DNA of 64,000 nucleotides from positions 85,533 to 149,532 of IMG/VR virus record IMGVR_UViG_3300034103_001746. One strand, given 5' to 3'. Below the pieces are notes generated by a model. That model did no database searches and had not been told where the DNA came from. It worked only from the letters and a program-made list of their open reading frames with translations. Positions 1 to 64,000 of the stretch are shown here, in pieces (within the stretch, counting starts at the first letter, position 1; each line of letters opens with the position of its first letter). This stretch comes from a virus. Made by a program: the position numbers and the translations under genes.

Positions 1-2
1 AC

Positions 3-3000
3 TTTAAGCAACGACAACATTTAGATGTTTATACCGTGCTTGAAATAGATATTTGTGAAAATTGTATTTTAAAATTATCAGAGGGAATAGTGCAGCTGGT
101 GACACCTACGCAGAATACTAATGTCAATAATACTGATTCATTTGTGATACTTCAAAATTTTAAAGACTCATTAAAATCAGAATCTTATCCATTATTAAGA
201 AATAAGTATTATGAAACCAAATGGGGCGATTTGATTCATTTTGATAATAAAACATTTCAGGATCTTAATAATTCCACAATTTTAAATCATGCTCTTGATT
301 TATATTATCCATCATCATTATATGATAATATTTTGTATAGTATATCTGTTAATAATTTAGAAACTGGGAATTTTAAATTTTTAATTACTTCGACCAATAA
401 TTCAAATTTGCAAACTATTAGTGGAGTTACTACATACGACGATGTTGTATATTACAATATTCATCAGAAATATAATATTGGTTTAAATAATTTATATATG
501 GAAAATATTATTACTGATTATCAAAATTATTTACCATTTATAGATATTAATTTTATTAATAGTTCAAAAATTAAAAATCAACCCTGGTTTAATAATATTT
601 ATCAAAATTTTGAGACAAACACACTATCAACAGGACAATTTTATATTAGTGGAATTAGATCTTTTGTAGAAACCAAAGATTTAAAGGTTGATCCATCTAA
701 AAATTCAGTATTTTTTATATCTTTAAATAAAGAACAAAAATTAAAACCGGTATTATTTAATAAATCTTTTTATTATAATACTTTAAGAGTAGATGATGTT
801 TATTATAGATTGGCTAAATTAGAAAAAGAAGATGTTTATAATTCAACGCAATGTGCTACTATTTTTATGCCAAAAATAAATTTTTCTAGTCAAACATTTA
901 CGGACTATTTTGATACTAATGGTTTTGATGCATCATCTTCTCTAATAAAAACTACATTTGATACATTTCCAATATATTGTGATACAGATAAAGCCCAAGC
1001 ATTATGCGGTAATGAATCCTGTTCTATTAAAACTATTGGATTTACTAGACTTAAAGCCGGATACCAACATTACAACTACTCATATATTACAGCAAAAGAT
1101 TTGGAGGGGTCTAATTCTCTAGAATTTGCACTATCGGTAGACGAGGGTTTGTATAATACTATTGGTACTAATATGGTTCCTTATATTCAAAGATTTGAAA
1201 TTCCACCGAACTCTAATTTATTTAATAATATTACATTAGACGGAACAGACAATTGCTTGATTGGAGCAGATAACCGACCATCGAGACAACAAAATTACAT
1301 AGATACCGAATATCAAAACAAATTAGTTGAATATATTTTACCAGAAGATAAAAAAGGGGACTTGGTTCGTGATACTGATATTCTTGCTAATGAAATGTTA
1401 TTTAGGTTAATTTATGGTTCTAAACAACAAATATCTTATGATAATATTAAAAAGAAAACCACAGCAGACATTATTAAAGACAATACTAAAAAATCGATTT
1501 CCTATTTATTACAGTATTCTGAGCCACGCACTACTGCTGATGTAATATATGATTTAATTCCTTATGATTATTCAGTAAATGCTGATGTGTCAAAAAGAAA
1601 AATTAATGGATCTATTAGTATAGACGGCGTACTTGCTGTGGGATCAAATGTGTCTGTTAATATTGGCGGATATGTGATAACAATTTCTATACAAAATATT
1701 AATAACAAAATTTGTGCTGTTGCGTCCTGTAATGGCAAAACATATACTAGTTCGTTTTTTGATACCAAGCCCACTAGTACCACGACTACTGCTGTAACTG
1801 CTGGCACAATACTATATCCTCCATCTGAAAATAGTAGAATAGTTAAGCTTACAACCTGTAGGGGCGGTGTTACACCGTTGTACTGGTCACTGAATAAGCA
1901 TTTTACTAAGATAGAAATCGAAGGAGGAGAAGAAAATTTTGACCTTGTAGCAGAATATAAACGATGTGTAGAGACCAACCCCGGTGGTTGTATTACTAAT
2001 TCAGTAAATCCGGCCGTTACATCGCTTGCTACAATCGGACCAGGCCCAATTTGTCCGTTTACTTGTCTTGTCTGTAACCCAAGAGGTTGGGCCAGCAGCC
2101 CTGCTGTGCCATCTAATTGTAGTATATTAACAAGCACAAATAAATCTGTTAAAATTGGTAGTGTTAGTAGAGGGGTGTTTTCTTATTATTCTTGTTCACC
2201 AAGACATAGTAGTGTTAGTTTATCTCCCGCTTTATATGAAGGAGACTTTGATGGTCTTATGGGTGGTTTAGCTATTAGAGATCATAGTTTTGTAGCCAAT
2301 TGCAATCCTAAACCAGCCCCATGCAAAGGTAATTGTGTGTCTTTAGATGCAGAAGATCAGTTTGGTAAAATTTTTGATCCATTAAGATATACAGCTAATT
2401 CTTTATATACTCCGTGTGAATGTCAATCATACTCATATGATTATTGTACTATCACAGAAAATTCTTGTAATTGCAAAGCATATGCTAAAGGGTTTCCAAA
2501 GATTTTTGATTATGAATTCGATAATTGTAACTATACATTTAATAATATGAAAGGTCATTTGTATAAATATGAAGATGGCGATCCTATAGAATCTAATAAA
2601 GTTTCTGAAGATTATGGGTGTTCACCGCAAGCGGAAACTCTAGCTATTGGACAAAGAAACGGAAAGGCTGATGAATTTTGTTATTGGCTTGAATGTGAGG
2701 GACCAACCCCTCCCAATTGGGATATATATAATATTATTACATCCACTCCGAGTCCATATGAACCAAAATGTCCGGTATTTTTATGTTCTATAACTTATGA
2801 TAATAATACTGCCACCGTTAATTTAGCTGGGGGAACAGCAGGATGTTTTGATATTAATCTTAGAAATGATTGTCCAGTCATATCAATTACACTACCTAAT
2901 AATTCATTTACATTTACAGACTCTATTAATAGTGAATGTACAGAATGTAATGTAGATAAAAATATAATATCTATGAATCCAAAAGAGCAAAATCCAGACT

Positions 3001-3845
3001 GGGATATTATTACAGAAACTAGAACTGCAATATTAGGATATCTACCAATAGAGGGCAATAAAAACGTAGATGTAATTGGTGGTGGCGGTCGAACATTTGC
3101 AGATAACATAATATGTAATCCTCTCATACAGCTTTGTTGTTACGATAATTGTTACTCATCATCATCTGCAACTTTACAATGTGGTCAATCGGCTCCTAAT
3201 AGTTGGCCATGGAGTCATGCTTTGGTTTGTAATTTAAATGGGGCACCACCTCCCACATTTACTCCGTGTATTTCTAATCCTATTCCAAACGTAGGCGTTA
3301 ATTCTACTATAGTAAGCAACATACTTGGTGGAATAAATTTTGCTGTAGGCTCTGATAATAGCACTGTTAAAAGAAACCATATTGCTCATTGGAAAGATTT
3401 AATGAAGGCAGCATACTTTGATGTTTCAGCTTGTCATAATAATTATGGGGTATTTCAGGTAGAAGATCTTGTAGAAGGTGTTGTCCCTGGTTCTTGTACA
3501 GATGTAAAGTTTGAAGTTTTAACATATCCAATGGTTGCATGGAGACAAACATTGAACGGTGGTCAAATAGAAAACGGCTATTTAGGCGTTCATGTTGCAT
3601 ATTTTCAATATGAATATAGAAGACCAAGAACCATTCAAGATGTATTTCTTAAAGATGAAGCCACTAGATGCTCCACAAGAATTGCATACCCTGCTCCATC
3701 CTCTTATAATATAACTGAAAAATATACTATAAAAGATTGTCAGTCCACACCATCGTGTTTCGACACTAAGATTGCTCCATGCAATGTTGGTAATATTTGT
3801 TGTGAACAACATCAATCTAATGCTAATATCACATCGAGGCCATAA
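3..3845 (+). CDS. Large Cys-rich protein, probable virion/tail-associated structural protein (5'-truncated by the window)
   Basis: The frame of ORF 36..3845 is open back to the window start (FKQRQHLDVYT...). It has an Asn-rich N-terminal part and a C-terminal half with many Cys clusters. No enzyme motif recognised. Confidence 0.5.
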   Translation, partial: FKQRQHLDVYTVLEIDICENCILKLSEGIVQLVTPTQNTNVNNTDSFVILQNFKDSLKSESYPLLRNKYYETKWGDLIHFDNKTFQDLNNSTILNHALDLYYPSSLYDNILYSISVNNLETGNFKFLITSTNNSNLQTISGVTTYDDVVYYNIHQKYNIGLNNLYMENIITDYQNYLPFIDINFINSSKIKNQPWFNNIYQNFETNTLSTGQFYISGIRSFVETKDLKVDPSKNSVFFISLNKEQKLKPVLFNKSFYYNTLRVDDVYYRLAKLEKEDVYNSTQCATIFMPKINFSSQTFTDYFDTNGFDASSSLIKTTFDTFPIYCDTDKAQALCGNESCSIKTIGFTRLKAGYQHYNYSYITAKDLEGSNSLEFALSVDEGLYNTIGTNMVPYIQRFEIPPNSNLFNNITLDGTDNCLIGADNRPSRQQNYIDTEYQNKLVEYILPEDKKGDLVRDTDILANEMLFRLIYGSKQQISYDNIKKKTTADIIKDNTKKSISYLLQYSEPRTTADVIYDLIPYDYSVNADVSKRKINGSISIDGVLAVGSNVSVNIGGYVITISIQNINNKICAVASCNGKTYTSSFFDTKPTSTTTTAVTAGTILYPPSENSRIVKLTTCRGGVTPLYWSLNKHFTKIEIEGGEENFDLVAEYKRCVETNPGGCITNSVNPAVTSLATIGPGPICPFTCLVCNPRGWASSPAVPSNCSILTSTNKSVKIGSVSRGVFSYYSCSPRHSSVSLSPALYEGDFDGLMGGLAIRDHSFVANCNPKPAPCKGNCVSLDAEDQFGKIFDPLRYTANSLYTPCECQSYSYDYCTITENSCNCKAYAKGFPKIFDYEFDNCNYTFNNMKGHLYKYEDGDPIESNKVSEDYGCSPQAETLAIGQRNGKADEFCYWLECEGPTPPNWDIYNIITSTPSPYEPKCPVFLCSITYDNNTATVNLAGGTAGCFDINLRNDCPVISITLPNNSFTFTDSINSECTECNVDKNIISMNPKEQNPDWDIITETRTAILGYLPIEGNKNVDVIGGGGRTFADNIICNPLIQLCCYDNCYSSSSATLQCGQSAPNSWPWSHALVCNLNGAPPPTFTPCISNPIPNVGVNSTIVSNILGGINFAVGSDNSTVKRNHIAHWKDLMKAAYFDVSACHNNYGVFQVEDLVEGVVPGSCTDVKFEVLTYPMVAWRQTLNGGQIENGYLGVHVAYFQYEYRRPRTIQDVFLKDEATRCSTRIAYPAPSSYNITEKYTIKDCQSTPSCFDTKIAPCNVGNICCEQHQSNANITSRP

Positions 3846-3847
3846 TA

Positions 3848-4339
3848 ATGATATCTGATACCAGCCCATATTGTAACTTAACCGATACCGGCACAATATT
3901 TAATAACAAAAAAGTATATTCTTGTGAGTATTGTGGAATTAAAATTGGACTAGATAATCCTGATACAAAAATGTTTTGTTTTAAAAAAATACAAGATTTT
4001 TCAATGTCTATTAAAAAATATGCTAATCCATCAGCAGTTGTTAATCCTATTGATATAGGAGAAAAAGAATTTTTACAAGATATTGTCTTAAACAAAGTTA
4101 TTCAAGATCATTCCGAAGAGCAAAAAATTAAAACTAATGAAAACAATCCATTAAATCTTTGCAGTGAAGAACAAATAGAATCAAGACTTAAAGTATGTAG
4201 ATCATGTGAATTTTATAAAGATAATTCATGTATGTTATGTGGGTGTCAAATAGTTAGAGAAGCTAATCATATGAATAAGCTAGCTCATAAAGATCAAAAA
4301 TGCCCAGCAGATAAATGGGGGCCTATCGTTGACGAGTAA
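3848..4339 (+). CDS. Cys-rich DUF6171-like protein
   Basis: C-terminal RLxxCxxC...CxxCGC...KCPxxKW pattern; paralog at 55662..55967. Confidence 0.6.
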   Translation: MISDTSPYCNLTDTGTIFNNKKVYSCEYCGIKIGLDNPDTKMFCFKKIQDFSMSIKKYANPSAVVNPIDIGEKEFLQDIVLNKVIQDHSEEQKIKTNENNPLNLCSEEQIESRLKVCRSCEFYKDNSCMLCGCQIVREANHMNKLAHKDQKCPADKWGPIVDE

Positions 4340-5279
4340 AAGTTGTTATGCGGGTAACCGGATCCCCGTATTTAACTATTACAGGAAAACTTTTTGTTTC
4401 ACCGTCTACTTTGATGACTAATATTCCTCTAATTTGTTGTGCTCGTGACCAATTCATAAAGAAATGAACACCAACAACATATTCCGCAAACGGAGCGTTT
4501 CCTCTCGCCCAAAATATGTTTTCTATCGGTCTTTGATTTAATAGCCTGGGGTGAGCATTCATATCTATATCCAAAGCCCCGCCACAAATACCAACTCTGT
4601 TTGTCCAGTTAATATCAGATCCTATTGGTTTAACTAGAACATATAGATCTAAATCGTCTATAGTATCCCAGGATAAAGAAATTTGAACATCTCCAGTTTT
4701 TGCTCCGTACTGCTGAAGTCTTTTTTGCATCTCTCCAACCTGTGTTTGTTCCATTATATTAGGAACACTTTGTTGTTGCGCAATTCCTCTTCTCGATAAA
4801 AGAACCTGGTTTGTACGTCCAGTATATTCTATCTTTTTTTCTTCTTTATTAGAGGGCTGCTTAATTTCTTGTGCAAGATCGGCTGTGTTGATACTGTCTA
4901 TTAGATCTACTTGTTTCTCTATGCCGGTGTCGGGTATAGCGATACTAGGGATCTCAACACTATCTTCTAATAAAGACACAGTATCTAGTCCAATTTTTTG
5001 AGAAGTGGATTCTAAAGAATCTTTTGATTCTTCAAGAGAAACAATTTTAATCGGATGGTCTTCAAAAGTTTCTAGATCAGGTTCAGTAGTTTCTTCTGTT
5101 GATGTAAAATGTAGAGTTAGTTGTATTTTTTGTTTGTGAACTTCAGAGGGAAACATCATAGCTAAAATTAAAAATAATACAGTATGTACTATTAAGCTAT
5201 GCCAAACCCCTCTATAGTAAAGAATACTAACTATAGACTCAATTTTATTTATGTTTGACTGTCTGTGTTTTTTTGCCAT
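4323..5279 (-). CDS. Membrane-anchored protein with C-terminal YfaP/DUF2135-like domain
   Basis: TM segment SLIVHTVLFLILAMMF, acidic linker, then GDVQISLSWDTIDDLDLYV...LDIDMN...PIENIFW. Start at MAKK (5279) preferred over 5288. Confidence 0.6.
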   Translation of the reverse strand: MAKKHRQSNINKIESIVSILYYRGVWHSLIVHTVLFLILAMMFPSEVHKQKIQLTLHFTSTEETTEPDLETFEDHPIKIVSLEESKDSLESTSQKIGLDTVSLLEDSVEIPSIAIPDTGIEKQVDLIDSINTADLAQEIKQPSNKEEKKIEYTGRTNQVLLSRRGIAQQQSVPNIMEQTQVGEMQKRLQQYGAKTGDVQISLSWDTIDDLDLYVLVKPIGSDINWTNRVGICGGALDIDMNAHPRLLNQRPIENIFWARGNAPFAEYVVGVHFFMNWSRAQQIRGILVIKVDGETKSFPVIVKYGDPVTRITTFTRQR

Positions 5280-5581
5280 TTGTGCCAACCATTATGTGGT
5301 AACCAATTGTTGTTGTCATCTTTTCTTTTGGGGAAAAGAGTACCACCCTTCTTATGTTGTCCGAAAGCCAGAATTGCTCCACAATCACTGCATCGCAATT
5401 CATAGTAATCATTGCCGTCTACATTCCTGACGATATATTTAATATTGTTTTTGCTACATAAACCACACTTCTCTTCACCAAAAATTTCTTGAATTAGCGC
5501 CAGTTCTTTAAAAATCTCTTTTTGTCCAGAACCTTCTAATTCGAATTCTAGTTTTGAGTTTGGTTTATATCGTAGTTTCAT
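5249..5581 (-). CDS. Hypothetical Zn-binding protein
   Basis: Two CxxC pairs (CGLC, CSDC); tightly packed in the operon. Confidence 0.6.
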   Translation of the reverse strand: MKLRYKPNSKLEFELEGSGQKEIFKELALIQEIFGEEKCGLCSKNNIKYIVRNVDGNDYYELRCSDCGAILAFGQHKKGGTLFPKRKDDNNNWLPHNGWHKWQKNTDSQT

Positions 5582-5584
5582 AAG

Positions 5585-6301
5585 TTACTTTCTTTGTTTC
5601 CAGTTAGGTTGATAATTCAACAGGTCTGGAGATATATTTTCCATATTTTGTTGAAGTTTTGTTAATTCTTTGATGAGCAACACAGCGTCATCATGAGATA
5701 TATTATCTATATTATCTGATGATATTGCAAGCGTTTGCATTAAAGAAACCACATTAATATTTAATCGCTTAGACATTACGTCTATAAAGTTGACCTGATT
5801 GTTGCTGATTTTAGAGACCGAATTTTCGTCGGGATTATCTTCTATGTCTTTAGCAATTTCTTCAGCCGCCACAACTTTACGCAATCTTAATGCTCTACGC
5901 AAAGCTCGACCTTCTGCTCTGGTTTCGGCCACAGCCACAGGATGATTACGATATACTTTGTCACAATTACCCCAATAAACGTCGGCAGAGCCATCCACAA
6001 CCACTTTATTTAAAAGAGTAGGGTCCGAAGATGGTTCATTTAAATAAAACGCTATGGAATGAACTACGGTCGCTCTTTTTTCATTATTTGGGTCCGGAGA
6101 TTGGACCACTTTTGATACAGATTCTACAACTCTACAATTCATAACCTTTTCAAAAATACGTCTCAAACCATCTGTTGTGGGATTTCCGGCTATTTTTTCA
6201 TCTTCAGATAATAAACTTAATACATGATCGGTCCATTCCAAATCATGAATAGAGGGCATCTTATCTTTTTCCTTTTTTTCCGATGACTTTTCTTTGCTCA
6301 T
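5585..6301 (-). CDS. Putative ssDNA-annealing protein (Rad52/Sak-like)
   Basis: HPVAVAETRAEGRALRRAL resembles the AET-x-A-x-GRAL motif of phage annealing proteins; C-terminal helical 'ISNNQVNFI' domain. Confidence 0.45.
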   Translation of the reverse strand: MSKEKSSEKKEKDKMPSIHDLEWTDHVLSLLSEDEKIAGNPTTDGLRRIFEKVMNCRVVESVSKVVQSPDPNNEKRATVVHSIAFYLNEPSSDPTLLNKVVVDGSADVYWGNCDKVYRNHPVAVAETRAEGRALRRALRLRKVVAAEEIAKDIEDNPDENSVSKISNNQVNFIDVMSKRLNINVVSLMQTLAISSDNIDNISHDDAVLLIKELTKLQQNMENISPDLLNYQPNWKQRK

Positions 6302-7095
6302 AGTGAATCCTCTATTTCTATTGTCTTTTCGTTTGAGTTTTTTATGTCTTTAATAGCGTTGATTAATTTAGTATAAACAATACTTGCTCGTGATTGAGAA
6401 TAGTCATGTATTTGTTTAACCCTAATCAAGGACAATCCTTTTCCTATTATCAATCCTGTTTTTTTCTTATCATACTTTTGATTTCTAGCCAAAACATCTT
6501 CTCCCCACACGGGAAGAAAATGAGAAGGACCATCAACCTCAATTGCTAGATTCATTGTAGGAAGAAAGAGGTCAATTTGCAACTTTGTATTTGATAAGAT
6601 TTGTTCTTTATGAAACTCTACAACAAACCCATCTTCTAGTAATTTTTGTAGAAGAAATTTTTCTAGTTTTGATCCTGTTTTACTGCTTTTCCTCACAGCT
6701 TGATTAGCTGATGCTATAATATTTTCTTTTTGATCGTCATCTAATGCTTGCCATGCTAATTTACTTTTATGTTTTCTAGCATCCAGCGTTTGCTGATCCA
6801 TATCATCCCAAGACTTCATTACAGACAATCCAATTTTACTTTTTGTAATTTCGTCTCTTGATAAACCTTTAGTTGGATGTTTATGTTTACCAGTCTGTAA
6901 CGCATTTATTTGGGCTGCGCTTTTGTCTCTAATTGGTATACCTAATTTTTTAGCGTCTCTTCTAATTTTATTGGCATAGGTTCCACACTCACTAGCTATG
7001 TCGGCAAAACTTTTTTTCTGAACTAAATATTGTTCATTAATTAAAGCTATTTTTTGTTGATCTGATAATTTATTATACTTTGGTAATAACATCAT
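6298..7095 (-). CDS. Vsr/DUF559-like endonuclease with N-terminal HTH/NUMOD-like DNA-binding region (homing-endonuclease-like)
   Basis: SKLE...QIDLFLPTMNLAIEVDGPSH...D catalytic motif; basic repeats in the N-terminal half. Confidence 0.7.
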   Translation of the reverse strand: MMLLPKYNKLSDQQKIALINEQYLVQKKSFADIASECGTYANKIRRDAKKLGIPIRDKSAAQINALQTGKHKHPTKGLSRDEITKSKIGLSVMKSWDDMDQQTLDARKHKSKLAWQALDDDQKENIIASANQAVRKSSKTGSKLEKFLLQKLLEDGFVVEFHKEQILSNTKLQIDLFLPTMNLAIEVDGPSHFLPVWGEDVLARNQKYDKKKTGLIIGKGLSLIRVKQIHDYSQSRASIVYTKLINAIKDIKNSNEKTIEIEDSL

Positions 7096-7537
7096 AAAGT
7101 TCCTTAGCGTTTATGTTTTCTATCGTTGCTATAGGTTGCGACCAGCATATACTTAGTAAGTCTTCTATTTCTTTATTTCTAGCTATAAGCTTAATATCTG
7201 GATTAACATATATACCATGCCAAAACATTACTGGTATAGTATGGTCATTAGACCAGCTTAATTCATCAACATAAAGTATTTGTTTTTCTGGAGACGGAAA
7301 GGTTTTTGTGACCATAGCGCTTTTAATATCAAAGCACACCAATTTGCCTCTAAAGTATTTGGCTTGATTAAGATGTATTATAGGAAATTTTTTATTGGAA
7401 TCTGTACGATTAAATTGACTATTAAATAGTATGATATTATCATAAGGATGTTGATCGATCATGTCGTTTAATATATCAATAATCCTATTGCATTTATCAG
7501 AATGATCAGCGTTTATTAAATAAAAAGCTATGTCCAC
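7073..7537 (-). CDS. Hypothetical protein in glycosyltransferase cluster
   Basis: 154-aa ORF coupled to its neighbours; GTG start. Confidence 0.55.
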   Translation of the reverse strand: MDIAFYLINADHSDKCNRIIDILNDMIDQHPYDNIILFNSQFNRTDSNKKFPIIHLNQAKYFRGKLVCFDIKSAMVTKTFPSPEKQILYVDELSWSNDHTIPVMFWHGIYVNPDIKLIARNKEIEDLLSICWSQPIATIENINAKELYDVITKV

Positions 7538-7538
7538 T

Positions 7539-8264
7539 TTATGCCTCTATAAGTTTTAGAAGTTTATTGTTTATAAAATTTTCCATAGAATATTGTTGAA
7601 TATTATCTTTTAACGATATCAAATTTAATTCTTTTATATTGTCTATTAAATTACCATTTAAAGATATATTTTTAATTCCACAAGACTGTGCCTCAAGACT
7701 ATAAGATTGTGTTAAATCTAACACATATTCAAATTTATTCAATAATACAGCCATATCAGCGCTATTAGCTAGTCCAATATTTTGAGGGTGATTAAATTGG
7801 GGATTATTGATTAATACAATTTTAGTATTACTTTTAGGATATAGGATATCGTCTAACAGCTGATGATTGATAGTATTATCATTATGCAATATAGTTAAAA
7901 TTTTATCATTTCTTTGTGTTTTTAAATCCACAAATACTGTTGAATCATATATATATTCATAAGTTTCACCTTGCTTTATGGTTTTAATATTAAACTTATG
8001 ACAATATTCGGTTAGATCCTTATGGACAATATCACCCATAAAAATAACGATGTTAATTTTGTCTTTAAACGTATCAACAAACTCATGGAATTCTTGAGTA
8101 TATTCATATATTGGTAAGATCACCGTATTTGGTTGATATTTATGATAGGCATCAAAAATATTACCATGTAAAGACCCATTAATAATATCAATCTTTTGAT
8201 TAAGTTGTTGTAATAGTGGAAAGTATATTCTTTGATTGCAAACATGGGCTAAGATTTTATTCAT
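7539..8264 (-). CDS. Hypothetical protein, possibly a degenerate GT-B glycosyltransferase
   Basis: C-terminal 'YSLEAQSCGIK' resembles the GT4 EAxACG motif. Confidence 0.45.
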   Translation of the reverse strand: MNKILAHVCNQRIYFPLLQQLNQKIDIINGSLHGNIFDAYHKYQPNTVILPIYEYTQEFHEFVDTFKDKINIVIFMGDIVHKDLTEYCHKFNIKTIKQGETYEYIYDSTVFVDLKTQRNDKILTILHNDNTINHQLLDDILYPKSNTKIVLINNPQFNHPQNIGLANSADMAVLLNKFEYVLDLTQSYSLEAQSCGIKNISLNGNLIDNIKELNLISLKDNIQQYSMENFINNKLLKLIEA

Positions 8265-8953
8265 ACTGTTTCTTTTATTTTGTTAGAGTCTTTTATACTG
8301 GAAATTTTGATAATACTATTATTTTTAGTTTTGACCGGATGATAAAGTGTACCAGCATCGATTGATTTATTAATTAATTCAAATAAAAACATATTTCTCA
8401 TAGACTGGTTGTATATAGTCTTATATTTGAGCATAGACGAGTTGTCAATGTATATTATTTCATTCCACGCATTATCTGTTAAATTAAAAAACATGTGTTG
8501 TACTTTAGAATCAATAATCGTAAAACCAATAGGAAAATCCGCTTTATTAGAATTAGTATAATAGATTTTTGGTATTGTAAGATCAGAATTTAATAAATTA
8601 TTTTTGATATCGTTATTAAACAATATGCCATTATTAATAATAATACATCCGTCATATTTTTTTGTATTGTATTGATTTAGTATAAGTTCAAAAGCATATC
8701 CGTGATTAGCTGATTCATATAAATCATTTTTTATGATATAAACATTTGGATATTCGATTCTTTTTTTAATTTTATCCAATCCAAAACCCAAAATAACATA
8801 CGTATCTATTACCTTATCTCTGATGTTGGCAATTTGACAATTTATTAATTCTTTAGATTTAGATTTTTTAGATTTTAATAAGCCTTTTGGGCCTACAGAT
8901 TTCATACCTCTAGTAATTTCATAAGATAGAATAAAACAAGCTAATTTTTTCAT
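8261..8953 (-). CDS. Sugar/choline-phosphate nucleotidyltransferase-like protein (LicC/NTP_transf fold)
   Basis: RGMKSVGPKGLL, VILGF and NxxY...N patterns of LicC-like enzymes; the GxGxR loop is non-canonical. Confidence 0.6.
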   Translation of the reverse strand: MKKLACFILSYEITRGMKSVGPKGLLKSKKSKSKELINCQIANIRDKVIDTYVILGFGLDKIKKRIEYPNVYIIKNDLYESANHGYAFELILNQYNTKKYDGCIIINNGILFNNDIKNNLLNSDLTIPKIYYTNSNKADFPIGFTIIDSKVQHMFFNLTDNAWNEIIYIDNSSMLKYKTIYNQSMRNMFLFELINKSIDAGTLYHPVKTKNNSIIKISSIKDSNKIKETV

Positions 8954-9360
8954 AGTTTCTTTTGTAAAACAATAACAACATGATTATTGTCATTATATAT
9001 TTTATATATTTTGATACCATCCATTTGTGAAATAATTTCTATCATATCAGAATCTAAAAATAAAGACTTAGACTGAGCTACAATATTGGATAAAAATTGA
9101 CTATTAGCATTTCCCTTAGCGACATCTTTGCAAATTTTTGTGGCGTTAAGAAACTTAAAAGTTAAAAAGCCAGAATTGGTTAGTTTTTTACATAAATTTA
9201 CAATATACGAAACCCTATCCTTATACAAATAAGAGTCTAATACTCCACAGATAATTTCTCCGCACGTACCATTAGTTACCTTATCTAGATGATCAATAGT
9301 CAAATTGAAATAACCATCAAGATTATCTGATTCTGTAATAACAATATTAAGTTTATTCAT
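8950..9360 (-). CDS. Small methyltransferase-fold-like hypothetical protein
   Basis: 'CKKLTNSGFLTF' resembles the SAM-MTase LKPGG strand; no clear motif I. Confidence 0.35.
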   Translation of the reverse strand: MNKLNIVITESDNLDGYFNLTIDHLDKVTNGTCGEIICGVLDSYLYKDRVSYIVNLCKKLTNSGFLTFKFLNATKICKDVAKGNANSQFLSNIVAQSKSLFLDSDMIEIISQMDGIKIYKIYNDNNHVVIVLQKKL

Positions 9361-10274
9361 ATGATATATGCCTCATTATTAGACTGATTAATAAGATTGC
9401 TGGTATGATTTTTAAATTTTTCAAAGTTGTAATTCAATTCTAGATGTGTCGTATATGTTTCTGTCAATGGGGATATTAATGCTTGTTTAGCAACAGAAAT
9501 AAGATCCTGAACGGTTCTTGCCATATATAAATTTGGCGTATTTGTATAATTATTAATTATCATGGGCGTAGCATATGTAATAACCTTACATCCACAAGCA
9601 ACAGCGCACAAGAGATTAATAATATTATGTTCACCAAGATCTATACATACGGAATATTGATTAAATAAATCTCTTATTAAGTCTATATCAAAATGAATCT
9701 CTGTTAAAATATCAATTTCGAGTCCTTGGCTGTGTAAAAATTGAGCTAATGGTTCTATATTTGGGGATTTTTCAAAATTTAAAAGTAATACTTTGTTTGA
9801 TCTAACTTTTTTCTCTGGATATAGTTTATTTGTAGGAACACCATAATTGTAGACAACGCGATTGTTGAGCCTCCACGAGTCCGCAACATCTTGAGAAAAG
9901 AATACTTTAGTATCTCTTCTTAGGTTTTGATCTAACAATACAACATCTTCTTTTTTAATTTGTTGTGGTTTATATGAGTGTGTAAAGATAATAGCGTTTA
10001 GATGCTCTACAGCAAATCTTTTGTGTGTCGAATATCCAATAATATTATTTGTAATACCAAGATTATAATTAAATAGATGCTCTTGATTATTATCAACAAG
10101 AGTCATATTAGATTCTTTTAATCCTAAAAAATTATATGTTTTTGGTGAAAAAAGTCTAAATCCACTTTCTGATAATAGAAGATCAAATAAGCTTCTTTGT
10201 GGTTCATATAAAATGTTGATTGGTTGATTATTAAATTTATTTAATATATTACCAGTAATTTTGCTTAGATACAT
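9357..10274 (-). CDS. GT-B glycosyltransferase-like protein
   Basis: NYGVP and 'LLCAVACGCKVI' GT4-like C-terminal motif. Confidence 0.55.
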   Translation of the reverse strand: MYLSKITGNILNKFNNQPINILYEPQRSLFDLLLSESGFRLFSPKTYNFLGLKESNMTLVDNNQEHLFNYNLGITNNIIGYSTHKRFAVEHLNAIIFTHSYKPQQIKKEDVVLLDQNLRRDTKVFFSQDVADSWRLNNRVVYNYGVPTNKLYPEKKVRSNKVLLLNFEKSPNIEPLAQFLHSQGLEIDILTEIHFDIDLIRDLFNQYSVCIDLGEHNIINLLCAVACGCKVITYATPMIINNYTNTPNLYMARTVQDLISVAKQALISPLTETYTTHLELNYNFEKFKNHTSNLINQSNNEAYII

Positions 10275-11389
10275 AGCTTAGAGCCTATACTTTCATAGGA
10301 GAAGTTATTTAAACACGACATACCATTTTGTTGTTTTCTTAAAAGTAGAGAATCCTGTTTTTGATGCATATCATAAACCATTCTCATTTTTTCTATGAGA
10401 TCATAAATATCAACTTTATACCAATATTCATTAGCATTATAAATATCAAAATCTTCAGACAGTGTTCTCTGATTTAAAATCACAGGTGTTCTATGGCTTT
10501 TAACTAAAAAGCCATTATCATCAGTAATATAATCTTTCATTCCCGTATTTTGATTAACTATAGGAGTCTTACCAAGTACCACAGCTTCGGCAGCTGGTCT
10601 ACAAAATGCTTCGCCATAAGATGGTGCAACAAAACAATCACAAGAATTATGCAATCCGATAATATCTTGATAAGATAGTGAGTTAGTTATAATAATTTCT
10701 TTTTTGTATTTTTTACTAATGCCTAGCTTATTTTTGACAATATTAATTTCTTCTTCTAGTCTTCTAGCTACCTCTGTTGGATTTACTCCTCCTTGATTAG
10801 TTTTGATAATTAAGCACACGGGTTCAGAGTAATCGAAAGCTAAATTAAAAGCTATTACTAGATCAAGAATATTTTTTCTAAAATTATGTTCGCCTATAAA
10901 ATAGAACTTAAACATATTATCTAGTATACTATTGAGCGATAACTTATAGTTGCGATTTTCTTCAATAAATGCTGTGTCTAGCGGTTGTGAAATAATTTTA
11001 ATATTTGTGGTTACGCCCGATTTTTTGAGACATTGTTCCTCCATCTTTGATGGAACCCACACCTCATCCATCCTATTAATATTATCTATGCATACTGATT
11101 CTTTGATATTATTGGTTTCTAGTACAAATAGGCCAATATTTTTTGTATATGATTTATTTAAAAACAAGCAATGAGGTAGTGTTTTTTGTATGACCATATC
11201 ATAATGATCGTACCTATTATTTTCATATCCAATAATTTCTTGGTCATTAAAAGTTAAATCTGGTTTAGATAAATATATGGGTCTGGTTGTTATATTTTTG
11301 TGTTGTGTAGCTAAAGCTTTTATATAAGATCTTGTAGCCAACCCCCAACCATCATTTTGACGATAGGGCCCTATAAACAAAGTATTCAT
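10265..11389 (-). CDS. Glycosyltransferase family 4
   Basis: GWGLA, EVWVPS, RKNI, CDCFVAPSYGEAFCRPAAEA. Confidence 0.9.
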   Translation of the reverse strand: MNTLFIGPYRQNDGWGLATRSYIKALATQHKNITTRPIYLSKPDLTFNDQEIIGYENNRYDHYDMVIQKTLPHCLFLNKSYTKNIGLFVLETNNIKESVCIDNINRMDEVWVPSKMEEQCLKKSGVTTNIKIISQPLDTAFIEENRNYKLSLNSILDNMFKFYFIGEHNFRKNILDLVIAFNLAFDYSEPVCLIIKTNQGGVNPTEVARRLEEEINIVKNKLGISKKYKKEIIITNSLSYQDIIGLHNSCDCFVAPSYGEAFCRPAAEAVVLGKTPIVNQNTGMKDYITDDNGFLVKSHRTPVILNQRTLSEDFDIYNANEYWYKVDIYDLIEKMRMVYDMHQKQDSLLLRKQQNGMSCLNNFSYESIGSKLCI

Positions 11390-13056
11390 TTAATGCTATC
11401 CTTCATATGTGCATAATTAATATAATCTTCTGGATTTAATTTATCTAAATTATTTTTAGCCGTTTGTCCTAAATTATGGTTTTTAATAATAGTATTTAAT
11501 ATATCTAGTGCCTTTTGAACACTGTAACCTTCCGTACTTAATCCTTGAGTAATAAAACCATAATCTAAATCCCTAATGATATTTAGCATAATAGTTGATG
11601 ATCCAATTTGATGGTTAGGAAGATGTTTTGACACCAAGAAGGTTATTAGATCATATGAATTATTAATATTTTCTGGAATATCTGTAATTTCTTCCATTAA
11701 TGGAATTACTTGATCCCATTTACCTTGCAAACCAGTCAGTTGAATATTATCGAAATAATTTTCCCATTTTTTAGCTATGTCATCCCAATTATAATATTTT
11801 TCTGTTAATTTTCTAGTCTCAAATCTTTTTTGTTCCTTTAGTGGCTCAGGCATCTTATAAAAAGATTCAAGCGTTTGTATTAAATCTTTATTATCTGGAA
11901 AAACCCTAATGGCTCTGGTTTCTAATTCTTTGAAATATTGTCCAACCTTAATTGGGTAACCATTAACTTTCCTTACTACATCGCTCATAGCGCTATAGTC
12001 TATGGATGCAACTGGGACGCCGCAAGCAGAAGCTTCTACCTGTGGCATACCAAAACCTTCGCAAATAGCATATTGTACATAAATATCAAAAAGATTCATC
12101 ACCATGGCCAAGTTATTGGATGAAACACCATTACTAACATTTGGCATACTACAAGCCTTCTGTCCACATCTTGGACAAACTGCTACTGGATGTTGAAATA
12201 ATGATGGATAAAAATATCCACAGCTTTTGCAAGAATAAGTGAACAGCACCCTGTTTCCGATTTTGTATTCTTTTAATAGTTGCGGTATATCCCAACCAGC
12301 ATCCGGATAGCTTGTATGTAAATATAAATACAGGTTTTTGCCTAATTTATGATTGTTGGTTTGTTCACATTTTTCTAGTAGCTTTTTGATTGCGTAAAAT
12401 AAGTCTGGTATTAGTTTACGCTTTTGATTCCTCATTACTGACCCAACAATAAATAAGTCTTCGCTGAGATTAAACATCTTACGAAGTCCTTTTCTATCAG
12501 TTGTGGGTACGAATGTTTGTAGATCTACACCTGGAGATGTTGTGTCAATATAATTAATTTTGCCATTACTTTGTTTGATTAGGGTATCTCTACCAAAATC
12601 AGAATAAGTAAATATCGCATCCGCATGTAAAAACGTATCTATCCAATCCTCTTGTTGTGGTTCAGAATCGACTGTTGGCATTAGTACCCAGTGAAAAAAT
12701 GGTCTTAGTGGAGAGAATTGTTGATAAGAATTCATCCAATAATCTCTAACATCAAAAACCACATCTGGTTGAAAATCTAATAGAACTCTTTCAAATCTCC
12801 ATCGACCAAACTGATTTTCAGCAGAAGATTGGTATTCTGAATATCTGGGGTCTTTTTCATCAACGGCTCCAGCATAATATTTCCAATGAATATCTACGTC
12901 TTTTGGGTCGTTAGTTTTTCCATAACAAGCAAGTTCAGCTATGTCATACTTGCCTGTGGCATGAAGTCTCTTTAATATTTCTTTAGCATAAGTACCGAAT
13001 CCTGAGCTTAAAAAGCTAGCCTCTGATACCATTAAGATTTTAAGTTTTTTATTCAT
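11386..13056 (-). CDS. Glycosyltransferase family 4 with inserted Zn-finger
   Basis: SGFG, MRNQKRK, EGFGMPQVEASACGVP; insert CKSC...CPRC. Confidence 0.9.
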   Translation of the reverse strand: MNKKLKILMVSEASFLSSGFGTYAKEILKRLHATGKYDIAELACYGKTNDPKDVDIHWKYYAGAVDEKDPRYSEYQSSAENQFGRWRFERVLLDFQPDVVFDVRDYWMNSYQQFSPLRPFFHWVLMPTVDSEPQQEDWIDTFLHADAIFTYSDFGRDTLIKQSNGKINYIDTTSPGVDLQTFVPTTDRKGLRKMFNLSEDLFIVGSVMRNQKRKLIPDLFYAIKKLLEKCEQTNNHKLGKNLYLYLHTSYPDAGWDIPQLLKEYKIGNRVLFTYSCKSCGYFYPSLFQHPVAVCPRCGQKACSMPNVSNGVSSNNLAMVMNLFDIYVQYAICEGFGMPQVEASACGVPVASIDYSAMSDVVRKVNGYPIKVGQYFKELETRAIRVFPDNKDLIQTLESFYKMPEPLKEQKRFETRKLTEKYYNWDDIAKKWENYFDNIQLTGLQGKWDQVIPLMEEITDIPENINNSYDLITFLVSKHLPNHQIGSSTIMLNIIRDLDYGFITQGLSTEGYSVQKALDILNTIIKNHNLGQTAKNNLDKLNPEDYINYAHMKDSIK

Positions 13057-13071
13057 ATTAGATGATAAGAG

Positions 13072-13105
13072 AAAAAAGATAGGGGGTTTTTACACCCCCA
13101 TCTTT
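13072..13105 (-). terminator. Rho-independent terminator after ssb
   Basis: Minus-strand GATGGGGGT-GTAAAA-ACCCCCTATC followed by TTTTTT. Confidence 0.8.
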
Positions 13106-13121
13106 AAGAATGAAAAATATA

Positions 13122-13499
13122 TCAGAACGCTACGGTTTCGTTCTGTTCGGACTTATTCTTCTTTGATAGCTTGGTAATCTTGGAGAAGTTGTTTACGCGT
13201 ACCTTTAGAGTACTATGCTTTACTCCATCCTTTTCCCAAGAATCATTACGCAATGAGCCTTCAACTAGCACTAGATCGCCCTTCTTAAAAGAATCAGCGA
13301 TGATCTCAGCGCCTGTGTCCCAGGCTTCACATGAAACGAATGTTGTTACCTTATCCTTTTCACCATTAGACTTGGTATACTCACGAGAAACAGCAACTGT
13401 AAAGTTAACAACAGTAGTCTGCCTTCCGCCAGTGTTAACAACACGAACTTCTGGATCACGAGCTAAATTTCCTCTTAAGATATTAATATTCATATTCAA
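13122..13499 (-). CDS. ssb: Single-stranded DNA-binding protein
   Basis: LRGNLARDPE, FTVAV, CEAW, KGDLVLVEGSL; AAGGAG SD. Confidence 0.95.
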   Translation of the reverse strand: MNMNINILRGNLARDPEVRVVNTGGRQTTVVNFTVAVSREYTKSNGEKDKVTTFVSCEAWDTGAEIIADSFKKGDLVLVEGSLRNDSWEKDGVKHSTLKVRVNNFSKITKLSKKNKSEQNETVAF

Positions 13500-13531
13500 A
13501 CTCCTTGATGTGAAAAACCAAATTACAAACT

Positions 13532-13560
13532 ATTATAGAAGGTCTCTGATCGGTGTCAAG
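13532..13560 (-). promoter_or_regulatory. Sigma70-type promoter for ssb
   Basis: TTGACA-16 nt-TATAAT on the minus strand. Confidence 0.75.
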
Positions 13561-15181
13561 ATTTTGCGATGTAAGCCTTTTCCACTATGAGCGAATCCCC
13601 GGTCTTTGACCTATTACCTTTCACTATGATAACATTGCTTCCAAACAACAAGTTTCTATAGCTTCTGTATTGCTCTGGAAAAAATACAACAGAATCTAAC
13701 ACACCAGAACCATCTGTTAATGTTACAAATGCCATCTCTAAACCGGGATTCTTTCCTGTTTTGGTTTTGGTAACACTAATATTGTCTACCTCTCCACATA
13801 ATATGATATTATCTTTATTGAGACTATTTTTAAATTCTTTACAAGTTGTATTAGTCATACTAATATCATACATATCAACCTTGGAACACGTTATACTACA
13901 ACCGAGCGTTTCTTCCTCTGTATCCGCTATCCATTCTGGATTATCTTCTAAAGCATATGGAGGTCTCTTTAAAGTATTAAGTAAGTTTTGTACTACAGTT
14001 ACTCTGTTTTTATTGAGTTTGCCTATTTTCATTAATCCTATAAAAGCATCTTCTAAATTAGAATAAGAATATATATTTGTTAATATCGTTCCGATTTCTT
14101 TCTTTGTCAATTCATTTATTAAACTCAATTCAAACAACATAGAGTTTCTGGTCTTTTTTAAAAAAGACAAGGCCCCGCTCTGAATTAAAGATTTTGCTGC
14201 TGTAGAATTAATGTCTGATAGTATCATTAAAGCTGTTTGAATCCAGTTCAATTTATTTAAATCTATTTGCTTACTAGATATAATATTATTTAGTTTTTCA
14301 TATACAGCATTTCCAAATCCCTTGATATCTGTTAAGCCAAAATAAATTTGATTATTTTTTAAGATAAATAACTTGTTCAGATTACGAATGTCTGGGGTGC
14401 TAACAGTTATATCCATCTCGCTAGCATTTTGTACTAATTCTTTAATTTCTGCTTTTGGATCAATTTTATCTTTAGCAAATCGTAAATAAGATGCGAAAAA
14501 TATTTTTGGGAAATGCGATTTGGTATACGCTGATAAATATGCATTAATAGCATAGCTAACAGCATGTGACTTATTAAAAGAATATCTTTGAGACTTTTCA
14601 ATCCAACCAAAGATCTGCTCTGCCTCATCTTCTGTGACTAAATTTAGATTTTTAGCACCCAATAAAAATTTTGATTTAACTTTAGCCATTTCTTCTGGCT
14701 TTTTCTTTCCAATAGCTTTTCTTAACATATCGGCTTCTTGTAGATTAAAACCAGCGATAGTTTTAGCGATCTCCATCGCTTGTTCCTGATAAATCATTTC
14801 GCCATATGTTGTTTTCAAAATGGGTTCTAGAGATGGATGAAAATTATCTATAGTTTCTTGTCCATTTTTTTTATCTATATAGTGATTAGTCACACTCTTT
14901 CCATCACGTATAGCCTCTAAGCATCCGGGTCTAAGAATACTGATTAGGGCAGATAATTCTTCAATATTGGAAGGTTTTAATTTTTTAGCAATAGATCTTC
15001 CTAGTCTAGACTCCAACTGAAAACAACCTTTTGTGTTTCCATCAGATATTAAATCCCATGTTTTATAACATTCCAAATTGATAGTTTCAATACGGGGATC
15101 AAAGGACAATTTCATATCCTCTCCTTCGCCCGAAATAATATTAAAAGAACATCCGCACGGATATTGAAATTTTTTAGACAT
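13556..15181 (-). CDS. dnaE: DNA polymerase III alpha subunit, C-terminal half (fingers, HhH, OB)
   Basis: GCFQLES, LRPG, TYGEMIYQEQ, ADMLRKAIGKK, YSFNKSHAVSYA, FGLTDIKG, MAFVTLTDGSG. Confidence 0.93.
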   Translation of the reverse strand: MSKKFQYPCGCSFNIISGEGEDMKLSFDPRIETINLECYKTWDLISDGNTKGCFQLESRLGRSIAKKLKPSNIEELSALISILRPGCLEAIRDGKSVTNHYIDKKNGQETIDNFHPSLEPILKTTYGEMIYQEQAMEIAKTIAGFNLQEADMLRKAIGKKKPEEMAKVKSKFLLGAKNLNLVTEDEAEQIFGWIEKSQRYSFNKSHAVSYAINAYLSAYTKSHFPKIFFASYLRFAKDKIDPKAEIKELVQNASEMDITVSTPDIRNLNKLFILKNNQIYFGLTDIKGFGNAVYEKLNNIISSKQIDLNKLNWIQTALMILSDINSTAAKSLIQSGALSFLKKTRNSMLFELSLINELTKKEIGTILTNIYSYSNLEDAFIGLMKIGKLNKNRVTVVQNLLNTLKRPPYALEDNPEWIADTEEETLGCSITCSKVDMYDISMTNTTCKEFKNSLNKDNIILCGEVDNISVTKTKTGKNPGLEMAFVTLTDGSGVLDSVVFFPEQYRSYRNLLFGSNVIIVKGNRSKTGDSLIVEKAYIAKS

Positions 15182-15869
15182 TGCCTGAAAAAGAATCCTT
15201 AAACTTAATTTTTTGAGCCAAATTTCTGTGTAGTTTTAGAAACCTAATAAGAATTTCTGCACAATCTTGTACGTCTTTTAGAGCGTCGTGAGCGCCTTCT
15301 TTCGATAATCCAACATAATCCCTCACAGAATCAAGAGTATAGCTCTTTAAGTCATTATTGTATTCAAACCAATAAAAAATTAAATTCATTATATCAACTA
15401 CGTCTCTTGGGAAAAAGACATTAGAGGTACCTTCTTTATTTGTATTTCCATATTTACCACTAAGCCTATCTATAATTTTGAGATCAAATCTATTGATATT
15501 ATATCCAGCAGCAATTGGGGCTGTAAATTGACTCTTTTTAGAAGACCTAGTATGATACATATCTAGATAATTTACAAACAGTTTCCAAGATTGTTCTTGA
15601 GAAGGGTAGTTTTTCCATTGGCTTAATATATCGTCTTTAGAACAACTTTTAACTTTTGCATGAAAATCCAGAATGTCTGTGGTATAAGTATAGTTATCAT
15701 CATTCGCCAAAACTTCCGGCTTAAAGAAAATATTAAATTCGGATTTTGGTATAACCTCTAATTTGATCGGGTCGATCATGACAGCAGCTATTTGTACAGG
15801 ACTGCATTGCTTAGGATCGGATCCATCTGTTTCAAAATCGAATACGCAAATTTTGTTATAATTAATCAT
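15174..15869 (-). CDS. dnaQ: DEDDh 3'-5' exonuclease (Pol III epsilon-like)
   Basis: VFDFETDG, AGYNINRFD, HDALKD. Confidence 0.9.
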   Translation of the reverse strand: MINYNKICVFDFETDGSDPKQCSPVQIAAVMIDPIKLEVIPKSEFNIFFKPEVLANDDNYTYTTDILDFHAKVKSCSKDDILSQWKNYPSQEQSWKLFVNYLDMYHTRSSKKSQFTAPIAAGYNINRFDLKIIDRLSGKYGNTNKEGTSNVFFPRDVVDIMNLIFYWFEYNNDLKSYTLDSVRDYVGLSKEGAHDALKDVQDCAEILIRFLKLHRNLAQKIKFKDSFSGNV

Positions 15870-16053
15870 TAACTTCTACTTCTGTAATTGGTATGACTTG
15901 AATTTTTGTGTTACTATCATTAGCTTGTGATGCATTATTAACATGGCAACAACTAACTCTTTCATCAGGTATCTTCACATATTCGATACCGTTTAGAGTA
16001 AATTTGTCACCAACCTGAACATCAATAAACTTTTTTAAAGACATATTAATCAC
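15862..16053 (-). CDS. Small hypothetical protein
   Basis: 63-aa ORF overlapping both neighbours. Confidence 0.65.
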   Translation of the reverse strand: MINMSLKKFIDVQVGDKFTLNGIEYVKIPDERVSCCHVNNASQANDSNTKIQVIPITEVEVND

Positions 16054-17921
16054 CTATCTCCTAGAATATCTTGAATTGTCATAATTTTATCCAACATTGC
16101 TACTCCTAATATATCAAATTTAATAATACCAATTGATTCTAAATCTTGCATTTCCATTCCCGCTATTAATTGCTTATTCTTAGAGTCATAAACCATTGGA
16201 CAGGCTTCGTTCAATGGTAATGCACTGATAGCAATACCGGCCGCGTGTTTGGATTGATTCGATTTAGTACCCTCTAATCTAATAGCTTGTTCGAAGCGTT
16301 TGGCAAGTGGTCCTTGTAGTTCATTTTTTTCATCAATAAAGCACCACTCTTTGAGTTTGTCCGGATTATTCTCCAAAGCCCATCTAATAATAGACGCTTC
16401 TCCGGTTTCTTCTTTCATTTCTTGTAAATCGTCTGCTATTTTGGCTTCGTCCGGAATATTTTTAGTAATTTTATTCATTTCATCAAAAGAAATATTGCCA
16501 TATACTCTTAATACGTCCTTCAAGGCTCCTCGACCCTTAATAGTATTAAATGTAATCATTTGAGAAACTTTATCGTGACCATATTTGTTTTTAATATATT
16601 CAATAATAGTTTCTCTCTTATTGATCGGTACGTCCACATCAATATCTGGCATGGATATATGGTCTTTTGAGTTACGACCAGCATTATAAAATCGATCAAA
16701 CATTAGATTATATTTCATCGGATCAATACTGGTAATACCAATAAGATAAGATACTAAACAACCGGCAGCACTACCTCTACCCGGACCCGGAAGCCAAGAG
16801 TTATGTCTTACATAGTTAACAATATCTTGTACTATCAAAAAGTAGCTACTAAGTCCAGCTCCTTGTAGAACTTCTAGTTCATATTTAATTCTATCTACAT
16901 ATTGTTGTTGATCGTCTTTATTAATAGTGTTTGCTATTTTGTCTCTCCAGCCATCTCTACACAGTTGTCTTAGATATTCGTCTGGATTATATCCATCAGG
17001 ACAAGCAAACGGAGGAAGCCTAGGCTTACTCAAAACATTATATTCTTCACACAAACCAGCAACAAAATTGGTATTTTCTATTTCTTCTTCTGTATGCAGA
17101 CTATTCATTTCTTCTTGTGACAACAAATGAAAGTTATCAGAAGTAAAAAAACAAGAAAGAGGAACTTCTTCGTCATTGCTAATTTTTCTACTAATTTCTG
17201 GAAATGTTGTCTTTAAATTGTTACACAGTAGGATTCTTTGGTCATTAGCATCTTCTTTACGACAATAATGAGCATCTGGTGTGCAAACCACTTTAGTATT
17301 AGTGAGTTTTCCCAATTCTCTGACCACACCGGTTAAATCTTTTTGGATCGGGGTGTTGTTCATATCCATTAACTGAGATTCTAAAAAGAAATTATCTTTA
17401 CCAAAGATATCTTTCAATATACCTATTTGCTCTAGTCCTACATTTTTCCAATCCTTAATTAATGCGTTATTTTGAACTATCTTGTCCGCTAATACAGAGC
17501 CTAAATGACCACAAATGCCTATAATGTCGCCATCGCAAAATCTAGCAACATGATCTAGACTTAATCTGGGTTTATGATAATAAAAATCTGGCCTATTAGA
17601 TTCAGACACCAACTGAATAAGTTTATTCCAACCCTTTAAGTTTTTTGCCAAAACAAGAAAATGACTTAAGTCTTTATTAGACTTGTCTTGTATTGTGGGG
17701 TCTTGATCACAAACATAAATCTCGCAACCTAGTATGGGTTTGATGCCCTTAGACTTCATTTCTGTATAAAACTTAATAGCCCCAGCTATATTTCCGTGAT
17801 CTGTTAAGGCACAAGCAGATGCCCCAATTTCTTGACATCTTTCTGATATTTGTGATGGTTTTGATAGTCCGTCCAACAAACTAAACATTGAGTGACAATG
17901 TAAAGGTATATAATTCCTCAT
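16050..17921 (-). CDS. dnaE: DNA polymerase III alpha subunit, N-terminal half (PHP, palm, thumb)
   Basis: HCHSMFSLLDG, TDHGN, DAHY, GPGRGSAAG, MPDIDVD, SKHAAG, KFDILG. Confidence 0.95.
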   Translation of the reverse strand: MRNYIPLHCHSMFSLLDGLSKPSQISERCQEIGASACALTDHGNIAGAIKFYTEMKSKGIKPILGCEIYVCDQDPTIQDKSNKDLSHFLVLAKNLKGWNKLIQLVSESNRPDFYYHKPRLSLDHVARFCDGDIIGICGHLGSVLADKIVQNNALIKDWKNVGLEQIGILKDIFGKDNFFLESQLMDMNNTPIQKDLTGVVRELGKLTNTKVVCTPDAHYCRKEDANDQRILLCNNLKTTFPEISRKISNDEEVPLSCFFTSDNFHLLSQEEMNSLHTEEEIENTNFVAGLCEEYNVLSKPRLPPFACPDGYNPDEYLRQLCRDGWRDKIANTINKDDQQQYVDRIKYELEVLQGAGLSSYFLIVQDIVNYVRHNSWLPGPGRGSAAGCLVSYLIGITSIDPMKYNLMFDRFYNAGRNSKDHISMPDIDVDVPINKRETIIEYIKNKYGHDKVSQMITFNTIKGRGALKDVLRVYGNISFDEMNKITKNIPDEAKIADDLQEMKEETGEASIIRWALENNPDKLKEWCFIDEKNELQGPLAKRFEQAIRLEGTKSNQSKHAAGIAISALPLNEACPMVYDSKNKQLIAGMEMQDLESIGIIKFDILGVAMLDKIMTIQDILGDR

Positions 17922-18961
17922 TCTACGCTTCCTGGTGCTTTGTACTTACCAACAGTATAGCCGGGAGTCGTGTACTCGTCAACAACGTTTTTTATACCTT
18001 TCATCTCTATATCGTGTCGAATTTGTTCACATTTAGTCATAAATTTATCTTTTTGTGTTACCTGACCATCTCTATATTCTATTATTGGTAACAACTTAGA
18101 GTTTTCAAAAGTTGTTTTTCCAAAATGGCATAATTTAGTACATTTCCATGTTTTGGTTAGTTTCGGGATTTGAGCATTTTTAATTGCTTCAAATTTTTTA
18201 CGAAGCATTTCTTCTGTAGATAATAAATCATCTTTATCATAGCAAATAGTAAATGGTCCACCATCATTAATAAAATTAATAGAGACCATTACATGATCAA
18301 TATCAGGATATAACTGACTCACAGCATAATGATATATTTTAAGCTGAGGATCATTTTGTAACTTCTCATGAGTTTTTTCCTCACCAGTTGCCCAATCTAA
18401 TCTTCTTCCTGTTTTCCAGTCTATAATTTCTATAGTATTATTATCTACTTTTGTTATTAAGTCTATTGTACCTTTAATTGCTAAATTACCCTCTATAATT
18501 TCTCCTTGATGATTATATTTAAATTTTGCCCACTCTCTTTTGATTTCTATATCAAAATGTTGTTCGGGCTGTAGGATATTTCTATTTCTAGGATCAAACA
18601 TTCCATTATTACTGTCTAATGCCTTATGTACCCAAGCGTGACAATCTTTATAGTCCTTTAGTTCCCATGCGTGGTGAGTAAATTGGCTAGTATAGTAATT
18701 ATAGACTTTCTCAATAATAGTGTTCAAATTATATTTGTTTGTACTAACTTTTCCAATAACATCGTCTATTATGTCTTTTTCTTTATTTTGGTCGGCCAAT
18801 TTGATACAGGCTAGAATTTCTAGAACTTTATGTACTATTGTTCCTTTGTCTGCTTTTTTATTCGAGGGTGATCTCATTCCAAGAACATACTCTATAAAAT
18901 ATTGCTGTTCGCACATAGAGTGTGTGCCATAGGAACTACTTCTAAGGTATGTAATTATAAT
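17918..18961 (-). CDS. PD-(D/E)XK nuclease (RecB/Cas4-like), probable ATT start
   Basis: GTIVHKVLE, KGTIDL, IIDWKTG, QLKIY and C-terminal Cys. The frame extends 15 codons upstream of the ATG at 18916 to an ATT preceded by an SD. Confidence 0.85.
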   Translation of the reverse strand: MIITYLRSSSYGTHSMCEQQYFIEYVLGMRSPSNKKADKGTIVHKVLEILACIKLADQNKEKDIIDDVIGKVSTNKYNLNTIIEKVYNYYTSQFTHHAWELKDYKDCHAWVHKALDSNNGMFDPRNRNILQPEQHFDIEIKREWAKFKYNHQGEIIEGNLAIKGTIDLITKVDNNTIEIIDWKTGRRLDWATGEEKTHEKLQNDPQLKIYHYAVSQLYPDIDHVMVSINFINDGGPFTICYDKDDLLSTEEMLRKKFEAIKNAQIPKLTKTWKCTKLCHFGKTTFENSKLLPIIEYRDGQVTQKDKFMTKCEQIRHDIEMKGIKNVVDEYTTPGYTVGKYKAPGSVE

Positions 18962-19575
18962 GGTAGTATTCCCTCGGTTTTAAGAAAATGAAAGATTTGA
19001 TTATTTTTATCATCTAGATTTAGATTTTGATTATCTACAACTAGACTAAATTTAGACCAATCATAATTATTTTTATCTAAAGCAACTTCAGCTTCTGCAT
19101 TGGAGTTAAATAGATCTCTGGTTAGTCTAATAACAAATCCTCCAACATTGAGTATTCCATCAACCTCATTAGGGAATCTATTGTCTAATACTATTGCTAG
19201 ATCGTATTGTTCTCTATCAATTTTATCTAAAGTGGCATCAACCCATATATTATTTTTGATTTTTCTAAATATTTTAGTGCCAACAACTTCCATGACTTCT
19301 CTGGCAGTCATGTATTCATCTCTGTTACAGTCTATGCCGGGTATGTCTTTCCACTTTACAGAAGTTAAAGTATTTTTTTGCTCGTCTGTACCATAGCATT
19401 GTTCATGTGTTAAACCCAATAAATTAATACATATGTCTTGTTTTAATGGATCAGCAAAGCTATATAGTTTATAACTGATTGGTAAATTATAAGTTTTGAT
19501 AAGATGTTCTATATATTCTCCTCCAGTACTTTTACCAGATTGCTTGCGTCCAGAAAAGGCTAAAATTTTTGTCAT
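18955..19575 (-). CDS. Deoxynucleoside monophosphate kinase
   Basis: SGRKQSGKST, SFADPLK, REVMEVVGT, DNRFPNE. Confidence 0.9.
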   Translation of the reverse strand: MTKILAFSGRKQSGKSTGGEYIEHLIKTYNLPISYKLYSFADPLKQDICINLLGLTHEQCYGTDEQKNTLTSVKWKDIPGIDCNRDEYMTAREVMEVVGTKIFRKIKNNIWVDATLDKIDREQYDLAIVLDNRFPNEVDGILNVGGFVIRLTRDLFNSNAEAEVALDKNNYDWSKFSLVVDNQNLNLDDKNNQIFHFLKTEGILPL

Positions 19576-20732
19576 ATAATTTTTCCCATATATTCCACGA
19601 TCTCCTTTTTAATTTCGTCCGGTGTCATTTCTGCTATGTCTGGCTTAGATATTTGTGGTATAAATATCCTATAAGTGTTTTGACACTTATTTTTAATTTG
19701 TTCCGCAGCTTTTTTGCCCGCTTCGTCATTATCTGTTAATATTACTATATTCATTGCTCCAGAAGAATCAAGTATTATTTTCTGTCTATCGCTCAACGAA
19801 GAACCAAACATGGCTACGCTATTATGTATATGATTTTCTTCTAACTTCCATACATTTCCTGGGCTTTCTACAATAATAACTATACCAGAATCTAGTATCT
19901 GTTTTTTTGCAAACCAGAAGTTATATAAATAATTTTGGCTTTTAAATTCATGGTTGTGCTTCCACTTTGAATATTTCCATTTTTCTTCATCAGTAGGACA
20001 ATTGTCTATCGGATTATGATGAGATTTACACTTGTCACATTTTTCAAAAATACTTCTTCCTGAACACCCAACAAGATATTTGTGGTCGTGATCATATATA
20101 GGAGCTACGGCTCTATTAAACATTTCTTTTCCTTGTTTATCACATACGCCCACATCATACTTGTCTAAGATTTCTGGAGAAAAGCCCCTATCAATAAAAT
20201 ATTGTGCTGGTATGGTCAAAGACTTTCTTACAGAGTCTCTAGAGACTAAGGCAGATGCTAAAGGGGTTGGCTCCGATTTCATATGGCCCACCAGACTAGT
20301 GAAAAGTCTTTTGTCTCTATCTGCTTTAGATATTTTAATTTGTTTTAAGTCTTTTTTGAGAAAAGTTAAACAATAATCTAATGCCTCATCAAAAGTGCAA
20401 GTAGAATCTCCCTGTTTTTGCCAGCCGTGTTTTTTATTGGACAAAACCCCTCTTACAAATCCAATGATAGAACCCTTAAAACACTCTTCACAACCGTGTG
20501 TTCTACATTTCCAGTTACCCCTATAGTTATCTCCCTCATAATATATATTAAGAGCTGAACTATTATCCCCGTCATGAATAGGACAGGCCATAGATAACAT
20601 CTTGGGTCTAAGATTATATTCTAATCCTAGATTATCCATTAATGATTCTATATTATCGCAAAGATCGTCGCAAACTACTTTAAGCTTGGCTTGATCAATT
20701 GAACGGGATTTCTTCTGCATGGCTGTTTTCAT
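19572..20732 (-). CDS. dnaG: DNA primase (CHC2 Zn finger + Toprim)
   Basis: CPIH...WKCRTHGC, GCSGRS, IVESPGN, LTDNDEAG. Confidence 0.88.
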   Translation of the reverse strand: MKTAMQKKSRSIDQAKLKVVCDDLCDNIESLMDNLGLEYNLRPKMLSMACPIHDGDNSSALNIYYEGDNYRGNWKCRTHGCEECFKGSIIGFVRGVLSNKKHGWQKQGDSTCTFDEALDYCLTFLKKDLKQIKISKADRDKRLFTSLVGHMKSEPTPLASALVSRDSVRKSLTIPAQYFIDRGFSPEILDKYDVGVCDKQGKEMFNRAVAPIYDHDHKYLVGCSGRSIFEKCDKCKSHHNPIDNCPTDEEKWKYSKWKHNHEFKSQNYLYNFWFAKKQILDSGIVIIVESPGNVWKLEENHIHNSVAMFGSSLSDRQKIILDSSGAMNIVILTDNDEAGKKAAEQIKNKCQNTYRIFIPQISKPDIAEMTPDEIKKEIVEYMGKII

Positions 20733-22155
20733 CGTCTACTATAAATCCTTGATCTGATGTTGATTTGTTATTTACTATTTCAAGTCTAGTCTTACCTTCT
20801 GTAATTTTAGCGCACCAGCCCTTCATATGACAATTAATATAGTCATTGTCATCTAGACCTCCTCCGTGTCTACTAATAAGAGGTAAAAGCTTACGATTTC
20901 CGTTGGTCGGCCCGTCCTCCGCTATTTCCTCGTCACTCTTTCTTTTAAAGATCGTAAAATTACTACATAGCCATATTATACGATCAGATCCACTCGCTGA
21001 GTCTGTGCTTTCTTTTGTTATGCCGTCTCTATTTAATTGTATAAATGCCACAATAGGAACTTTATATCTTACAGCAAAATTATGTAGACTTGTCATCATA
21101 AAACCTAGTACTTGGTATTCTTTCATATCTTGACTAATACCCGCACTATCCATAAGTTTAAGATAATCATAAAAAATTACGCATTCTTTTGCTGTTCCGT
21201 CATCATTCAAACCAACCTCTTTTACTAGCCATCGCCTCATAATTGCCAACTGGTCTTCGAATGGTTTACCAGCAATACTTTTATGATATAGTTTCATCTG
21301 TTTTAGTTCTGAAACCGCTTGTGATATTTTTGTTTTAGAATCTGCTGTTTCGGCGAACTTTCCGGTTTCAATATGATTAATTTCTATCTCTGTCATCATC
21401 GCTAAAATTCTATGGATATGATCCTCTTTATTCATTTCTGTATCCATATTCAATACCGGTATACCAAGCTTTGCAATATTTTTACCCATATTGTCAGATA
21501 GCAATGTTTTACCGGTTTTTGGTCTGGCTCCTATTACATTAATAGTTCCTTTTCTTAAACCGCCTCCGATAGCTTGGTCATAAATAGGAAACCCGGTTGG
21601 TATACCTACTTGATCTATTTTATTTTCTTCAAGAGCTTTAATATAGTCATCAATATTAGAGCCAATAACTTCCGGGCTTCCATCAGCATCATTTAACAAA
21701 GAAGTAAAATTAAAAATGCTATCTTCTGCTAAACCTATAATAGAAGATATCGGTTCACTACCCGTTACATCTAGAATTTTTTCTTGAGCTAGTTCTAGTT
21801 GTTGTCTTAATAAACGAGCTATTTCTAGTTTGCGTATTTTTGCTGCAAATCTACGAACGTTTTCCAAACTAACTGGAAAATCCATTATAGCCCTTAGATG
21901 CTGTGCCTCTTCTTTTTTAGCAAGAACATGACTCAGATTTAATTCTTGTGCAATAGAGTATATTGAGGCTATGTCTATTTTAGCCTTTGTTTCTGATTCA
22001 CACAACTTTTTAACGCATTTAAAAATTAAAGCGTTACTATCAATAGTAAAAGATGATTCTTGGACGATATCAGCAACATCCAAAAAAGCATCTTCGCCAT
22101 AATTACAAATACCCGCCAATACGGCTCTTTCTGCCGAAGGATCACTCAAAATCAT
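20695..22155 (-). CDS. dnaB: Replicative DNA helicase
   Basis: SAERAVL, GIPTGF, GARPKTGKT, TEM, YDYLKL, QLNR, SRHG. Confidence 0.93.
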   Translation of the reverse strand: MILSDPSAERAVLAGICNYGEDAFLDVADIVQESSFTIDSNALIFKCVKKLCESETKAKIDIASIYSIAQELNLSHVLAKKEEAQHLRAIMDFPVSLENVRRFAAKIRKLEIARLLRQQLELAQEKILDVTGSEPISSIIGLAEDSIFNFTSLLNDADGSPEVIGSNIDDYIKALEENKIDQVGIPTGFPIYDQAIGGGLRKGTINVIGARPKTGKTLLSDNMGKNIAKLGIPVLNMDTEMNKEDHIHRILAMMTEIEINHIETGKFAETADSKTKISQAVSELKQMKLYHKSIAGKPFEDQLAIMRRWLVKEVGLNDDGTAKECVIFYDYLKLMDSAGISQDMKEYQVLGFMMTSLHNFAVRYKVPIVAFIQLNRDGITKESTDSASGSDRIIWLCSNFTIFKRKSDEEIAEDGPTNGNRKLLPLISRHGGGLDDNDYINCHMKGWCAKITEGKTRLEIVNNKSTSDQGFIVDDENSHAEEIPFN

Positions 22156-22165
22156 AAATTTAATT

Positions 22166-22561
22166 TCATCCTGACGCCGCTGAACACTTGTTACACTTAT
22201 ATCTATCGACGGATTCTGGTACTAGTCCAGGACTTACTTTTTCCCTTTTTCCGCATACACGACACACTACGTTTAGGAGCTTAAATGGTCTTGCTCTAGG
22301 AACCGGCGGTTGAACAACTAATTTTTTATCTACAAGAACATCCTCTTTGTGCATATTTTTTTCTGGCATGTCTGTAAATTTATTATAGTGTTCTTCTCTG
22401 CTGCCTCTGCTTTTGGATTTTCCTTGACTATTAGAAGAGTTTTTTCTTTTAGTTTTCTTAACAGAAAATTGTTTCGTTGTATCGTCATTACTACTATTGG
22501 GTAACATATTTTGTAACATAGTTATCATAGCTTGAATCTGTTCTGGTGATAAATTATCCAT
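22166..22561 (-). CDS. Hypothetical protein with C-terminal Zn ribbon
   Basis: CRVC...CNKC. Confidence 0.6.
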   Translation of the reverse strand: MDNLSPEQIQAMITMLQNMLPNSSNDDTTKQFSVKKTKRKNSSNSQGKSKSRGSREEHYNKFTDMPEKNMHKEDVLVDKKLVVQPPVPRARPFKLLNVVCRVCGKREKVSPGLVPESVDRYKCNKCSAASG

Positions 22562-23045
22562 GTTTTAAAGCCTTTATTTTTTGTATAGAAATGAGAATAT
22601 CAGATAAATTTTTAATACCATTTGCTAAATATGACAACCTATCGCTTCTTTGTTTAGCATATTTTTTAATTTTGTTTAATGATTGAGCCCTATCGTTGTG
22701 CTTAATCGCCTGATAGGCTTTTTCTACATAGCCATAACCCTTATAATTATTTATTTCGTCTGCGATAACTTCTTTAATAGTCTCTTCTGCCCAATTATAT
22801 CTAGCCAATTCTCTATTAATGGTTCGTTGCACATGAAAAGAAAATTGTCCTAATCTATATGATATTTGAGCACAATCCTCTGGTGTTAATTTTTCTAGTT
22901 CATCTCGACTCATCGTTAAATAACCATTTAATTCAGTTTCTGATAAAACAGTAGAATTATATGTAGACAATCCTAGACTATTTTCATATTGGTCTAAAAC
23001 TGTATCCCATTCATTTAATTCTTCTTTAGCATTTTTGGTTGTCAT
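22554..23045 (-). CDS. Helical hypothetical protein (possible UvsY-like recombination mediator)
   Basis: Coiled-coil character; lies between recA and dnaB. Function is inference only. Confidence 0.35.
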   Translation of the reverse strand: MTTKNAKEELNEWDTVLDQYENSLGLSTYNSTVLSETELNGYLTMSRDELEKLTPEDCAQISYRLGQFSFHVQRTINRELARYNWAEETIKEVIADEINNYKGYGYVEKAYQAIKHNDRAQSLNKIKKYAKQRSDRLSYLANGIKNLSDILISIQKIKALKHG

Positions 23046-23445
23046 ATATTATTCTATTTTTCCATTGGTCAATATCTTCATGAAATGGTAACTCAATATA
23101 TTTAATATTATTAATATCGCACCATTCTTGTTTTTCTCTATCTCTTTTTTGTGCTTTTAAAAAGTTTAACATATTCGAGTGATAGAAAGCTATAAACTTA
23201 TAATGTTGTTCTCCATGAACCTCAAAACAAATCTTTTTTAATGGTAAGTAAAAGTCTAAATAAAGAATTTCATTTTTTCTAAGTTGTATCGGTACTTCTT
23301 CTAAGATTTGTAGTGTTGGATATGATTGACTAATTAAGTTTCTAGCATTTAGATGATATGATGATTTATTGGTTATTTTACCTTTAGACATGTTTCCAGT
23401 TAGTAGCCAATTATGATTATTTCCATCTAAATCTTTTATCAGCAT
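23026..23445 (-). CDS. DUF559/Vsr-like PD-(D/E)XK endonuclease
   Basis: LDFYLP...FEVHGEQHY...RDREKQEWC. Confidence 0.75.
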   Translation of the reverse strand: MLIKDLDGNNHNWLLTGNMSKGKITNKSSYHLNARNLISQSYPTLQILEEVPIQLRKNEILYLDFYLPLKKICFEVHGEQHYKFIAFYHSNMLNFLKAQKRDREKQEWCDINNIKYIELPFHEDIDQWKNRIIYDNQKC

Positions 23446-24452
23446 TTTAGGCCCATTGTAACCTTAATATTTTTTACTAAATCTATATAAGCAGCCTCAT
23501 TATCATATAGATATTGACGTAATTTTTCTGTACCTTGAAACTTTGGTTTGTCTGGCAAAGAAGTCAAAGTATACCAGGCCCCACCTTTGTGAATAATACC
23601 CATATCAGATCCTAGTGTTATGGCTTCCATATATTTATCAACACCTTGTCCATATCTGATATAACTAGTAATATTGCCGCCTGGAGGACCAAGAGCGGAA
23701 CAAATAACTTGCCACTCAATTTCTTGTCCTATTTGTGTACTGTCCGCACTCAGAGTCCAAGGCTTGAATGTTTTTGCTCGTAACTTAATATCGGTTTGAT
23801 AAGCAATAGCCTGACCACTCTTCTCTTTAAATTCTGCACCATATCCTGTTGGATTTCCCATAAGATGAGTAATACCTATAACAATATTTTTATTAACAGG
23901 AATAACATTGGCAACTTTACGACAAAACTTAGCTAATAATTTAGCTCCGTCTGCTCTTTGCATTTTATCCATTTCACTAGTAATTTCAGCTTCGGTACAT
24001 AGTGCAGAATAGGAGTCTATGATTAGAACACATCCTGGTACTTCATTAATAATTTTTTCTGCTATTTGTAAGTATTCTTCAGCGTGTAGAATTTTTCCTT
24101 GCTGACTACCAATTACATGAAACTTATCTAGATTTAGTCCAGGTATACCTTCTAAGTCTCTTTTCTTTAGTCTACCTTCTATGTTTAGATAATACACCTC
24201 TCTGGTGTCTTTCAGATCTCCTTTATATTCTGCTCTTTGTGCTGTTGCTGCGAAGTCTAATGATGTTGTGGTTTTACCACACTTTGGCTGACCAGTTAAT
24301 ACTACAAAACTTCCTTCTGGTATTCCACCATTTAATACTATGTCTAACGACGGACTAACTGGAATAATAACGCTTTTTTTATCTACAATAGCATTGCCAT
24401 TAAGAATAATATCGTCGCCGAAATTTTTTGTTACATCTTCTTTAAGACTCAT
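23439..24452 (-). CDS. recA: RecA/UvsX recombinase
   Basis: SPSLDIVLNGGIP, GQPKCGKTT, IIDSYSAL, GGAWY. Confidence 0.92.
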   Translation of the reverse strand: MSLKEDVTKNFGDDIILNGNAIVDKKSVIIPVSPSLDIVLNGGIPEGSFVVLTGQPKCGKTTTSLDFAATAQRAEYKGDLKDTREVYYLNIEGRLKKRDLEGIPGLNLDKFHVIGSQQGKILHAEEYLQIAEKIINEVPGCVLIIDSYSALCTEAEITSEMDKMQRADGAKLLAKFCRKVANVIPVNKNIVIGITHLMGNPTGYGAEFKEKSGQAIAYQTDIKLRAKTFKPWTLSADSTQIGQEIEWQVICSALGPPGGNITSYIRYGQGVDKYMEAITLGSDMGIIHKGGAWYTLTSLPDKPKFQGTEKLRQYLYDNEAAYIDLVKNIKVTMGLKC

Positions 24453-24864
24453 TGTCTAAATCCTTAAGTTTTGAGATTATGTTTTGTGAGTGTGCGGTTT
24501 TTTGAAAAACAACATCTTCTTTTCGTTCTATCGGCTTAGTTATCGATGTGTTTTCTGTAGCCAAGATCGCAGCTTGTTGTTCTATCATAGCCGGAAGATG
24601 TGGCGCTCGCAATGAATATATTTTTTTCCCTTTGTCACTTTGCAAAGCTCTTATAATAGCTTTTGCCGGATATCTTTGTAAAAGCTTATGGGCGGATCCT
24701 ATTTGGTTTCTATAAAAAGCAGCCCATTTCTTTTGTATCCAAAATCTGTAATGAAGATCAGATTTTTCTGTTACGGCTTTTCTTTCGCATATTATCTCCG
24801 TAATGTATTGTGCCGGAGACACCTCTTTGCCGTTGGAATACTTAGACAGATATTTATCGTTCAT
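24442..24864 (-). CDS. Hypothetical protein
   Basis: 140-aa ORF in the operon. Confidence 0.65.
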   Translation of the reverse strand: MNDKYLSKYSNGKEVSPAQYITEIICERKAVTEKSDLHYRFWIQKKWAAFYRNQIGSAHKLLQRYPAKAIIRALQSDKGKKIYSLRAPHLPAMIEQQAAILATENTSITKPIERKEDVVFQKTAHSQNIISKLKDLDNES

Positions 24865-24869
24865 TTTCT

Positions 24870-25274
24870 TTATTGAACAGGCTTTACCAATTCTTGACAG
24901 GTAGCAGTCAACTTTTGTTCAAATGTACTAAAAAACTTTTCTGTATATACCATATAATCCTTTCCCGTGAGTACGGGAATATGATAATTTTTTCTAAAAA
25001 CATCTTTAACATCCTGCAAATAACCCTTATCATCGATACTACTTATTTCGGCCACAACCGTTATTTTAATCTCGTGAGGAGCTTCTGTTATGTGCGTGGG
25101 AGATATTGTTTCCGGATGTTTTTGAGACAAATCTAAAGGGGTATCATTATCTAAATGATCATATTTATGATTTTGTATACTTTTAATTTTTTCAGAAATT
25201 TTTTTTTCCAAATCAATCAATATTTGTTTTTCTTCTGGAGTTAAAATCTCTTCTAAAAAATTATTAGTTTCCAT
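24870..25274 (-). CDS. Hypothetical protein
   Basis: 134-aa ORF in the operon. Confidence 0.6.
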   Translation of the reverse strand: METNNFLEEILTPEEKQILIDLEKKISEKIKSIQNHKYDHLDNDTPLDLSQKHPETISPTHITEAPHEIKITVVAEISSIDDKGYLQDVKDVFRKNYHIPVLTGKDYMVYTEKFFSTFEQKLTATCQELVKPVQ

Positions 25275-25605
25275 TGGGTCTATATATTCCAGTATTATTT
25301 CTTACCGGTGGAGCAGTCTTCTTTTTTAATTCATCATTTAACATAGAAGATTCTTTGGTCATAATAGAGACGTTGTTTCTTTTGTTTGCCGTTTCCCTTA
25401 TCATTAAATTTTTAGATGGAGATGTGGCAACCGGTGATGATACTGTTTTGATTGGATTGCTATCGTTCGTCTTTTGTGATTTTTCTATTAAGTTCTGTAT
25501 CTGTTTTTCTGTTAAGTCTAATTCATTGGATATTTTTGTTATGCTCCAACCCTGTGAATTTAACCAAAGAGCCGCATAACTTTGTGTTTTATTAACCCTA
25601 GACAT
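25264..25605 (-). CDS. HTH-containing protein
   Basis: GWSITKISNELDLTEKQI HTH-like pattern. Confidence 0.55.
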   Translation of the reverse strand: MSRVNKTQSYAALWLNSQGWSITKISNELDLTEKQIQNLIEKSQKTNDSNPIKTVSSPVATSPSKNLMIRETANKRNNVSIMTKESSMLNDELKKKTAPPVRNNTGIYRPNGN

Positions 25606-26006
25606 TATTCCATCTCCCTTTCTGCGTTATTTAACCAGCCTATGTTTTTAGTATTTAAAAATTTTAGATACCAATCAAATGTTTTTTGATTAACTTCTCT
25701 AAACTTTTTATTGGACCTACACACACGATTTAGAAAAGAATTGTCTTGTTCTACCCCATAAATAGATAAAGGATTAAATAGCTTTCCATTGCTAGCTAAT
25801 CTAATCATGAATTTGGTAGTTCCATCTTTTCTAGAAATTTGTTTGGCAAAGACCTTCTCATTATTTTCATTAGTGAGTTTAGCTAAACCTACAGAATCTA
25901 TAAAATCCTCAAAACCCACAAGAGTAAAAAATTGCTCTTCTACATTCGAGTCTTCTGGTTTAATGTTTGTAAACACACTAGTTGGATTATATATAAAATC
26001 ACTCAT
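25605..26006 (-). CDS. Hypothetical protein
   Basis: 133-aa ORF in the operon. Confidence 0.65.
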   Translation of the reverse strand: MSDFIYNPTSVFTNIKPEDSNVEEQFFTLVGFEDFIDSVGLAKLTNENNEKVFAKQISRKDGTTKFMIRLASNGKLFNPLSIYGVEQDNSFLNRVCRSNKKFREVNQKTFDWYLKFLNTKNIGWLNNAEREME

Positions 26007-26012
26007 ATTTGT

Positions 26013-26357
26013 TTATGTCCATTTGGGTTTAGTTTTTGGTTTTTTAATTCTAGACATTCCGGTTGGAAGTTGTTTGATTGATTCTTGCTCTTTATAATCA
26101 TTGTGTTTCTTTTGTAGGGCAAGTTTTTCATCATTAGACAATCTGTCTCTATTTCTATTTGCTAAATCTCCCACTGTTTTTAGTTCACTGTCTGATTTTC
26201 TTACAGATCCAATAATAGTACTAAAATCTTCTAAATAATTTCTTTCAGTATGATTACTCCCGCAATCGCACACAGGATTATTCACATAGTCTTTTATGTG
26301 AAAAAACAATTCAAAAAAATTGTTGCACTTTAAGCAATGATAAGAATATGTTGGCAT
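26013..26357 (-). CDS. FmdB-family Zn-ribbon protein
   Basis: MPTYSYHCLKC...CDCGS. Confidence 0.8.
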   Translation of the reverse strand: MPTYSYHCLKCNNFFELFFHIKDYVNNPVCDCGSNHTERNYLEDFSTIIGSVRKSDSELKTVGDLANRNRDRLSNDEKLALQKKHNDYKEQESIKQLPTGMSRIKKPKTKPKWT

Positions 26358-26939
26358 TTATATATATGAACTAGGAAGATATGTCATCCACTCTTCAGGG
26401 ATGTCTGTCCTTATCTTAAGGAGATATGAGGACAAAGGCAAGTATTTAACACTTTTTACAGGTTCTCTTGGCAAATTTTTAAGAGGCATATTGGCCTGTT
26501 TTGGTGTTCTATTACCTTTCTTTCTATTACAATGGACACATGCTGTAACAATATTAAACCATGTTGTTGGAGATGTATCTAAATTTTTCCATAATGATTT
26601 TGGGATAACATGATCATATGTTAAATTATTGATATCTTGTTTAATCCCACAATATTGACATGTATAATTGTCTCTAATAAATATATTTCTTCTAGAAAAA
26701 TTTACTCTTTGATTATGCACTCTAAAATATTTGGATGTTCTTGCCACCGCTGGTATGGGAAACTTTTTTCCATTCACGCCAGCAATATAATCATTTTTAT
26801 AGAAATCAATAATTTCTATACCGACATTATTATCCTCTTCATGTTTAATAGACCATATTAAAGCTCTTTTCCATCCAATAACAGTTAATGGAGAGAAATC
26901 TGCATTTAAAACTAAACATCTACTGTTTTGTGTTCTCAT
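26358..26939 (-). CDS. HNH endonuclease (McrA-like)
   Basis: CLVLNADFSPL, RRNIFIRDNYTCQYCG, TYDHVIP, NIVTACVHCNRKKG; start at MRTQ preferred. Confidence 0.9.
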   Translation of the reverse strand: MRTQNSRCLVLNADFSPLTVIGWKRALIWSIKHEEDNNVGIEIIDFYKNDYIAGVNGKKFPIPAVARTSKYFRVHNQRVNFSRRNIFIRDNYTCQYCGIKQDINNLTYDHVIPKSLWKNLDTSPTTWFNIVTACVHCNRKKGNRTPKQANMPLKNLPREPVKSVKYLPLSSYLLKIRTDIPEEWMTYLPSSYI

Positions 26940-27654
26940 TTTGTTCAAAGTTATCCAATCTAGATAAAATTTTTCCAATAATGGGATTTCTCACAATATC
27001 AGAAAAATCTAGCCTTGATATACCTATTCCTTCTAAATTTTCTAATACGTTGGTCATGGTATAAAAACCACCCCGCATATGCCTAATTAAGTCTGATTGA
27101 CTAACATCGCCAGTTAATACCATCTTACTATCTGTTCCTAATCTTGTTAGCAACATTTTAATTTGATCATAAGAAGCATTTTGACATTCATCAGCCACAA
27201 TAAAAGCATTATGAAAATTACGTCCACGCATAAGTCCTAAAGGAACTATTTCTATTCTATTATTCAGTTTAAGAGTAGCAAACTGTGCGGATGAAATAAA
27301 ATAATTTACTTCATCTAATAATGGAAGCAGATATGGGTGTAATTTTTCCTCTGCTGTACCTGGAAGATAACCAATCTTTTCTCCAGATTCAACAACAGGT
27401 CTAGTGATAATAATTTTTTTAACTTTTTCGTCAAGCAGATATTCTAATGCCATACCTATTGCGATATGGGTTTTACCGCTACCTGCGACCCCATGACAAA
27501 ATGTTATAGAATTTTCTGCTATAGTTCGAATATATTCTTTCTGATTTTCACTCCTTGGCTTTAATCGATTTCGATATGTCTGTGTTACTGGTCCAATCTC
27601 ATTGGCTAGGTCTATAACTTTAGACCTTTTCTTAGAATTTTTATTTTTTCTCAA
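26920..27654 (-). CDS. phoH: PhoH-family ATPase
   Basis: GVAGSGKT, TRPVVESGE, GYLPG, MRGRNF, DECQN, LTRLG, GDVSQSD. Confidence 0.95.
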   Translation of the reverse strand: MRKNKNSKKRSKVIDLANEIGPVTQTYRNRLKPRSENQKEYIRTIAENSITFCHGVAGSGKTHIAIGMALEYLLDEKVKKIIITRPVVESGEKIGYLPGTAEEKLHPYLLPLLDEVNYFISSAQFATLKLNNRIEIVPLGLMRGRNFHNAFIVADECQNASYDQIKMLLTRLGTDSKMVLTGDVSQSDLIRHMRGGFYTMTNVLENLEGIGISRLDFSDIVRNPIIGKILSRLDNFEQNENTKQ

Positions 27655-27676
27655 GTTTTGCCCTTTTATGAATAAG

Positions 27677-29869
27677 TTAAATTAGACACGCGCCACCAGC
27701 GCAACTAATTTCCTCTATTCCAACCGTGTTATCTTCCGTCTCAGATAGTTGCGTATAATCGACCTTAGAAAAACTATTAAATAAATCACAATAGATTTTC
27801 CAATTATAAACATCTTTCATACAGTATGTTAATCTACGAATATCTCCATTAAAATATTTGCCAGCAAAGTTTTTCATTTTTGTAACAAATATTAGCTTAG
27901 ATTCGTGATGGTCCTTATGAGCTTGATTCAATGTTACATAATCACACGCTGCCCAAAGATTATTATCAAATGCATTTAATCCTAATTCTATTAAACCTGA
28001 ACACCATAATGCGGCATCTCCGTATTCCTTAACGATCTCTCTACTGGTATAAACAGTAGTGAATGGGGCTTGTGGATAATCCTTGTCTCCACTTTGAGGA
28101 ATTAAACTAATACCAGCAAAATATTTTCTATTATCATAGATATATTTAGTAACATCGTCCCATTCATCTGGTTTAACAGTAACGGTGTTACTTACATTAT
28201 GACTTAGATAATCTTGAGTACATAATGATCTATTTTTCCCAGAATGGACCCAATTTTTTTGGGTTTCTTTTACTATGGATAACATTTCCACGGCTGGAAG
28301 TTGATTCTTAAGTTTTGCACCGTCTGGAACTTCTATTGGAAACTTAATAACCTCGTCAGTATTATTGGCCGACCACGATGACTTCTCACACGCTTGCGGG
28401 TTTGATTTCTTAAAGTGTTGGTATGGTGCTTCTAAAACGTTGGCCTGTACATGGCGTATATATCGTTTAGCGTGATGTGGATGGATACCAGAACTTGTTC
28501 CAAGCATACTGCTACTAGTACCTTCTGGTTTTAAACACGTTACTCTAGCGGCTTGATTAATTTGAATTTTTTCGGCTAACTTTTTGTTAGTTTCAACAGC
28601 AATTTTAGCCCCTTTAGTAAGAACTTTTTCGGTTAAAACCAAGTCATGCTTTTCCATTGTCCCGGTTAATGAAACACCAAGTAGCGCTTCTCTTTCGAAT
28701 ATCTTTTCACTAATAGAGCCAAGATATTCTAGTTTTGTAAAACCAGCTTGTAAAGTTCCAATAATAGCAGCAGCCTTGCATCGTTCATAAAAATCTTCTT
28801 CATCAGTAACACTAGAGCAATTAATTGTTGATAAATTACAACCCTGCCATCCACTCTTTCCGCTTTCTTCATCAACTGGCCACATACCAATTTCTACACA
28901 TGGATTAAAAATCATTTCTGTTGATTCGCTCCATATGAATCCCGGTTCTCCGAATTCTTTCACAGATTGCATTAAAGTACTAAATTCCTCAAATGTAGTT
29001 TCATTTTTTAATAGGAGTGCTGAATTGTTACTTCTGGCTCTCTGTGGATTATCAATATACCAATTACCTGTTTTTGCTTTTGCCATTTCTTCATCATCTG
29101 GACTAAATAGTGCTAATGATGCGCTTCTGCGAACACCGCCAGATAGAACAGCATCACTGCTATGCATCACAATGTCATAGGCGTCAATAGGACGTAGTTT
29201 TTTTTGTCCATTAGCAATGCAACGATCAAGCAAAGCTCTAATTTTTTCTAAACCCTTTTGCAACGGCTCAAAGCCTGGAGCTTTACCAACACCAGAACTT
29301 AAAGAAGAACCCTTTTGACGAATATTAGAATAATCAAATATTACGTGAGAATTTTTATAAGTCTTAAATTCTTCTATAGGTTTACTGAAATACGAACTTA
29401 ATAGAACCCCCAATGCATCAGCCCAACCCTCTATACTATCTTCAACAACATATTTAGTACCGATACCTGGTTCTACATTATGTTCAAAAGTTGGCAATTT
29501 AGATACGTGTTGCTTTTGTACACTAAAACCTGTTCCGCTACCACACAACAATAACCAAAAACACTCTTGAAAAAATCGTAATCTATCACAATAAGAGCTA
29601 GTGCAATTGTAGATTTTTGCGTGTCTTTTAAGGATGGGTTCGCCACCAAACTGTAAGGCTCTTTGACTGCCAAGAACCTTCTTTTTATACATCATGTCAT
29701 AAGCCCAGTCTATATCTTGGCCTATATCGAAGTCAGCATATTTTGTATGCATCATCTGCTTCACTCTTTCAACAGCTTCTTTCCAAGTTTCTCTACGATT
29801 TTTGTCCTCCATCCACCGAGCGTATTTGCTGACGAAAGTATAATTTTGAAGCTCTTGTAATGCTGACAT
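27677..29869 (-). CDS. nrdJ: Class II (B12-dependent) ribonucleotide reductase, RTPR-like
   Basis: SKYAR...RRETW, YNC, GGVRRSA, NPCVEI, GCNL, KPEGT, C-terminal CAGGAC; no beta subunit nearby. Confidence 0.9.
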   Translation of the reverse strand: MSALQELQNYTFVSKYARWMEDKNRRETWKEAVERVKQMMHTKYADFDIGQDIDWAYDMMYKKKVLGSQRALQFGGEPILKRHAKIYNCTSSYCDRLRFFQECFWLLLCGSGTGFSVQKQHVSKLPTFEHNVEPGIGTKYVVEDSIEGWADALGVLLSSYFSKPIEEFKTYKNSHVIFDYSNIRQKGSSLSSGVGKAPGFEPLQKGLEKIRALLDRCIANGQKKLRPIDAYDIVMHSSDAVLSGGVRRSASLALFSPDDEEMAKAKTGNWYIDNPQRARSNNSALLLKNETTFEEFSTLMQSVKEFGEPGFIWSESTEMIFNPCVEIGMWPVDEESGKSGWQGCNLSTINCSSVTDEEDFYERCKAAAIIGTLQAGFTKLEYLGSISEKIFEREALLGVSLTGTMEKHDLVLTEKVLTKGAKIAVETNKKLAEKIQINQAARVTCLKPEGTSSSMLGTSSGIHPHHAKRYIRHVQANVLEAPYQHFKKSNPQACEKSSWSANNTDEVIKFPIEVPDGAKLKNQLPAVEMLSIVKETQKNWVHSGKNRSLCTQDYLSHNVSNTVTVKPDEWDDVTKYIYDNRKYFAGISLIPQSGDKDYPQAPFTTVYTSREIVKEYGDAALWCSGLIELGLNAFDNNLWAACDYVTLNQAHKDHHESKLIFVTKMKNFAGKYFNGDIRRLTYCMKDVYNWKIYCDLFNSFSKVDYTQLSETEDNTVGIEEISCAGGACLI

Positions 29870-29904
29870 AATAATTTTAATCTCCTAGATGTTCTAAATA
29901 TACA

Positions 29905-30606
29905 CTATTGTAGTTGGTTGATATCAAAATTTAAGTCGAGAAAATCCGACTTTAAAGAACGATTGATACCTTTATTTAATTCAACCGAAATAACTTTTGT
30001 AGGCCAATTTAAAAAATTTATTATAATATTTGCGATTTCATATTTTGTATATGTGATATTACCAAATAAATGATATAGTCCGGTACTATTATTTTCTAAA
30101 AGTTTTTTTGTTTCGATTGCTACTTGTTTAGCCGTCAAGCCATTCCAGTAATAATTACTATAGCCACAGAACTCTTTGTCGCAAGATAGTTTTTGTACGA
30201 ATTCACTTCTAATATCCAAAAACGATGTTCTTATAACTGTGGCGTTTGTATTGTTTAACAAATATTCTGAGCCCATGCTTTTGGTAACACCATACTGATT
30301 AGTAGGACAAACAATATCGTTTTTAGTATATTGCTGTCCAAGAGTCTTAAAACCAGAAAATACCGCATCTGTGCAAAAATGAATAAGCTTATCAGAATGT
30401 TTAGAAAGAAAATTTGGTAATTCTATATTAACTACTGGATCACCGGTTTTGTCTACTGCACAATTAATAATTGTAGAATATGATTTTTTCTTAATAAGAT
30501 CTATAAATTCTACAGATGGAAACTTAAAATTTATTGTTTCACAATCTATAATAGATCTAATCCTAGATCCTAAGATACCATTATGACCAATTAACAAAGG
30601 TATCAT
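29905..30606 (-). CDS. NDP-4-keto-6-deoxyhexose reductase (RmlD-like)
   Basis: GHNGILG, INCA, CTDAVFSG, YGVTK. Confidence 0.85.
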   Translation of the reverse strand: MIPLLIGHNGILGSRIRSIIDCETINFKFPSVEFIDLIKKKSYSTIINCAVDKTGDPVVNIELPNFLSKHSDKLIHFCTDAVFSGFKTLGQQYTKNDIVCPTNQYGVTKSMGSEYLLNNTNATVIRTSFLDIRSEFVQKLSCDKEFCGYSNYYWNGLTAKQVAIETKKLLENNSTGLYHLFGNITYTKYEIANIIINFLNWPTKVISVELNKGINRSLKSDFLDLNFDINQLQ

Positions 30607-31529
30607 ACTAAAGCTAATTCTTTTAAGTAGTTGAATAGTTCTTGTTTTGAGACTTTATTATGTTCACTAGAATATACGTCTGTAACTGCTGGACTATTAC
30701 ATACAACATTTGGACTAATAAGAATATAATTATTATCTAGTTTTGTTCTTGGCGCCTCTTCTTTTCCTATCATTAGTTCGTGTATTTTTTCGCCAACTCT
30801 TGGTTGAGATAATGTATATTGTAGCCCATGGGTTTCTTTATAAAGATCGAATAAATCTTTCACTAGAAAAGACTTGAGTTGAGGTACAACAACAGCACTA
30901 GTAGCATTTAATAAACTATATATTACTAAATCTACAGCTTCAGATTCTGTAATCATAAATCGTGTCATAATATCAGAATATAATGTTAAACTTTGTTTAC
31001 TATTAATACTATGCTTGATTAATGGAATAATAGAACCAGTTGAATTAGTAACGTTCCCATATCTACATGCAGATAACATAACATGTGATTTATTAACAAT
31101 AAAAGATTGTTCTGCCGTATATTTACAAGAACCATAAATAGTGGTCGCCTCACATGCTTTATCAGTAGATATAAAACAAGCAGACTCAAAATTATTATCT
31201 TCAGCAGATAGCCTTGAATTTATAGCACCAATGCAGATAGTATTTATTGCTTCTATTGGATTTTCATCACAAGCAGAAATTTGTTTTAAACTAGCGGTAA
31301 AAATTCCTAGATCATGATTTTTAGCAGATCGTCTGAGCCTGTCGGCGTCAACAATACTACCAACTACACAATCAATATTTGGATATTCTTTTTTCAGAAA
31401 ATAATGTTTTGCTTCATCTCTACTATAGATAGTAATATGATTGTTAGGATAAAGTCTTTTAATTAACGCTTTTCCTAAAAATCCAGCACCACCGGTAATA
31501 AATATTCTCTTATTAATTATTGTGTCCAT
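30603..31529 (-). CDS. UDP-GlcNAc 4,6-dehydratase (CapD/FnlA/PseB-like)
   Basis: TGGAGFLG, YSRDEAK, ISTDKA, YGSCK, RYGNV, MTRF, RVGEKIHE. Confidence 0.88.
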   Translation of the reverse strand: MDTIINKRIFITGGAGFLGKALIKRLYPNNHITIYSRDEAKHYFLKKEYPNIDCVVGSIVDADRLRRSAKNHDLGIFTASLKQISACDENPIEAINTICIGAINSRLSAEDNNFESACFISTDKACEATTIYGSCKYTAEQSFIVNKSHVMLSACRYGNVTNSTGSIIPLIKHSINSKQSLTLYSDIMTRFMITESEAVDLVIYSLLNATSAVVVPQLKSFLVKDLFDLYKETHGLQYTLSQPRVGEKIHELMIGKEEAPRTKLDNNYILISPNVVCNSPAVTDVYSSEHNKVSKQELFNYLKELALV

Positions 31530-32734
31530 ATAGTTTTAATATTAGGGAGAGGGATTATCCATTTAGCCTTTAACGCTTCGTGTTTTTTTGATATTTCATT
31601 AAAGAAGGTATATGCTAAACACAATATATAATCTGGTTTATGTTCATATAAAAAACTAGACGGTTTAATTGGAATCAAACCGCTAGATGTGAATTTGCCA
31701 ATTTTAAGAGGGGAATCGTCAATGATAAATGGAACTAAACTACTATCTATCCCATAGAAAGATAAAAATGTATTAGCTTGACCAGATGCTCCATAGGCTA
31801 CAATTTTTTGCCCACATTGCTTTAGACTTTGTAACATTTGTTTAGTTTGATCTCTTAAGATTAAAATTCTTTGGCCAAAATTATCAAATGTAGCAGCGGA
31901 GTAAAGTCCCATATCTTTTTCTTCATTTTCTAGATCAACAACAGATTGTTCTATAATTCTAGCCCCTTTTTTACAACAATAATATCTAATACTTCCTCCG
32001 TGCGTGGGTATGTGTTCCACTTTATAAACATCTATATTCACAAGATTTAATAAAAATCTGAAACTCTTTAAACTATAATAGAAAATATGTTCATGGTAAA
32101 TAAACGGAAATTGTAGATTTTTAATTAACGACCCAAGCCAATGTACTTCACATATGAAAACGCTTGATGTGTCTGTTAAAAGTGTTTCGACGCCTTCTGC
32201 TACTCCTAATATATCGGATATATGAGCAAAACAATTACTAGTATAAACAATATCTATATGAGGATTATCTGCTATAATGGCTTTAGCAATATCTTTGTTA
32301 AAAAATGTATTGATTAAACTAAGACCATTATTTGTATTTAATGACACAAACTCTCTTTGAGCAACATCGCTAGGATCAACTCCTATAATTCTGTCGCTAT
32401 CATTTAGAAAATTTTTCAAAAAGGTAAAATCATTGGAACCTATTTCTACAATAGTGTTGTGTTTAAAGTTTTTTTTTATAGAAGTAGCGCATACATCAAA
32501 ATGGTCTACGAGCGTTTTTATTGCTCCTGTTTTATACATATATTCATTAAATAGTTTACCGGGAGGAATGTCTTCCGCTACCTGTACCAAACCAGAATCT
32601 TCGCAAAACTCTACAGTAATAGGGAAGTGCTCATTAGGAGAATTGATGTCAGATAAAAAAGATCCTGCTAGTGGCATACTAAAGGACATGAAGCTTTTTG
32701 TGGGTTTTTTAGAAATTCTACAAATTCCAGTCAT
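31517..32734 (-). CDS. NDP-hexose C-methyltransferase (TylC3/NovU-like)
   Basis: CRIS Zn site, MPLAGSF, EIGSND, GVDPS, NCFAHI, IYHEH, THGGSIR, YGASG, DDSPLKIG. Confidence 0.9.
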   Translation of the reverse strand: MTGICRISKKPTKSFMSFSMPLAGSFLSDINSPNEHFPITVEFCEDSGLVQVAEDIPPGKLFNEYMYKTGAIKTLVDHFDVCATSIKKNFKHNTIVEIGSNDFTFLKNFLNDSDRIIGVDPSDVAQREFVSLNTNNGLSLINTFFNKDIAKAIIADNPHIDIVYTSNCFAHISDILGVAEGVETLLTDTSSVFICEVHWLGSLIKNLQFPFIYHEHIFYYSLKSFRFLLNLVNIDVYKVEHIPTHGGSIRYYCCKKGARIIEQSVVDLENEEKDMGLYSAATFDNFGQRILILRDQTKQMLQSLKQCGQKIVAYGASGQANTFLSFYGIDSSLVPFIIDDSPLKIGKFTSSGLIPIKPSSFLYEHKPDYILCLAYTFFNEISKKHEALKAKWIIPLPNIKTIWTQ

Positions 32735-34179
32735 ACTTCACTCCCATAATTAATTTTTTGTCTAAATTCTATTATATTCATATTTGTATACTTAATGAAT
32801 AGGTCTTGATTATGATTTTGTTGCCTATAATGATGAGAAAGTTTTTTCATAGTTCCGCTTGATAAATGAAAGACGAAAGAATTATTAGAACATATAAATT
32901 TATATGCATTATTAAATTTCCATAATTCATAAGCAAACATATCGTCTCTTCCATAGCCACTTAAAAAATTTCTATCCCAATTTCCTGAATAACCTCCAAT
33001 ATTTAAGAAATCTTTAGATTTAACCATAATAGGATGATTGTAACTAATAATTTTCTTATATGTTTTATATTTTAGATTATCATAATTTTTATGAAATTGT
33101 TGAATATAAAAATCATCATATTTACTTAAAGAAGTGTCAACCACCACACACAGATTGTTGCTATTAAAATTTTCTATTAAACCACACGAAGCGGAACAGG
33201 GATAGTTACTGTCTATAATATTGATCAGATCAGAAATAAAATCTCCATGATATATCATATCATCATTAGTATTTAAGAAATATTCACTTTGTTCAATAAA
33301 AGGCTTTAGAAAATCAATTGCTAACGGGCCCCCGTTTTTATTATTACATACAAAGGGTATTCCAAGATTATATAAATAGTTTATAGACTCAGGATCCGGC
33401 TCATTTAATACTACTGCTATACCATCTTTTTCATGATCGATGCACGACAAAATTGAGTCGATGCAAGACTTTAAAAGATAAAAATTATTCCAAGAACATA
33501 AACCAATTAAAACTCTATATTTTTGTATAGATATAGGATTTGATATTTTTTTAGCTATTTGATCATAAAAAGTATTCTGTTCTCTTTGCCTATTGATTTC
33601 TTTGTGATGTGTAATAGCTAAAAATTCATTCTCTGTGATAGCACCGTAGTTTTCATATCCCTGTAGAGTTTCATGAACATCACCCTGCCATAATATTTTT
33701 TTATTATTTTTATATAGTCTGGGTTGAAAATCTGGCCAGTTAATCCATCCCCTCTCATTAACTCTCCAAGACCATTTTTGTATATCGTCTTCTGTTATTC
33801 CTTCTACAGTATTTATTCTAGGAAATAAATATAGATCTAGATCATTTTCTTTTAGAATTTGTCTAATAATTGGAAAAGCTTCGTCTTTTAAGTTTTCATC
33901 AGCATCTAAATTTAGAATATATGTTTTAGTAGCTAAGGATGTGAGATAGTTTTTAAGTTTAGCAAATTTACCATCAAACCTATATTCATAGGGGATAATA
34001 TTATTATTTTTTAGATAATTATAAATATCTTGATACCATTGGGTATTTTTTTCAGATTCATCTTTGTGAGTTTGAACAACAACTATTTCTTCATCTTCTT
34101 GTTTTGCTGCTAAGATTGTATTTATTAATTGTTGAATATAGTCTACTTCATTGTAAACTGTAATGCAGTATGAAATCAT
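32731..34179 (-). CDS. Two-domain GT2 glycosyltransferase
   Basis: ITVYNE...LDADE...WPDFQPR (first GT-A domain); CSWNN...NDDM...GGY (second). Confidence 0.85.
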   Translation of the reverse strand: MISYCITVYNEVDYIQQLINTILAAKQEDEEIVVVQTHKDESEKNTQWYQDIYNYLKNNNIIPYEYRFDGKFAKLKNYLTSLATKTYILNLDADENLKDEAFPIIRQILKENDLDLYLFPRINTVEGITEDDIQKWSWRVNERGWINWPDFQPRLYKNNKKILWQGDVHETLQGYENYGAITENEFLAITHHKEINRQREQNTFYDQIAKKISNPISIQKYRVLIGLCSWNNFYLLKSCIDSILSCIDHEKDGIAVVLNEPDPESINYLYNLGIPFVCNNKNGGPLAIDFLKPFIEQSEYFLNTNDDMIYHGDFISDLINIIDSNYPCSASCGLIENFNSNNLCVVVDTSLSKYDDFYIQQFHKNYDNLKYKTYKKIISYNHPIMVKSKDFLNIGGYSGNWDRNFLSGYGRDDMFAYELWKFNNAYKFICSNNSFVFHLSSGTMKKLSHHYRQQNHNQDLFIKYTNMNIIEFRQKINYGSEV

Positions 34180-34207
34180 AGTTTATTTTCTAAAATCATT
34201 AAAGATA

Positions 34208-34903
34208 TTATTTGACAATATAACAACCTGGTGGTAGACCTGTCTCATCGTCGGCATACTTATTCCCCATAGTTAGAACCTGTTTGGTATTTGGATGTAT
34301 AACAGTTAACGGGCGTCCAATTTCTGTAAAGAATGTTATCATTGCATCAAAAGTTTCTCTCAGTCCAGAATCATCAAATATTATATATCCTCCTTTTATC
34401 ACCTTATCATATAAATTATAGAGAACCTCTAATACAGCGGAGTAGGAGTCAACGTCTATGCGTAATAAAGATATCTGTTGAATATCTAAATTCTTGGTTG
34501 TATCTCTGACAAATCCCTTTACAATAGAAATGCGCTTTTTATTAATATCGGAATCCAAACCATAAAGCTTAAAGTTATTTAATGTCTCGTTGTAAGGTAT
34601 TCCTATGGGTCCAACCATATTAGCAGTGAAAGAAGGTATGTGTCTTTCTGTTTTAGAATAGGAATATATGGCATCGTTAATATTTTGAAAACCTTCAAAG
34701 GAATCCAGTACCCATATCTTTTTATGTGGAAACAATTTTGATAGAAAAATAGAAAATCCTCCTCGCCAACACCCGCATTCTATAATATCTCCATCTAATT
34801 GGTCTATTACATCTTTTTGCTGTAAAACAGTATCAAAATTATTTTTATATACCATAGAAATTTTTTGAGATATTAAATTATCTATTAATTCATTGATTTC
34901 CAT
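34208..34903 (-). CDS. TylF/MycF/NovP-family sugar O-methyltransferase
   Basis: GDIIECGCWRGG, DSFEGF, KGFVRDT, LLRIDVDSY, GGYIIFDD. Confidence 0.9.
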   Translation of the reverse strand: MEINELIDNLISQKISMVYKNNFDTVLQQKDVIDQLDGDIIECGCWRGGFSIFLSKLFPHKKIWVLDSFEGFQNINDAIYSYSKTERHIPSFTANMVGPIGIPYNETLNNFKLYGLDSDINKKRISIVKGFVRDTTKNLDIQQISLLRIDVDSYSAVLEVLYNLYDKVIKGGYIIFDDSGLRETFDAMITFFTEIGRPLTVIHPNTKQVLTMGNKYADDETGLPPGCYIVK

Positions 34904-34923
34904 ATAAAATATTTCCTTTTTAT

Positions 34924-35385
34924 TTAATTAATATTTTTTAACCAAGTTAAGTCAGGATTAACATATTCAATTTTCATTCCACTCATTTTAACGAATAGAT
35001 CAAAGCGTTTTTGGTGTTCTTCATCAAACAAGTGTGTACCATGTCCTTCACACATATATACTTGAGTAACACCTTCTTGCCATAAGGCCATAATACAATC
35101 ATTACAACATTGGCCAGTTACATACGCTATTCCGTTGTCTGGTCTAATCACACAGTTTGATAGAGCATTTCTTTCAGCGTGGATCATCCACGGATATTTG
35201 TCTGGTCTAGTATTTGGTAATTGACTGTCATCTAATCCTTTTGGAAAGCCGTTGTAGCCAACGCCCAATATTCTATGATTAGTATCTGTGATAATACAGC
35301 CGTGCTGTGTTTGAGAATCATGACTCCTCAAAGAGACAACTTTAGCCAAACCTATAAAATATTCGTTCCATGATGGTCTATTCAT
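34924..35385 (-). CDS. dCMP deaminase
   Basis: RPSWNEYF, GYNG, HAERNA, CCNDC. Confidence 0.92.
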   Translation of the reverse strand: MNRPSWNEYFIGLAKVVSLRSHDSQTQHGCIITDTNHRILGVGYNGFPKGLDDSQLPNTRPDKYPWMIHAERNALSNCVIRPDNGIAYVTGQCCNDCIMALWQEGVTQVYMCEGHGTHLFDEEHQKRFDLFVKMSGMKIEYVNPDLTWLKNIN

Positions 35386-35390
35386 GACAT

Positions 35391-35419
35391 ATTATATCGA
35401 GCGCGACGCATAGTGCAAG
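35391..35419 (-). promoter_or_regulatory. Sigma70-type promoter; probably leaderless dCMP deaminase mRNA
   Basis: TTGCAC-16 nt-TATAAT ending 5 nt upstream of the ATG. Confidence 0.6.
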
Positions 35420-35427
35420 TTGGGTTG

Positions 35428-38400
35428 TTAACAGCCACAACCGCTACAGGCGCCCACTACCGTTCCATAATTACACGAGCTTTCATCAAATGTAGCATCG
35501 CCATTCACCGTACCATAATTATATGATCCATTAGAAAAAGTTGCATTGCCATTCACCGTACCATAATAATTATTAGATGCATTGAAGGTGGCATTAGTAT
35601 TAATAGTACCATAATTAGTAGAGTTTATAAATAATCCACTATTAACAGAACCATTATTTGAAGAAGTTATAAAAATACCAACGTTAGTTACTGATCCATT
35701 GTTAGAACTATAAGATGTAAAAGTGCCAGTTTGAACAACTGTACCTTCGTTTGTACTAGTATTAAAAGTGACATTACCACCAATATTATTGTAATTAACA
35801 GAATAAGAATTAAAAGAGGCGTTTCCGTTAATATAGCCATAATTACTAGCATTATTAAAAGATATATCTGTGCCTAAATTACCATAATTTGCACAACCGG
35901 GTCCAAAGGTCACTGTTCCAGTAATAGTCCCAGAGTTAATGGCCTGATTAGTAAAAGAATGACCACTACCATTTAATGTACCAAAATTAATAGCATTATT
36001 AAAAGATGAAGTTTTATGAATAACACCCCTATTAGAAGCAGGAGGAATTACGATATATGTTGATGTATCATTATTCCATATATAATTATATGATCCATTA
36101 AAAGAAGCAGTACCGGATATATGTCCATTATTTATACTTTGGTCTTGAAATGATAAAGAAACCCCGCTGAATGGTATATCTGAATTATTAATAGATTCAT
36201 TATAAAAAGTTCCTCCAGATATTTTAGCATTATTAACACTATAATTATAAAAAGATGTTGATGGTAACAAACCGGTAGCATTATTAATTCCTGAATTTCT
36301 AAATGTAGATACTGATGAGTACGATCCTCTATTTATTGCATTATTATAAAATGTTCCTTGATTGATTCGCCCATAATTAATGCTGTTATTATAAAAGTTA
36401 ACATTACCTGCTATTCCAGAAAAATTATTCTGACTAGAGTTATAAAAAGTGGCGTCTTGTATTACCCCATTATTTTTAGAGTCTGAATAAAAAGTGCTGT
36501 TACCCAAACAAACACCACTATAATCATTAGATGACGATTCACGAAACACAACTACGCAAGATAGCCCTGAAGACTGATTCATAGAATTACCAGAAAATTC
36601 TACAGAAGATGTTACATTACCGATATTAATACTATTATCAAAAAAATAAGCTATACTGCCTGTGCCATGATTTTTACTGTTATTATAAAATTTACTATTA
36701 TAGAAAGAACCTTTATTAGTACTAGAATTTTGATAAAATCCGTATGTTACAGATCCGGAGTTGGTTGAAGAATTATTAAAATATCCACTATACGATATAA
36801 AACTAGTATTAATTGACAAGTCATTAAAAATTCCGTTTGATATATTGCTGTAGTTAAAAGTAGCGTTTTGAAAGTATCCTGTAGTACTAATAGTCCCAGA
36901 GTTTATAGTATTATTTTGAAATATTCCTTTGTTTATAGTTCCTTGATTTACGCTATTGTCTTTAAAAATCAAATATCCACTACTTGAAACATTAATATTA
37001 GCTGCGTTCTTTGCAAACTTTTGAAATGTAATATCGAATATAGATATATTCGCATTATTTGTGGAGGTATCAGAAAAAGTAGCTTTACCAGTTAAGGGAC
37101 CACTGTTAACACCAGACACAGTAAAAACTGTTACACCACTCACGCTACCGTTATTATTAGAGTTATTAAAAGCATGAGTACCCGATATGATACTACCATT
37201 ATTAGTAGAATTATTAAAATTTGTACTTTTAGTAATAGTGCTATTATTAATGCTTTGATTATTAAAATCTGCTGACCCATCAATACTGCCATTATTTGTA
37301 CCACTACTAAAAATACATTGACCACTTACACTAGCATTATTTGTAGCATTAACAAATTGACCATATCCTTGAATGATCCCACCGTTTTGGCCACTAATCA
37401 TATACAGATTTCCAATAATTCTTCCAGCGTTATTAGATTTATAAAACTTGACTGAGCCGGATATAGATCCATTATTAGAAGAGTCTATAAATAAACTATT
37501 TCCATAAATAATATTGTTATTCAGAGAAGAGCTTCCACTAAAAATAGATAAAGCCCCTGAAATAATGCCATTATTTACAGAGTTTAAAAAAAGACTTGTG
37601 GTATTAATAATACCATTATTGACTGCTGAACCGCTAAAAATAGTGTTTCCATATAATTTACCATTTACTGAGTTAATAGAATTAGATATAAATAATGTTT
37701 CAGAAAAACAATATCCATTATTTGTAGAAGCATTTTCAAATCTAGCCTCATTTGTTATAGTCCCATAATTAATAGAATTCAATAAAGTAGTTTTAGCAGA
37801 TATGGTGCCATAATTATTTGACGAGGATAATAAGGCCGATGGGGCCGTGAGTGAGCACCCAGACGCTATATTAGAATCAAAAAAATATGCTCCGGGTGGA
37901 ATACTTTTTAAAAAATTTGGATCATCACTTCCATTATCGGTCTGTGCGGAATTAGGGTATATCGAAGAACTTTCCGAGCTTCTAATATTAATATTAATTA
38001 ATATTCCAGAAATATTTAACTCTTGATTATATGTTTTAAAAGAGCTATTTTGAAAAAATAATCTTTTATTAAGATTAATATTTAATAAAGGAGATATTAA
38101 GCCTTGAGAACCTATTATACCATTGGTAACAAGTAGATTATTAGTTGTAATATTTCCAAAAGAGAAAGGAACCCTATCCTCCGGCCGATTTGTATCTGCA
38201 CCAAATATTATTAGAGTGTTTTTTACTTTGATAGATTTAAGACCCAACAATCCGATGGAAGATTTACTAAAACATGAATTCGTTTGTGCCATAACACTAG
38301 CGTCAATAGTAATTACGCTAGGTTTACTAATCACAATATCTGTTTTATTACTGGGAAGATTTTTACTATTAATTTCTAAAGAGCCATCCTCAAACCACTT

Positions 38401-38442
38401 AGATAAGTCGCACCAGACATTTCTTGAAAGAGGATTGCTCAT
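35428..38442 (-). CDS. Asn/Gly/Ser-rich repetitive beta-helix protein (probable virion fibre/adhesin)
   Basis: Dozens of ~15-16-aa (F-x-N-S-x-N-x-G-x-I/V) repeats; near-exact DNA repeat ccattcaccgtaccataat at ~35501 and ~35549. Confidence 0.65.
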   Translation of the reverse strand: MSNPLSRNVWCDLSKWFEDGSLEINSKNLPSNKTDIVISKPSVITIDASVMAQTNSCFSKSSIGLLGLKSIKVKNTLIIFGADTNRPEDRVPFSFGNITTNNLLVTNGIIGSQGLISPLLNINLNKRLFFQNSSFKTYNQELNISGILININIRSSESSSIYPNSAQTDNGSDDPNFLKSIPPGAYFFDSNIASGCSLTAPSALLSSSNNYGTISAKTTLLNSINYGTITNEARFENASTNNGYCFSETLFISNSINSVNGKLYGNTIFSGSAVNNGIINTTSLFLNSVNNGIISGALSIFSGSSSLNNNIIYGNSLFIDSSNNGSISGSVKFYKSNNAGRIIGNLYMISGQNGGIIQGYGQFVNATNNASVSGQCIFSSGTNNGSIDGSADFNNQSINNSTITKSTNFNNSTNNGSIISGTHAFNNSNNNGSVSGVTVFTVSGVNSGPLTGKATFSDTSTNNANISIFDITFQKFAKNAANINVSSSGYLIFKDNSVNQGTINKGIFQNNTINSGTISTTGYFQNATFNYSNISNGIFNDLSINTSFISYSGYFNNSSTNSGSVTYGFYQNSSTNKGSFYNSKFYNNSKNHGTGSIAYFFDNSINIGNVTSSVEFSGNSMNQSSGLSCVVVFRESSSNDYSGVCLGNSTFYSDSKNNGVIQDATFYNSSQNNFSGIAGNVNFYNNSINYGRINQGTFYNNAINRGSYSSVSTFRNSGINNATGLLPSTSFYNYSVNNAKISGGTFYNESINNSDIPFSGVSLSFQDQSINNGHISGTASFNGSYNYIWNNDTSTYIVIPPASNRGVIHKTSSFNNAINFGTLNGSGHSFTNQAINSGTITGTVTFGPGCANYGNLGTDISFNNASNYGYINGNASFNSYSVNYNNIGGNVTFNTSTNEGTVVQTGTFTSYSSNNGSVTNVGIFITSSNNGSVNSGLFINSTNYGTINTNATFNASNNYYGTVNGNATFSNGSYNYGTVNGDATFDESSCNYGTVVGACSGCGC

Positions 38443-40052
38443 TATGTATTACCGTCAAAAAATAATTTAAGTTTGGGCTCATATGTATTTTCTCTAGCCT
38501 TATAAAATTGTGTATAATCTAAATCCTGTTTGGGGAATCCTTCTGTCATAGATAAAGCAAACACCATTCCCATAGCATGTTGTTTAGTAGCACATCCCCA
38601 TGGAGAACACGCCGTATCATCCACACACGGATCATTATTAGGGTCGTTTGGATTGGACACAGAAGTTTTTCTTCTACAATTAACTTTATCGACTCTATAT
38701 AAATTTAACATACATTGTAGATGACTCTCTGTTACTAAAAATGATCCGTCAGGAATTGGGCCCCAAGAAGGATGTCCTCCGTCGTTCCATTTTCCCCAAC
38801 TATTTGCTAATAAGTATACACACTCAGTATAATCTACTTTTCTATCATCATACCCAATAATAGCATAAGAATGATACCATATTCTATCTGGATATGAAAC
38901 ACCACCAGAGTCTCGGATATTTGGAAAACCAACATTAGTCATTAGTATTACTCCATAACCATTATATATTAAATCTTTAATAGACTGTAATACATTCGAT
39001 GTGTTTGTGAACTGAATTATTGATATAGTTCTTACTCTATCAATAGTTTCTACTGGTTTTCCTAAATAATCAACATTTTTTGATTTTTCATATTTATTAG
39101 TTTTATAGTCATAATTATTAATTGTTTGAAAATATTTTAAAAGTATATCTCCGGGACAGCTATAAAAATTAGGACCACTATTATTAATTAAATTAACATA
39201 TCCACCATATGATTTTCGTTTTAATATCCCTATGTGCCTAAGTGGAAAATCTTCATTTGTTACATTGGTTGTATCGGTTGTTAATTGAGTATATTCCCAA
39301 TAACCATAACGAGTACCAGTAATATCTCCACAACACCAGTTCATTTTTTCTGCGCATGATCCGCTAGTACAACAATCTTGTTGGTCTGGTGTTATATCTT
39401 CCGGATTAGATGTACAAGCTCCGCATGGTGTGCATTCTCTAAATCCAGATTTTTCATTCTGTTTACATTCAAATGTTGCTCCTAACGCAGATCCTTCCTT
39501 TTTAGGATCAAATTTTGGTAAACAATCTAAATCTCCACATCCTGTTCCTCTATTCATAGAGTCACTTTCGGGAACTAGGTCTGGTCCTAAGAGCATTAAA
39601 CAGTCTGTTATATAATTTTGACCAAAATATTGTAAATACTCTGTTGCTCCTCTGTGTTCCCAAGAGGATCTAGTGCCAGAAGCCTCAACATAACACGCTC
39701 TCATAACATCGCAAGCATTACGAATAGCGTGAGACGTACCACTTTTAATGTCGGGTTGAATCTCTGAAAAAGCTTCAACATCTATTCTTTGTAAAAACCT
39801 AAATGGCAAAGCTAATTTTCTTGATCCTGTATTTAGAATACCGAATGGATCACTATCGCTTGGCTCTATTTGTGTATATGGAGCTTTATTAAAACAAGGA
39901 TATTTTAGTTGTTTTAAAAAATTACTTAATCTAGGTAAATCGTATGGAGTTCCGCGTCCAACATTTTGTTCAGGACGCCCAACAAAATCTATTACACCCA
40001 TTTCGCACGGGGATGTGGTGTATTCGTAATAAAGCTCTTTGGGCGTTAACAT
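38442..40052 (-). CDS. Papain-like (C1) peptidase homolog with Cys-rich insert; catalytic Cys replaced by Gly
   Basis: Paralog of 41220..42143. WYHSYAIIGYDD and LANSWG are retained, but KSGTSH replaces GDCVSH. Confidence 0.75.
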   Translation of the reverse strand: MLTPKELYYEYTTSPCEMGVIDFVGRPEQNVGRGTPYDLPRLSNFLKQLKYPCFNKAPYTQIEPSDSDPFGILNTGSRKLALPFRFLQRIDVEAFSEIQPDIKSGTSHAIRNACDVMRACYVEASGTRSSWEHRGATEYLQYFGQNYITDCLMLLGPDLVPESDSMNRGTGCGDLDCLPKFDPKKEGSALGATFECKQNEKSGFRECTPCGACTSNPEDITPDQQDCCTSGSCAEKMNWCCGDITGTRYGYWEYTQLTTDTTNVTNEDFPLRHIGILKRKSYGGYVNLINNSGPNFYSCPGDILLKYFQTINNYDYKTNKYEKSKNVDYLGKPVETIDRVRTISIIQFTNTSNVLQSIKDLIYNGYGVILMTNVGFPNIRDSGGVSYPDRIWYHSYAIIGYDDRKVDYTECVYLLANSWGKWNDGGHPSWGPIPDGSFLVTESHLQCMLNLYRVDKVNCRRKTSVSNPNDPNNDPCVDDTACSPWGCATKQHAMGMVFALSMTEGFPKQDLDYTQFYKARENTYEPKLKLFFDGNT

Positions 40053-40303
40053 TATGCATTTTTAGTCAGTTTATTATATACTACTAAAGATAAAATTGAT
40101 CCAGCAACCCCCATAATAATTCCAGCTGGGGACACAGCATCATAGCTTCCTAATAAATAAAGTATGGCTCCTCCCATATATGAGCCAGCAACTCCCAAAG
40201 CTACTGTTTTTACAAAACCAAAATTTTCTTCGCCAGGAACTATACTTTTGGCAATAGACCCTACAAATAAGCCATATACACACCACACTAAAATATTAAA
40301 CAT
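40052..40303 (-). CDS. GlsB/YeaQ/YmgE (transglycosylase-associated) membrane protein
   Basis: GLFVGSIAKSIVPG...LGVAGSYMGG; three TM segments. Confidence 0.85.
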   Translation of the reverse strand: MFNILVWCVYGLFVGSIAKSIVPGEENFGFVKTVALGVAGSYMGGAILYLLGSYDAVSPAGIIMGVAGSILSLVVYNKLTKNA

Positions 40304-40688
40304 TTGCTGCCTCCACTAAACATAAAACTTCTTGATTATTTAAATTTTCGCCAGTATCTAATAAAGCGTTGACTAATGCTAAACTATATTTTTCGTATTG
40401 TTCTTTATCTAGTTCTCTTCGTAATATTTTTTTAATTCTCATTTTGGTAAACCAACCACGACGAATACTATACTCTTTAATTTCTTGTCCATATAACTCA
40501 TATTTATCAGAAGACGAACAATTTGCGGATAATTTATTTTTGTTGCATTCCTGTAATACTCTAACTAAAGTAAGAATTATACTAATAATCATAAGTATAG
40601 CTACTACACTGCCAAATTTTTCTTCTTGTGGAACTTTGGCTTTTTGTAATACTTTAGAGGCGATCTCTTTTAATTTATTATCATTCAT
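40296..40688 (-). CDS. Hypothetical membrane protein
   Basis: One TM segment (VVAILMIISIILTLV). Confidence 0.65.
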   Translation of the reverse strand: MNDNKLKEIASKVLQKAKVPQEEKFGSVVAILMIISIILTLVRVLQECNKNKLSANCSSSDKYELYGQEIKEYSIRRGWFTKMRIKKILRRELDKEQYEKYSLALVNALLDTGENLNNQEVLCLVEAANV

Positions 40689-41050
40689 GGTTGTATCCTA
40701 CAATTAGGTCCGGTGCATTGTGGTTGAGGATTACGAATTATAATAGGCGGATGTTGGATAATGGTTTTTTGTGGAGTGCTAGGTTGTACTTTTGGTGTGG
40801 TAGGCATCTCTTTTTTTTCTGGTTCACAATATCCACAATCCACCATTTTTATACCATCTCCGCTCAAATATCTACCTGTGCCTTTACATACGGGACAATT
40901 TTTGCGTTCATATTTTTTATCTGGCATTTCAATATGTGTAGATTTTATAATGCCACCAGCTAATATTACTGCTGAGGTTGTTGACCCTTTATATGGAGAT
41001 GATCCAAATAATATAGTTGCTATTAATAATAAACATATTGTGTTATTCAT
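40685..41050 (-). CDS. Secreted/membrane protein with DnaJ-like CxxCxGxG motif
   Basis: Signal-like N-terminus; CPVCKGTG...CGYC; C-terminal CTGPNC. Confidence 0.6.
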   Translation of the reverse strand: MNNTICLLLIATILFGSSPYKGSTTSAVILAGGIIKSTHIEMPDKKYERKNCPVCKGTGRYLSGDGIKMVDCGYCEPEKKEMPTTPKVQPSTPQKTIIQHPPIIIRNPQPQCTGPNCRIQP

Positions 41051-41211
41051 TTTCTAATCCTTGGAAAAATTCTTTTTCTTTTAGGTTTAGGATTATCAGT
41101 CTCATCATTAGCTTCTGTTTTTTCAGGCACGAATAACTTAATTAGTACTAATATAAAATTTAACAACATACTGATGAGTCGTTGTAAAGCAATTCTATCT
41201 ATTATTCTCAT
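41047..41211 (-). CDS. 54-aa single-TM protein (not in the ORF track)
   Basis: Manual translation MRIIDRIALQRLISMLLNFILVLIKLFVPEK...RIRK; AGGTG SD; ATGA overlap with the next gene. Confidence 0.75.
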   Translation of the reverse strand: MRIIDRIALQRLISMLLNFILVLIKLFVPEKTEANDETDNPKPKRKRIFPRIRK

Positions 41212-41219
41212 AATACACC

Positions 41220-42143
41220 TTATAGGTAATCAAAACCATAGTCTGGTAATTTTTGTACAGGAAATCCGTTAAAATTGCTAAATGCGTAGGTGGCATTTTG
41301 TTTAATCATTCCCTCTGCCACATCGCTATGAATAAGAAATGACCCATCTGGGATCGGACCCCAATCTGGATGTCCACCATCATTCCATTTTCCCCAACTA
41401 TTTTGTACTAAAAATGCTGTGTCCCCATTAGTATCATCACAAGCTATCCAAGCCATACAATGAGCCCAACTACCACTGGTTCTTGAAAATCCTTTGCTAT
41501 CTCTTTTATTACTAAAACCATAATTAGAACATACAGCTAATCCATATCCATTAGCTAGAGCGTCTCGTGCTTCTTCAACGCTTGTAATTAAAGATACTGT
41601 TTTAATTTGATGATCATTAGCTAAATCTAATACTTTGTCTGGAACGCCACGACCTCCCCAACCAGCGCCAAGCATCCCGTCGTATTTAGTAAGATCAACA
41701 ACTCCTTTATAATTTTTACGAACAAGAATACCTCCAATTTTATTTACAAATTCAGCAGCTTTGCTGCCTGTCATACCTTGACCACTCCAACCACGAGCAC
41801 CATAAATAGCTTCTGTAGCTCCTCTGGCTACCCAGCTCTCCTTTTCTCTTAATATATCTATCTCTACTGCTCTACTAATATCACATGCGTTTCTTGTTCC
41901 ATGACTTACGCAATCACCAGTAACTTGTCTCTCTTCATAAGGCTTCTTATCAAATTTTAATACGCTTTTGTATGGTGTTGATAGTTTGCCTTTGCCACTA
42001 TTTGTAATTTTAGAGCTAGCATCACCAAAGTATGGATATTTCAAGGTTGTCATTAAATGATCAAATTCTAATTGATTCCAAATGGCTCCCTGAAAGCCCT
42101 GTCTATAATTATCATAAAGATCTACTGGAGATAAACGAGGCAT
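41220..42143 (-). CDS. Papain-like C1 cysteine peptidase (intact triad), candidate lysin
   Basis: Q-VTGD-C, WAHCM, VQNSWG. Confidence 0.85.
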   Translation of the reverse strand: MPRLSPVDLYDNYRQGFQGAIWNQLEFDHLMTTLKYPYFGDASSKITNSGKGKLSTPYKSVLKFDKKPYEERQVTGDCVSHGTRNACDISRAVEIDILREKESWVARGATEAIYGARGWSGQGMTGSKAAEFVNKIGGILVRKNYKGVVDLTKYDGMLGAGWGGRGVPDKVLDLANDHQIKTVSLITSVEEARDALANGYGLAVCSNYGFSNKRDSKGFSRTSGSWAHCMAWIACDDTNGDTAFLVQNSWGKWNDGGHPDWGPIPDGSFLIHSDVAEGMIKQNATYAFSNFNGFPVQKLPDYGFDYL

Positions 42144-42644
42144 TTATTTTGCTCCTTGTTGACAGGCCCATGCTAATGCTTTAAAACCCTCTACTGCTTG
42201 AGATCGAGATTCTGAGTTTAAAGCAACACTATCGTCACCAATAGCCTCAACCATAACAGCGTAGCAAGCTTCTGCTAATTTAGAATATTTATTTTTCATA
42301 TCTAATTTTAGCATGGTTCCTGCTAATCTATTGGCTTGTCTAATTTCTTCTGTATTTTTCAGAACTTCGTCATCTCCATCTAGAGATACAAGAGTTGCTA
42401 AATCTACATATAAACTAGATAATCTTTTACCATCAAATTTACGATCAGAATCGCCCTCTTTTAAAATTTCAACAACTTTATCCGCTTTAGCCTTTAATCC
42501 TTCTCTAACTGGAGCTGATAATTCTTCAACTTCGATTACAACAACAGGCTTTGGACGATTAACTAATGATCCTAAATCTGGTTTAAATAAACCCACAACC
42601 ACTAAAACGCCGCCCAAAACTAATAGTATATTTTTCGCGTTCAT
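42144..42644 (-). CDS. N-terminally anchored periplasmic helical protein
   Basis: TM segment ILLVLGGVLVVVGLF. Confidence 0.65.
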   Translation of the reverse strand: MNAKNILLVLGGVLVVVGLFKPDLGSLVNRPKPVVVIEVEELSAPVREGLKAKADKVVEILKEGDSDRKFDGKRLSSLYVDLATLVSLDGDDEVLKNTEEIRQANRLAGTMLKLDMKNKYSKLAEACYAVMVEAIGDDSVALNSESRSQAVEGFKALAWACQQGAK

Positions 42645-43015
42645 GCTGTTTCCTTTGTGCAGACTACTGGGGATAAATATGGGAACATTTGGTCAGCAAC
42701 CTTAACAGCTTCTGAGCAACCACATTCTGCTGCTAAGTCTCTCGTTTGTTTCCAACTAACTACTAATTTAAAAAAAATATCTTCTTTGGAAGTTACTACA
42801 GGTTTTACTGCTGGTACTACCACAGAAACTGGACTAACTGGTTTAAGAGGAGACACGTTCTTAAATTTATCCACCAATCCAAGTAGGAAAGTTTGTACAG
42901 GGCTTAATTTTTCCTTAAATAAAACCCACAATATTAAACCCGCACCAGCATATAAGGCCAAATTCATTGGGCCAACCTTGCTTGCAAACTCTTCAAAGGT
43001 TTCTGCGTAATTCAT
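42641..43015 (-). CDS. Hypothetical membrane protein
   Basis: TM segment LALYAGAGLILWVLF. Confidence 0.65.
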   Translation of the reverse strand: MNYAETFEEFASKVGPMNLALYAGAGLILWVLFKEKLSPVQTFLLGLVDKFKNVSPLKPVSPVSVVVPAVKPVVTSKEDIFFKLVVSWKQTRDLAAECGCSEAVKVADQMFPYLSPVVCTKETA

Positions 43016-43398
43016 AGTCCAGCCTCTCTTTTAATAAAAACACCCGTATTTCTAAAAATCGTTACCGTAGCATCAATACTAGCACTCACCATTATCATGA
43101 GAATATTTTTGATGTACTTATGTATTATAGGCTCAATAATATTTGGAACAAAGGGGACATCTACTACTAAAAATATTTTATCATAAAAACTATTTAATAG
43201 ATCCATTGCCAAAGCTTTTTTATCAGGATTGCTTAGATCATTACCAATAGCTTCTATAATCTGTACAACAGCTGCTGTGGTTAATTGTAATAGTTTCCAT
43301 GCTTCACCAAGAGCAAATCTTTTAACTTTATTTACTCTTTCTTTTGTGTTGATTATTAGTTTTTCTACTTCTGTTCTTATTAGTTCTCGGCTTGACAT
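43012..43398 (-). CDS. Hypothetical protein
   Basis: 128-aa amphipathic ORF. Confidence 0.6.
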   Translation of the reverse strand: MSSRELIRTEVEKLIINTKERVNKVKRFALGEAWKLLQLTTAAVVQIIEAIGNDLSNPDKKALAMDLLNSFYDKIFLVVDVPFVPNIIEPIIHKYIKNILMIMVSASIDATVTIFRNTGVFIKREAGL

Positions 43399-43687
43399 TT
43401 TTTACTACCTCTTTGTTTATTACCGTTAGTTCTTCTATTTGTTTATTTGATTCTATTTGATTGCTCCACCAGATTTTCTTAATTTCATTACGCCCCTTCA
43501 CATATCGAAATAACACTGTCAACTGACCAATAATAAGAATTAGTGCTTCTAAACCTCGACTAGTTTCTTGGATCAGATCTTCTTTTTGAGAATTACTATC
43601 TAATAAGCCTACTAAATATAATCCACTGAATAAAAAGCTTACTAGTGTAAACCAAAATTCGCTAGTTTTATATCCTGGTTTTAACAT
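43328..43687 (-). CDS. Putative holin
   Basis: N-terminal KPGYKTSEFW motif, two TM segments and a basic C-terminal tail. Confidence 0.6.
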   Translation of the reverse strand: MLKPGYKTSEFWFTLVSFLFSGLYLVGLLDSNSQKEDLIQETSRGLEALILIIGQLTVLFRYVKGRNEIKKIWWSNQIESNKQIEELTVINKEVVKNVKPRTNKNRSRKTNNQHKRKSK

Positions 43688-43736
43688 ATTAAAAACCTAT
43701 CTATAAAAGAAAGGAATATATCACACCAAAACATTA

Positions 43737-43949
43737 TCAACCACTGGGTGCTACAGCACCACCGTAATAATAGCTTGGATCATCAAATCTATGGTCAAAC
43801 TTATTTTGAATATTTGCTATTGTTAGATTTACTGGATAATTAGGTCTGATTAATAATTTAGAACTTTTACCGGTTGGTAGTGTTGAACAAACGGCTCTTT
43901 TATTATTAATGACTATGCCACTTATTGCTGTTGTAATATCATTGGCCAT
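43737..43949 (-). CDS. Small hypothetical protein
   Basis: 70-aa ORF with AAGGA SD. Confidence 0.65.
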   Translation of the reverse strand: MANDITTAISGIVINNKRAVCSTLPTGKSSKLLIRPNYPVNLTIANIQNKFDHRFDDPSYYYGGAVAPSG

Positions 43950-44021
43950 ATTTTTTTCCTTATTATAGTTGGATATTTATTATTACACCAAGTATGGTAA
44001 GATAAATATTGTGCTAATATT

Positions 44022-45407
44022 TTATAATAATTCTTCTAATGGTCCCATTTGATTCAAATCTTTAAGTCCAGGATCTGACATTCCAAACAAATCTCGTGGA
44101 GCGCCAGCTAGATGCAAAAATGTTAAGTACATATTAGCAATTGTTCTATGATTAGGTTGTCCATAGCCTGGATAATCTATATAACGTCCACTTTTTAATT
44201 TACCACCCATATCTCCAATTACTACCATCGGCCACTCCCAACACCGACTGTGATGAGCTTCAGCGGCATCACTTAGATAAACGATCACGGTGTTGTCGAG
44301 CATCGTACCGTCCCCTTCTTTTATTGCTTCAAGTTTCTTACATAACCCCGCAATCAGATCAAAATGGAAGTGACGTATCATATCGTACAACTCCAACTGT
44401 GACATTCCGTTCTCTCCGCCTCCGTGACCCATATGATGCTTGCCCATCTTGAGTCCAAGGCCAGAGAAATTAATATCAAAATCCTGTTCGCCAGCCGCCG
44501 ACGAGATTGTTACCACATTTGTTAATCCACTAATCAATGAGGCTGCTGCTATATCAAATTGAGCATCTAATCGGTCTGTTTCAATAACACTATTATATTT
44601 ATTATTTACTACTGGACCCTTTTCTCTTAAAGTATGTTTTATATCGTTTAGTTTGCTCTGTCTATTACTTAATGCTTCAAAAGTTTCTATATAGGCTGTT
44701 AATTGTTGTCGTTCTGGGCCAGCAAGATTAGCTTCTGCTATTTTTATATCATTTTTAAGAAAATCTAAAAGATTATTTTTTGCTATAAATTCTTGTTTTG
44801 CATTACCTTCGGCAATGCTTCCAAATAAATTATTATATGCTTGTTGTGGTTGACATATAATTGGCATTAATTTAGCTTTATCCCACGCCGAAATGCTATA
44901 TACCACATTATTGTCGAGTTTTTTAGAAATACCAAGTCCAACAAATGGGAAAATACTAGGAAGAGCTTTAGCAAGAGCGCAGTCGATAGTTTCGCTAATA
45001 GATGTTGCTCCTTTGCGACCTCCAGGCACAACTCCTAAAGCTCCATGATCATTAGAATGTCCACCTCCGCATACGCGACCAGATAATCCATTAACAATTG
45101 TTAATTTATTTTGCCATTTAGCTACTGGCTCTAGAGACATTGGTAGTTTTTTCCCTGTCAATGATATGTTAATAAGCTCTGGAGGACCATTAAAAGGTTC
45201 TTCTGGACGCTCAGGGCGTATAATGCCTTCTGGTGGCATTTGTTGAGGTTTTACTCCATTGCTTTCAACAACAAAAACAAATCGTTTTGCTGTAATTGGT
45301 AAACCAGCCGCTTCTGCTTTTAACTTATTAAGTATAGGATATAAAAACGTAGCTGCTGCTGATAAACCAAGAGCTTTAAGCGTGTTTCTGCGCTGTTCCA
45401 AAAACAT
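44022..45407 (-). CDS. DUF1552-family protein with Tat-like signal
   Basis: RRNTLKALG, KRFVFVVESNG, ETID, LTNV, GHGG, EGDGTMLDNTVIVYLSD, HH..WP..VIG. Confidence 0.85.
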   Translation of the reverse strand: MFLEQRRNTLKALGLSAAATFLYPILNKLKAEAAGLPITAKRFVFVVESNGVKPQQMPPEGIIRPERPEEPFNGPPELINISLTGKKLPMSLEPVAKWQNKLTIVNGLSGRVCGGGHSNDHGALGVVPGGRKGATSISETIDCALAKALPSIFPFVGLGISKKLDNNVVYSISAWDKAKLMPIICQPQQAYNNLFGSIAEGNAKQEFIAKNNLLDFLKNDIKIAEANLAGPERQQLTAYIETFEALSNRQSKLNDIKHTLREKGPVVNNKYNSVIETDRLDAQFDIAAASLISGLTNVVTISSAAGEQDFDINFSGLGLKMGKHHMGHGGGENGMSQLELYDMIRHFHFDLIAGLCKKLEAIKEGDGTMLDNTVIVYLSDAAEAHHSRCWEWPMVVIGDMGGKLKSGRYIDYPGYGQPNHRTIANMYLTFLHLAGAPRDLFGMSDPGLKDLNQMGPLEELL

Positions 45408-45514
45408 AGTATTTGTAATTCCTTTTTGGCATGAGACCTGATTTATTATAGTTCAACACAGAACTATTGGTACTTTGTCGATTTTTTGAAACTTAACACA
45501 AAGGTATATTTGTA

Positions 45515-45835
45515 TTAGTGTCGTTCTATTCTGTCTTCTAAAGCTTCTAGTGTTTTACCTAGCGTTGCTATTTGAATTTTCAGTTCTGTCATGACTTCTG
45601 TATTTCTCTGTAAAGCTACAGATAATGCTGCTTGACTTTCTTTATTTATTGCTAATCTTTCCATAATAAATTGTCTATCTTGAAGATATGGACTTTCATT
45701 TTTTATTAACTCAGCCACTTCTGATTTAGTTACCATTTTTTTTCCTATTGCTACCCAAAATCCCATCATAGTCACAATAATTCCGATACTTGTTGTAGCA
45801 ATATTTTCCCAAAAATGAATAATTGTATCACTCAT
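45515..45835 (-). CDS. Single-TM coiled-coil protein
   Basis: TM segment followed by a heptad-rich C-terminus. Confidence 0.65.
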   Translation of the reverse strand: MSDTIIHFWENIATTSIGIIVTMMGFWVAIGKKMVTKSEVAELIKNESPYLQDRQFIMERLAINKESQAALSVALQRNTEVMTELKIQIATLGKTLEALEDRIERH

Positions 45836-45896
45836 ATTATTTCTTTCTTATTATGACATTTATGTTATTTTGAGGAAAACTACAATAGATATACAC

Positions 45897-45940
45897 TAAA
45901 AAGAAAAAGCCGACAGTACTTAGTACTATCGGCTTATCTT
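45897..45940 (-). terminator. Rho-independent terminator
   Basis: Minus-strand GCCGATAGTAC-TAA-GTACTGTCGGC followed by TTTTTCTTTT. Confidence 0.85.
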
Positions 45941-45960
45941 ATTTTAACATTTAATGGTTA

Positions 45961-46524
45961 TTAGCCGCCAGTTTTAGCCTTATAATCATTGTTGGTAACA
46001 GGCACAGGTCTGCCGATATTATATGTTAGTTGACCTGGAGCTGTTCTGGTTGGAGTAGCTGCTGTGTCGGTAGATAAAGAATCTACAGCCACAACAGGGA
46101 ATCCATTATCCCAAACGCCCGTAACACGATTATACTTATTGGCTCTAATTGCAGTAGTTAGTCTACGTGTTCTTAGAGTTTCTAGTTTATGAATACTACG
46201 AATTAATCTCGGTTGATTAGCTCCACTACGAAGAACGTTATTACTAACACCAGATAGTGTACTGGTTACTCTTTTGCCAACAGGTCTTACATTATTATAA
46301 GCAAAAGATCCAGCACTAACAGCTTCGTCAGCCCATGAATTATCTAAAACTGTTGATGCAAAAACTGTTGTGTTGAATCTGGAAACCTTTACATTAGCTA
46401 GTTTCGTTGATGTACCAGCACGAGTTGTAACGCCTCTATTGTTTACGGCGCCACTACCCTTAACATTAGGTTGAATTGTATAATCTACGCCATTGACTTT
46501 TGCTATAGCCATTTTTGTCTCCAT
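45961..46524 (-). CDS. Hypothetical, probably highly expressed virion protein
   Basis: Ala/Thr/Val/Arg-rich, with its own terminator. The GGAG SD suggests a start at MAIAK. Confidence 0.55.
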   Translation of the reverse strand: METKMAIAKVNGVDYTIQPNVKGSGAVNNRGVTTRAGTSTKLANVKVSRFNTTVFASTVLDNSWADEAVSAGSFAYNNVRPVGKRVTSTLSGVSNNVLRSGANQPRLIRSIHKLETLRTRRLTTAIRANKYNRVTGVWDNGFPVVAVDSLSTDTAATPTRTAPGQLTYNIGRPVPVTNNDYKAKTGG

Positions 46525-46557
46525 AAAAAGGGTGTGTAATATACTTATACCCTAAAT

Positions 46558-47211
46558 TTAGGAATTTAGTTTATTTTCTTGTAAAAGTTTTAAGGCATTA
46601 ACAGAATTGACCTTTATACCAAAGAGTTTGGTTTTATAGATATTTTTAACTTGACCAATATTCCATATGTTTCCATTACAAATAATATTTATAGGAACTT
46701 TTTTATTAATTAAAGCAGAGGCGAGAATATTATCATTTATATCATCCAAAAGATACCCTGTGGATGGATAAATTGTATCTATTCCTCCAGTTAAAAGTAT
46801 TTGAGAAACTTTATAAAGTAAATCATAAGTAAAAATACGATATTCTAAGATATATCTTAAAGAGACATTATGTTTTTGACACAATTCTAAACTTTGTTTT
46901 ATGTCATCTCTAAACTTATCATATTTTCTATTACATAGATAGTATGGTTGTGCTACTAAATTAATAACTTGAGCACCCTGTTTAATTGCTGATTCTATTG
47001 AAACTAATCTAGTTTTTGTATCAGATATGCCTAAAGGGTAGTCTATAGAACTAGATATAATAATATGTTCTGGTAAATTATTTCTGGCTAATTTAATATG
47101 ATTTAAAAAAACAGAAACAGTATTTACGGAGGTGGTTTGAACTTCTTTAAAAAGACCTTTTAATTCTTCGTCTGATGCTGATATATCATATGCAGAAAAT
47201 TCTGTTATCAT
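46558..47211 (-). CDS. Deoxyribose-phosphate aldolase (DeoC)-fold protein lacking the catalytic Lys
   Basis: IDYPLG, AIKQGA, LRYILE; IYPSTG replaces the canonical IKTSTG. Confidence 0.75.
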   Translation of the reverse strand: MITEFSAYDISASDEELKGLFKEVQTTSVNTVSVFLNHIKLARNNLPEHIIISSSIDYPLGISDTKTRLVSIESAIKQGAQVINLVAQPYYLCNRKYDKFRDDIKQSLELCQKHNVSLRYILEYRIFTYDLLYKVSQILLTGGIDTIYPSTGYLLDDINDNILASALINKKVPINIICNGNIWNIGQVKNIYKTKLFGIKVNSVNALKLLQENKLNS

Positions 47212-47885
47212 TTGAATTTTTTATAAGATTTGAGTGCCTCTAGTGATGGAAACTGCTTACTACCTAATACACCATCAGCAAAACCGTATTCTACTGCCTC
47301 TATTGAATTCAGAATCCAATCACACTTATTTGCAAGCTGAGAAACAATATGTTTTCTGGCCATCATTCTTTTCCAATTTTTAGTCGCTGCTATAGGACTA
47401 CTCATACATTTATCAGTGAAAATATCAACCATTTTATCACACTCTTGCTCATTCCATTGTACGCTACTGGCTGCGGCTTTCGAGTGTTCATCATTAATAC
47501 TAAAAGAGCCATAATGAATTAATACATTTGTATTTGGCATTAAAATACGCAAATCTGGAGATTGTAGTATCACACTACTTGCCGATTCAACACTTCCATA
47601 TGCCAATATAATTGTTTTTGCTTTAGAAAACTTAATAGCATCATAAAGACCTAAACAATCCGACCACATACCTCCTGGCAAATGCATATGAATTAAAATA
47701 GAATCATTAGACAGACTATTGAGGTATCTAATATTTTTTTCAAACGTTACTGCAACCCTATATTCTACTCCAGCCTCATCTTCAGTATCTATATGAGAAT
47801 GTAAAAAAATTTCTCTATTTTTTATATCTAAATTAAAAGTATGAATATTATATATGTCACTATCGTTAGCAATGTGAGATACCAT
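47208..47885 (-). CDS. clpP: ClpP-like serine protease
   Basis: REIFL, LPGG, GSVESAS (Ser), VLIH (His), DWIL...EAVEYGFAD (Asp). Confidence 0.85.
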   Translation of the reverse strand: MVSHIANDSDIYNIHTFNLDIKNREIFLHSHIDTEDEAGVEYRVAVTFEKNIRYLNSLSNDSILIHMHLPGGMWSDCLGLYDAIKFSKAKTIILAYGSVESASSVILQSPDLRILMPNTNVLIHYGSFSINDEHSKAAASSVQWNEQECDKMVDIFTDKCMSSPIAATKNWKRMMARKHIVSQLANKCDWILNSIEAVEYGFADGVLGSKQFPSLEALKSYKKFK

Positions 47886-48321
47886 CTTTATGTCCTAAAT
47901 ATTTATATACTTTATCATTAATGTGTTTCATAACCTTAGAACCATCAAATGCTTTACCAATTGCTATTCTGAATCTGTATCTTGTAAAGATATCCAATGC
48001 TTCGACCCCATGAGAAGCTTCTATGAGATCAGAAATTTCTTTAGTGATTGAAAAATTGGTGTGGCCTATCCAAAAATTAAAGATTTTACCAGAGGCTGTA
48101 TTTTCATTGTACGGAATTAATCCCATCGGAGTTGCTATTGCTCTAATAGGTTTACTATGAATATGTGACTCATCGCTTTCTATATCGTCTTCATAATTGT
48201 TAGTAAATTTTTCTTCACTATCTGTTGACACTAATTCTATATTCTGTTCTTCATCACTGCCAAAAGGATCAAACCATTTTTGCCAAATAATTAAATAGTT
48301 TTCTGTTGTTTGATTTGACAT
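47866..48321 (-). CDS. Hypothetical protein
   Basis: Conserved-looking FNFWIGHTNF...RYRFRIAIGKAF domain. Confidence 0.65.
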   Translation of the reverse strand: MSNQTTENYLIIWQKWFDPFGSDEEQNIELVSTDSEEKFTNNYEDDIESDESHIHSKPIRAIATPMGLIPYNENTASGKIFNFWIGHTNFSITKEISDLIEASHGVEALDIFTRYRFRIAIGKAFDGSKVMKHINDKVYKYLGHKDGISHC

Positions 48322-48323
48322 AT

Positions 48324-48710
48324 TTATCTCGTACTATACTGTTTAAATACACTTGATGGTTTAACTACTGGATCGTATTTTTGTGCATCTGATTTCTTAT
48401 TCTCTGAGTATTCTAATAATTTTACTAAGCATAGTTGAATAAACATATTATCAAAAGTATTGCTTTTATCTGTTAAAGATGTTAACGTAGTTATCGTGTC
48501 ATTCTGTAGCATTCCGGTATTAATCATATGTAATAACGTGCTAAATTCTGTACTAACTGGACTAATTTTATCCATATTATTTTTATCAAAGTTTGGCCAA
48601 TAACAAATAATATTAATTGTTCCATCATAATTTAATTCAAAATTAATACTGCACATAAAAGGTGGGCTATTTTTTCTTTTTGATAATATTTTTTTTAGAA
48701 ATTTAAACAT
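48324..48710 (-). CDS. Hypothetical protein
   Basis: 128-aa ORF in the operon. Confidence 0.6.
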   Translation of the reverse strand: MFKFLKKILSKRKNSPPFMCSINFELNYDGTINIICYWPNFDKNNMDKISPVSTEFSTLLHMINTGMLQNDTITTLTSLTDKSNTFDNMFIQLCLVKLLEYSENKKSDAQKYDPVVKPSSVFKQYSTR

Positions 48711-49053
48711 ACATTAATGCTTTTTTTATTATTGGGGTGTTCGCAACAAACTCATACGAGATATTATATGCATTGGTTACTTTAGAACCAATTGGTAATC
48801 TGCATACATAATGTACTACTATTAGTTTTTCTTGTTTTTCTACGTCTAAAAGAAATAAAGGTATTTTTTTTACATTTGTAGAAATATAAGAATCTAAAAT
48901 GGTATAGATATAATCCTGTATCGTATAATTTTCTTGATCATTAATAATCATTGTCAATGGATCATAATAATTTTTTGACAATGAAACTAGATGAGGAATA
49001 TTGGATTGAAGAGAATATAAAAATGTATGTAAGTTTATTTTAAAATCAAACAT
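48703..49053 (-). CDS. Hypothetical protein
   Basis: 116-aa ORF overlapping its neighbours. Confidence 0.55.
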   Translation of the reverse strand: MFDFKINLHTFLYSLQSNIPHLVSLSKNYYDPLTMIINDQENYTIQDYIYTILDSYISTNVKKIPLFLLDVEKQEKLIVVHYVCRLPIGSKVTNAYNISYEFVANTPIIKKALMYV

Positions 49054-49630
49054 ATTCTCTGATTTTAGATAATCCTTTTTGAATATTTTGTCTTACTGCT
49101 TCTCTCGTCACTCCGAATTGCTTTCCAATGTCTGATAATGTCTTATCATTAAAATAATATTCTATAATTTGCTGTTTTTGTTTATCTGATATAATTCCGG
49201 ACGACAGCAATACTTCAATATTAGAAGATAGATGTTCCGAATATTCCTGATCTTCAATAATTTTAGCAGGATCGTATTCTACGTTATCAGAAATATTTTC
49301 TGCAAAAGTTGAGTCGTTGTTTGCTTCGTTATTGTATAGAGACAATGATTGATTATTTTTTTTATATTTATTAGTCAAATATGTTTTAATAGCCCATATT
49401 CCACACTGATTGCGATAAGAATATTTTGTTTTTCCTTTACCATCAAAACCTTTACGATTTGCGTCCCATCTCCAATCTGCAAACATAATCGCGGAGGCTA
49501 TGTCTGCTATCGCGTCTTCATTATTTAATAATTCTTTTCTAAGAGATGAATAAAAATTAGGAGCAAACTTAGAAATAATTTTTTTTGCTAGAGTGATGTA
49601 TGTAGATAGATTGTCAAATTCTTTTTCCAT
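49046..49630 (-). CDS. Phage RNA polymerase sigma factor (sigma70 regions 2 and 4)
   Basis: Region-4 HTH TLSDIGKQFGVTREAVRQ; region-2-like RWD...YSY...WAI; start at MEKEF preferred. Confidence 0.85.
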   Translation of the reverse strand: MEKEFDNLSTYITLAKKIISKFAPNFYSSLRKELLNNEDAIADIASAIMFADWRWDANRKGFDGKGKTKYSYRNQCGIWAIKTYLTNKYKKNNQSLSLYNNEANNDSTFAENISDNVEYDPAKIIEDQEYSEHLSSNIEVLLSSGIISDKQKQQIIEYYFNDKTLSDIGKQFGVTREAVRQNIQKGLSKIREYV

Positions 49631-49683
49631 GAAAATTCCTTTATTTAAAAATTCCAAATAGTAAACAGTTTTATTACTTACTA

Positions 49684-50208
49684 TTATTTAGTTAACTTTT
49701 TCCACTGTTCAGGATCAGGTCTGTCTTTATCTCCAGGTTTTGCTGGTCTATAATTTTTACCCTCCTTTTGCTTCTTTTTTCTGATGTTGTCCCATAGTCC
49801 TGGTTTTGAGTCTGCTTCACTTTCTTCGTCATTTGACTCCACAAACATAACAAAATCGTGAATGGTTCTCATATAGTCCTCGGTGATGGCGATTTTACCC
49901 TGTAGCCAGCTTTCTGTCAAGTTTTCCTTAATATTTGGATTCTCAAGGGCTGCTAGTATCGCCTGACTATGTTGCATAATTGCTTTTAATGAACCAACGC
50001 TCATTTCAAAAAAATCTTGTTTATATTCTAAAAGTTCAGTATCTGTATTTTCATCAGACTTGCATTTTCCTTCCATGACATCTTGCGTTAAAGGATCGGC
50101 AAAATTATCCTCTTTATTTGAAGGATAAGTAGATACTTGATTAATTAATTTTTTAGATGATGTAACAGCATCATTGAGCTTATTTAGGATATCTATAAAT
50201 CTATTCAT
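49684..50208 (-). CDS. Modular phage protein (possible head-internal)
   Basis: LTESWLQGKIAITEDYM domain plus C-terminal KPGLWDNIRKK...PGDKDRP module. Confidence 0.6.
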   Translation of the reverse strand: MNRFIDILNKLNDAVTSSKKLINQVSTYPSNKEDNFADPLTQDVMEGKCKSDENTDTELLEYKQDFFEMSVGSLKAIMQHSQAILAALENPNIKENLTESWLQGKIAITEDYMRTIHDFVMFVESNDEESEADSKPGLWDNIRKKKQKEGKNYRPAKPGDKDRPDPEQWKKLTK

Positions 50209-50211
50209 GGG

Positions 50212-50628
50212 TTAATCCTTTAGTGGGCCACCAGTAATCCAAACGTCGCAAGTTCTGTCTCCAGCACATTTAAAATCAAATAGTTCACAATAGCCAAGAT
50301 TTGCTAATTCAACAATTTTTCCAGCCTCATTCATATCTTCTTCACAAATACCTTTTTCGATGCACTTGCGCATTTTTTCTTTTATAATAAATGCTGCACA
50401 ATTTTTACATCTCATAGTTTTAGCTTCTTCTACAGACGTTTTGAATAAATCTGCTTTTTGTATCCAAAATTCTGGATTATCTAATTCTGGATTGGCTGGT
50501 CCATAGTTAGCTTTTTCTACACAAATTTTGCGATTGGCTAAATTTAGAGTAATATCTTGAGTCGCTGGTGGACATTCTATATTGTTCTGTATTTGATTTA
50601 GAAGTTCGTCTGCTCGTGATTTAAACAT
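50212..50628 (-). CDS. Cys-rich phage protein
   Basis: CPPATQD, YGP, CKNCAAF, GYCELFDFKCAGDRTCDVW. Confidence 0.65.
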   Translation of the reverse strand: MFKSRADELLNQIQNNIECPPATQDITLNLANRKICVEKANYGPANPELDNPEFWIQKADLFKTSVEEAKTMRCKNCAAFIIKEKMRKCIEKGICEEDMNEAGKIVELANLGYCELFDFKCAGDRTCDVWITGGPLKD

Positions 50629-50632
50629 AAAA

Positions 50633-51175
50633 TTAAGCCTGAATACTTAAGAAGTTGTCTAAACCCATTTGGTCTATAAGCTTTAAAAAGCTTTCATAAA
50701 GAACAATACCATCCTCACTACCTTGAAGTAATGGAATCATAATATTAGCAGTTAATTCATCTCCTACTGCTCTGGCCGCTGTGATTGTTGCTTTTTCTGT
50801 AGCAGCAGCTTCTCTAACTGATTCTAAATTGTATTTGATCATAGCAACCATATCATGTCTAGTCCAAGAAGGAGGACTAACAGTAAGGGGTTGATAGTCA
50901 GCATCAAAAAATTCTAATCTAGATAGATTAATTATAGCATGTTCATGCTCTTCTTTCGCGTCTGCCCTGATGGTTTCTGCTAATTTTTTATAGCCCCATC
51001 TATCTAAATGAATTGCTTGTGCTGATAATGATGTCGTTTGTTGCCAGTGAATATTTAATGACTTTTTAAGTAGTTCAATAACCATATCACTAGAATAATT
51101 TTCAACTGTTTGTGCTGTTGTATTCACTATTTTATCCTTTTGTTCTTTTAATAGTTCTGATATTGTTTTAGTCAT
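50633..51175 (-). CDS. Bacterioferritin-like protein with altered ferroxidase centre
   Basis: RWGYKKL...EEHEHA...RLEFF, GDELT and IDQMGLDNFLSIQ match the Bfr pattern. Confidence 0.8.
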   Translation of the reverse strand: MTKTISELLKEQKDKIVNTTAQTVENYSSDMVIELLKKSLNIHWQQTTSLSAQAIHLDRWGYKKLAETIRADAKEEHEHAIINLSRLEFFDADYQPLTVSPPSWTRHDMVAMIKYNLESVREAAATEKATITAARAVGDELTANIMIPLLQGSEDGIVLYESFLKLIDQMGLDNFLSIQA

Positions 51176-51178
51176 TTT

Positions 51179-51694
51179 TCACCATGCCTTACAGGACCAG
51201 TATCTTGCTTTCCATTTAGGGCCAGGATTTTCACAATTATGTCTGGCTCTAAAACTTTTACGTCTTTCGGGAATATTCTTTTTTATTTTCATATTTGGGT
51301 CACCAAAATTTACTTTAACGACATTGCCTTTATCGTTTTTAACATAAACACTAAATTTTTTGGGGCCATCTGGTGTTCTGAATGGTTTATTTAAGGTTAC
51401 TTTGCGACCACCCTTTTCAGCAGCTATAAGCTTCTCATCTTCGTCATATATTGCTACACATTCTGTTTCCCATGTAAATTCATTCCATTCATCATCCCAT
51501 TCACAATTTGTAGCCAAAAGCTCGTCGTGCATTTGTTCAACAAGAGATGCCTTGTCTTTTTTTCTTGTTTGAGATAAACAAATAGCCACTCTCTGTTTTG
51601 TATCCGGGTAGTCTTTTTTCATTGTTTCGTTGCTCATGCAACGATTTAAGAACTTATTTTTTTCTTCGTTATCTTTTTTTTCTGGAATAGGCAT
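51179..51694 (-). CDS. Modular phage protein (possible head-internal)
   Basis: N-terminal module MPIP...FLNRCM...QRVAIC; C-terminal module VKVNFGD...RRKSFRARHNC...YWSCKAW. Confidence 0.65.
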   Translation of the reverse strand: MPIPEKKDNEEKNKFLNRCMSNETMKKDYPDTKQRVAICLSQTRKKDKASLVEQMHDELLATNCEWDDEWNEFTWETECVAIYDEDEKLIAAEKGGRKVTLNKPFRTPDGPKKFSVYVKNDKGNVVKVNFGDPNMKIKKNIPERRKSFRARHNCENPGPKWKARYWSCKAW

Positions 51695-51704
51695 ATATTA
51701 TCTC

Positions 51705-52769
51705 CTATGAACTAATACACCTTAACAGTTTATCGGCCGAATTTTTCCAGCTAAATTCTTTTGCGGTCAATATTCCATTTGGATTATTTTTGATCTGATT
51801 TTTATAAACATATTTCATGTAATCAACAATTTGATCTTTTTGTTGATCTCCAATTTTTGCCCATTGACCAAAACCCTTGAACCAAAGACCATCGTTAGCA
51901 TCTTCTAGTTCTGTGATATCAACCAATAACGAATTATTACTATTACAAAATTCCGTATGTGCAGAATAGTTGGTGACTATAACAGGCTTGTCCAGAGACA
52001 TTGTTTCTAACATATCCAAATTCCAGCCTTCTGATCTAGATATATAAACTCCGCAATTAGCATAACTAATAATATTGGCTAGTTCTTTTTGGGTTCTAAT
52101 TCTAGGAAATATTTTAATATGTTGTCTCATTTTGCTATTTTCAGCCAAATTATGCCATTGTTCTTCAATTTCTTGTGGTAAAAATGGGTTGTGTGTAACC
52201 ATCCATAGTTCAACATTATCTTCTGGACTAAAAGCTCTATTAAATAATTCAATAACTATATCATGAGATTTTCTTTTTTCCCATTTGCCAACAGTAATAA
52301 ATATATATTTATCTTCTATTTTATTAGAAGTAAATAATTCATGATTGAAAATTTCTCTATCAACACCAAGAGGTACAACACTAATAAGCTGTGTAATATT
52401 ATTTTGTAGCAAAACTTCTTTTGCCCATTGTGAAGATACTACTAATTCATCAGGAAAATTTAAATGATGAATTTCTCTTTCATTAAGAAGCGTCAACTCA
52501 AAAAATGGAAAAGCAAAATATTTCCCGTTACCTATTTTATTTGCTAAATCAAATTGATGCCATATCTTAATACACGGTGCATTATAATCAAACTCCGCTT
52601 GATTTTGTAATCCTTTTTGAATAATATCTACATCTGATTCATATTCGATATTTGGATTACCCATCGGAAATAATGCAATATTATTATCTTTAGATAATTG
52701 TTTGTATAAATTGATGCCAGCAACACCGTATCCTGTGCCGCCAATAGGACTATATAAATTAATATTCAT
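51705..52769 (-). CDS. Glycosyltransferase family 4
   Basis: TGYG, VPLGVD, GKWEKRK, SRSEGWNL, TNYSAHTEF. Confidence 0.9.
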   Translation of the reverse strand: MNINLYSPIGGTGYGVAGINLYKQLSKDNNIALFPMGNPNIEYESDVDIIQKGLQNQAEFDYNAPCIKIWHQFDLANKIGNGKYFAFPFFELTLLNEREIHHLNFPDELVVSSQWAKEVLLQNNITQLISVVPLGVDREIFNHELFTSNKIEDKYIFITVGKWEKRKSHDIVIELFNRAFSPEDNVELWMVTHNPFLPQEIEEQWHNLAENSKMRQHIKIFPRIRTQKELANIISYANCGVYISRSEGWNLDMLETMSLDKPVIVTNYSAHTEFCNSNNSLLVDITELEDANDGLWFKGFGQWAKIGDQQKDQIVDYMKYVYKNQIKNNPNGILTAKEFSWKNSADKLLRCISS

Positions 52770-52828
52770 TTTTCATAGACTTTATTATGAGTATTGTTGA
52801 CTTGTATAAATGTTATTTTTACTAATTT
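52766..52828 (-). pseudogene. Relic 3' end of a former guaC allele
   Basis: The intergenic frame reads KLVKITFIQVNNTHNKVYEK*, matching the GuaC C-terminal TFIxV..xHN.V motif; its TGA overlaps the GT ATG. Confidence 0.6.
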
Positions 52829-52872
52829 TATTACATATATCTATAAAATAGATTATATCAAAATCGCTTAGT

Positions 52873-54000
52873 TTATATACCAAAAACTGGATTTTTGTTG
52901 GAATGAATTTGATTAACCCTATAAAATTGTCCGCATTTACTCATATTTTTTATAGAGTTTGCTCCTATATAGCAACAACAAGATCTGATACCTCCCAATA
53001 ATTCTTGAACTATGGTATCTAAACTTCCTTTATATTGGACAGTAATTTTTGTTCCTTCGCTGGCTCTATAAGTTTTAATATTATCTTCATAAATTTCTTG
53101 AGCATGGTGGGTACTCATACCGTAATATGTGAACTCAATTTTTCTTTTTTCACACTCAAAATCATATTTGGGATTTAATGGTTGCCAAAATCCAGCGCTA
53201 GTAAGATACTCATACTTCCATTCTCCTTCACATTCATCTACTCCGCAAAAATACCCACCCAACATAACAAAATCCGCACCACCGCATATTGCTTTACATA
53301 CATCTCCAACAGTTTTGTGTCCCCCATCTGAGCAAATTAAACCCAGTTTTTTATCTCTATTTTGAAGGCCGTGGGCTATATAAGCATTTTCTAAACAACA
53401 AGACAATTGAGGCAGGCCGCAGCCTGTCAAGAAGCGTGTTGTACATGCGGAGCCTCCACCTATTCCGCATTTTACAATGTCTACGCCTCCGTAAATAATA
53501 AGTTCTTGTGTGGACGAAGTATTGGTTACATTACCAGCGATTATAATACTTTCTGGAAAATTATCTCTTACTTTTTTACAATACTTAACAAAAACATCCA
53601 TATGGCCATTAGGAACATCTATACAAATATTCGGTTGAAAATTGAGTTTATTTTTTAATTCCAATAAATGATTTAGATCGCTTTTTTTGTATCCAATAGA
53701 TACAAATGTATAGTCTAAATTATCTGGATGGTCTATAAAGTACTGTAATAATTGATCTACAGTATGATATTTATGTAAACAGGCTATCATTTTATGACGA
53801 GCTAGCGCAATAGCCATAGAAAAACTGCAAAAACTCATATTTGCACATATAATAGGTACACCTTTCCAAGTTCTTGGAGAATGGTAAAAGTGAAAGGTGC
53901 GACTAATATCTATATCTGATCTACTAGTTAAGGTAGACCTTTGAGGAGCAATTAAAACATCATCAAAATCTAACTTAGTTTCATTTATTATCTTTTGCAT
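52873..54000 (-). CDS. guaC: GMP reductase
   Basis: LDFDDVLI.PQRS, CIDVPNGH, GNV, GIGGGSACTTR, SDGG, YGMS, ASEG, GGIRSCC.Y.GA. Confidence 0.92.
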   Translation of the reverse strand: MQKIINETKLDFDDVLIAPQRSTLTSRSDIDISRTFHFYHSPRTWKGVPIICANMSFCSFSMAIALARHKMIACLHKYHTVDQLLQYFIDHPDNLDYTFVSIGYKKSDLNHLLELKNKLNFQPNICIDVPNGHMDVFVKYCKKVRDNFPESIIIAGNVTNTSSTQELIIYGGVDIVKCGIGGGSACTTRFLTGCGLPQLSCCLENAYIAHGLQNRDKKLGLICSDGGHKTVGDVCKAICGGADFVMLGGYFCGVDECEGEWKYEYLTSAGFWQPLNPKYDFECEKRKIEFTYYGMSTHHAQEIYEDNIKTYRASEGTKITVQYKGSLDTIVQELLGGIRSCCCYIGANSIKNMSKCGQFYRVNQIHSNKNPVFGI

Positions 54001-54457
54001 AATCGTAATCTATCTTTTTTCTATTTTGAAAATATTTTGAGCCGTATGAAACGAATATTTCTTCACCCGCTAATATTTTATGTTCCGCTATAACATCAGC
54101 TACAAAACGACTGTAATCAAATTTCCATTTAGTATTTGGCGTGTCTTGATGATTATACATCATACCGTAGCCTAATACCATATGAAAAACAAAGCCATGA
54201 TTCTTACATTCGTTACACGGACATGGCGGTTGACTATATAAATATTCCCAAATTTGAGGATCAGTATGATATCTTGATCTAAATGCTAGAGGAACCATAG
54301 GACAACGCTCTACTATTTCTCCTACCTCAATATCTTGAGTAGCAAAAACTCCACGAAAGTGTATTTCGGATAAACCTAGTTTTATTTTATTTGGTTGTAA
54401 AAATTCTACTGGTTCTATTTTTATTTCTGGTTGTGATTGTGTTATAGGATTATTCAT
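53981..54457 (-). CDS. SET-domain protein-lysine methyltransferase
   Basis: RGVFA..DI..GE, YNHQDTPN, GEEIFVSYG. Confidence 0.9.
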   Translation of the reverse strand: MNNPITQSQPEIKIEPVEFLQPNKIKLGLSEIHFRGVFATQDIEVGEIVERCPMVPLAFRSRYHTDPQIWEYLYSQPPCPCNECKNHGFVFHMVLGYGMMYNHQDTPNTKWKFDYSRFVADVIAEHKILAGEEIFVSYGSKYFQNRKKIDYDYAKDNK

Positions 54458-54984
54458 ATATTAAAAAAATACCACCTTTTATCTGTATCTATTTCTGTAT
54501 TAGAATTAATGTAATTTAGATAGTCTTTAATAGAGTCCCAAGAAGAAAAAATCATTTTGTGTGGAATGGTGCCAAATAACCAATCAGGAGCATTTTGTTT
54601 CCCTTGAACCATATGAATGATTATGGGTTTTTTTTGACGGTTTGCCCAGAAAATTTCCTCATATGTGCCACATGGATGAATATCTAGATCTAAGTTGACA
54701 ATTAAAAAATCACTTATATCTACTAGTCTTAGATCCACACTTCTAATAATTTTCATTAACTGTGATAGTTCTTCATAGTTTTCTGCTTTTTTTAATTTTT
54801 GCTTATACAGATGAGTTTGTGAATCCTCCATTCCAATGACAGATGGTTTCTTAATTGGATTGAATACTGTGATACCTAACTCCTCTAAGAATGGAGTAAT
54901 ACTATCTCTCCATCCATTCCCTCTGTCTGCTACTCTATCCATAGCACCAGCCAGATAAACTCTTTGATTATTTAATCTGTTCAT
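54454..54984 (-). CDS. Nucleoside 2-deoxyribosyltransferase/N-glycosidase-like protein
   Basis: VYLAGAM, WR, VFNP, DLRLVDISD, GTYEE. Confidence 0.82.
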   Translation of the reverse strand: MNRLNNQRVYLAGAMDRVADRGNGWRDSITPFLEELGITVFNPIKKPSVIGMEDSQTHLYKQKLKKAENYEELSQLMKIIRSVDLRLVDISDFLIVNLDLDIHPCGTYEEIFWANRQKKPIIIHMVQGKQNAPDWLFGTIPHKMIFSSWDSIKDYLNYINSNTEIDTDKRWYFFNI

Positions 54985-55111
54985 TTAGTAAAAAATCTAC
55001 TATATTTTTAGGCGACTTATAGTTTTTGTTTACTTGTCTACAAAGATTCATTTCTTCAAAACCCAAATATATTCCATAAAAAATACAGAAAACCAAAAAA
55101 TAATAATACAT
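54968..55111 (-). CDS. 47-aa single-TM protein (not in the ORF track)
   Basis: Manual translation MYYYFLVFCIFYGIYLGFEEMNL...NEQIK fills the gap between genes. Confidence 0.6.
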   Translation of the reverse strand: MYYYFLVFCIFYGIYLGFEEMNLCRQVNKNYKSPKNIVDFLLNEQIK

Positions 55112-55122
55112 AGTATTCAATT

Positions 55123-55665
55123 CTATTTGTAAGAGTAAATAAATACAGGAATATCATACCAAATATCTTGTATAAGATCTGCAATAAAATTCCAATTTCC
55201 ACCCGCTAGTCCACTACCAAATTTAGGAGCATGAATTTCAACCTTTAGAGAATCACTATTTTTTTCTAAGTCTTTAATATAATTTCGTACTTGTGTCATA
55301 GAATATACCAAAGCACCATAGTTTAATGGTCTGGCGTTTTGGGGGCCGATAAGTTTATTTTGTGCTATCATATTAGCAAAAATCATTTGATGCTTATATT
55401 TATTATCTGTTTTAGCTATGACAAATTGTACATGACCTAATTTGGACTTAGTGCCAAGTAAATGAAAATTTGTTTTTACTTGAGGATAAAGAGTAGCAAC
55501 CTGTCCAGCAAACCCAGCCCCAAAAGCATTAACGTTGTTACATACGTGTGGAATAACAACACTATTCCCATTATGTCCAGCAGATATTCTTGACTGGGCA
55601 ACATCAAATAAGTTTTTATTTCTTAATAAGGTTATATTACTATTGTTAATAATATTAGCGGTCAT
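55123..55665 (-). CDS. Macrodomain protein (TARG1/DarG-like ADP-ribosyl hydrolase fold)
   Basis: IPHVCNNVNAFGAGFA, FANMIAQ, PKFGSGLAGGNW. Confidence 0.85.
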   Translation of the reverse strand: MTANIINNSNITLLRNKNLFDVAQSRISAGHNGNSVVIPHVCNNVNAFGAGFAGQVATLYPQVKTNFHLLGTKSKLGHVQFVIAKTDNKYKHQMIFANMIAQNKLIGPQNARPLNYGALVYSMTQVRNYIKDLEKNSDSLKVEIHAPKFGSGLAGGNWNFIADLIQDIWYDIPVFIYSYK

Positions 55666-55967
55666 GATTTATTCCTTTCAACAGGTTGCCATTTTTCTAA
55701 TGGACATTTTTGATCAGCCCAAGCCAGTTTATTCAAAAATATTTTTTTATCATTAACATTGCATCCACACATTAAACATTGTCGTAACTCTTTGTGAAAC
55801 ATCTCACATTTTGTGCATATGTCGTATCTAGTATTAATTTCCTCTTGTGTTGATTTAGGAAAACCAGAATAGACATGAAAAAATAAAGACTTGATGAATG
55901 TGCTAAGTCTTTGAAGGTTCCTTGTAAGGATCTTTGTATTCTTTAAATGGTAAAATATTGCCATCAT
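55662..55967 (-). CDS. Cys-rich DUF6171-like protein
   Basis: RYDICTKC...CLMCGC...KCPLEKW. Confidence 0.65.
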   Translation of the reverse strand: MMAIFYHLKNTKILTRNLQRLSTFIKSLFFHVYSGFPKSTQEEINTRYDICTKCEMFHKELRQCLMCGCNVNDKKIFLNKLAWADQKCPLEKWQPVERNKS

Positions 55968-56157
55968 TATCTCTTTTGTATAATTCTATGATATCAACCA
56001 TTCTATTCCCCTCTAACCAAAATCCGCTACCATCAATCATTGATATGCAAAAATACTTCACGGATTCCTTTGATTTCTTAAAATCTGTAGTCTTAATAAG
56101 ATAAGATCCATTACTCACAAAAAAATCTCCAAAAGACAGTTCTTCAATATATTTCAT
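55903..56157 (-). CDS. Hypothetical protein
   Basis: 84-aa ORF. Confidence 0.6.
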   Translation of the reverse strand: MKYIEELSFGDFFVSNGSYLIKTTDFKKSKESVKYFCISMIDGSGFWLEGNRMVDIIELYKRDNDGNILPFKEYKDPYKEPSKT

Positions 56158-56344
56158 CGTTCCAATCTTCTAATAATTCATCTTCTAGTTCTTCTTCTAG
56201 AATCTGCTGTTTATGTCTCTTAAATTGTTTTTTAATTTTATTTTGATCTCGATACTCAGTATTTTCATACTTCTTATCTAAGTGACGCTTTTTCAAGTGA
56301 TCGCGTCGTGTATTTTTTCTGTTGTCTTGTTCTGAATTACTCAT
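56144..56344 (-). CDS. Small charged protein
   Basis: Start at MSNSEQ, just downstream of the promoter at 56366-56394. Confidence 0.6.
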   Translation of the reverse strand: MSNSEQDNRKNTRRDHLKKRHLDKKYENTEYRDQNKIKKQFKRHKQQILEEELEDELLEDWNDEIY

Positions 56345-56365
56345 TTTTCTTACGCCTTGCAAGGT

Positions 56366-56394
56366 ATTATAGGTGATCAGAGGACATACGCAAG
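56366..56394 (-). promoter_or_regulatory. Sigma70-type promoter
   Basis: TTGCGT-16 nt-TATAAT, the same spacing as the ssb and dCMP deaminase promoters. Confidence 0.6.
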
Positions 56395-56465
56395 CGGATC
56401 GATAAGAAATTTTAAACTTGACCACCATAAAAAATTGCATTATAGTTATGCAGCGGGTGGTAGTA

Positions 56466-57215
56466 CTATTCTTTATTGAACTCAATGTTTTCTATAATCC
56501 ACTTTTTATACATACTAATTCTAGTGTGACCTGCTTCGTCTCCGTAAGTTGAGTCTGGTTTTTTATCCTCTGCTATAACACATGAGTTAATACCAGCTAA
56601 TTTGTTTCCTATAAATAGGCCACCCCCACTATCTCCACTAGATATTAAAAATTCTAAAGCTGTTTTTTTATTGTTGACAGATGGCGAACATATTAATAAA
56701 TGTCTATCAATAGAATCAATTCTATTTGATCCTGCTCTTTGTTGTGTATCGGATTTGTTGGCCCCAGTATTAAAATTACCATGTAACCCAAATCCAGATA
56801 TAGAACACACCTTGCCTATCTCGTCATCTTTATCATATAGTTCGGGATAAAATTTTAATCCAATATCATCATCACACCAACCAATAGCAATATCATATAT
56901 TCCAAAATTCTGTTCATTAAAATCTTTGTGCGTAATAATTTTAGATACAGATATTTTTTTACTATTAATGTTTAAGGTGCATGTTTTAGAGCCTGCAACA
57001 ACGTGTGCTGCTGTAACTATCCATCTTGGTTTTATAGCCACAGCAGATGCACAATATGCTTTTTTATCTTCTGTTTGACCACAAAGTTTACCTACATAAA
57101 CAAAATTTTTAGCATATTCTATGTATCTTGAATCTGGAGTAGCTGGGTCTATAGTTCCGGCTAGTAAAATTGAGCTAAATAATGATACTATGAAAAATAA
57201 AATTAAATGTTTCAT
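56466..57215 (-). CDS. Secreted trypsin-like serine protease
   Basis: Signal peptide; VTAAHV, YDIAI, GDSGG. Confidence 0.92.
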   Translation of the reverse strand: MKHLILFFIVSLFSSILLAGTIDPATPDSRYIEYAKNFVYVGKLCGQTEDKKAYCASAVAIKPRWIVTAAHVVAGSKTCTLNINSKKISVSKIITHKDFNEQNFGIYDIAIGWCDDDIGLKFYPELYDKDDEIGKVCSISGFGLHGNFNTGANKSDTQQRAGSNRIDSIDRHLLICSPSVNNKKTALEFLISSGDSGGGLFIGNKLAGINSCVIAEDKKPDSTYGDEAGHTRISMYKKWIIENIEFNKE

Positions 57216-57406
57216 AGATTACCTGTTTATTTTATTGGCGATTTTCACCTTATTAAGAATACACCACTGGATTATTTTTATTTATAACATTGTGTATAGT
57301 TAACCTCTAAATCACTCTGATTGTCACAATAAAGGTATCTAGTATTGTCTTCTTGTTTTAAGATACTTAGGCAATCTTACAACAAACCTTATTTTATTCC
57401 AAAACA

Positions 57407-58414
57407 TTACGATAATACTTTAGATGCTATTAAACAACCTTTAGAAACAGCATGTAAAGGATCTTCTGCGTGTCTTACTTCTTTTATATTTAGTGGAAAA
57501 CTATTTTCTTCTAATTTTTTACGAAATAAATCTATGTATCCATCTGCCTGCGAAGTGCCGCCCGCCACAACAATAGATAGAGGATTTTTAAATTTGGGTA
57601 AAGCTTTATGTAATGTTAATGCTGAAGCTAATTGTTTAGTAGTATAATCTATTAGTCTATCATAGTATGCTGATACCGCAGCAAGCACCGGATTATCGTT
57701 CGGTTCGCCTATTTTAAAATTACCCGCCTCCTTCTCTGCCTGAACAACACTGTCCTGTTCTCCGGTCGCTACAGCACTCATACGATCAATCCAATCGCCA
57801 GATTTGGTCGTACTAAATACAACTGTTGGTTCGCCATTGAGCATAACACAAACATTAGTCATTCCAGCACCACAGCTAACTGCTATTCCTGTATAATCAT
57901 CATTCTCTAATTCAGCATAGCATAATGCTTCTGCTTCATTCACAGATCTAGCATCATAACCACATTCTGATAGAATGGTTTTAACCACATCCTCATGATA
58001 TCCAACATCAAAATCTTCATCTTCTTGATCTACTGGTTGTGCTGGAACACAAAAAACAAGTTTTTCACCGGGTTCCGATGCCTGCCCGACTACTTCTTTT
58101 AAGATAAATGCTAAAATTCTTTTTGCATTTTTTTCTTTTGCTGATACGACACCCTTATGCATCGGTCTTTTTGCTGTGTCGTTTCTTTCTATGGCTTTTT
58201 CTATAGCGTCCTTACCCAATAATATAAAAGAATTATCTGACTCATCTTTTATAAAAACTTTTCCTGATAAGCCTTTTTCTATCATTTTTGTGGCTACGGG
58301 TGTTGTTGGCTTAATTATATAGAAGGCATCTCTAAAGTCTTTATAGATAACGCCGCTCTGAGAATCTTCTGATAGAACAATGAAACTTGTTCCAACGTCT
58401 AAACCTTTAGCCAT
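57407..58414 (-). CDS. Actin-fold ATPase, volactin-like (MreB/FtsA/ParM superfamily)
   Basis: Phosphate-1 GLDVGTS, connect NEAEA, phosphate-2 SCGAGMTN, adenosine AGGTS, AVSKG. Confidence 0.85.
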   Translation of the reverse strand: MAKGLDVGTSFIVLSEDSQSGVIYKDFRDAFYIIKPTTPVATKMIEKGLSGKVFIKDESDNSFILLGKDAIEKAIERNDTAKRPMHKGVVSAKEKNAKRILAFILKEVVGQASEPGEKLVFCVPAQPVDQEDEDFDVGYHEDVVKTILSECGYDARSVNEAEALCYAELENDDYTGIAVSCGAGMTNVCVMLNGEPTVVFSTTKSGDWIDRMSAVATGEQDSVVQAEKEAGNFKIGEPNDNPVLAAVSAYYDRLIDYTTKQLASALTLHKALPKFKNPLSIVVAGGTSQADGYIDLFRKKLEENSFPLNIKEVRHAEDPLHAVSKGCLIASKVLS

Positions 58415-58416
58415 AA

Positions 58417-58719
58417 TTACCCTTTCATATTTTTAAGCTTATTAATAGCCGAATCAATCTTTTCTGTTGACTCTTTCTTTTCTCCTAGTTGGGTATATTT
58501 TTTTTCCAAACCATCCGTATCAATATTGGTAACATATTTTTTGTCATCAATATTAATTTGTGTAGCAGTAAGTGTATTCTGGTCAAAAAAAGATTTCGGC
58601 TTAGTATTATATACACCATTATTTTGGCCTATTTTTGCCAAAACATATCCCATAAAGAAGAATAGGATATTTGTTAATATCAGAATACAAATAATAATAT
58701 TACTTGTGTTGTCTAGCAT
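58417..58719 (-). CDS. Single-TM protein upstream of the actin gene
   Basis: N-terminal TM; C-terminal amphipathic SAINKLKNMKG. Confidence 0.7.
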   Translation of the reverse strand: MLDNTSNIIICILILTNILFFFMGYVLAKIGQNNGVYNTKPKSFFDQNTLTATQINIDDKKYVTNIDTDGLEKKYTQLGEKKESTEKIDSAINKLKNMKG

Positions 58720-59101
58720 CGTTTATCCATGTTAAATATTTGACCTTACCCTTATATCCAACATAGATTGATACTTCAACTTTATCTTTTATGATCCTTG
58801 AGTCTGGCAAACTTTTAACTCCATATTCTTTAGCAAGATCTTTATCTTTGTCTATATCTATAGAACATACAATGAAATCATCTAATGCTTTGGCAGCATC
58901 TTCATCCTCTAAATCTTTATGAAGAACACCACAGTATCGACACCAATCTGCCCCGAATATTACTAGCACAGGTTTCTTTGAAGATTCTGATAATGCAATA
59001 GCATCTACCAGATTATTCATGAAATATGCGTTTTCTCCATAAGCCCTATCGCTAATCATGCCTAGCATAATGACAAATAGTAATAGGGTTTTCTTTATCA
59101 T
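58700..59101 (-). CDS. Secreted thioredoxin-family protein
   Basis: Signal peptide; KPVLVIFGADWCRYC; YGVKSLP. Confidence 0.88.
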   Translation of the reverse strand: MIKKTLLLFVIMLGMISDRAYGENAYFMNNLVDAIALSESSKKPVLVIFGADWCRYCGVLHKDLEDEDAAKALDDFIVCSIDIDKDKDLAKEYGVKSLPDSRIIKDKVEVSIYVGYKGKVKYLTWINDARQHK

Positions 59102-59994
59102 ATGTCACCAATGACTCTACCTTGAGACGTTCTTCGTGCAAAACCTTTTCTAACGAGATAGGGTTCGATGCTATTCTCAATGGTATCTATAGCGATTCCG
59201 GTCATGGACGATATAGACTTAAGACCTAAAGCACTTCCTCTCGACTTCTTTAATACACTAATATACATTCTATCATATATATCTAGACCATTTTTATCTA
59301 TACCTTGAATATTAAAGATCTTATCAATATCATTTTCTTCTGGATGACAAGACTTATAATTTCTATACCATTGAAGTCTCGCGTTAAGAATACGCGGAGT
59401 TCCTTTGCTTCTTTTTGCTATTTCCAATAGATCATCTTCTGAAACAATTAGTCCCAACTTCTCGGCGTTTGACCCTGCTAGTTTAGCAAGTTCATCGTCT
59501 TGATAAAAGGACAGATGCTCTTTAATTTGAAAACGGTCATAAAATGGCTGACTTAATGATCCACCACTAGTTGTTGCTCCCACAACAGTAAACATTGGTA
59601 GATCTATTGTTTCTGGCTTATCTTCTACACTTATACTGAGAACAAAATCTTCCATAACTGGATATAGAAATTCTTCCACTAACTTTGGTAGTCTATGGAT
59701 TTCATCAATAAATAATACTGATCTTGGAGCTATGCTCATTAAATATGGCAATATACTCTTAACATTACGAATATTAGCCGCATTAGTGGTATATAAATTA
59801 ACGTTAAGTTCGTTTGCTATAGCACTCGCTATTGTTGTTTTACCAAGGCCGGGAGGCCCGTCAATTAAAACATGGGGCATCACCGCCTCTGTGTTTTTAC
59901 ACCCGGTCACAGAGACTCTCAGACGCTCTATAACGTCACTTTGGCCGATCACATCATCAAAGGTGGTAGGTCGCAAGTTGTTTTTCATAATCAT
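59098..59994 (-). CDS. ruvB: Holliday junction branch-migration helicase RuvB
   Basis: LRP..FDDVIGQ, GPPGLGKTT, LFIDEIHRL, LYPVMED, GATT, RSKGTPR, EPYL. Confidence 0.95.
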   Translation of the reverse strand: MIMKNNLRPTTFDDVIGQSDVIERLRVSVTGCKNTEAVMPHVLIDGPPGLGKTTIASAIANELNVNLYTTNAANIRNVKSILPYLMSIAPRSVLFIDEIHRLPKLVEEFLYPVMEDFVLSISVEDKPETIDLPMFTVVGATTSGGSLSQPFYDRFQIKEHLSFYQDDELAKLAGSNAEKLGLIVSEDDLLEIAKRSKGTPRILNARLQWYRNYKSCHPEENDIDKIFNIQGIDKNGLDIYDRMYISVLKKSRGSALGLKSISSMTGIAIDTIENSIEPYLVRKGFARRTSQGRVIGDI

Positions 59995-60419
59995 CCTCCA
60001 AATAGTACAAGTGTATTTTTTACCAATTTACCACAATCTAGTTCTGGATTCTTAGAGTAGCTATCTTTTAGTAGTTTCTCGGCTTCGTCTTTGTCAAATC
60101 CATATCCAACTAAAATTTTGATCGATTTTTCTAATAGATAAGAAGGAATTGATTTATCGTCATTATCTATAGCAGATGACTTTGTGACCTCTTTTCTCTT
60201 TGTAGTTTTTGAGACTGAAGAAGCATAAGTGATCTTTATTGTCTTGATTCTTTTGGGTTTGAATACTAGCGCACAATCACATACAACCTTAAAATTTTTT
60301 GTTTGGGTTTCTTTTAAGGATAACCAATGATGATATCCACAATCTTTATTTGGACAAGCATACTTAATATGCAAATCAATATCAATCGGTTTCTGGTTTT
60401 TCAGCGTTTTTGTTTTCAT
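59991..60419 (-). CDS. Zn-ribbon protein with RuvA C-terminal (RuvB-binding) domain
   Basis: CPNKDC...CDC N-terminus; SIKILVGYGFDKDEA...LVKNTL resembles RuvA domain III; directly upstream of ruvB. Confidence 0.7.
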   Translation of the reverse strand: MKTKTLKNQKPIDIDLHIKYACPNKDCGYHHWLSLKETQTKNFKVVCDCALVFKPKRIKTIKITYASSVSKTTKRKEVTKSSAIDNDDKSIPSYLLEKSIKILVGYGFDKDEAEKLLKDSYSKNPELDCGKLVKNTLVLFGG

Positions 60420-60804
60420 CTTTTATCCAAAATACAAAATCGTTTGAGTTTTCATCAAATGCTGTTTCTACCAAGCCCTTATTTACTAGAGTATTTAGTA
60501 AATTACTAATCATTCTGTCATTAAGGGACTGAATCATATCGAAATATATTATATCAGAAACTAAATATCTAGTCTCATTGGTTTTTTTATTTTTTTGTTT
60601 TTTTAATAAACTTTTAGCTATAATCATTGATTCATCATGAGATAAGATGCTATTAAATTCGTCTTCATCTTCTGGTTTAATATCGTCTAATAAATTATCT
60701 ATCTCATTATTTTCATCACTATGTCCAAAATTATTGAATACCATAGCTCTTGTTTTATCAACAAATTCACCTATATTTTTAATCACATACCATTCTTCAT
60801 TCAT
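60382..60804 (-). CDS. Hypothetical protein
   Basis: 140-aa ORF; winged-helix-like C-terminal LVNKGLVE. Confidence 0.6.
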   Translation of the reverse strand: MNEEWYVIKNIGEFVDKTRAMVFNNFGHSDENNEIDNLLDDIKPEDEDEFNSILSHDESMIIAKSLLKKQKNKKTNETRYLVSDIIYFDMIQSLNDRMISNLLNTLVNKGLVETAFDENSNDFVFWIKDENKNAEKPETD

Positions 60805-60812
60805 ATTTCACC

Positions 60813-61235
60813 TTAGTTTAGGATATCGAATAATCCTTTATAGTATATTGGTTGACCAACAAAATGTTTAGCATGGGCCTGTAAATGTAATTTATATTCA
60901 ATATTTATTGGATCATTAATAAAATATTTCTTTTTCCATACTTGCTGACCGTCATAATTGGACCCCAAATACTGGAAAGAACTATCCTTTCCAGCATTGG
61001 GATTCCAACTATTCACAGGAACACTAAACACAGGAAAGCCAGGAATATTATTTATTAATGGTACAGATGGTATCTGACTCCAGTCTATATCACTAAACAT
61101 ATCTGTTAACCATTTTGATAATGGATTGTCAGCAGATACATTAAACTTAAAATAATAATAAGGATTGGCGGATGGATGATCATAATCATATTGATCATCG
61201 TCATATTCATCCTCACCATCATAATCTTCATACAT
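60813..61235 (-). CDS. Hypothetical protein with acidic N-terminus
   Basis: 140-aa ORF with AAAGGAAG SD. Confidence 0.65.
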   Translation of the reverse strand: MYEDYDGEDEYDDDQYDYDHPSANPYYYFKFNVSADNPLSKWLTDMFSDIDWSQIPSVPLINNIPGFPVFSVPVNSWNPNAGKDSSFQYLGSNYDGQQVWKKKYFINDPINIEYKLHLQAHAKHFVGQPIYYKGLFDILN

Positions 61236-61249
61236 AATACTTCCTTTAA

Positions 61250-61306
61250 AAAGTGGTGATGGAATCGAACCATCCTTTAACTAGTATCCGCCCAGCGGCC
61301 CACTTT
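61250..61306 (-). ncRNA. tRNA-like (T-loop) structured RNA element lacking an anticodon arm
   Basis: AAAGTGG / CCGC-TGG-GCGG / 13-nt linker / GATGG-TTCGATT-CCATC / A-CCACTTT. Confidence 0.5.
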
Positions 61307-61316
61307 CTTCCAACGA

Positions 61317-62177
61317 TCAATACTGATCGTCGTAATCCTCGTCATCATAATCTACATCTTCAGACTCATCATCAAACTGATCCCAGTATGATTCATCAAG
61401 ATCATAATTATCTTCATCATAATCTTCATCTTCATCGTAACTAAAATCAGATGAATACAGAGGCTTGAGCAATTCGCCTTGATACTCTCCGACTACTTCA
61501 TATCGGCAAGTACGAAGTTTCTCACAATTACAATCACTTGGAACACTTACAACATCACGCGGATTAATCTTGACAATCACAATACGGTCGCCAGATTCTA
61601 CAGACCCATAACCGGCCACATAATTCAATGCTCCAGCATGAAGTCCATCAGAGCATCCTCTTGCACGATCATCGTCAACTTTTGCTCGCTGCATTTTAAC
61701 AACTTGACCAACACTATTATCAAACGTTCCACGATACTTATCCTTAAAATCACCCCTAACTGCCTTATAGGCCAGAAAGTGACCATCCTCAGTAATTGGC
61801 AGATGTTCATGCTCAAGGAAATCATAAAGTTCCTTCTGACTCTGCATACTAGGATTTTCCATAAGATTATGAAGGAAATTAGTAAGAGGCTGAAAAGGTA
61901 GACCCTTACTCATAAACTCCAGAATACGCTTGCTAATACTACCATGAACAACTTCACCCTCATAAGTAACCTGACCATTCTTGATTTCAACAAGACCATC
62001 ACTAAATGTAGCAATAGCCTTTTCCACATCAACAATTTCTAGCAACTCATCAGCGGTTGCTGTTGGCAAACGCTCAACAATCATCTTGTAATTGATATGA
62101 TCTGGCAAAACCTGGTAACTCTTGTTATTAAGAACAAGCGTCAAATTACCATCAACAAACATAAACGGAACAGACAT
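61317..62177 (-). CDS. rIIB: rIIB-like protein
   Basis: ENPS...ELYDFL...ITEDGHFLAYKAV...DNSVG...CSDGLH...VKINPRDVVSVP...RTCRYEV. Confidence 0.9.
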   Translation of the reverse strand: MSVPFMFVDGNLTLVLNNKSYQVLPDHINYKMIVERLPTATADELLEIVDVEKAIATFSDGLVEIKNGQVTYEGEVVHGSISKRILEFMSKGLPFQPLTNFLHNLMENPSMQSQKELYDFLEHEHLPITEDGHFLAYKAVRGDFKDKYRGTFDNSVGQVVKMQRAKVDDDRARGCSDGLHAGALNYVAGYGSVESGDRIVIVKINPRDVVSVPSDCNCEKLRTCRYEVVGEYQGELLKPLYSSDFSYDEDEDYDEDNYDLDESYWDQFDDESEDVDYDDEDYDDQY

Positions 62178-62209
62178 AATTAAACTCCTTAGTGTTACTT
62201 ACCTGTGAA

Positions 62210-64000
62210 TTACTTAATCAAACTACTCAACTGAATCTTGAACAGATCAACGCTATCACTATCCATTTGACCAAACCAATCCTTGTTATTATCAGTATAA
62301 TAACTAGAACGAGAGCCAAGACCAGAGATAGGATTTTTATTGGTCAAATCTCTAATCGTACCACTGACTTGATTCGTTCCCATAATGTACTTGATCATCG
62401 GATTCTTGTCAATAGCGTCTTTAATCATTTTCTTAACTTCAGACGCTTTTGGCAATTGATACTTAGTCTTAGTCTGTGACTTTATAATCTTAATATACTT
62501 ATCACTATCTGTCTTATAGACACGATCTTCAATCATATCAATTAGCCTATGATACTCTATATTAGTAGTACGAATATTTTCACTATCAATCTTATCAATA
62601 CCAATCGTTTGTAGAATAGTATTCATATGATCAAAATACGCTTCCTTAGTAAATTTTGTAATATCATACTTAAATCTATGAATAGTATCGGCAAAAAATT
62701 CTGTAATCAAGTAATAATTGACAGCATCAACCATATCTTGATTTTTGATAAACTTAGCATAGTCCAAACCAAAAATATTCAACATATGATATGCGAATTG
62801 ATGCAAGACTGTGCCGTGATTATAGTATCTATAATTATTAGAGGTATCATTTTCATGAAATTGCTCCCGACAGTATTCCACCAGATCGTTATAAGATATG
62901 ACGCTATCAAAACGACTCTTAATTTTCTTTAGACTATCCATAAAGAAGTCATTAAATGGAATCATATTGTATCCATCATCTGACATTTTCTTTACAAGAC
63001 TACTCTTGATAGCATAAATCTTAGTATTTCCAAACATATCTTTGATTAGATTCTTCATTGAAGCATCATTAATCATAATATTTAGTTCGGAAATCATAGG
63101 TAGATTTTCATTATCATTACTCTTATAGCGAGTAATAGGAATATATACAATATCTTCACTATCACTAAAATCATCAAGTTCAGTCTGTGTTAGTGTCTTT
63201 AGATATTTAGCATCATTATATTGATTAGTAATGTTACCGCTATCCTTAGATGCACCATAGATAAAGAATACATCTTGGTCGCTAACACTACCCTGACTAC
63301 TTCTTGTGCTTTTCTTTCTTGGAGTATTGCTTTGGCTAAGGTGCTTATAATCAGAAACCTTGAGAATATTATGCTGACCAACATCCTCAATAAGTTGATC
63401 AAAACCTTCACTACTCTGAGTGTGATCCTTAGTATCAAGCATCATATAACCAAAACAATCATTTTGATTACAATACTTGGTAACGATCTTTTTGGCTGTT
63501 TCTTCGCTCTTAACATCACACACAAAGAAAGCGATCTTGCCATTTTTCTTGGCACTATAGTAGTAGCCATAGCCCTTACCAGTTAGTGTTTCATTATGGA
63601 TTTTATCCGTAAGAGCCACCAATCTGCGTGACCTATAGCCAGAACTCCTATAGTTAAAAACATACAGACTCTTTCCAGCAGGAATTTTATATTCCAGATC
63701 ATTACCAGAATTAATAGAATGACTCTTGCCCTTTCTATCTGTCCACGAAGCACCCACTCCCCATCCACCAGCAAGTTCATTCAGTGTATAATATGTTGTA
63801 ATTGCTTCAACTTTAGTTTTGGCATCAGCAATCTTTTGAGTAAACATACTCTTGAGTTCAGTAAAAATCTCCTGAGTCTTTTCTCTCAGACTTTTCTTGA
63901 CTTGCTTGGTATACTGCAATCCTTCTCTTGAAACATCCATTTCAAGTTCACCAATACCAAAATCCAACTCAAGATAAAGACCAGAATTGATAATTTCATG
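62210..64000 (-). CDS. rIIA: rIIA-like protein (5'-truncated by the window)
   Basis: FGIGELEMDVSREGLQY motif; upstream of rIIB; frame open to the window end. Confidence 0.8.
   Translation of the reverse strand, partial: HEIINSGLYLELDFGIGELEMDVSREGLQYTKQVKKSLREKTQEIFTELKSMFTQKIADAKTKVEAITTYYTLNELAGGWGVGASWTDRKGKSHSINSGNDLEYKIPAGKSLYVFNYRSSGYRSRRLVALTDKIHNETLTGKGYGYYYSAKKNGKIAFFVCDVKSEETAKKIVTKYCNQNDCFGYMMLDTKDHTQSSEGFDQLIEDVGQHNILKVSDYKHLSQSNTPRKKSTRSSQGSVSDQDVFFIYGASKDSGNITNQYNDAKYLKTLTQTELDDFSDSEDIVYIPITRYKSNDNENLPMISELNIMINDASMKNLIKDMFGNTKIYAIKSSLVKKMSDDGYNMIPFNDFFMDSLKKIKSRFDSVISYNDLVEYCREQFHENDTSNNYRYYNHGTVLHQFAYHMLNIFGLDYAKFIKNQDMVDAVNYYLITEFFADTIHRFKYDITKFTKEAYFDHMNTILQTIGIDKIDSENIRTTNIEYHRLIDMIEDRVYKTDSDKYIKIIKSQTKTKYQLPKASEVKKMIKDAIDKNPMIKYIMGTNQVSGTIRDLTNKNPISGLGSRSSYYTDNNKDWFGQMDSDSVDLFKIQLSSLIK

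Follow-up and report, generated by a model that had tools for sequence, protein, structure and literature searches.

A volactin-family actin encoded beside a single-pass membrane protein in a large environmental phage: a putative membrane-tethered filament system

To our knowledge, tubulins (PhuZ/TubZ) and one prophage actin, AlpC, which moves DNA, are almost the only phage cytoskeletons described. AlpC and its partner AlpA belong to prophage CGP3 of Corynebacterium glutamicum, and AlpC is required for the phage to replicate efficiently (Donovan et al. 2015, PMC4446434). The founding member of the volactin family, VolA (HVO_2015) of Haloferax volcanii, assembles into dynamic filaments that reach the membrane with their tips (PMC10869688), and its neighbour HVO_2016 is a CdpA-like protein with four transmembrane (TM) segments (Schiller et al. 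2024, PMC10869688; Liao et al. 2025, PMC12126565). The adjacency of CdpA-like genes to volactin in haloarchaea has been published (PMC12126565); for binding between HVO_2016 and volactin, or for a role of the HVO_2016 tail, we found no publication. Saltatorellota have 'Saltatorellin', a MamK-like filament former (bioRxiv 10.1101/817700), which may be related to the volactins of Planctomycetota. Our literature search returned no paper on Planctomycetota volactins with an upstream coiled-coil protein, and none on volactin in phages or on membrane-tethered phage actin filaments.

Here we describe a phage volactin and the membrane protein encoded next to it. The window, that is, the whole stretch of DNA analysed, comprises 64,000 nucleotides of an IMG/VR virus record (IMGVR_UViG_3300034103_001746, positions 85,533–149,532). 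Its relevant features, with the evidence for each, are as follows.

57407..58414, minus strand: volactin-family actin, 335 aa (ORF, Pfam PF25216, AlphaFold2, Foldseek, profile search, tree, dN/dS)
58417..58719, minus strand: adaptor gene, 100 aa plus stop (ORF, linkage, alignment, structure prediction, topology)
58633..58701, minus strand: predicted transmembrane helix of the adaptor, residues ~7–29 (hydropathy, positive-inside rule, AlphaFold2 helix)
58420..58563, minus strand: conserved, putatively cytoplasmic tail domain of the adaptor, residues 53–100 (alignments, purifying selection)
58423..58458, minus strand: predicted C-terminal amphipathic basic helix of the adaptor, residues 88–99, ..IDSAINKLKNMK (predicted helix, motif counts)
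58606..58617, minus strand: GGTGTATATAAT box within the adaptor coding sequence (recurrence in related upstream regions)
59098..59994, minus strand: RuvB-like AAA+ ATPase, operon context (conserved upstream in 74/80 close relatives)
58700..59101, minus strand: thioredoxin-like protein, accessory context (25/80 relatives only)
56466..57215, minus strand: trypsin-like protease downstream of the actin, context (ORF, domain search)
61317..64000, minus strand: homologues of rIIB (61317–62177) and rIIA (62210 to the window end) (PHROG matches)

The product of 57407–58414 is confirmed as a volactin-family actin. It matches Pfam Volactin (PF25216) at 214.1 bits against a cut-off of 35, with residues 1–330 aligned to profile positions 1–320 of 321, and the match was reproduced on the genome record; the MreB/Mbl profile (PF06723) scores 25.6 bits, below its cut-off of 27, and covers only residues 60–211. 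Haloarchaeal and planctomycete volactins are 34–38% identical to it (E ~1e-70), whereas MreB is reached at E >= 0.009. When the tree is rooted on MreB, the protein falls among the volactins, which a fully supported long branch divides from MreB, and it lies there in a separate clade of phage-type sequences. The original prediction, made from the letters alone, had placed this protein nearer to volactin than to MreB on the strength of a set of signature strings; the placement agrees with ours, and all the strings are found (MAKGLDVGT, RPMHKG, FCVPAQPVD, GYHED, GYDARSVNE, ELENDDYTGIAVSCGAGMTNVC and GDWIDRMSAVATG). Neither the actin nor the adaptor matched a PHROG family, and a search of the phage genome for tubulin (PF00091) gave no match.

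The same prediction spoke of an actin-fold ATPase with its nucleotide-binding motifs intact, which the 335-aa ORF, the structural model and the alignment bear out. The AlphaFold2 model (pLDDT 96.3, pTM 0.93) has the four-subdomain actin topology, and D6, G8, T9, E160, G182, G184, D210, G285 and G286 are invariant in 71 diverse homologues. The phosphate-2 motif begins with Ser in place of the usual Asp (SCGAGMTN); this form, SxGxGMxN, is typical of the family and occurs also in haloarchaeal and planctomycete members, including the polymerising archaeal protein. The best Foldseek matches are MreB, MamK and BeeR (TM 0.68–0.72, identity 12–19%), and the PilM:PilN and FtsA:FtsN structures, as well as 2wus, are among the fold matches. 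A single-sequence search of the PDB gave nothing useful, and relatives there were found by profile search: MamK at 1e-16, BeeR at 5e-11 and MreB at 3e-8, with FtsA also near. Grouping with non-polymerising ASKHA proteins would have spoken against the prediction; its nearest solved profile relatives are instead the filament formers MamK, BeeR, MreB and FtsA. The actin sequence carries neither a membrane-targeting extension nor an N-terminal amphipathic helix.

A membrane partner was predicted 2 nt upstream, with a single TM segment and a short amphipathic helix at its end, and both hydropathy and AlphaFold2 agree. Near its N-terminus the adaptor, as we call it, has a single segment of strong hydrophobicity (over 55 homologues, the best 19-residue Kyte-Doolittle score has a median of 2.66), and by the positive-inside rule the flanking charges predict an N-out/C-in topology in 55/55 homologues. 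AlphaFold2 models helices at residues 2–34 (pLDDT 88–98) and, at the C-terminal end, 88–99, with disorder between them. Residues 53–100 follow the consensus ISIDDxKxVxDIKTxGLEKKYxxLGExKxSxENISxSINKLKNMK[GR], and this tail is under purifying selection (dN/dS ~0.35, vs ~0.8 in the N-terminal part). Pfam and PHROG searches gave no family match for the adaptor, nor did Pfam match any phage adaptor; no DNA-binding domain was found in the adaptor by Pfam or structure prediction.

The linkage of the pair is strict and old. The adaptor stands beside the actin in 80/80 related IMG/VR loci, with a gap of 1–6 nt in most, and partners with the tail motif recur both in cellular genomes and in phages of deeper lineages. 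In the related loci no neighbouring gene is as conserved as the actin, whose median identity is 85% (RuvB-like 73%, trypsin 54%, adaptor 47%); its dN/dS is ~0.09–0.15, synonymous sites being saturated, and one relative carries an intein. Such a level of conservation is typical of a polymer. Volactin was found in at least 406 IMG/VR contigs of environmental phages, and its sequences make up more than 2,400 protein clusters at 90% identity; querying viral contigs with single proteins from distant relatives added almost nothing new. Weighing against the pairing, three deeper lineages show no clear partner: L098 has ClpP directly upstream of the actin, L083 a 76-aa ORF without the motif and L103 a partial ORF.

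The adaptor stop codon TAA is followed by TT and then by the actin ATG, before which AAAGGG is a plausible ribosome-binding site, and the first 20 nt of the adaptor gene overlap the thioredoxin-like ORF before it; with this overlap and the two-base gap, the operon is tightly packed. The thioredoxin-like protein and the trypsin-like protease each begin with a hydrophobic, signal-peptide-like stretch, and peptidase genes recur beside phage volactins. The RuvB-like gene is conserved upstream in close relatives but not in deeper lineages. At the head of the same co-oriented block stand rIIA (phrog_612, 1e-20) and rIIB (phrog_609, 1e-73), an order repeated in a relative with 54% actin identity. An RGTGTA sequence lies at −260..−150 in 41/61 distinct related upstream regions, with 0.04 expected, and at −42 or ~−325 in nine others. 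The corresponding GGTGTATATAAT box, 203 nt 5' of the actin ATG, may regulate the actin, as an internal promoter or in some other way, although the window taken by itself supports it weakly. Scans for sigma-70 promoters and terminators gave no informative signal here.

The phage is a large one from a lake, and its hosts are probably planctomycetes. A planctomycete host had been proposed from the letters, and independent support came from a DUF1552 gene in the window, 66–67% identical to Gemmataceae proteins, and from the cellular volactins, which carry the name Planctomycetota. The testable parts of the prediction were all borne out. The label 'jumbo' needs correcting: the source record, at 149.5 kb, is under the usual limit of 200 kb, even if some related contigs measure up to ~244 kb. 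A Bacteroidota origin or host was considered and rejected: the six close copies on short contigs in MAGs of five groups are read as mis-binned phage contigs, and 301 Bacteroidota genomes contained no true volactin except on a mis-binned contig.

We propose that the helix at the end of the adaptor docks onto the actin through the motif [ILVMA]x[KR]L[KR]x[ILVM]. It is present in 54/55 close adaptor homologues. Among distant phage lineages (40–54% actin identity), it occurs in 7/123 ORFs, and 7/7 of these lie directly upstream of the actin. At planctomycete-type loci, the upstream gene has the motif in 45/54 cases vs 5/538 background ORFs, a ~90-fold enrichment. The haloarchaeal four-TM CdpA-like neighbours have a related motif, V[NDA]GL[RK]xL[RKQ]GG, placed internally. 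What phage and cellular tails have in common is this short motif of ~10–20 residues (weak cross-HMM E-values, 6e-4 to 0.05, in a small database), and beyond it Pfam gave no match that would liken the phage adaptors to the CdpA family. The motif is kept while the N-terminal part of the adaptor varies among one TM segment, an amphipathic N-terminus (judged by eye), a coiled coil and four TM segments. The planctomycete-type cellular adaptor, for example, is 230–430 aa long and without TM segment, and combines a long coiled coil with an N-terminal domain that is conserved. In phage, haloarchaeal and planctomycete-type loci alike, the protein encoded directly upstream of the actin joins a module for anchoring or localisation to a disordered linker and a small C-terminal portion. 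As Rosetta-stone evidence, the N-domain of the bacterial adaptor is fused to volactin itself in seven representative clusters (HMM, E 3e-19 to 4e-5), and in 3/3 inspected adaptor-actin fusions the tail motif is absent. Two further candidates were discarded. The N-terminal extensions of the related actins P0125 and P0129 were considered as fused adaptor pieces or an excisionase-like HTH, and the phage-tail HMM, Pfam and the adaptor N-domain HMM, which did detect the fusions above, were all negative. The window ORF at 24442–24864, which ends ..IISKLKDLDNES, was considered as a further client of the actin; with 91 ORFs in the window and ~0.003 expected per ORF, its tail is within chance.

Since the tail is common to partner genes in bacteria and archaea, the phage most likely builds membrane-tethered actin filaments, and we think it reasonably probable that the two genes form a two-component system of this kind. 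The 335-aa actin would bind and hydrolyse ATP and polymerise in the host cytoplasm. The 100-aa adaptor would sit in the inner membrane with its N-terminus outside, exposing a flexible linker to the cytoplasm, and the linker would end in the conserved tail, a short strand-like segment followed by the amphipathic basic helix (..INKLKNMKG). This tail would dock on the actin, probably in a hydrophobic cleft as other actin-binding helices do, and docking would fasten the filaments to the membrane, perhaps by their ends. The phage module would then be a scaled-down form of an older cassette that brings together a localisation module, a linker, a docking tail and volactin, and in which the adaptor is a soluble coiled coil in Planctomycetota-type bacteria and a four-TM CdpA-like protein in haloarchaea. 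We infer the polymerisation of the phage actin, the contact between tail and actin, and a role in infection. As to that role, our guess is that the system organises phage replication or assembly at the membrane, or reshapes or arrests a host cell that has no FtsZ.

A bolder and rather doubtful extension is that the module functionally mimics the volactin cytoskeleton of the planctomycete host. With a docking tail common to phage and host adaptors, the phage adaptor and actin could plug into the host system, compete with it or replace it, and so control the shape, budding or internal organisation of the FtsZ-less cell. If this were true, no virus before it would have been seen to commandeer the actin cytoskeleton of a prokaryote, and it would imply a universal 'volactin-docking peptide' common to bacteria, archaea and phages.

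The membrane-tethered filament has to be weighed against four other explanations. First, the phage may have no self-contained cytoskeleton, its adaptor tail capturing the host volactin, or its actin being bound by, or competing for, the host adaptor, so that the host actin system is re-wired or poisoned and, for instance, budding stops. The planctomycete affinity of the DUF1552 gene would suit such a takeover, as would the close likeness between the end of the upstream Planctomycetota adaptors (..ALAKLKKLQKGG) and that of the phage (..SINKLKNMKG), and the much faster evolution of the adaptor (47% identity, against 85% for the actin). Yet the phage keeps an extremely conserved actin of its own, which suggests a self-sufficient pair, and with only ~38% identity between phage and planctomycete actins co-polymerisation is unlikely. 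The host, moreover, is assigned from sequence, and the phage GC of 32% is far from that typical of Planctomycetota. We therefore hold this takeover to be unlikely on the whole; it is in any case compatible with membrane-tethered filaments rather than their exclusive alternative.

Second, the actin-fold ATPase, monomeric or in a small oligomer, may be held fast by the adaptor tail and form a non-filamentous cytoplasmic platform or switch of an envelope machine on the model of PilM-PilN or FtsA-FtsN. Its uses could be lysis timing or exclusion, beside rIIA/rIIB, or export of the neighbouring secreted protease. The PilM:PilN and FtsA:FtsN fold matches, the rII genes at the head of the block, the flanking proteins with signal-peptide-like N-termini and the recurrent peptidase genes would all be in keeping with it. 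Against this, the nearest proteins by both profile and fold are the cytomotive filament formers MamK, BeeR and MreB, the characterised volactin polymerises (PMC10869688), and conservation over the whole surface suits a polymer better than a platform. Such a platform seems to us improbable.

Third, a ParMRC- or AlpAC-like filament that moves phage or prophage DNA, with the upstream protein as DNA adaptor, would follow the only functionally studied phage actin, AlpC with AlpA (PMC4446434), and one cellular volactin (P0150) does have a weak ParB-HTH match. We give this very little credence: the adaptor is a membrane-helix protein in which no DNA-binding domain was recognised, a tyrosine integrase was not found in the genome, which by this marker leaves no sign of a plasmid-prophage stage, and the order of adaptor before actin differs from that of parM-parR. 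Lastly, the motif is short, and the two genes might merely share an operon and the motif be a general membrane-proximal or amphipathic feature, but this is most improbable given that the motif is limited to the ORF directly upstream of the actin among the 123 ORFs of distant phage loci, is enriched ~90-fold at cellular loci, survives the swap of the whole adaptor N-terminal part and is missing from the three fusions inspected.

The membrane-tethered filament remains our preferred reading, and the findings matter in several respects. In a very large group of environmental phages, a core gene of exceptional conservation codes for an actin of another, recently named family, and a dedicated membrane anchor comes with it. 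The comparison yields a concrete docking motif that seemingly joins volactins to interchangeable localisation modules in phages, Planctomycetota and haloarchaea. In addition, the small pair (100 + 335 aa) would make a convenient minimal system for the nucleation and anchoring of volactin filaments, and could serve as a probe of cell organisation in planctomycetes without FtsZ.

How, then, does the pair compare with the known systems? With the haloarchaeal volactins it has in common the Pfam family, 34–36% full-length identity to megaplasmid homologues and the N-terminus MAKGLDVGT, and the upstream proteins are laid out alike, with a membrane anchor at the N-terminus, a linker that is acidic or disordered, and a small C-terminal portion. 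A further likeness to the proposed tether is that the archaeal filaments touch the membrane by their tips. The phage adaptor, however, has one TM segment and not four, measures 100 aa and not ~300, and carries its motif at the C-terminal end. It is carried by a virus of bacteria and not by the chromosome of an archaeon, and the phage actin falls in its own phage-type clade. The Planctomycetota volactins belong to the same Pfam family (~38% identity), and their upstream gene likewise ends in a docking-type tail (..VKGALAKLKKLQKGG), but the phage adaptor has a membrane helix in place of the N-terminal domain and long coiled coil. MamK, BeeR and MreB offer the nearest solved structures and profiles, at just 12–19% identity. 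MreB is tied to the membrane partly via the single-pass protein RodZ; the window adaptor is unrelated to RodZ or to MamJ. AlpC, an actin-like filament protein, is likewise encoded by a phage and transcribed together with an adaptor of its own, but it was not among the relatives of the phage actin in any search, and AlpA is a DNA-binding protein that links phage DNA to the filament, while the adaptor described here is a membrane protein without a DNA-binding domain. Finally, PhuZ and TubZ of jumbo phages are likewise phage-encoded cytoskeletal polymers acting in infection, but they belong to another superfamily, that of tubulin.

The window takes up the final 64 kb of a phage record in IMG/VR that is 149.5 kb long and rated complete by CheckV. 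Its replication genes comprise a split DnaE-type polymerase, a DnaB helicase and a ribonucleotide reductase, and homologues of rIIA and rIIB are also encoded; neither a tyrosine integrase nor a tubulin was found in the phage genome. A tightly packed, co-oriented block on the minus strand starts with rIIA, rIIB, four small ORFs and a RuvB-like AAA+ ATPase, and continues with a thioredoxin-like protein, a 100-aa ORF, a 335-aa ORF and a trypsin-like protease, the thioredoxin-like protein and the protease both having a signal-peptide-like N-terminus. The 100-aa ORF shares 20 nt with the thioredoxin gene, and its stop lies two bases ahead of the ATG of the 335-aa ORF. The original prediction had singled out these last two ORFs as a membrane protein and an actin, and the coordinates, lengths and motifs it quoted were all correct on re-inspection:

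58417-58719, minus strand: adaptor, 100-aa ORF (ORF listing)
57407-58414, minus strand: volactin-family actin, 335-aa ORF (ORF listing and Pfam)

The Pfam Volactin profile (PF25216) matches the 335-aa protein end to end (214 bits, E 4.5e-63), whereas the MreB profile reaches 25.6 bits, under its cut-off. Over the whole length, the protein is 34–36% identical to haloarchaeal volactin homologues, and it shares 38% identity with one planctomycete-type volactin, in each case with E about 1e-70, as opposed to E of at least 0.009 for MreB in the same comparison. In MreB-rooted trees, the phage actin falls inside the volactin family, in a clade of 16–17 representative clusters (SH-like support 90–97) that is distinct from the planctomycete and haloarchaeal clades; every clade member with inspected contigs looks like phage DNA. 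The trees and E-values agree with the predicted affinity to volactin rather than to MreB. An AlphaFold2 model built on a 71-sequence alignment (pLDDT 96.3, pTM 0.93) has its strands and helices arranged in the order of a complete actin. Foldseek placed MreB, MamK and BeeR on top (TM 0.68–0.72), with actin, FtsA, PilM, crenactin and Hsp70 all behind them, and the family profile ranked PDB sequences in the order MamK (1e-16), BeeR (5e-11), MreB (3e-8) and FtsA, all of which are filament formers. The phosphate-1, connect, phosphate-2 and adenosine motifs are invariant throughout the 71-sequence alignment. Phosphate-2 opens with Ser, not Asp, and this is a family trait, since the haloarchaeal and planctomycete members have the same form.

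The actin is both abundant and constrained. A word-indexed search gave 2,402 related clusters (90% identity), the best 120 of which are all 84–91% identical to the actin; an exhaustive search of 50%-identity representatives gave 967 clusters at E ≤ 1e-3. At least 406 IMG/VR contigs, up to about 244 kb in length, carry a close copy. Across 80 related IMG/VR loci it is the most conserved gene of the neighbourhood, with a median identity of 85% to the window's copy, compared with 73% for the RuvB-like gene, 54% for the trypsin and 47% for the adaptor. Synonymous sites are saturated (pS about 0.66; pN 0.10), and dN/dS is about 0.09–0.15. In P0122, a phage-type volactin cluster 55% identical to the actin, a ~360-residue intein sits between ..STTK and GDWVD.., and the same two-piece match is seen in several other clusters of ~700 aa. 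Inteins tend towards conserved sites in essential proteins. In addition, a 202-aa ORF, homing-endonuclease-like by eye, is inserted between adaptor and actin at L025:739-1347, and HNH genes directly follow the actin in loci L084 and L094; the conserved actin gene seems to be a target of mobile nucleases.

In 79 of the 80 loci, the actin is immediately preceded by a 94–124-aa protein of the same build, mostly with a gap of 1–6 nt; in the 80th, a 202-aa ORF intervenes, yet the partner is still detected. The linkage of the membrane-protein gene to the actin in related phages, which had been put forward as a check, therefore holds in 80/80 loci. The adaptor begins with a single, very hydrophobic helix, continues with a variable linker and finishes with a tail of about 48 conserved residues ending ..S[IV]NKLKN[ML]K[GR]. 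Because positive charge is higher on the flank following the helix than on the preceding one in 55/55 distinct sequences, we assign the adaptor an N-out/C-in topology and take the segment not to be a cleavable signal peptide. AlphaFold2 predicts that the middle is unstructured and lies between a membrane helix and a C-terminal helix (residues 88–99) with I88, A91, I92, L95 and M98 on one face and lysines opposite. Purifying selection acts on the tail (about 0.35), while the remainder drifts (about 0.8). Searches of Pfam and PHROG gave no family match. The adaptor coding sequence also contains a conserved GGTGTAT[ACT]TA box (58606-58617, minus strand), which in related loci (L002-L081) lies at about −200 to −227 from the actin ATG. 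It was observed in 41 of 61 distinct related upstream regions, against 0.04 expected, and is always read GGT GTA, then a codon beginning with T or A; elsewhere, it stands at −42 in a widened intergenic gap (2 loci) or at about −325, before the adaptor (7 loci). Judged by this pattern, the box looks like a regulatory site conserved at the DNA level, perhaps a separate promoter for the actin.

The tail recurs in other phage lineages. Eleven further volactin loci were inspected, nine from representative clusters (40–54% actin identity) and two from 'huge phage' genomes (31–34%). In eight, the ORF immediately preceding the actin has a C-terminal helix, basic and amphipathic, that follows this pattern (..INKLKELKKR, ..ADKLKKMLKRRKEQ, ..IDKLRQLKKAKG.., ..VEKLRKLLGR, ..VGKLKNLLGNLKT, ..AKRLRDILNKRKD, ..IKKLRDLVRKGDK and ..LKNLDMLKRHKK..), and one huge phage has a looser version, ..ALKAVRKK... 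The N-terminal part of the upstream ORF varies: three lineages have a TM helix, one has a coiled coil, and three have a Trp/Lys-rich N-terminus judged by eye to be amphipathic. When the strict motif [ILVMA]x[KR]L[KR]x[ILVM] was counted in the last 25 residues of same-strand ORFs, it was found in 7 of 123 ORFs of the distant phage loci, all seven directly upstream of the actin, against a background expectation of about 0.003 per ORF; in the close clade, 54/55 distinct partners carry it. Among the inspected loci, three deeper phage lineages have no recognisable partner. Within the window, a 140-aa ORF (24442-24864, minus strand) ending ..NIISKLKDLDNES also fits the strict pattern; as one match among 91 window ORFs this is within chance, though the protein could be a second filament client.

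Cellular volactins have comparable neighbours. Relatives close to one cellular cluster belong to Planctomycetota wherever the source gives a name, and in a 7.87-Mb, 65%-GC genome a 284-aa coiled-coil gene with the C-terminus ..VKGALAKLKKLQQGGE ends at the volactin start codon. Of 80 planctomycete-type metagenome loci surveyed, 54 had enough upstream sequence, and 45 of these have a tail-bearing upstream ORF, versus 5/538 other ORFs. These adaptors have no TM helix; their N-terminal domain is conserved, and they contain a long coiled coil. The domain (upstream ORFs of L119-L198) spans ~60 residues, with ..LDIQKVIxxSTSxVSLxDLxKKGFKQVKVLNQ... Its HMM matches seven clusters of long volactins in their N-terminal extensions (E 3e-19 to 4e-5); these are adaptor–actin fusion proteins. 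The tail motif is absent from the three fusions inspected, as expected if the tail's job is to join adaptor and actin. On haloarchaeal megaplasmids, volactin is preceded by a protein ~300 aa long, with four TM segments, an acidic linker and a related segment, V[NDA]GL[RK]xL[RKQ]GG, followed by ~50 further residues; this agrees with the published description of HVO_2016, the CdpA-like protein adjoining volactin HVO_2015 (PMC12126565). HMM matches between the cellular and the phage tails are consistent, if weak (E 6e-4 to 0.05), and we therefore limit the claim to a shared short docking motif and do not extend it to whole-protein homology. Other cellular clusters are fused differently: P0161 to a Wzz chain-length determinant and a BY-kinase-like ParA/MinD ATPase, P0150 has a weak ParB-HTH match, and P0126 and locus L105 have a tandem double actin. 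Such arrangements suggest a connection with the export of envelope polysaccharide and possibly with DNA.

The data fit a modular cassette of localisation module, flexible linker, docking tail and volactin, of which the phage version would have its localisation module cut down to a single membrane helix. Filaments of the founding volactin are dynamic; they span the cytoplasm and touch the membrane with their tips (PMC10869688). Given this behaviour, the cytoplasmic tail, and the fact that the phage actin begins directly at its first strand (MAKGLDVGT) with no amphipathic extension of its own, we propose that the phage makes ATP-driven filaments fastened to the inner membrane via the adaptor tail. 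The tail helix would probably be seated in a hydrophobic cleft of the actin, by analogy with ParR on ParM and WH2-type helices on actin, which dock in this manner. Peptidase genes (trypsin-like, subtilisin S8, ClpP, M24, M42) lie directly beside phage volactins in at least five lineages (L084, L098, L099, L101 and, in the window, 56466-57215), and glycosyltransferases (GT9, GT1, GT10) recur beside them (L083, L084, L086, L087, L098). Together with the rIIA/rIIB start of the block and the signal-peptide-like flanking proteins, these are hints towards the envelope, though none of these is in the conserved core.

A Planctomycetota host had been suggested, and one transferred gene supports it. A DUF1552 gene (44022-45407, minus strand) is 66–67% identical, full length, to Gemmataceae proteins, including those of Urbifossiella limnaea and Zavarzinella, and all named cellular matches are from Planctomycetota; it is a strong case of a host-derived gene and a clue to the host of the phage. 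Counting against such a host, the phage's GC content of 32% is unusually low for planctomycete hosts, and close actin copies on short contigs are binned into MAGs of five unrelated groups, which we read as mis-binned phage DNA. Among 301 Bacteroidota genomes sampled, none yielded a true volactin. With a planctomycete host, the tail motif common to phage and host-phylum adaptors is intriguing, because the phage might take over the host's own system.

The volactin family itself is already known, and it has been noted that archaeal volactin lies next to a membrane protein. Among the volactin papers listed in the literature search, none deals with viruses, and the only searched paper naming both volactin and phage concerned a Haloferax regulator. 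Apparently undescribed are the occurrence of volactin in phages, its single-helix adaptor, the docking tail common to phage and cellular adaptors, and the evidence from fusions. In AlpC/AlpA, the known phage actin system, the adaptor binds DNA (PMC4446434), unlike in the window's phage, where the adaptor is a single-helix membrane protein.
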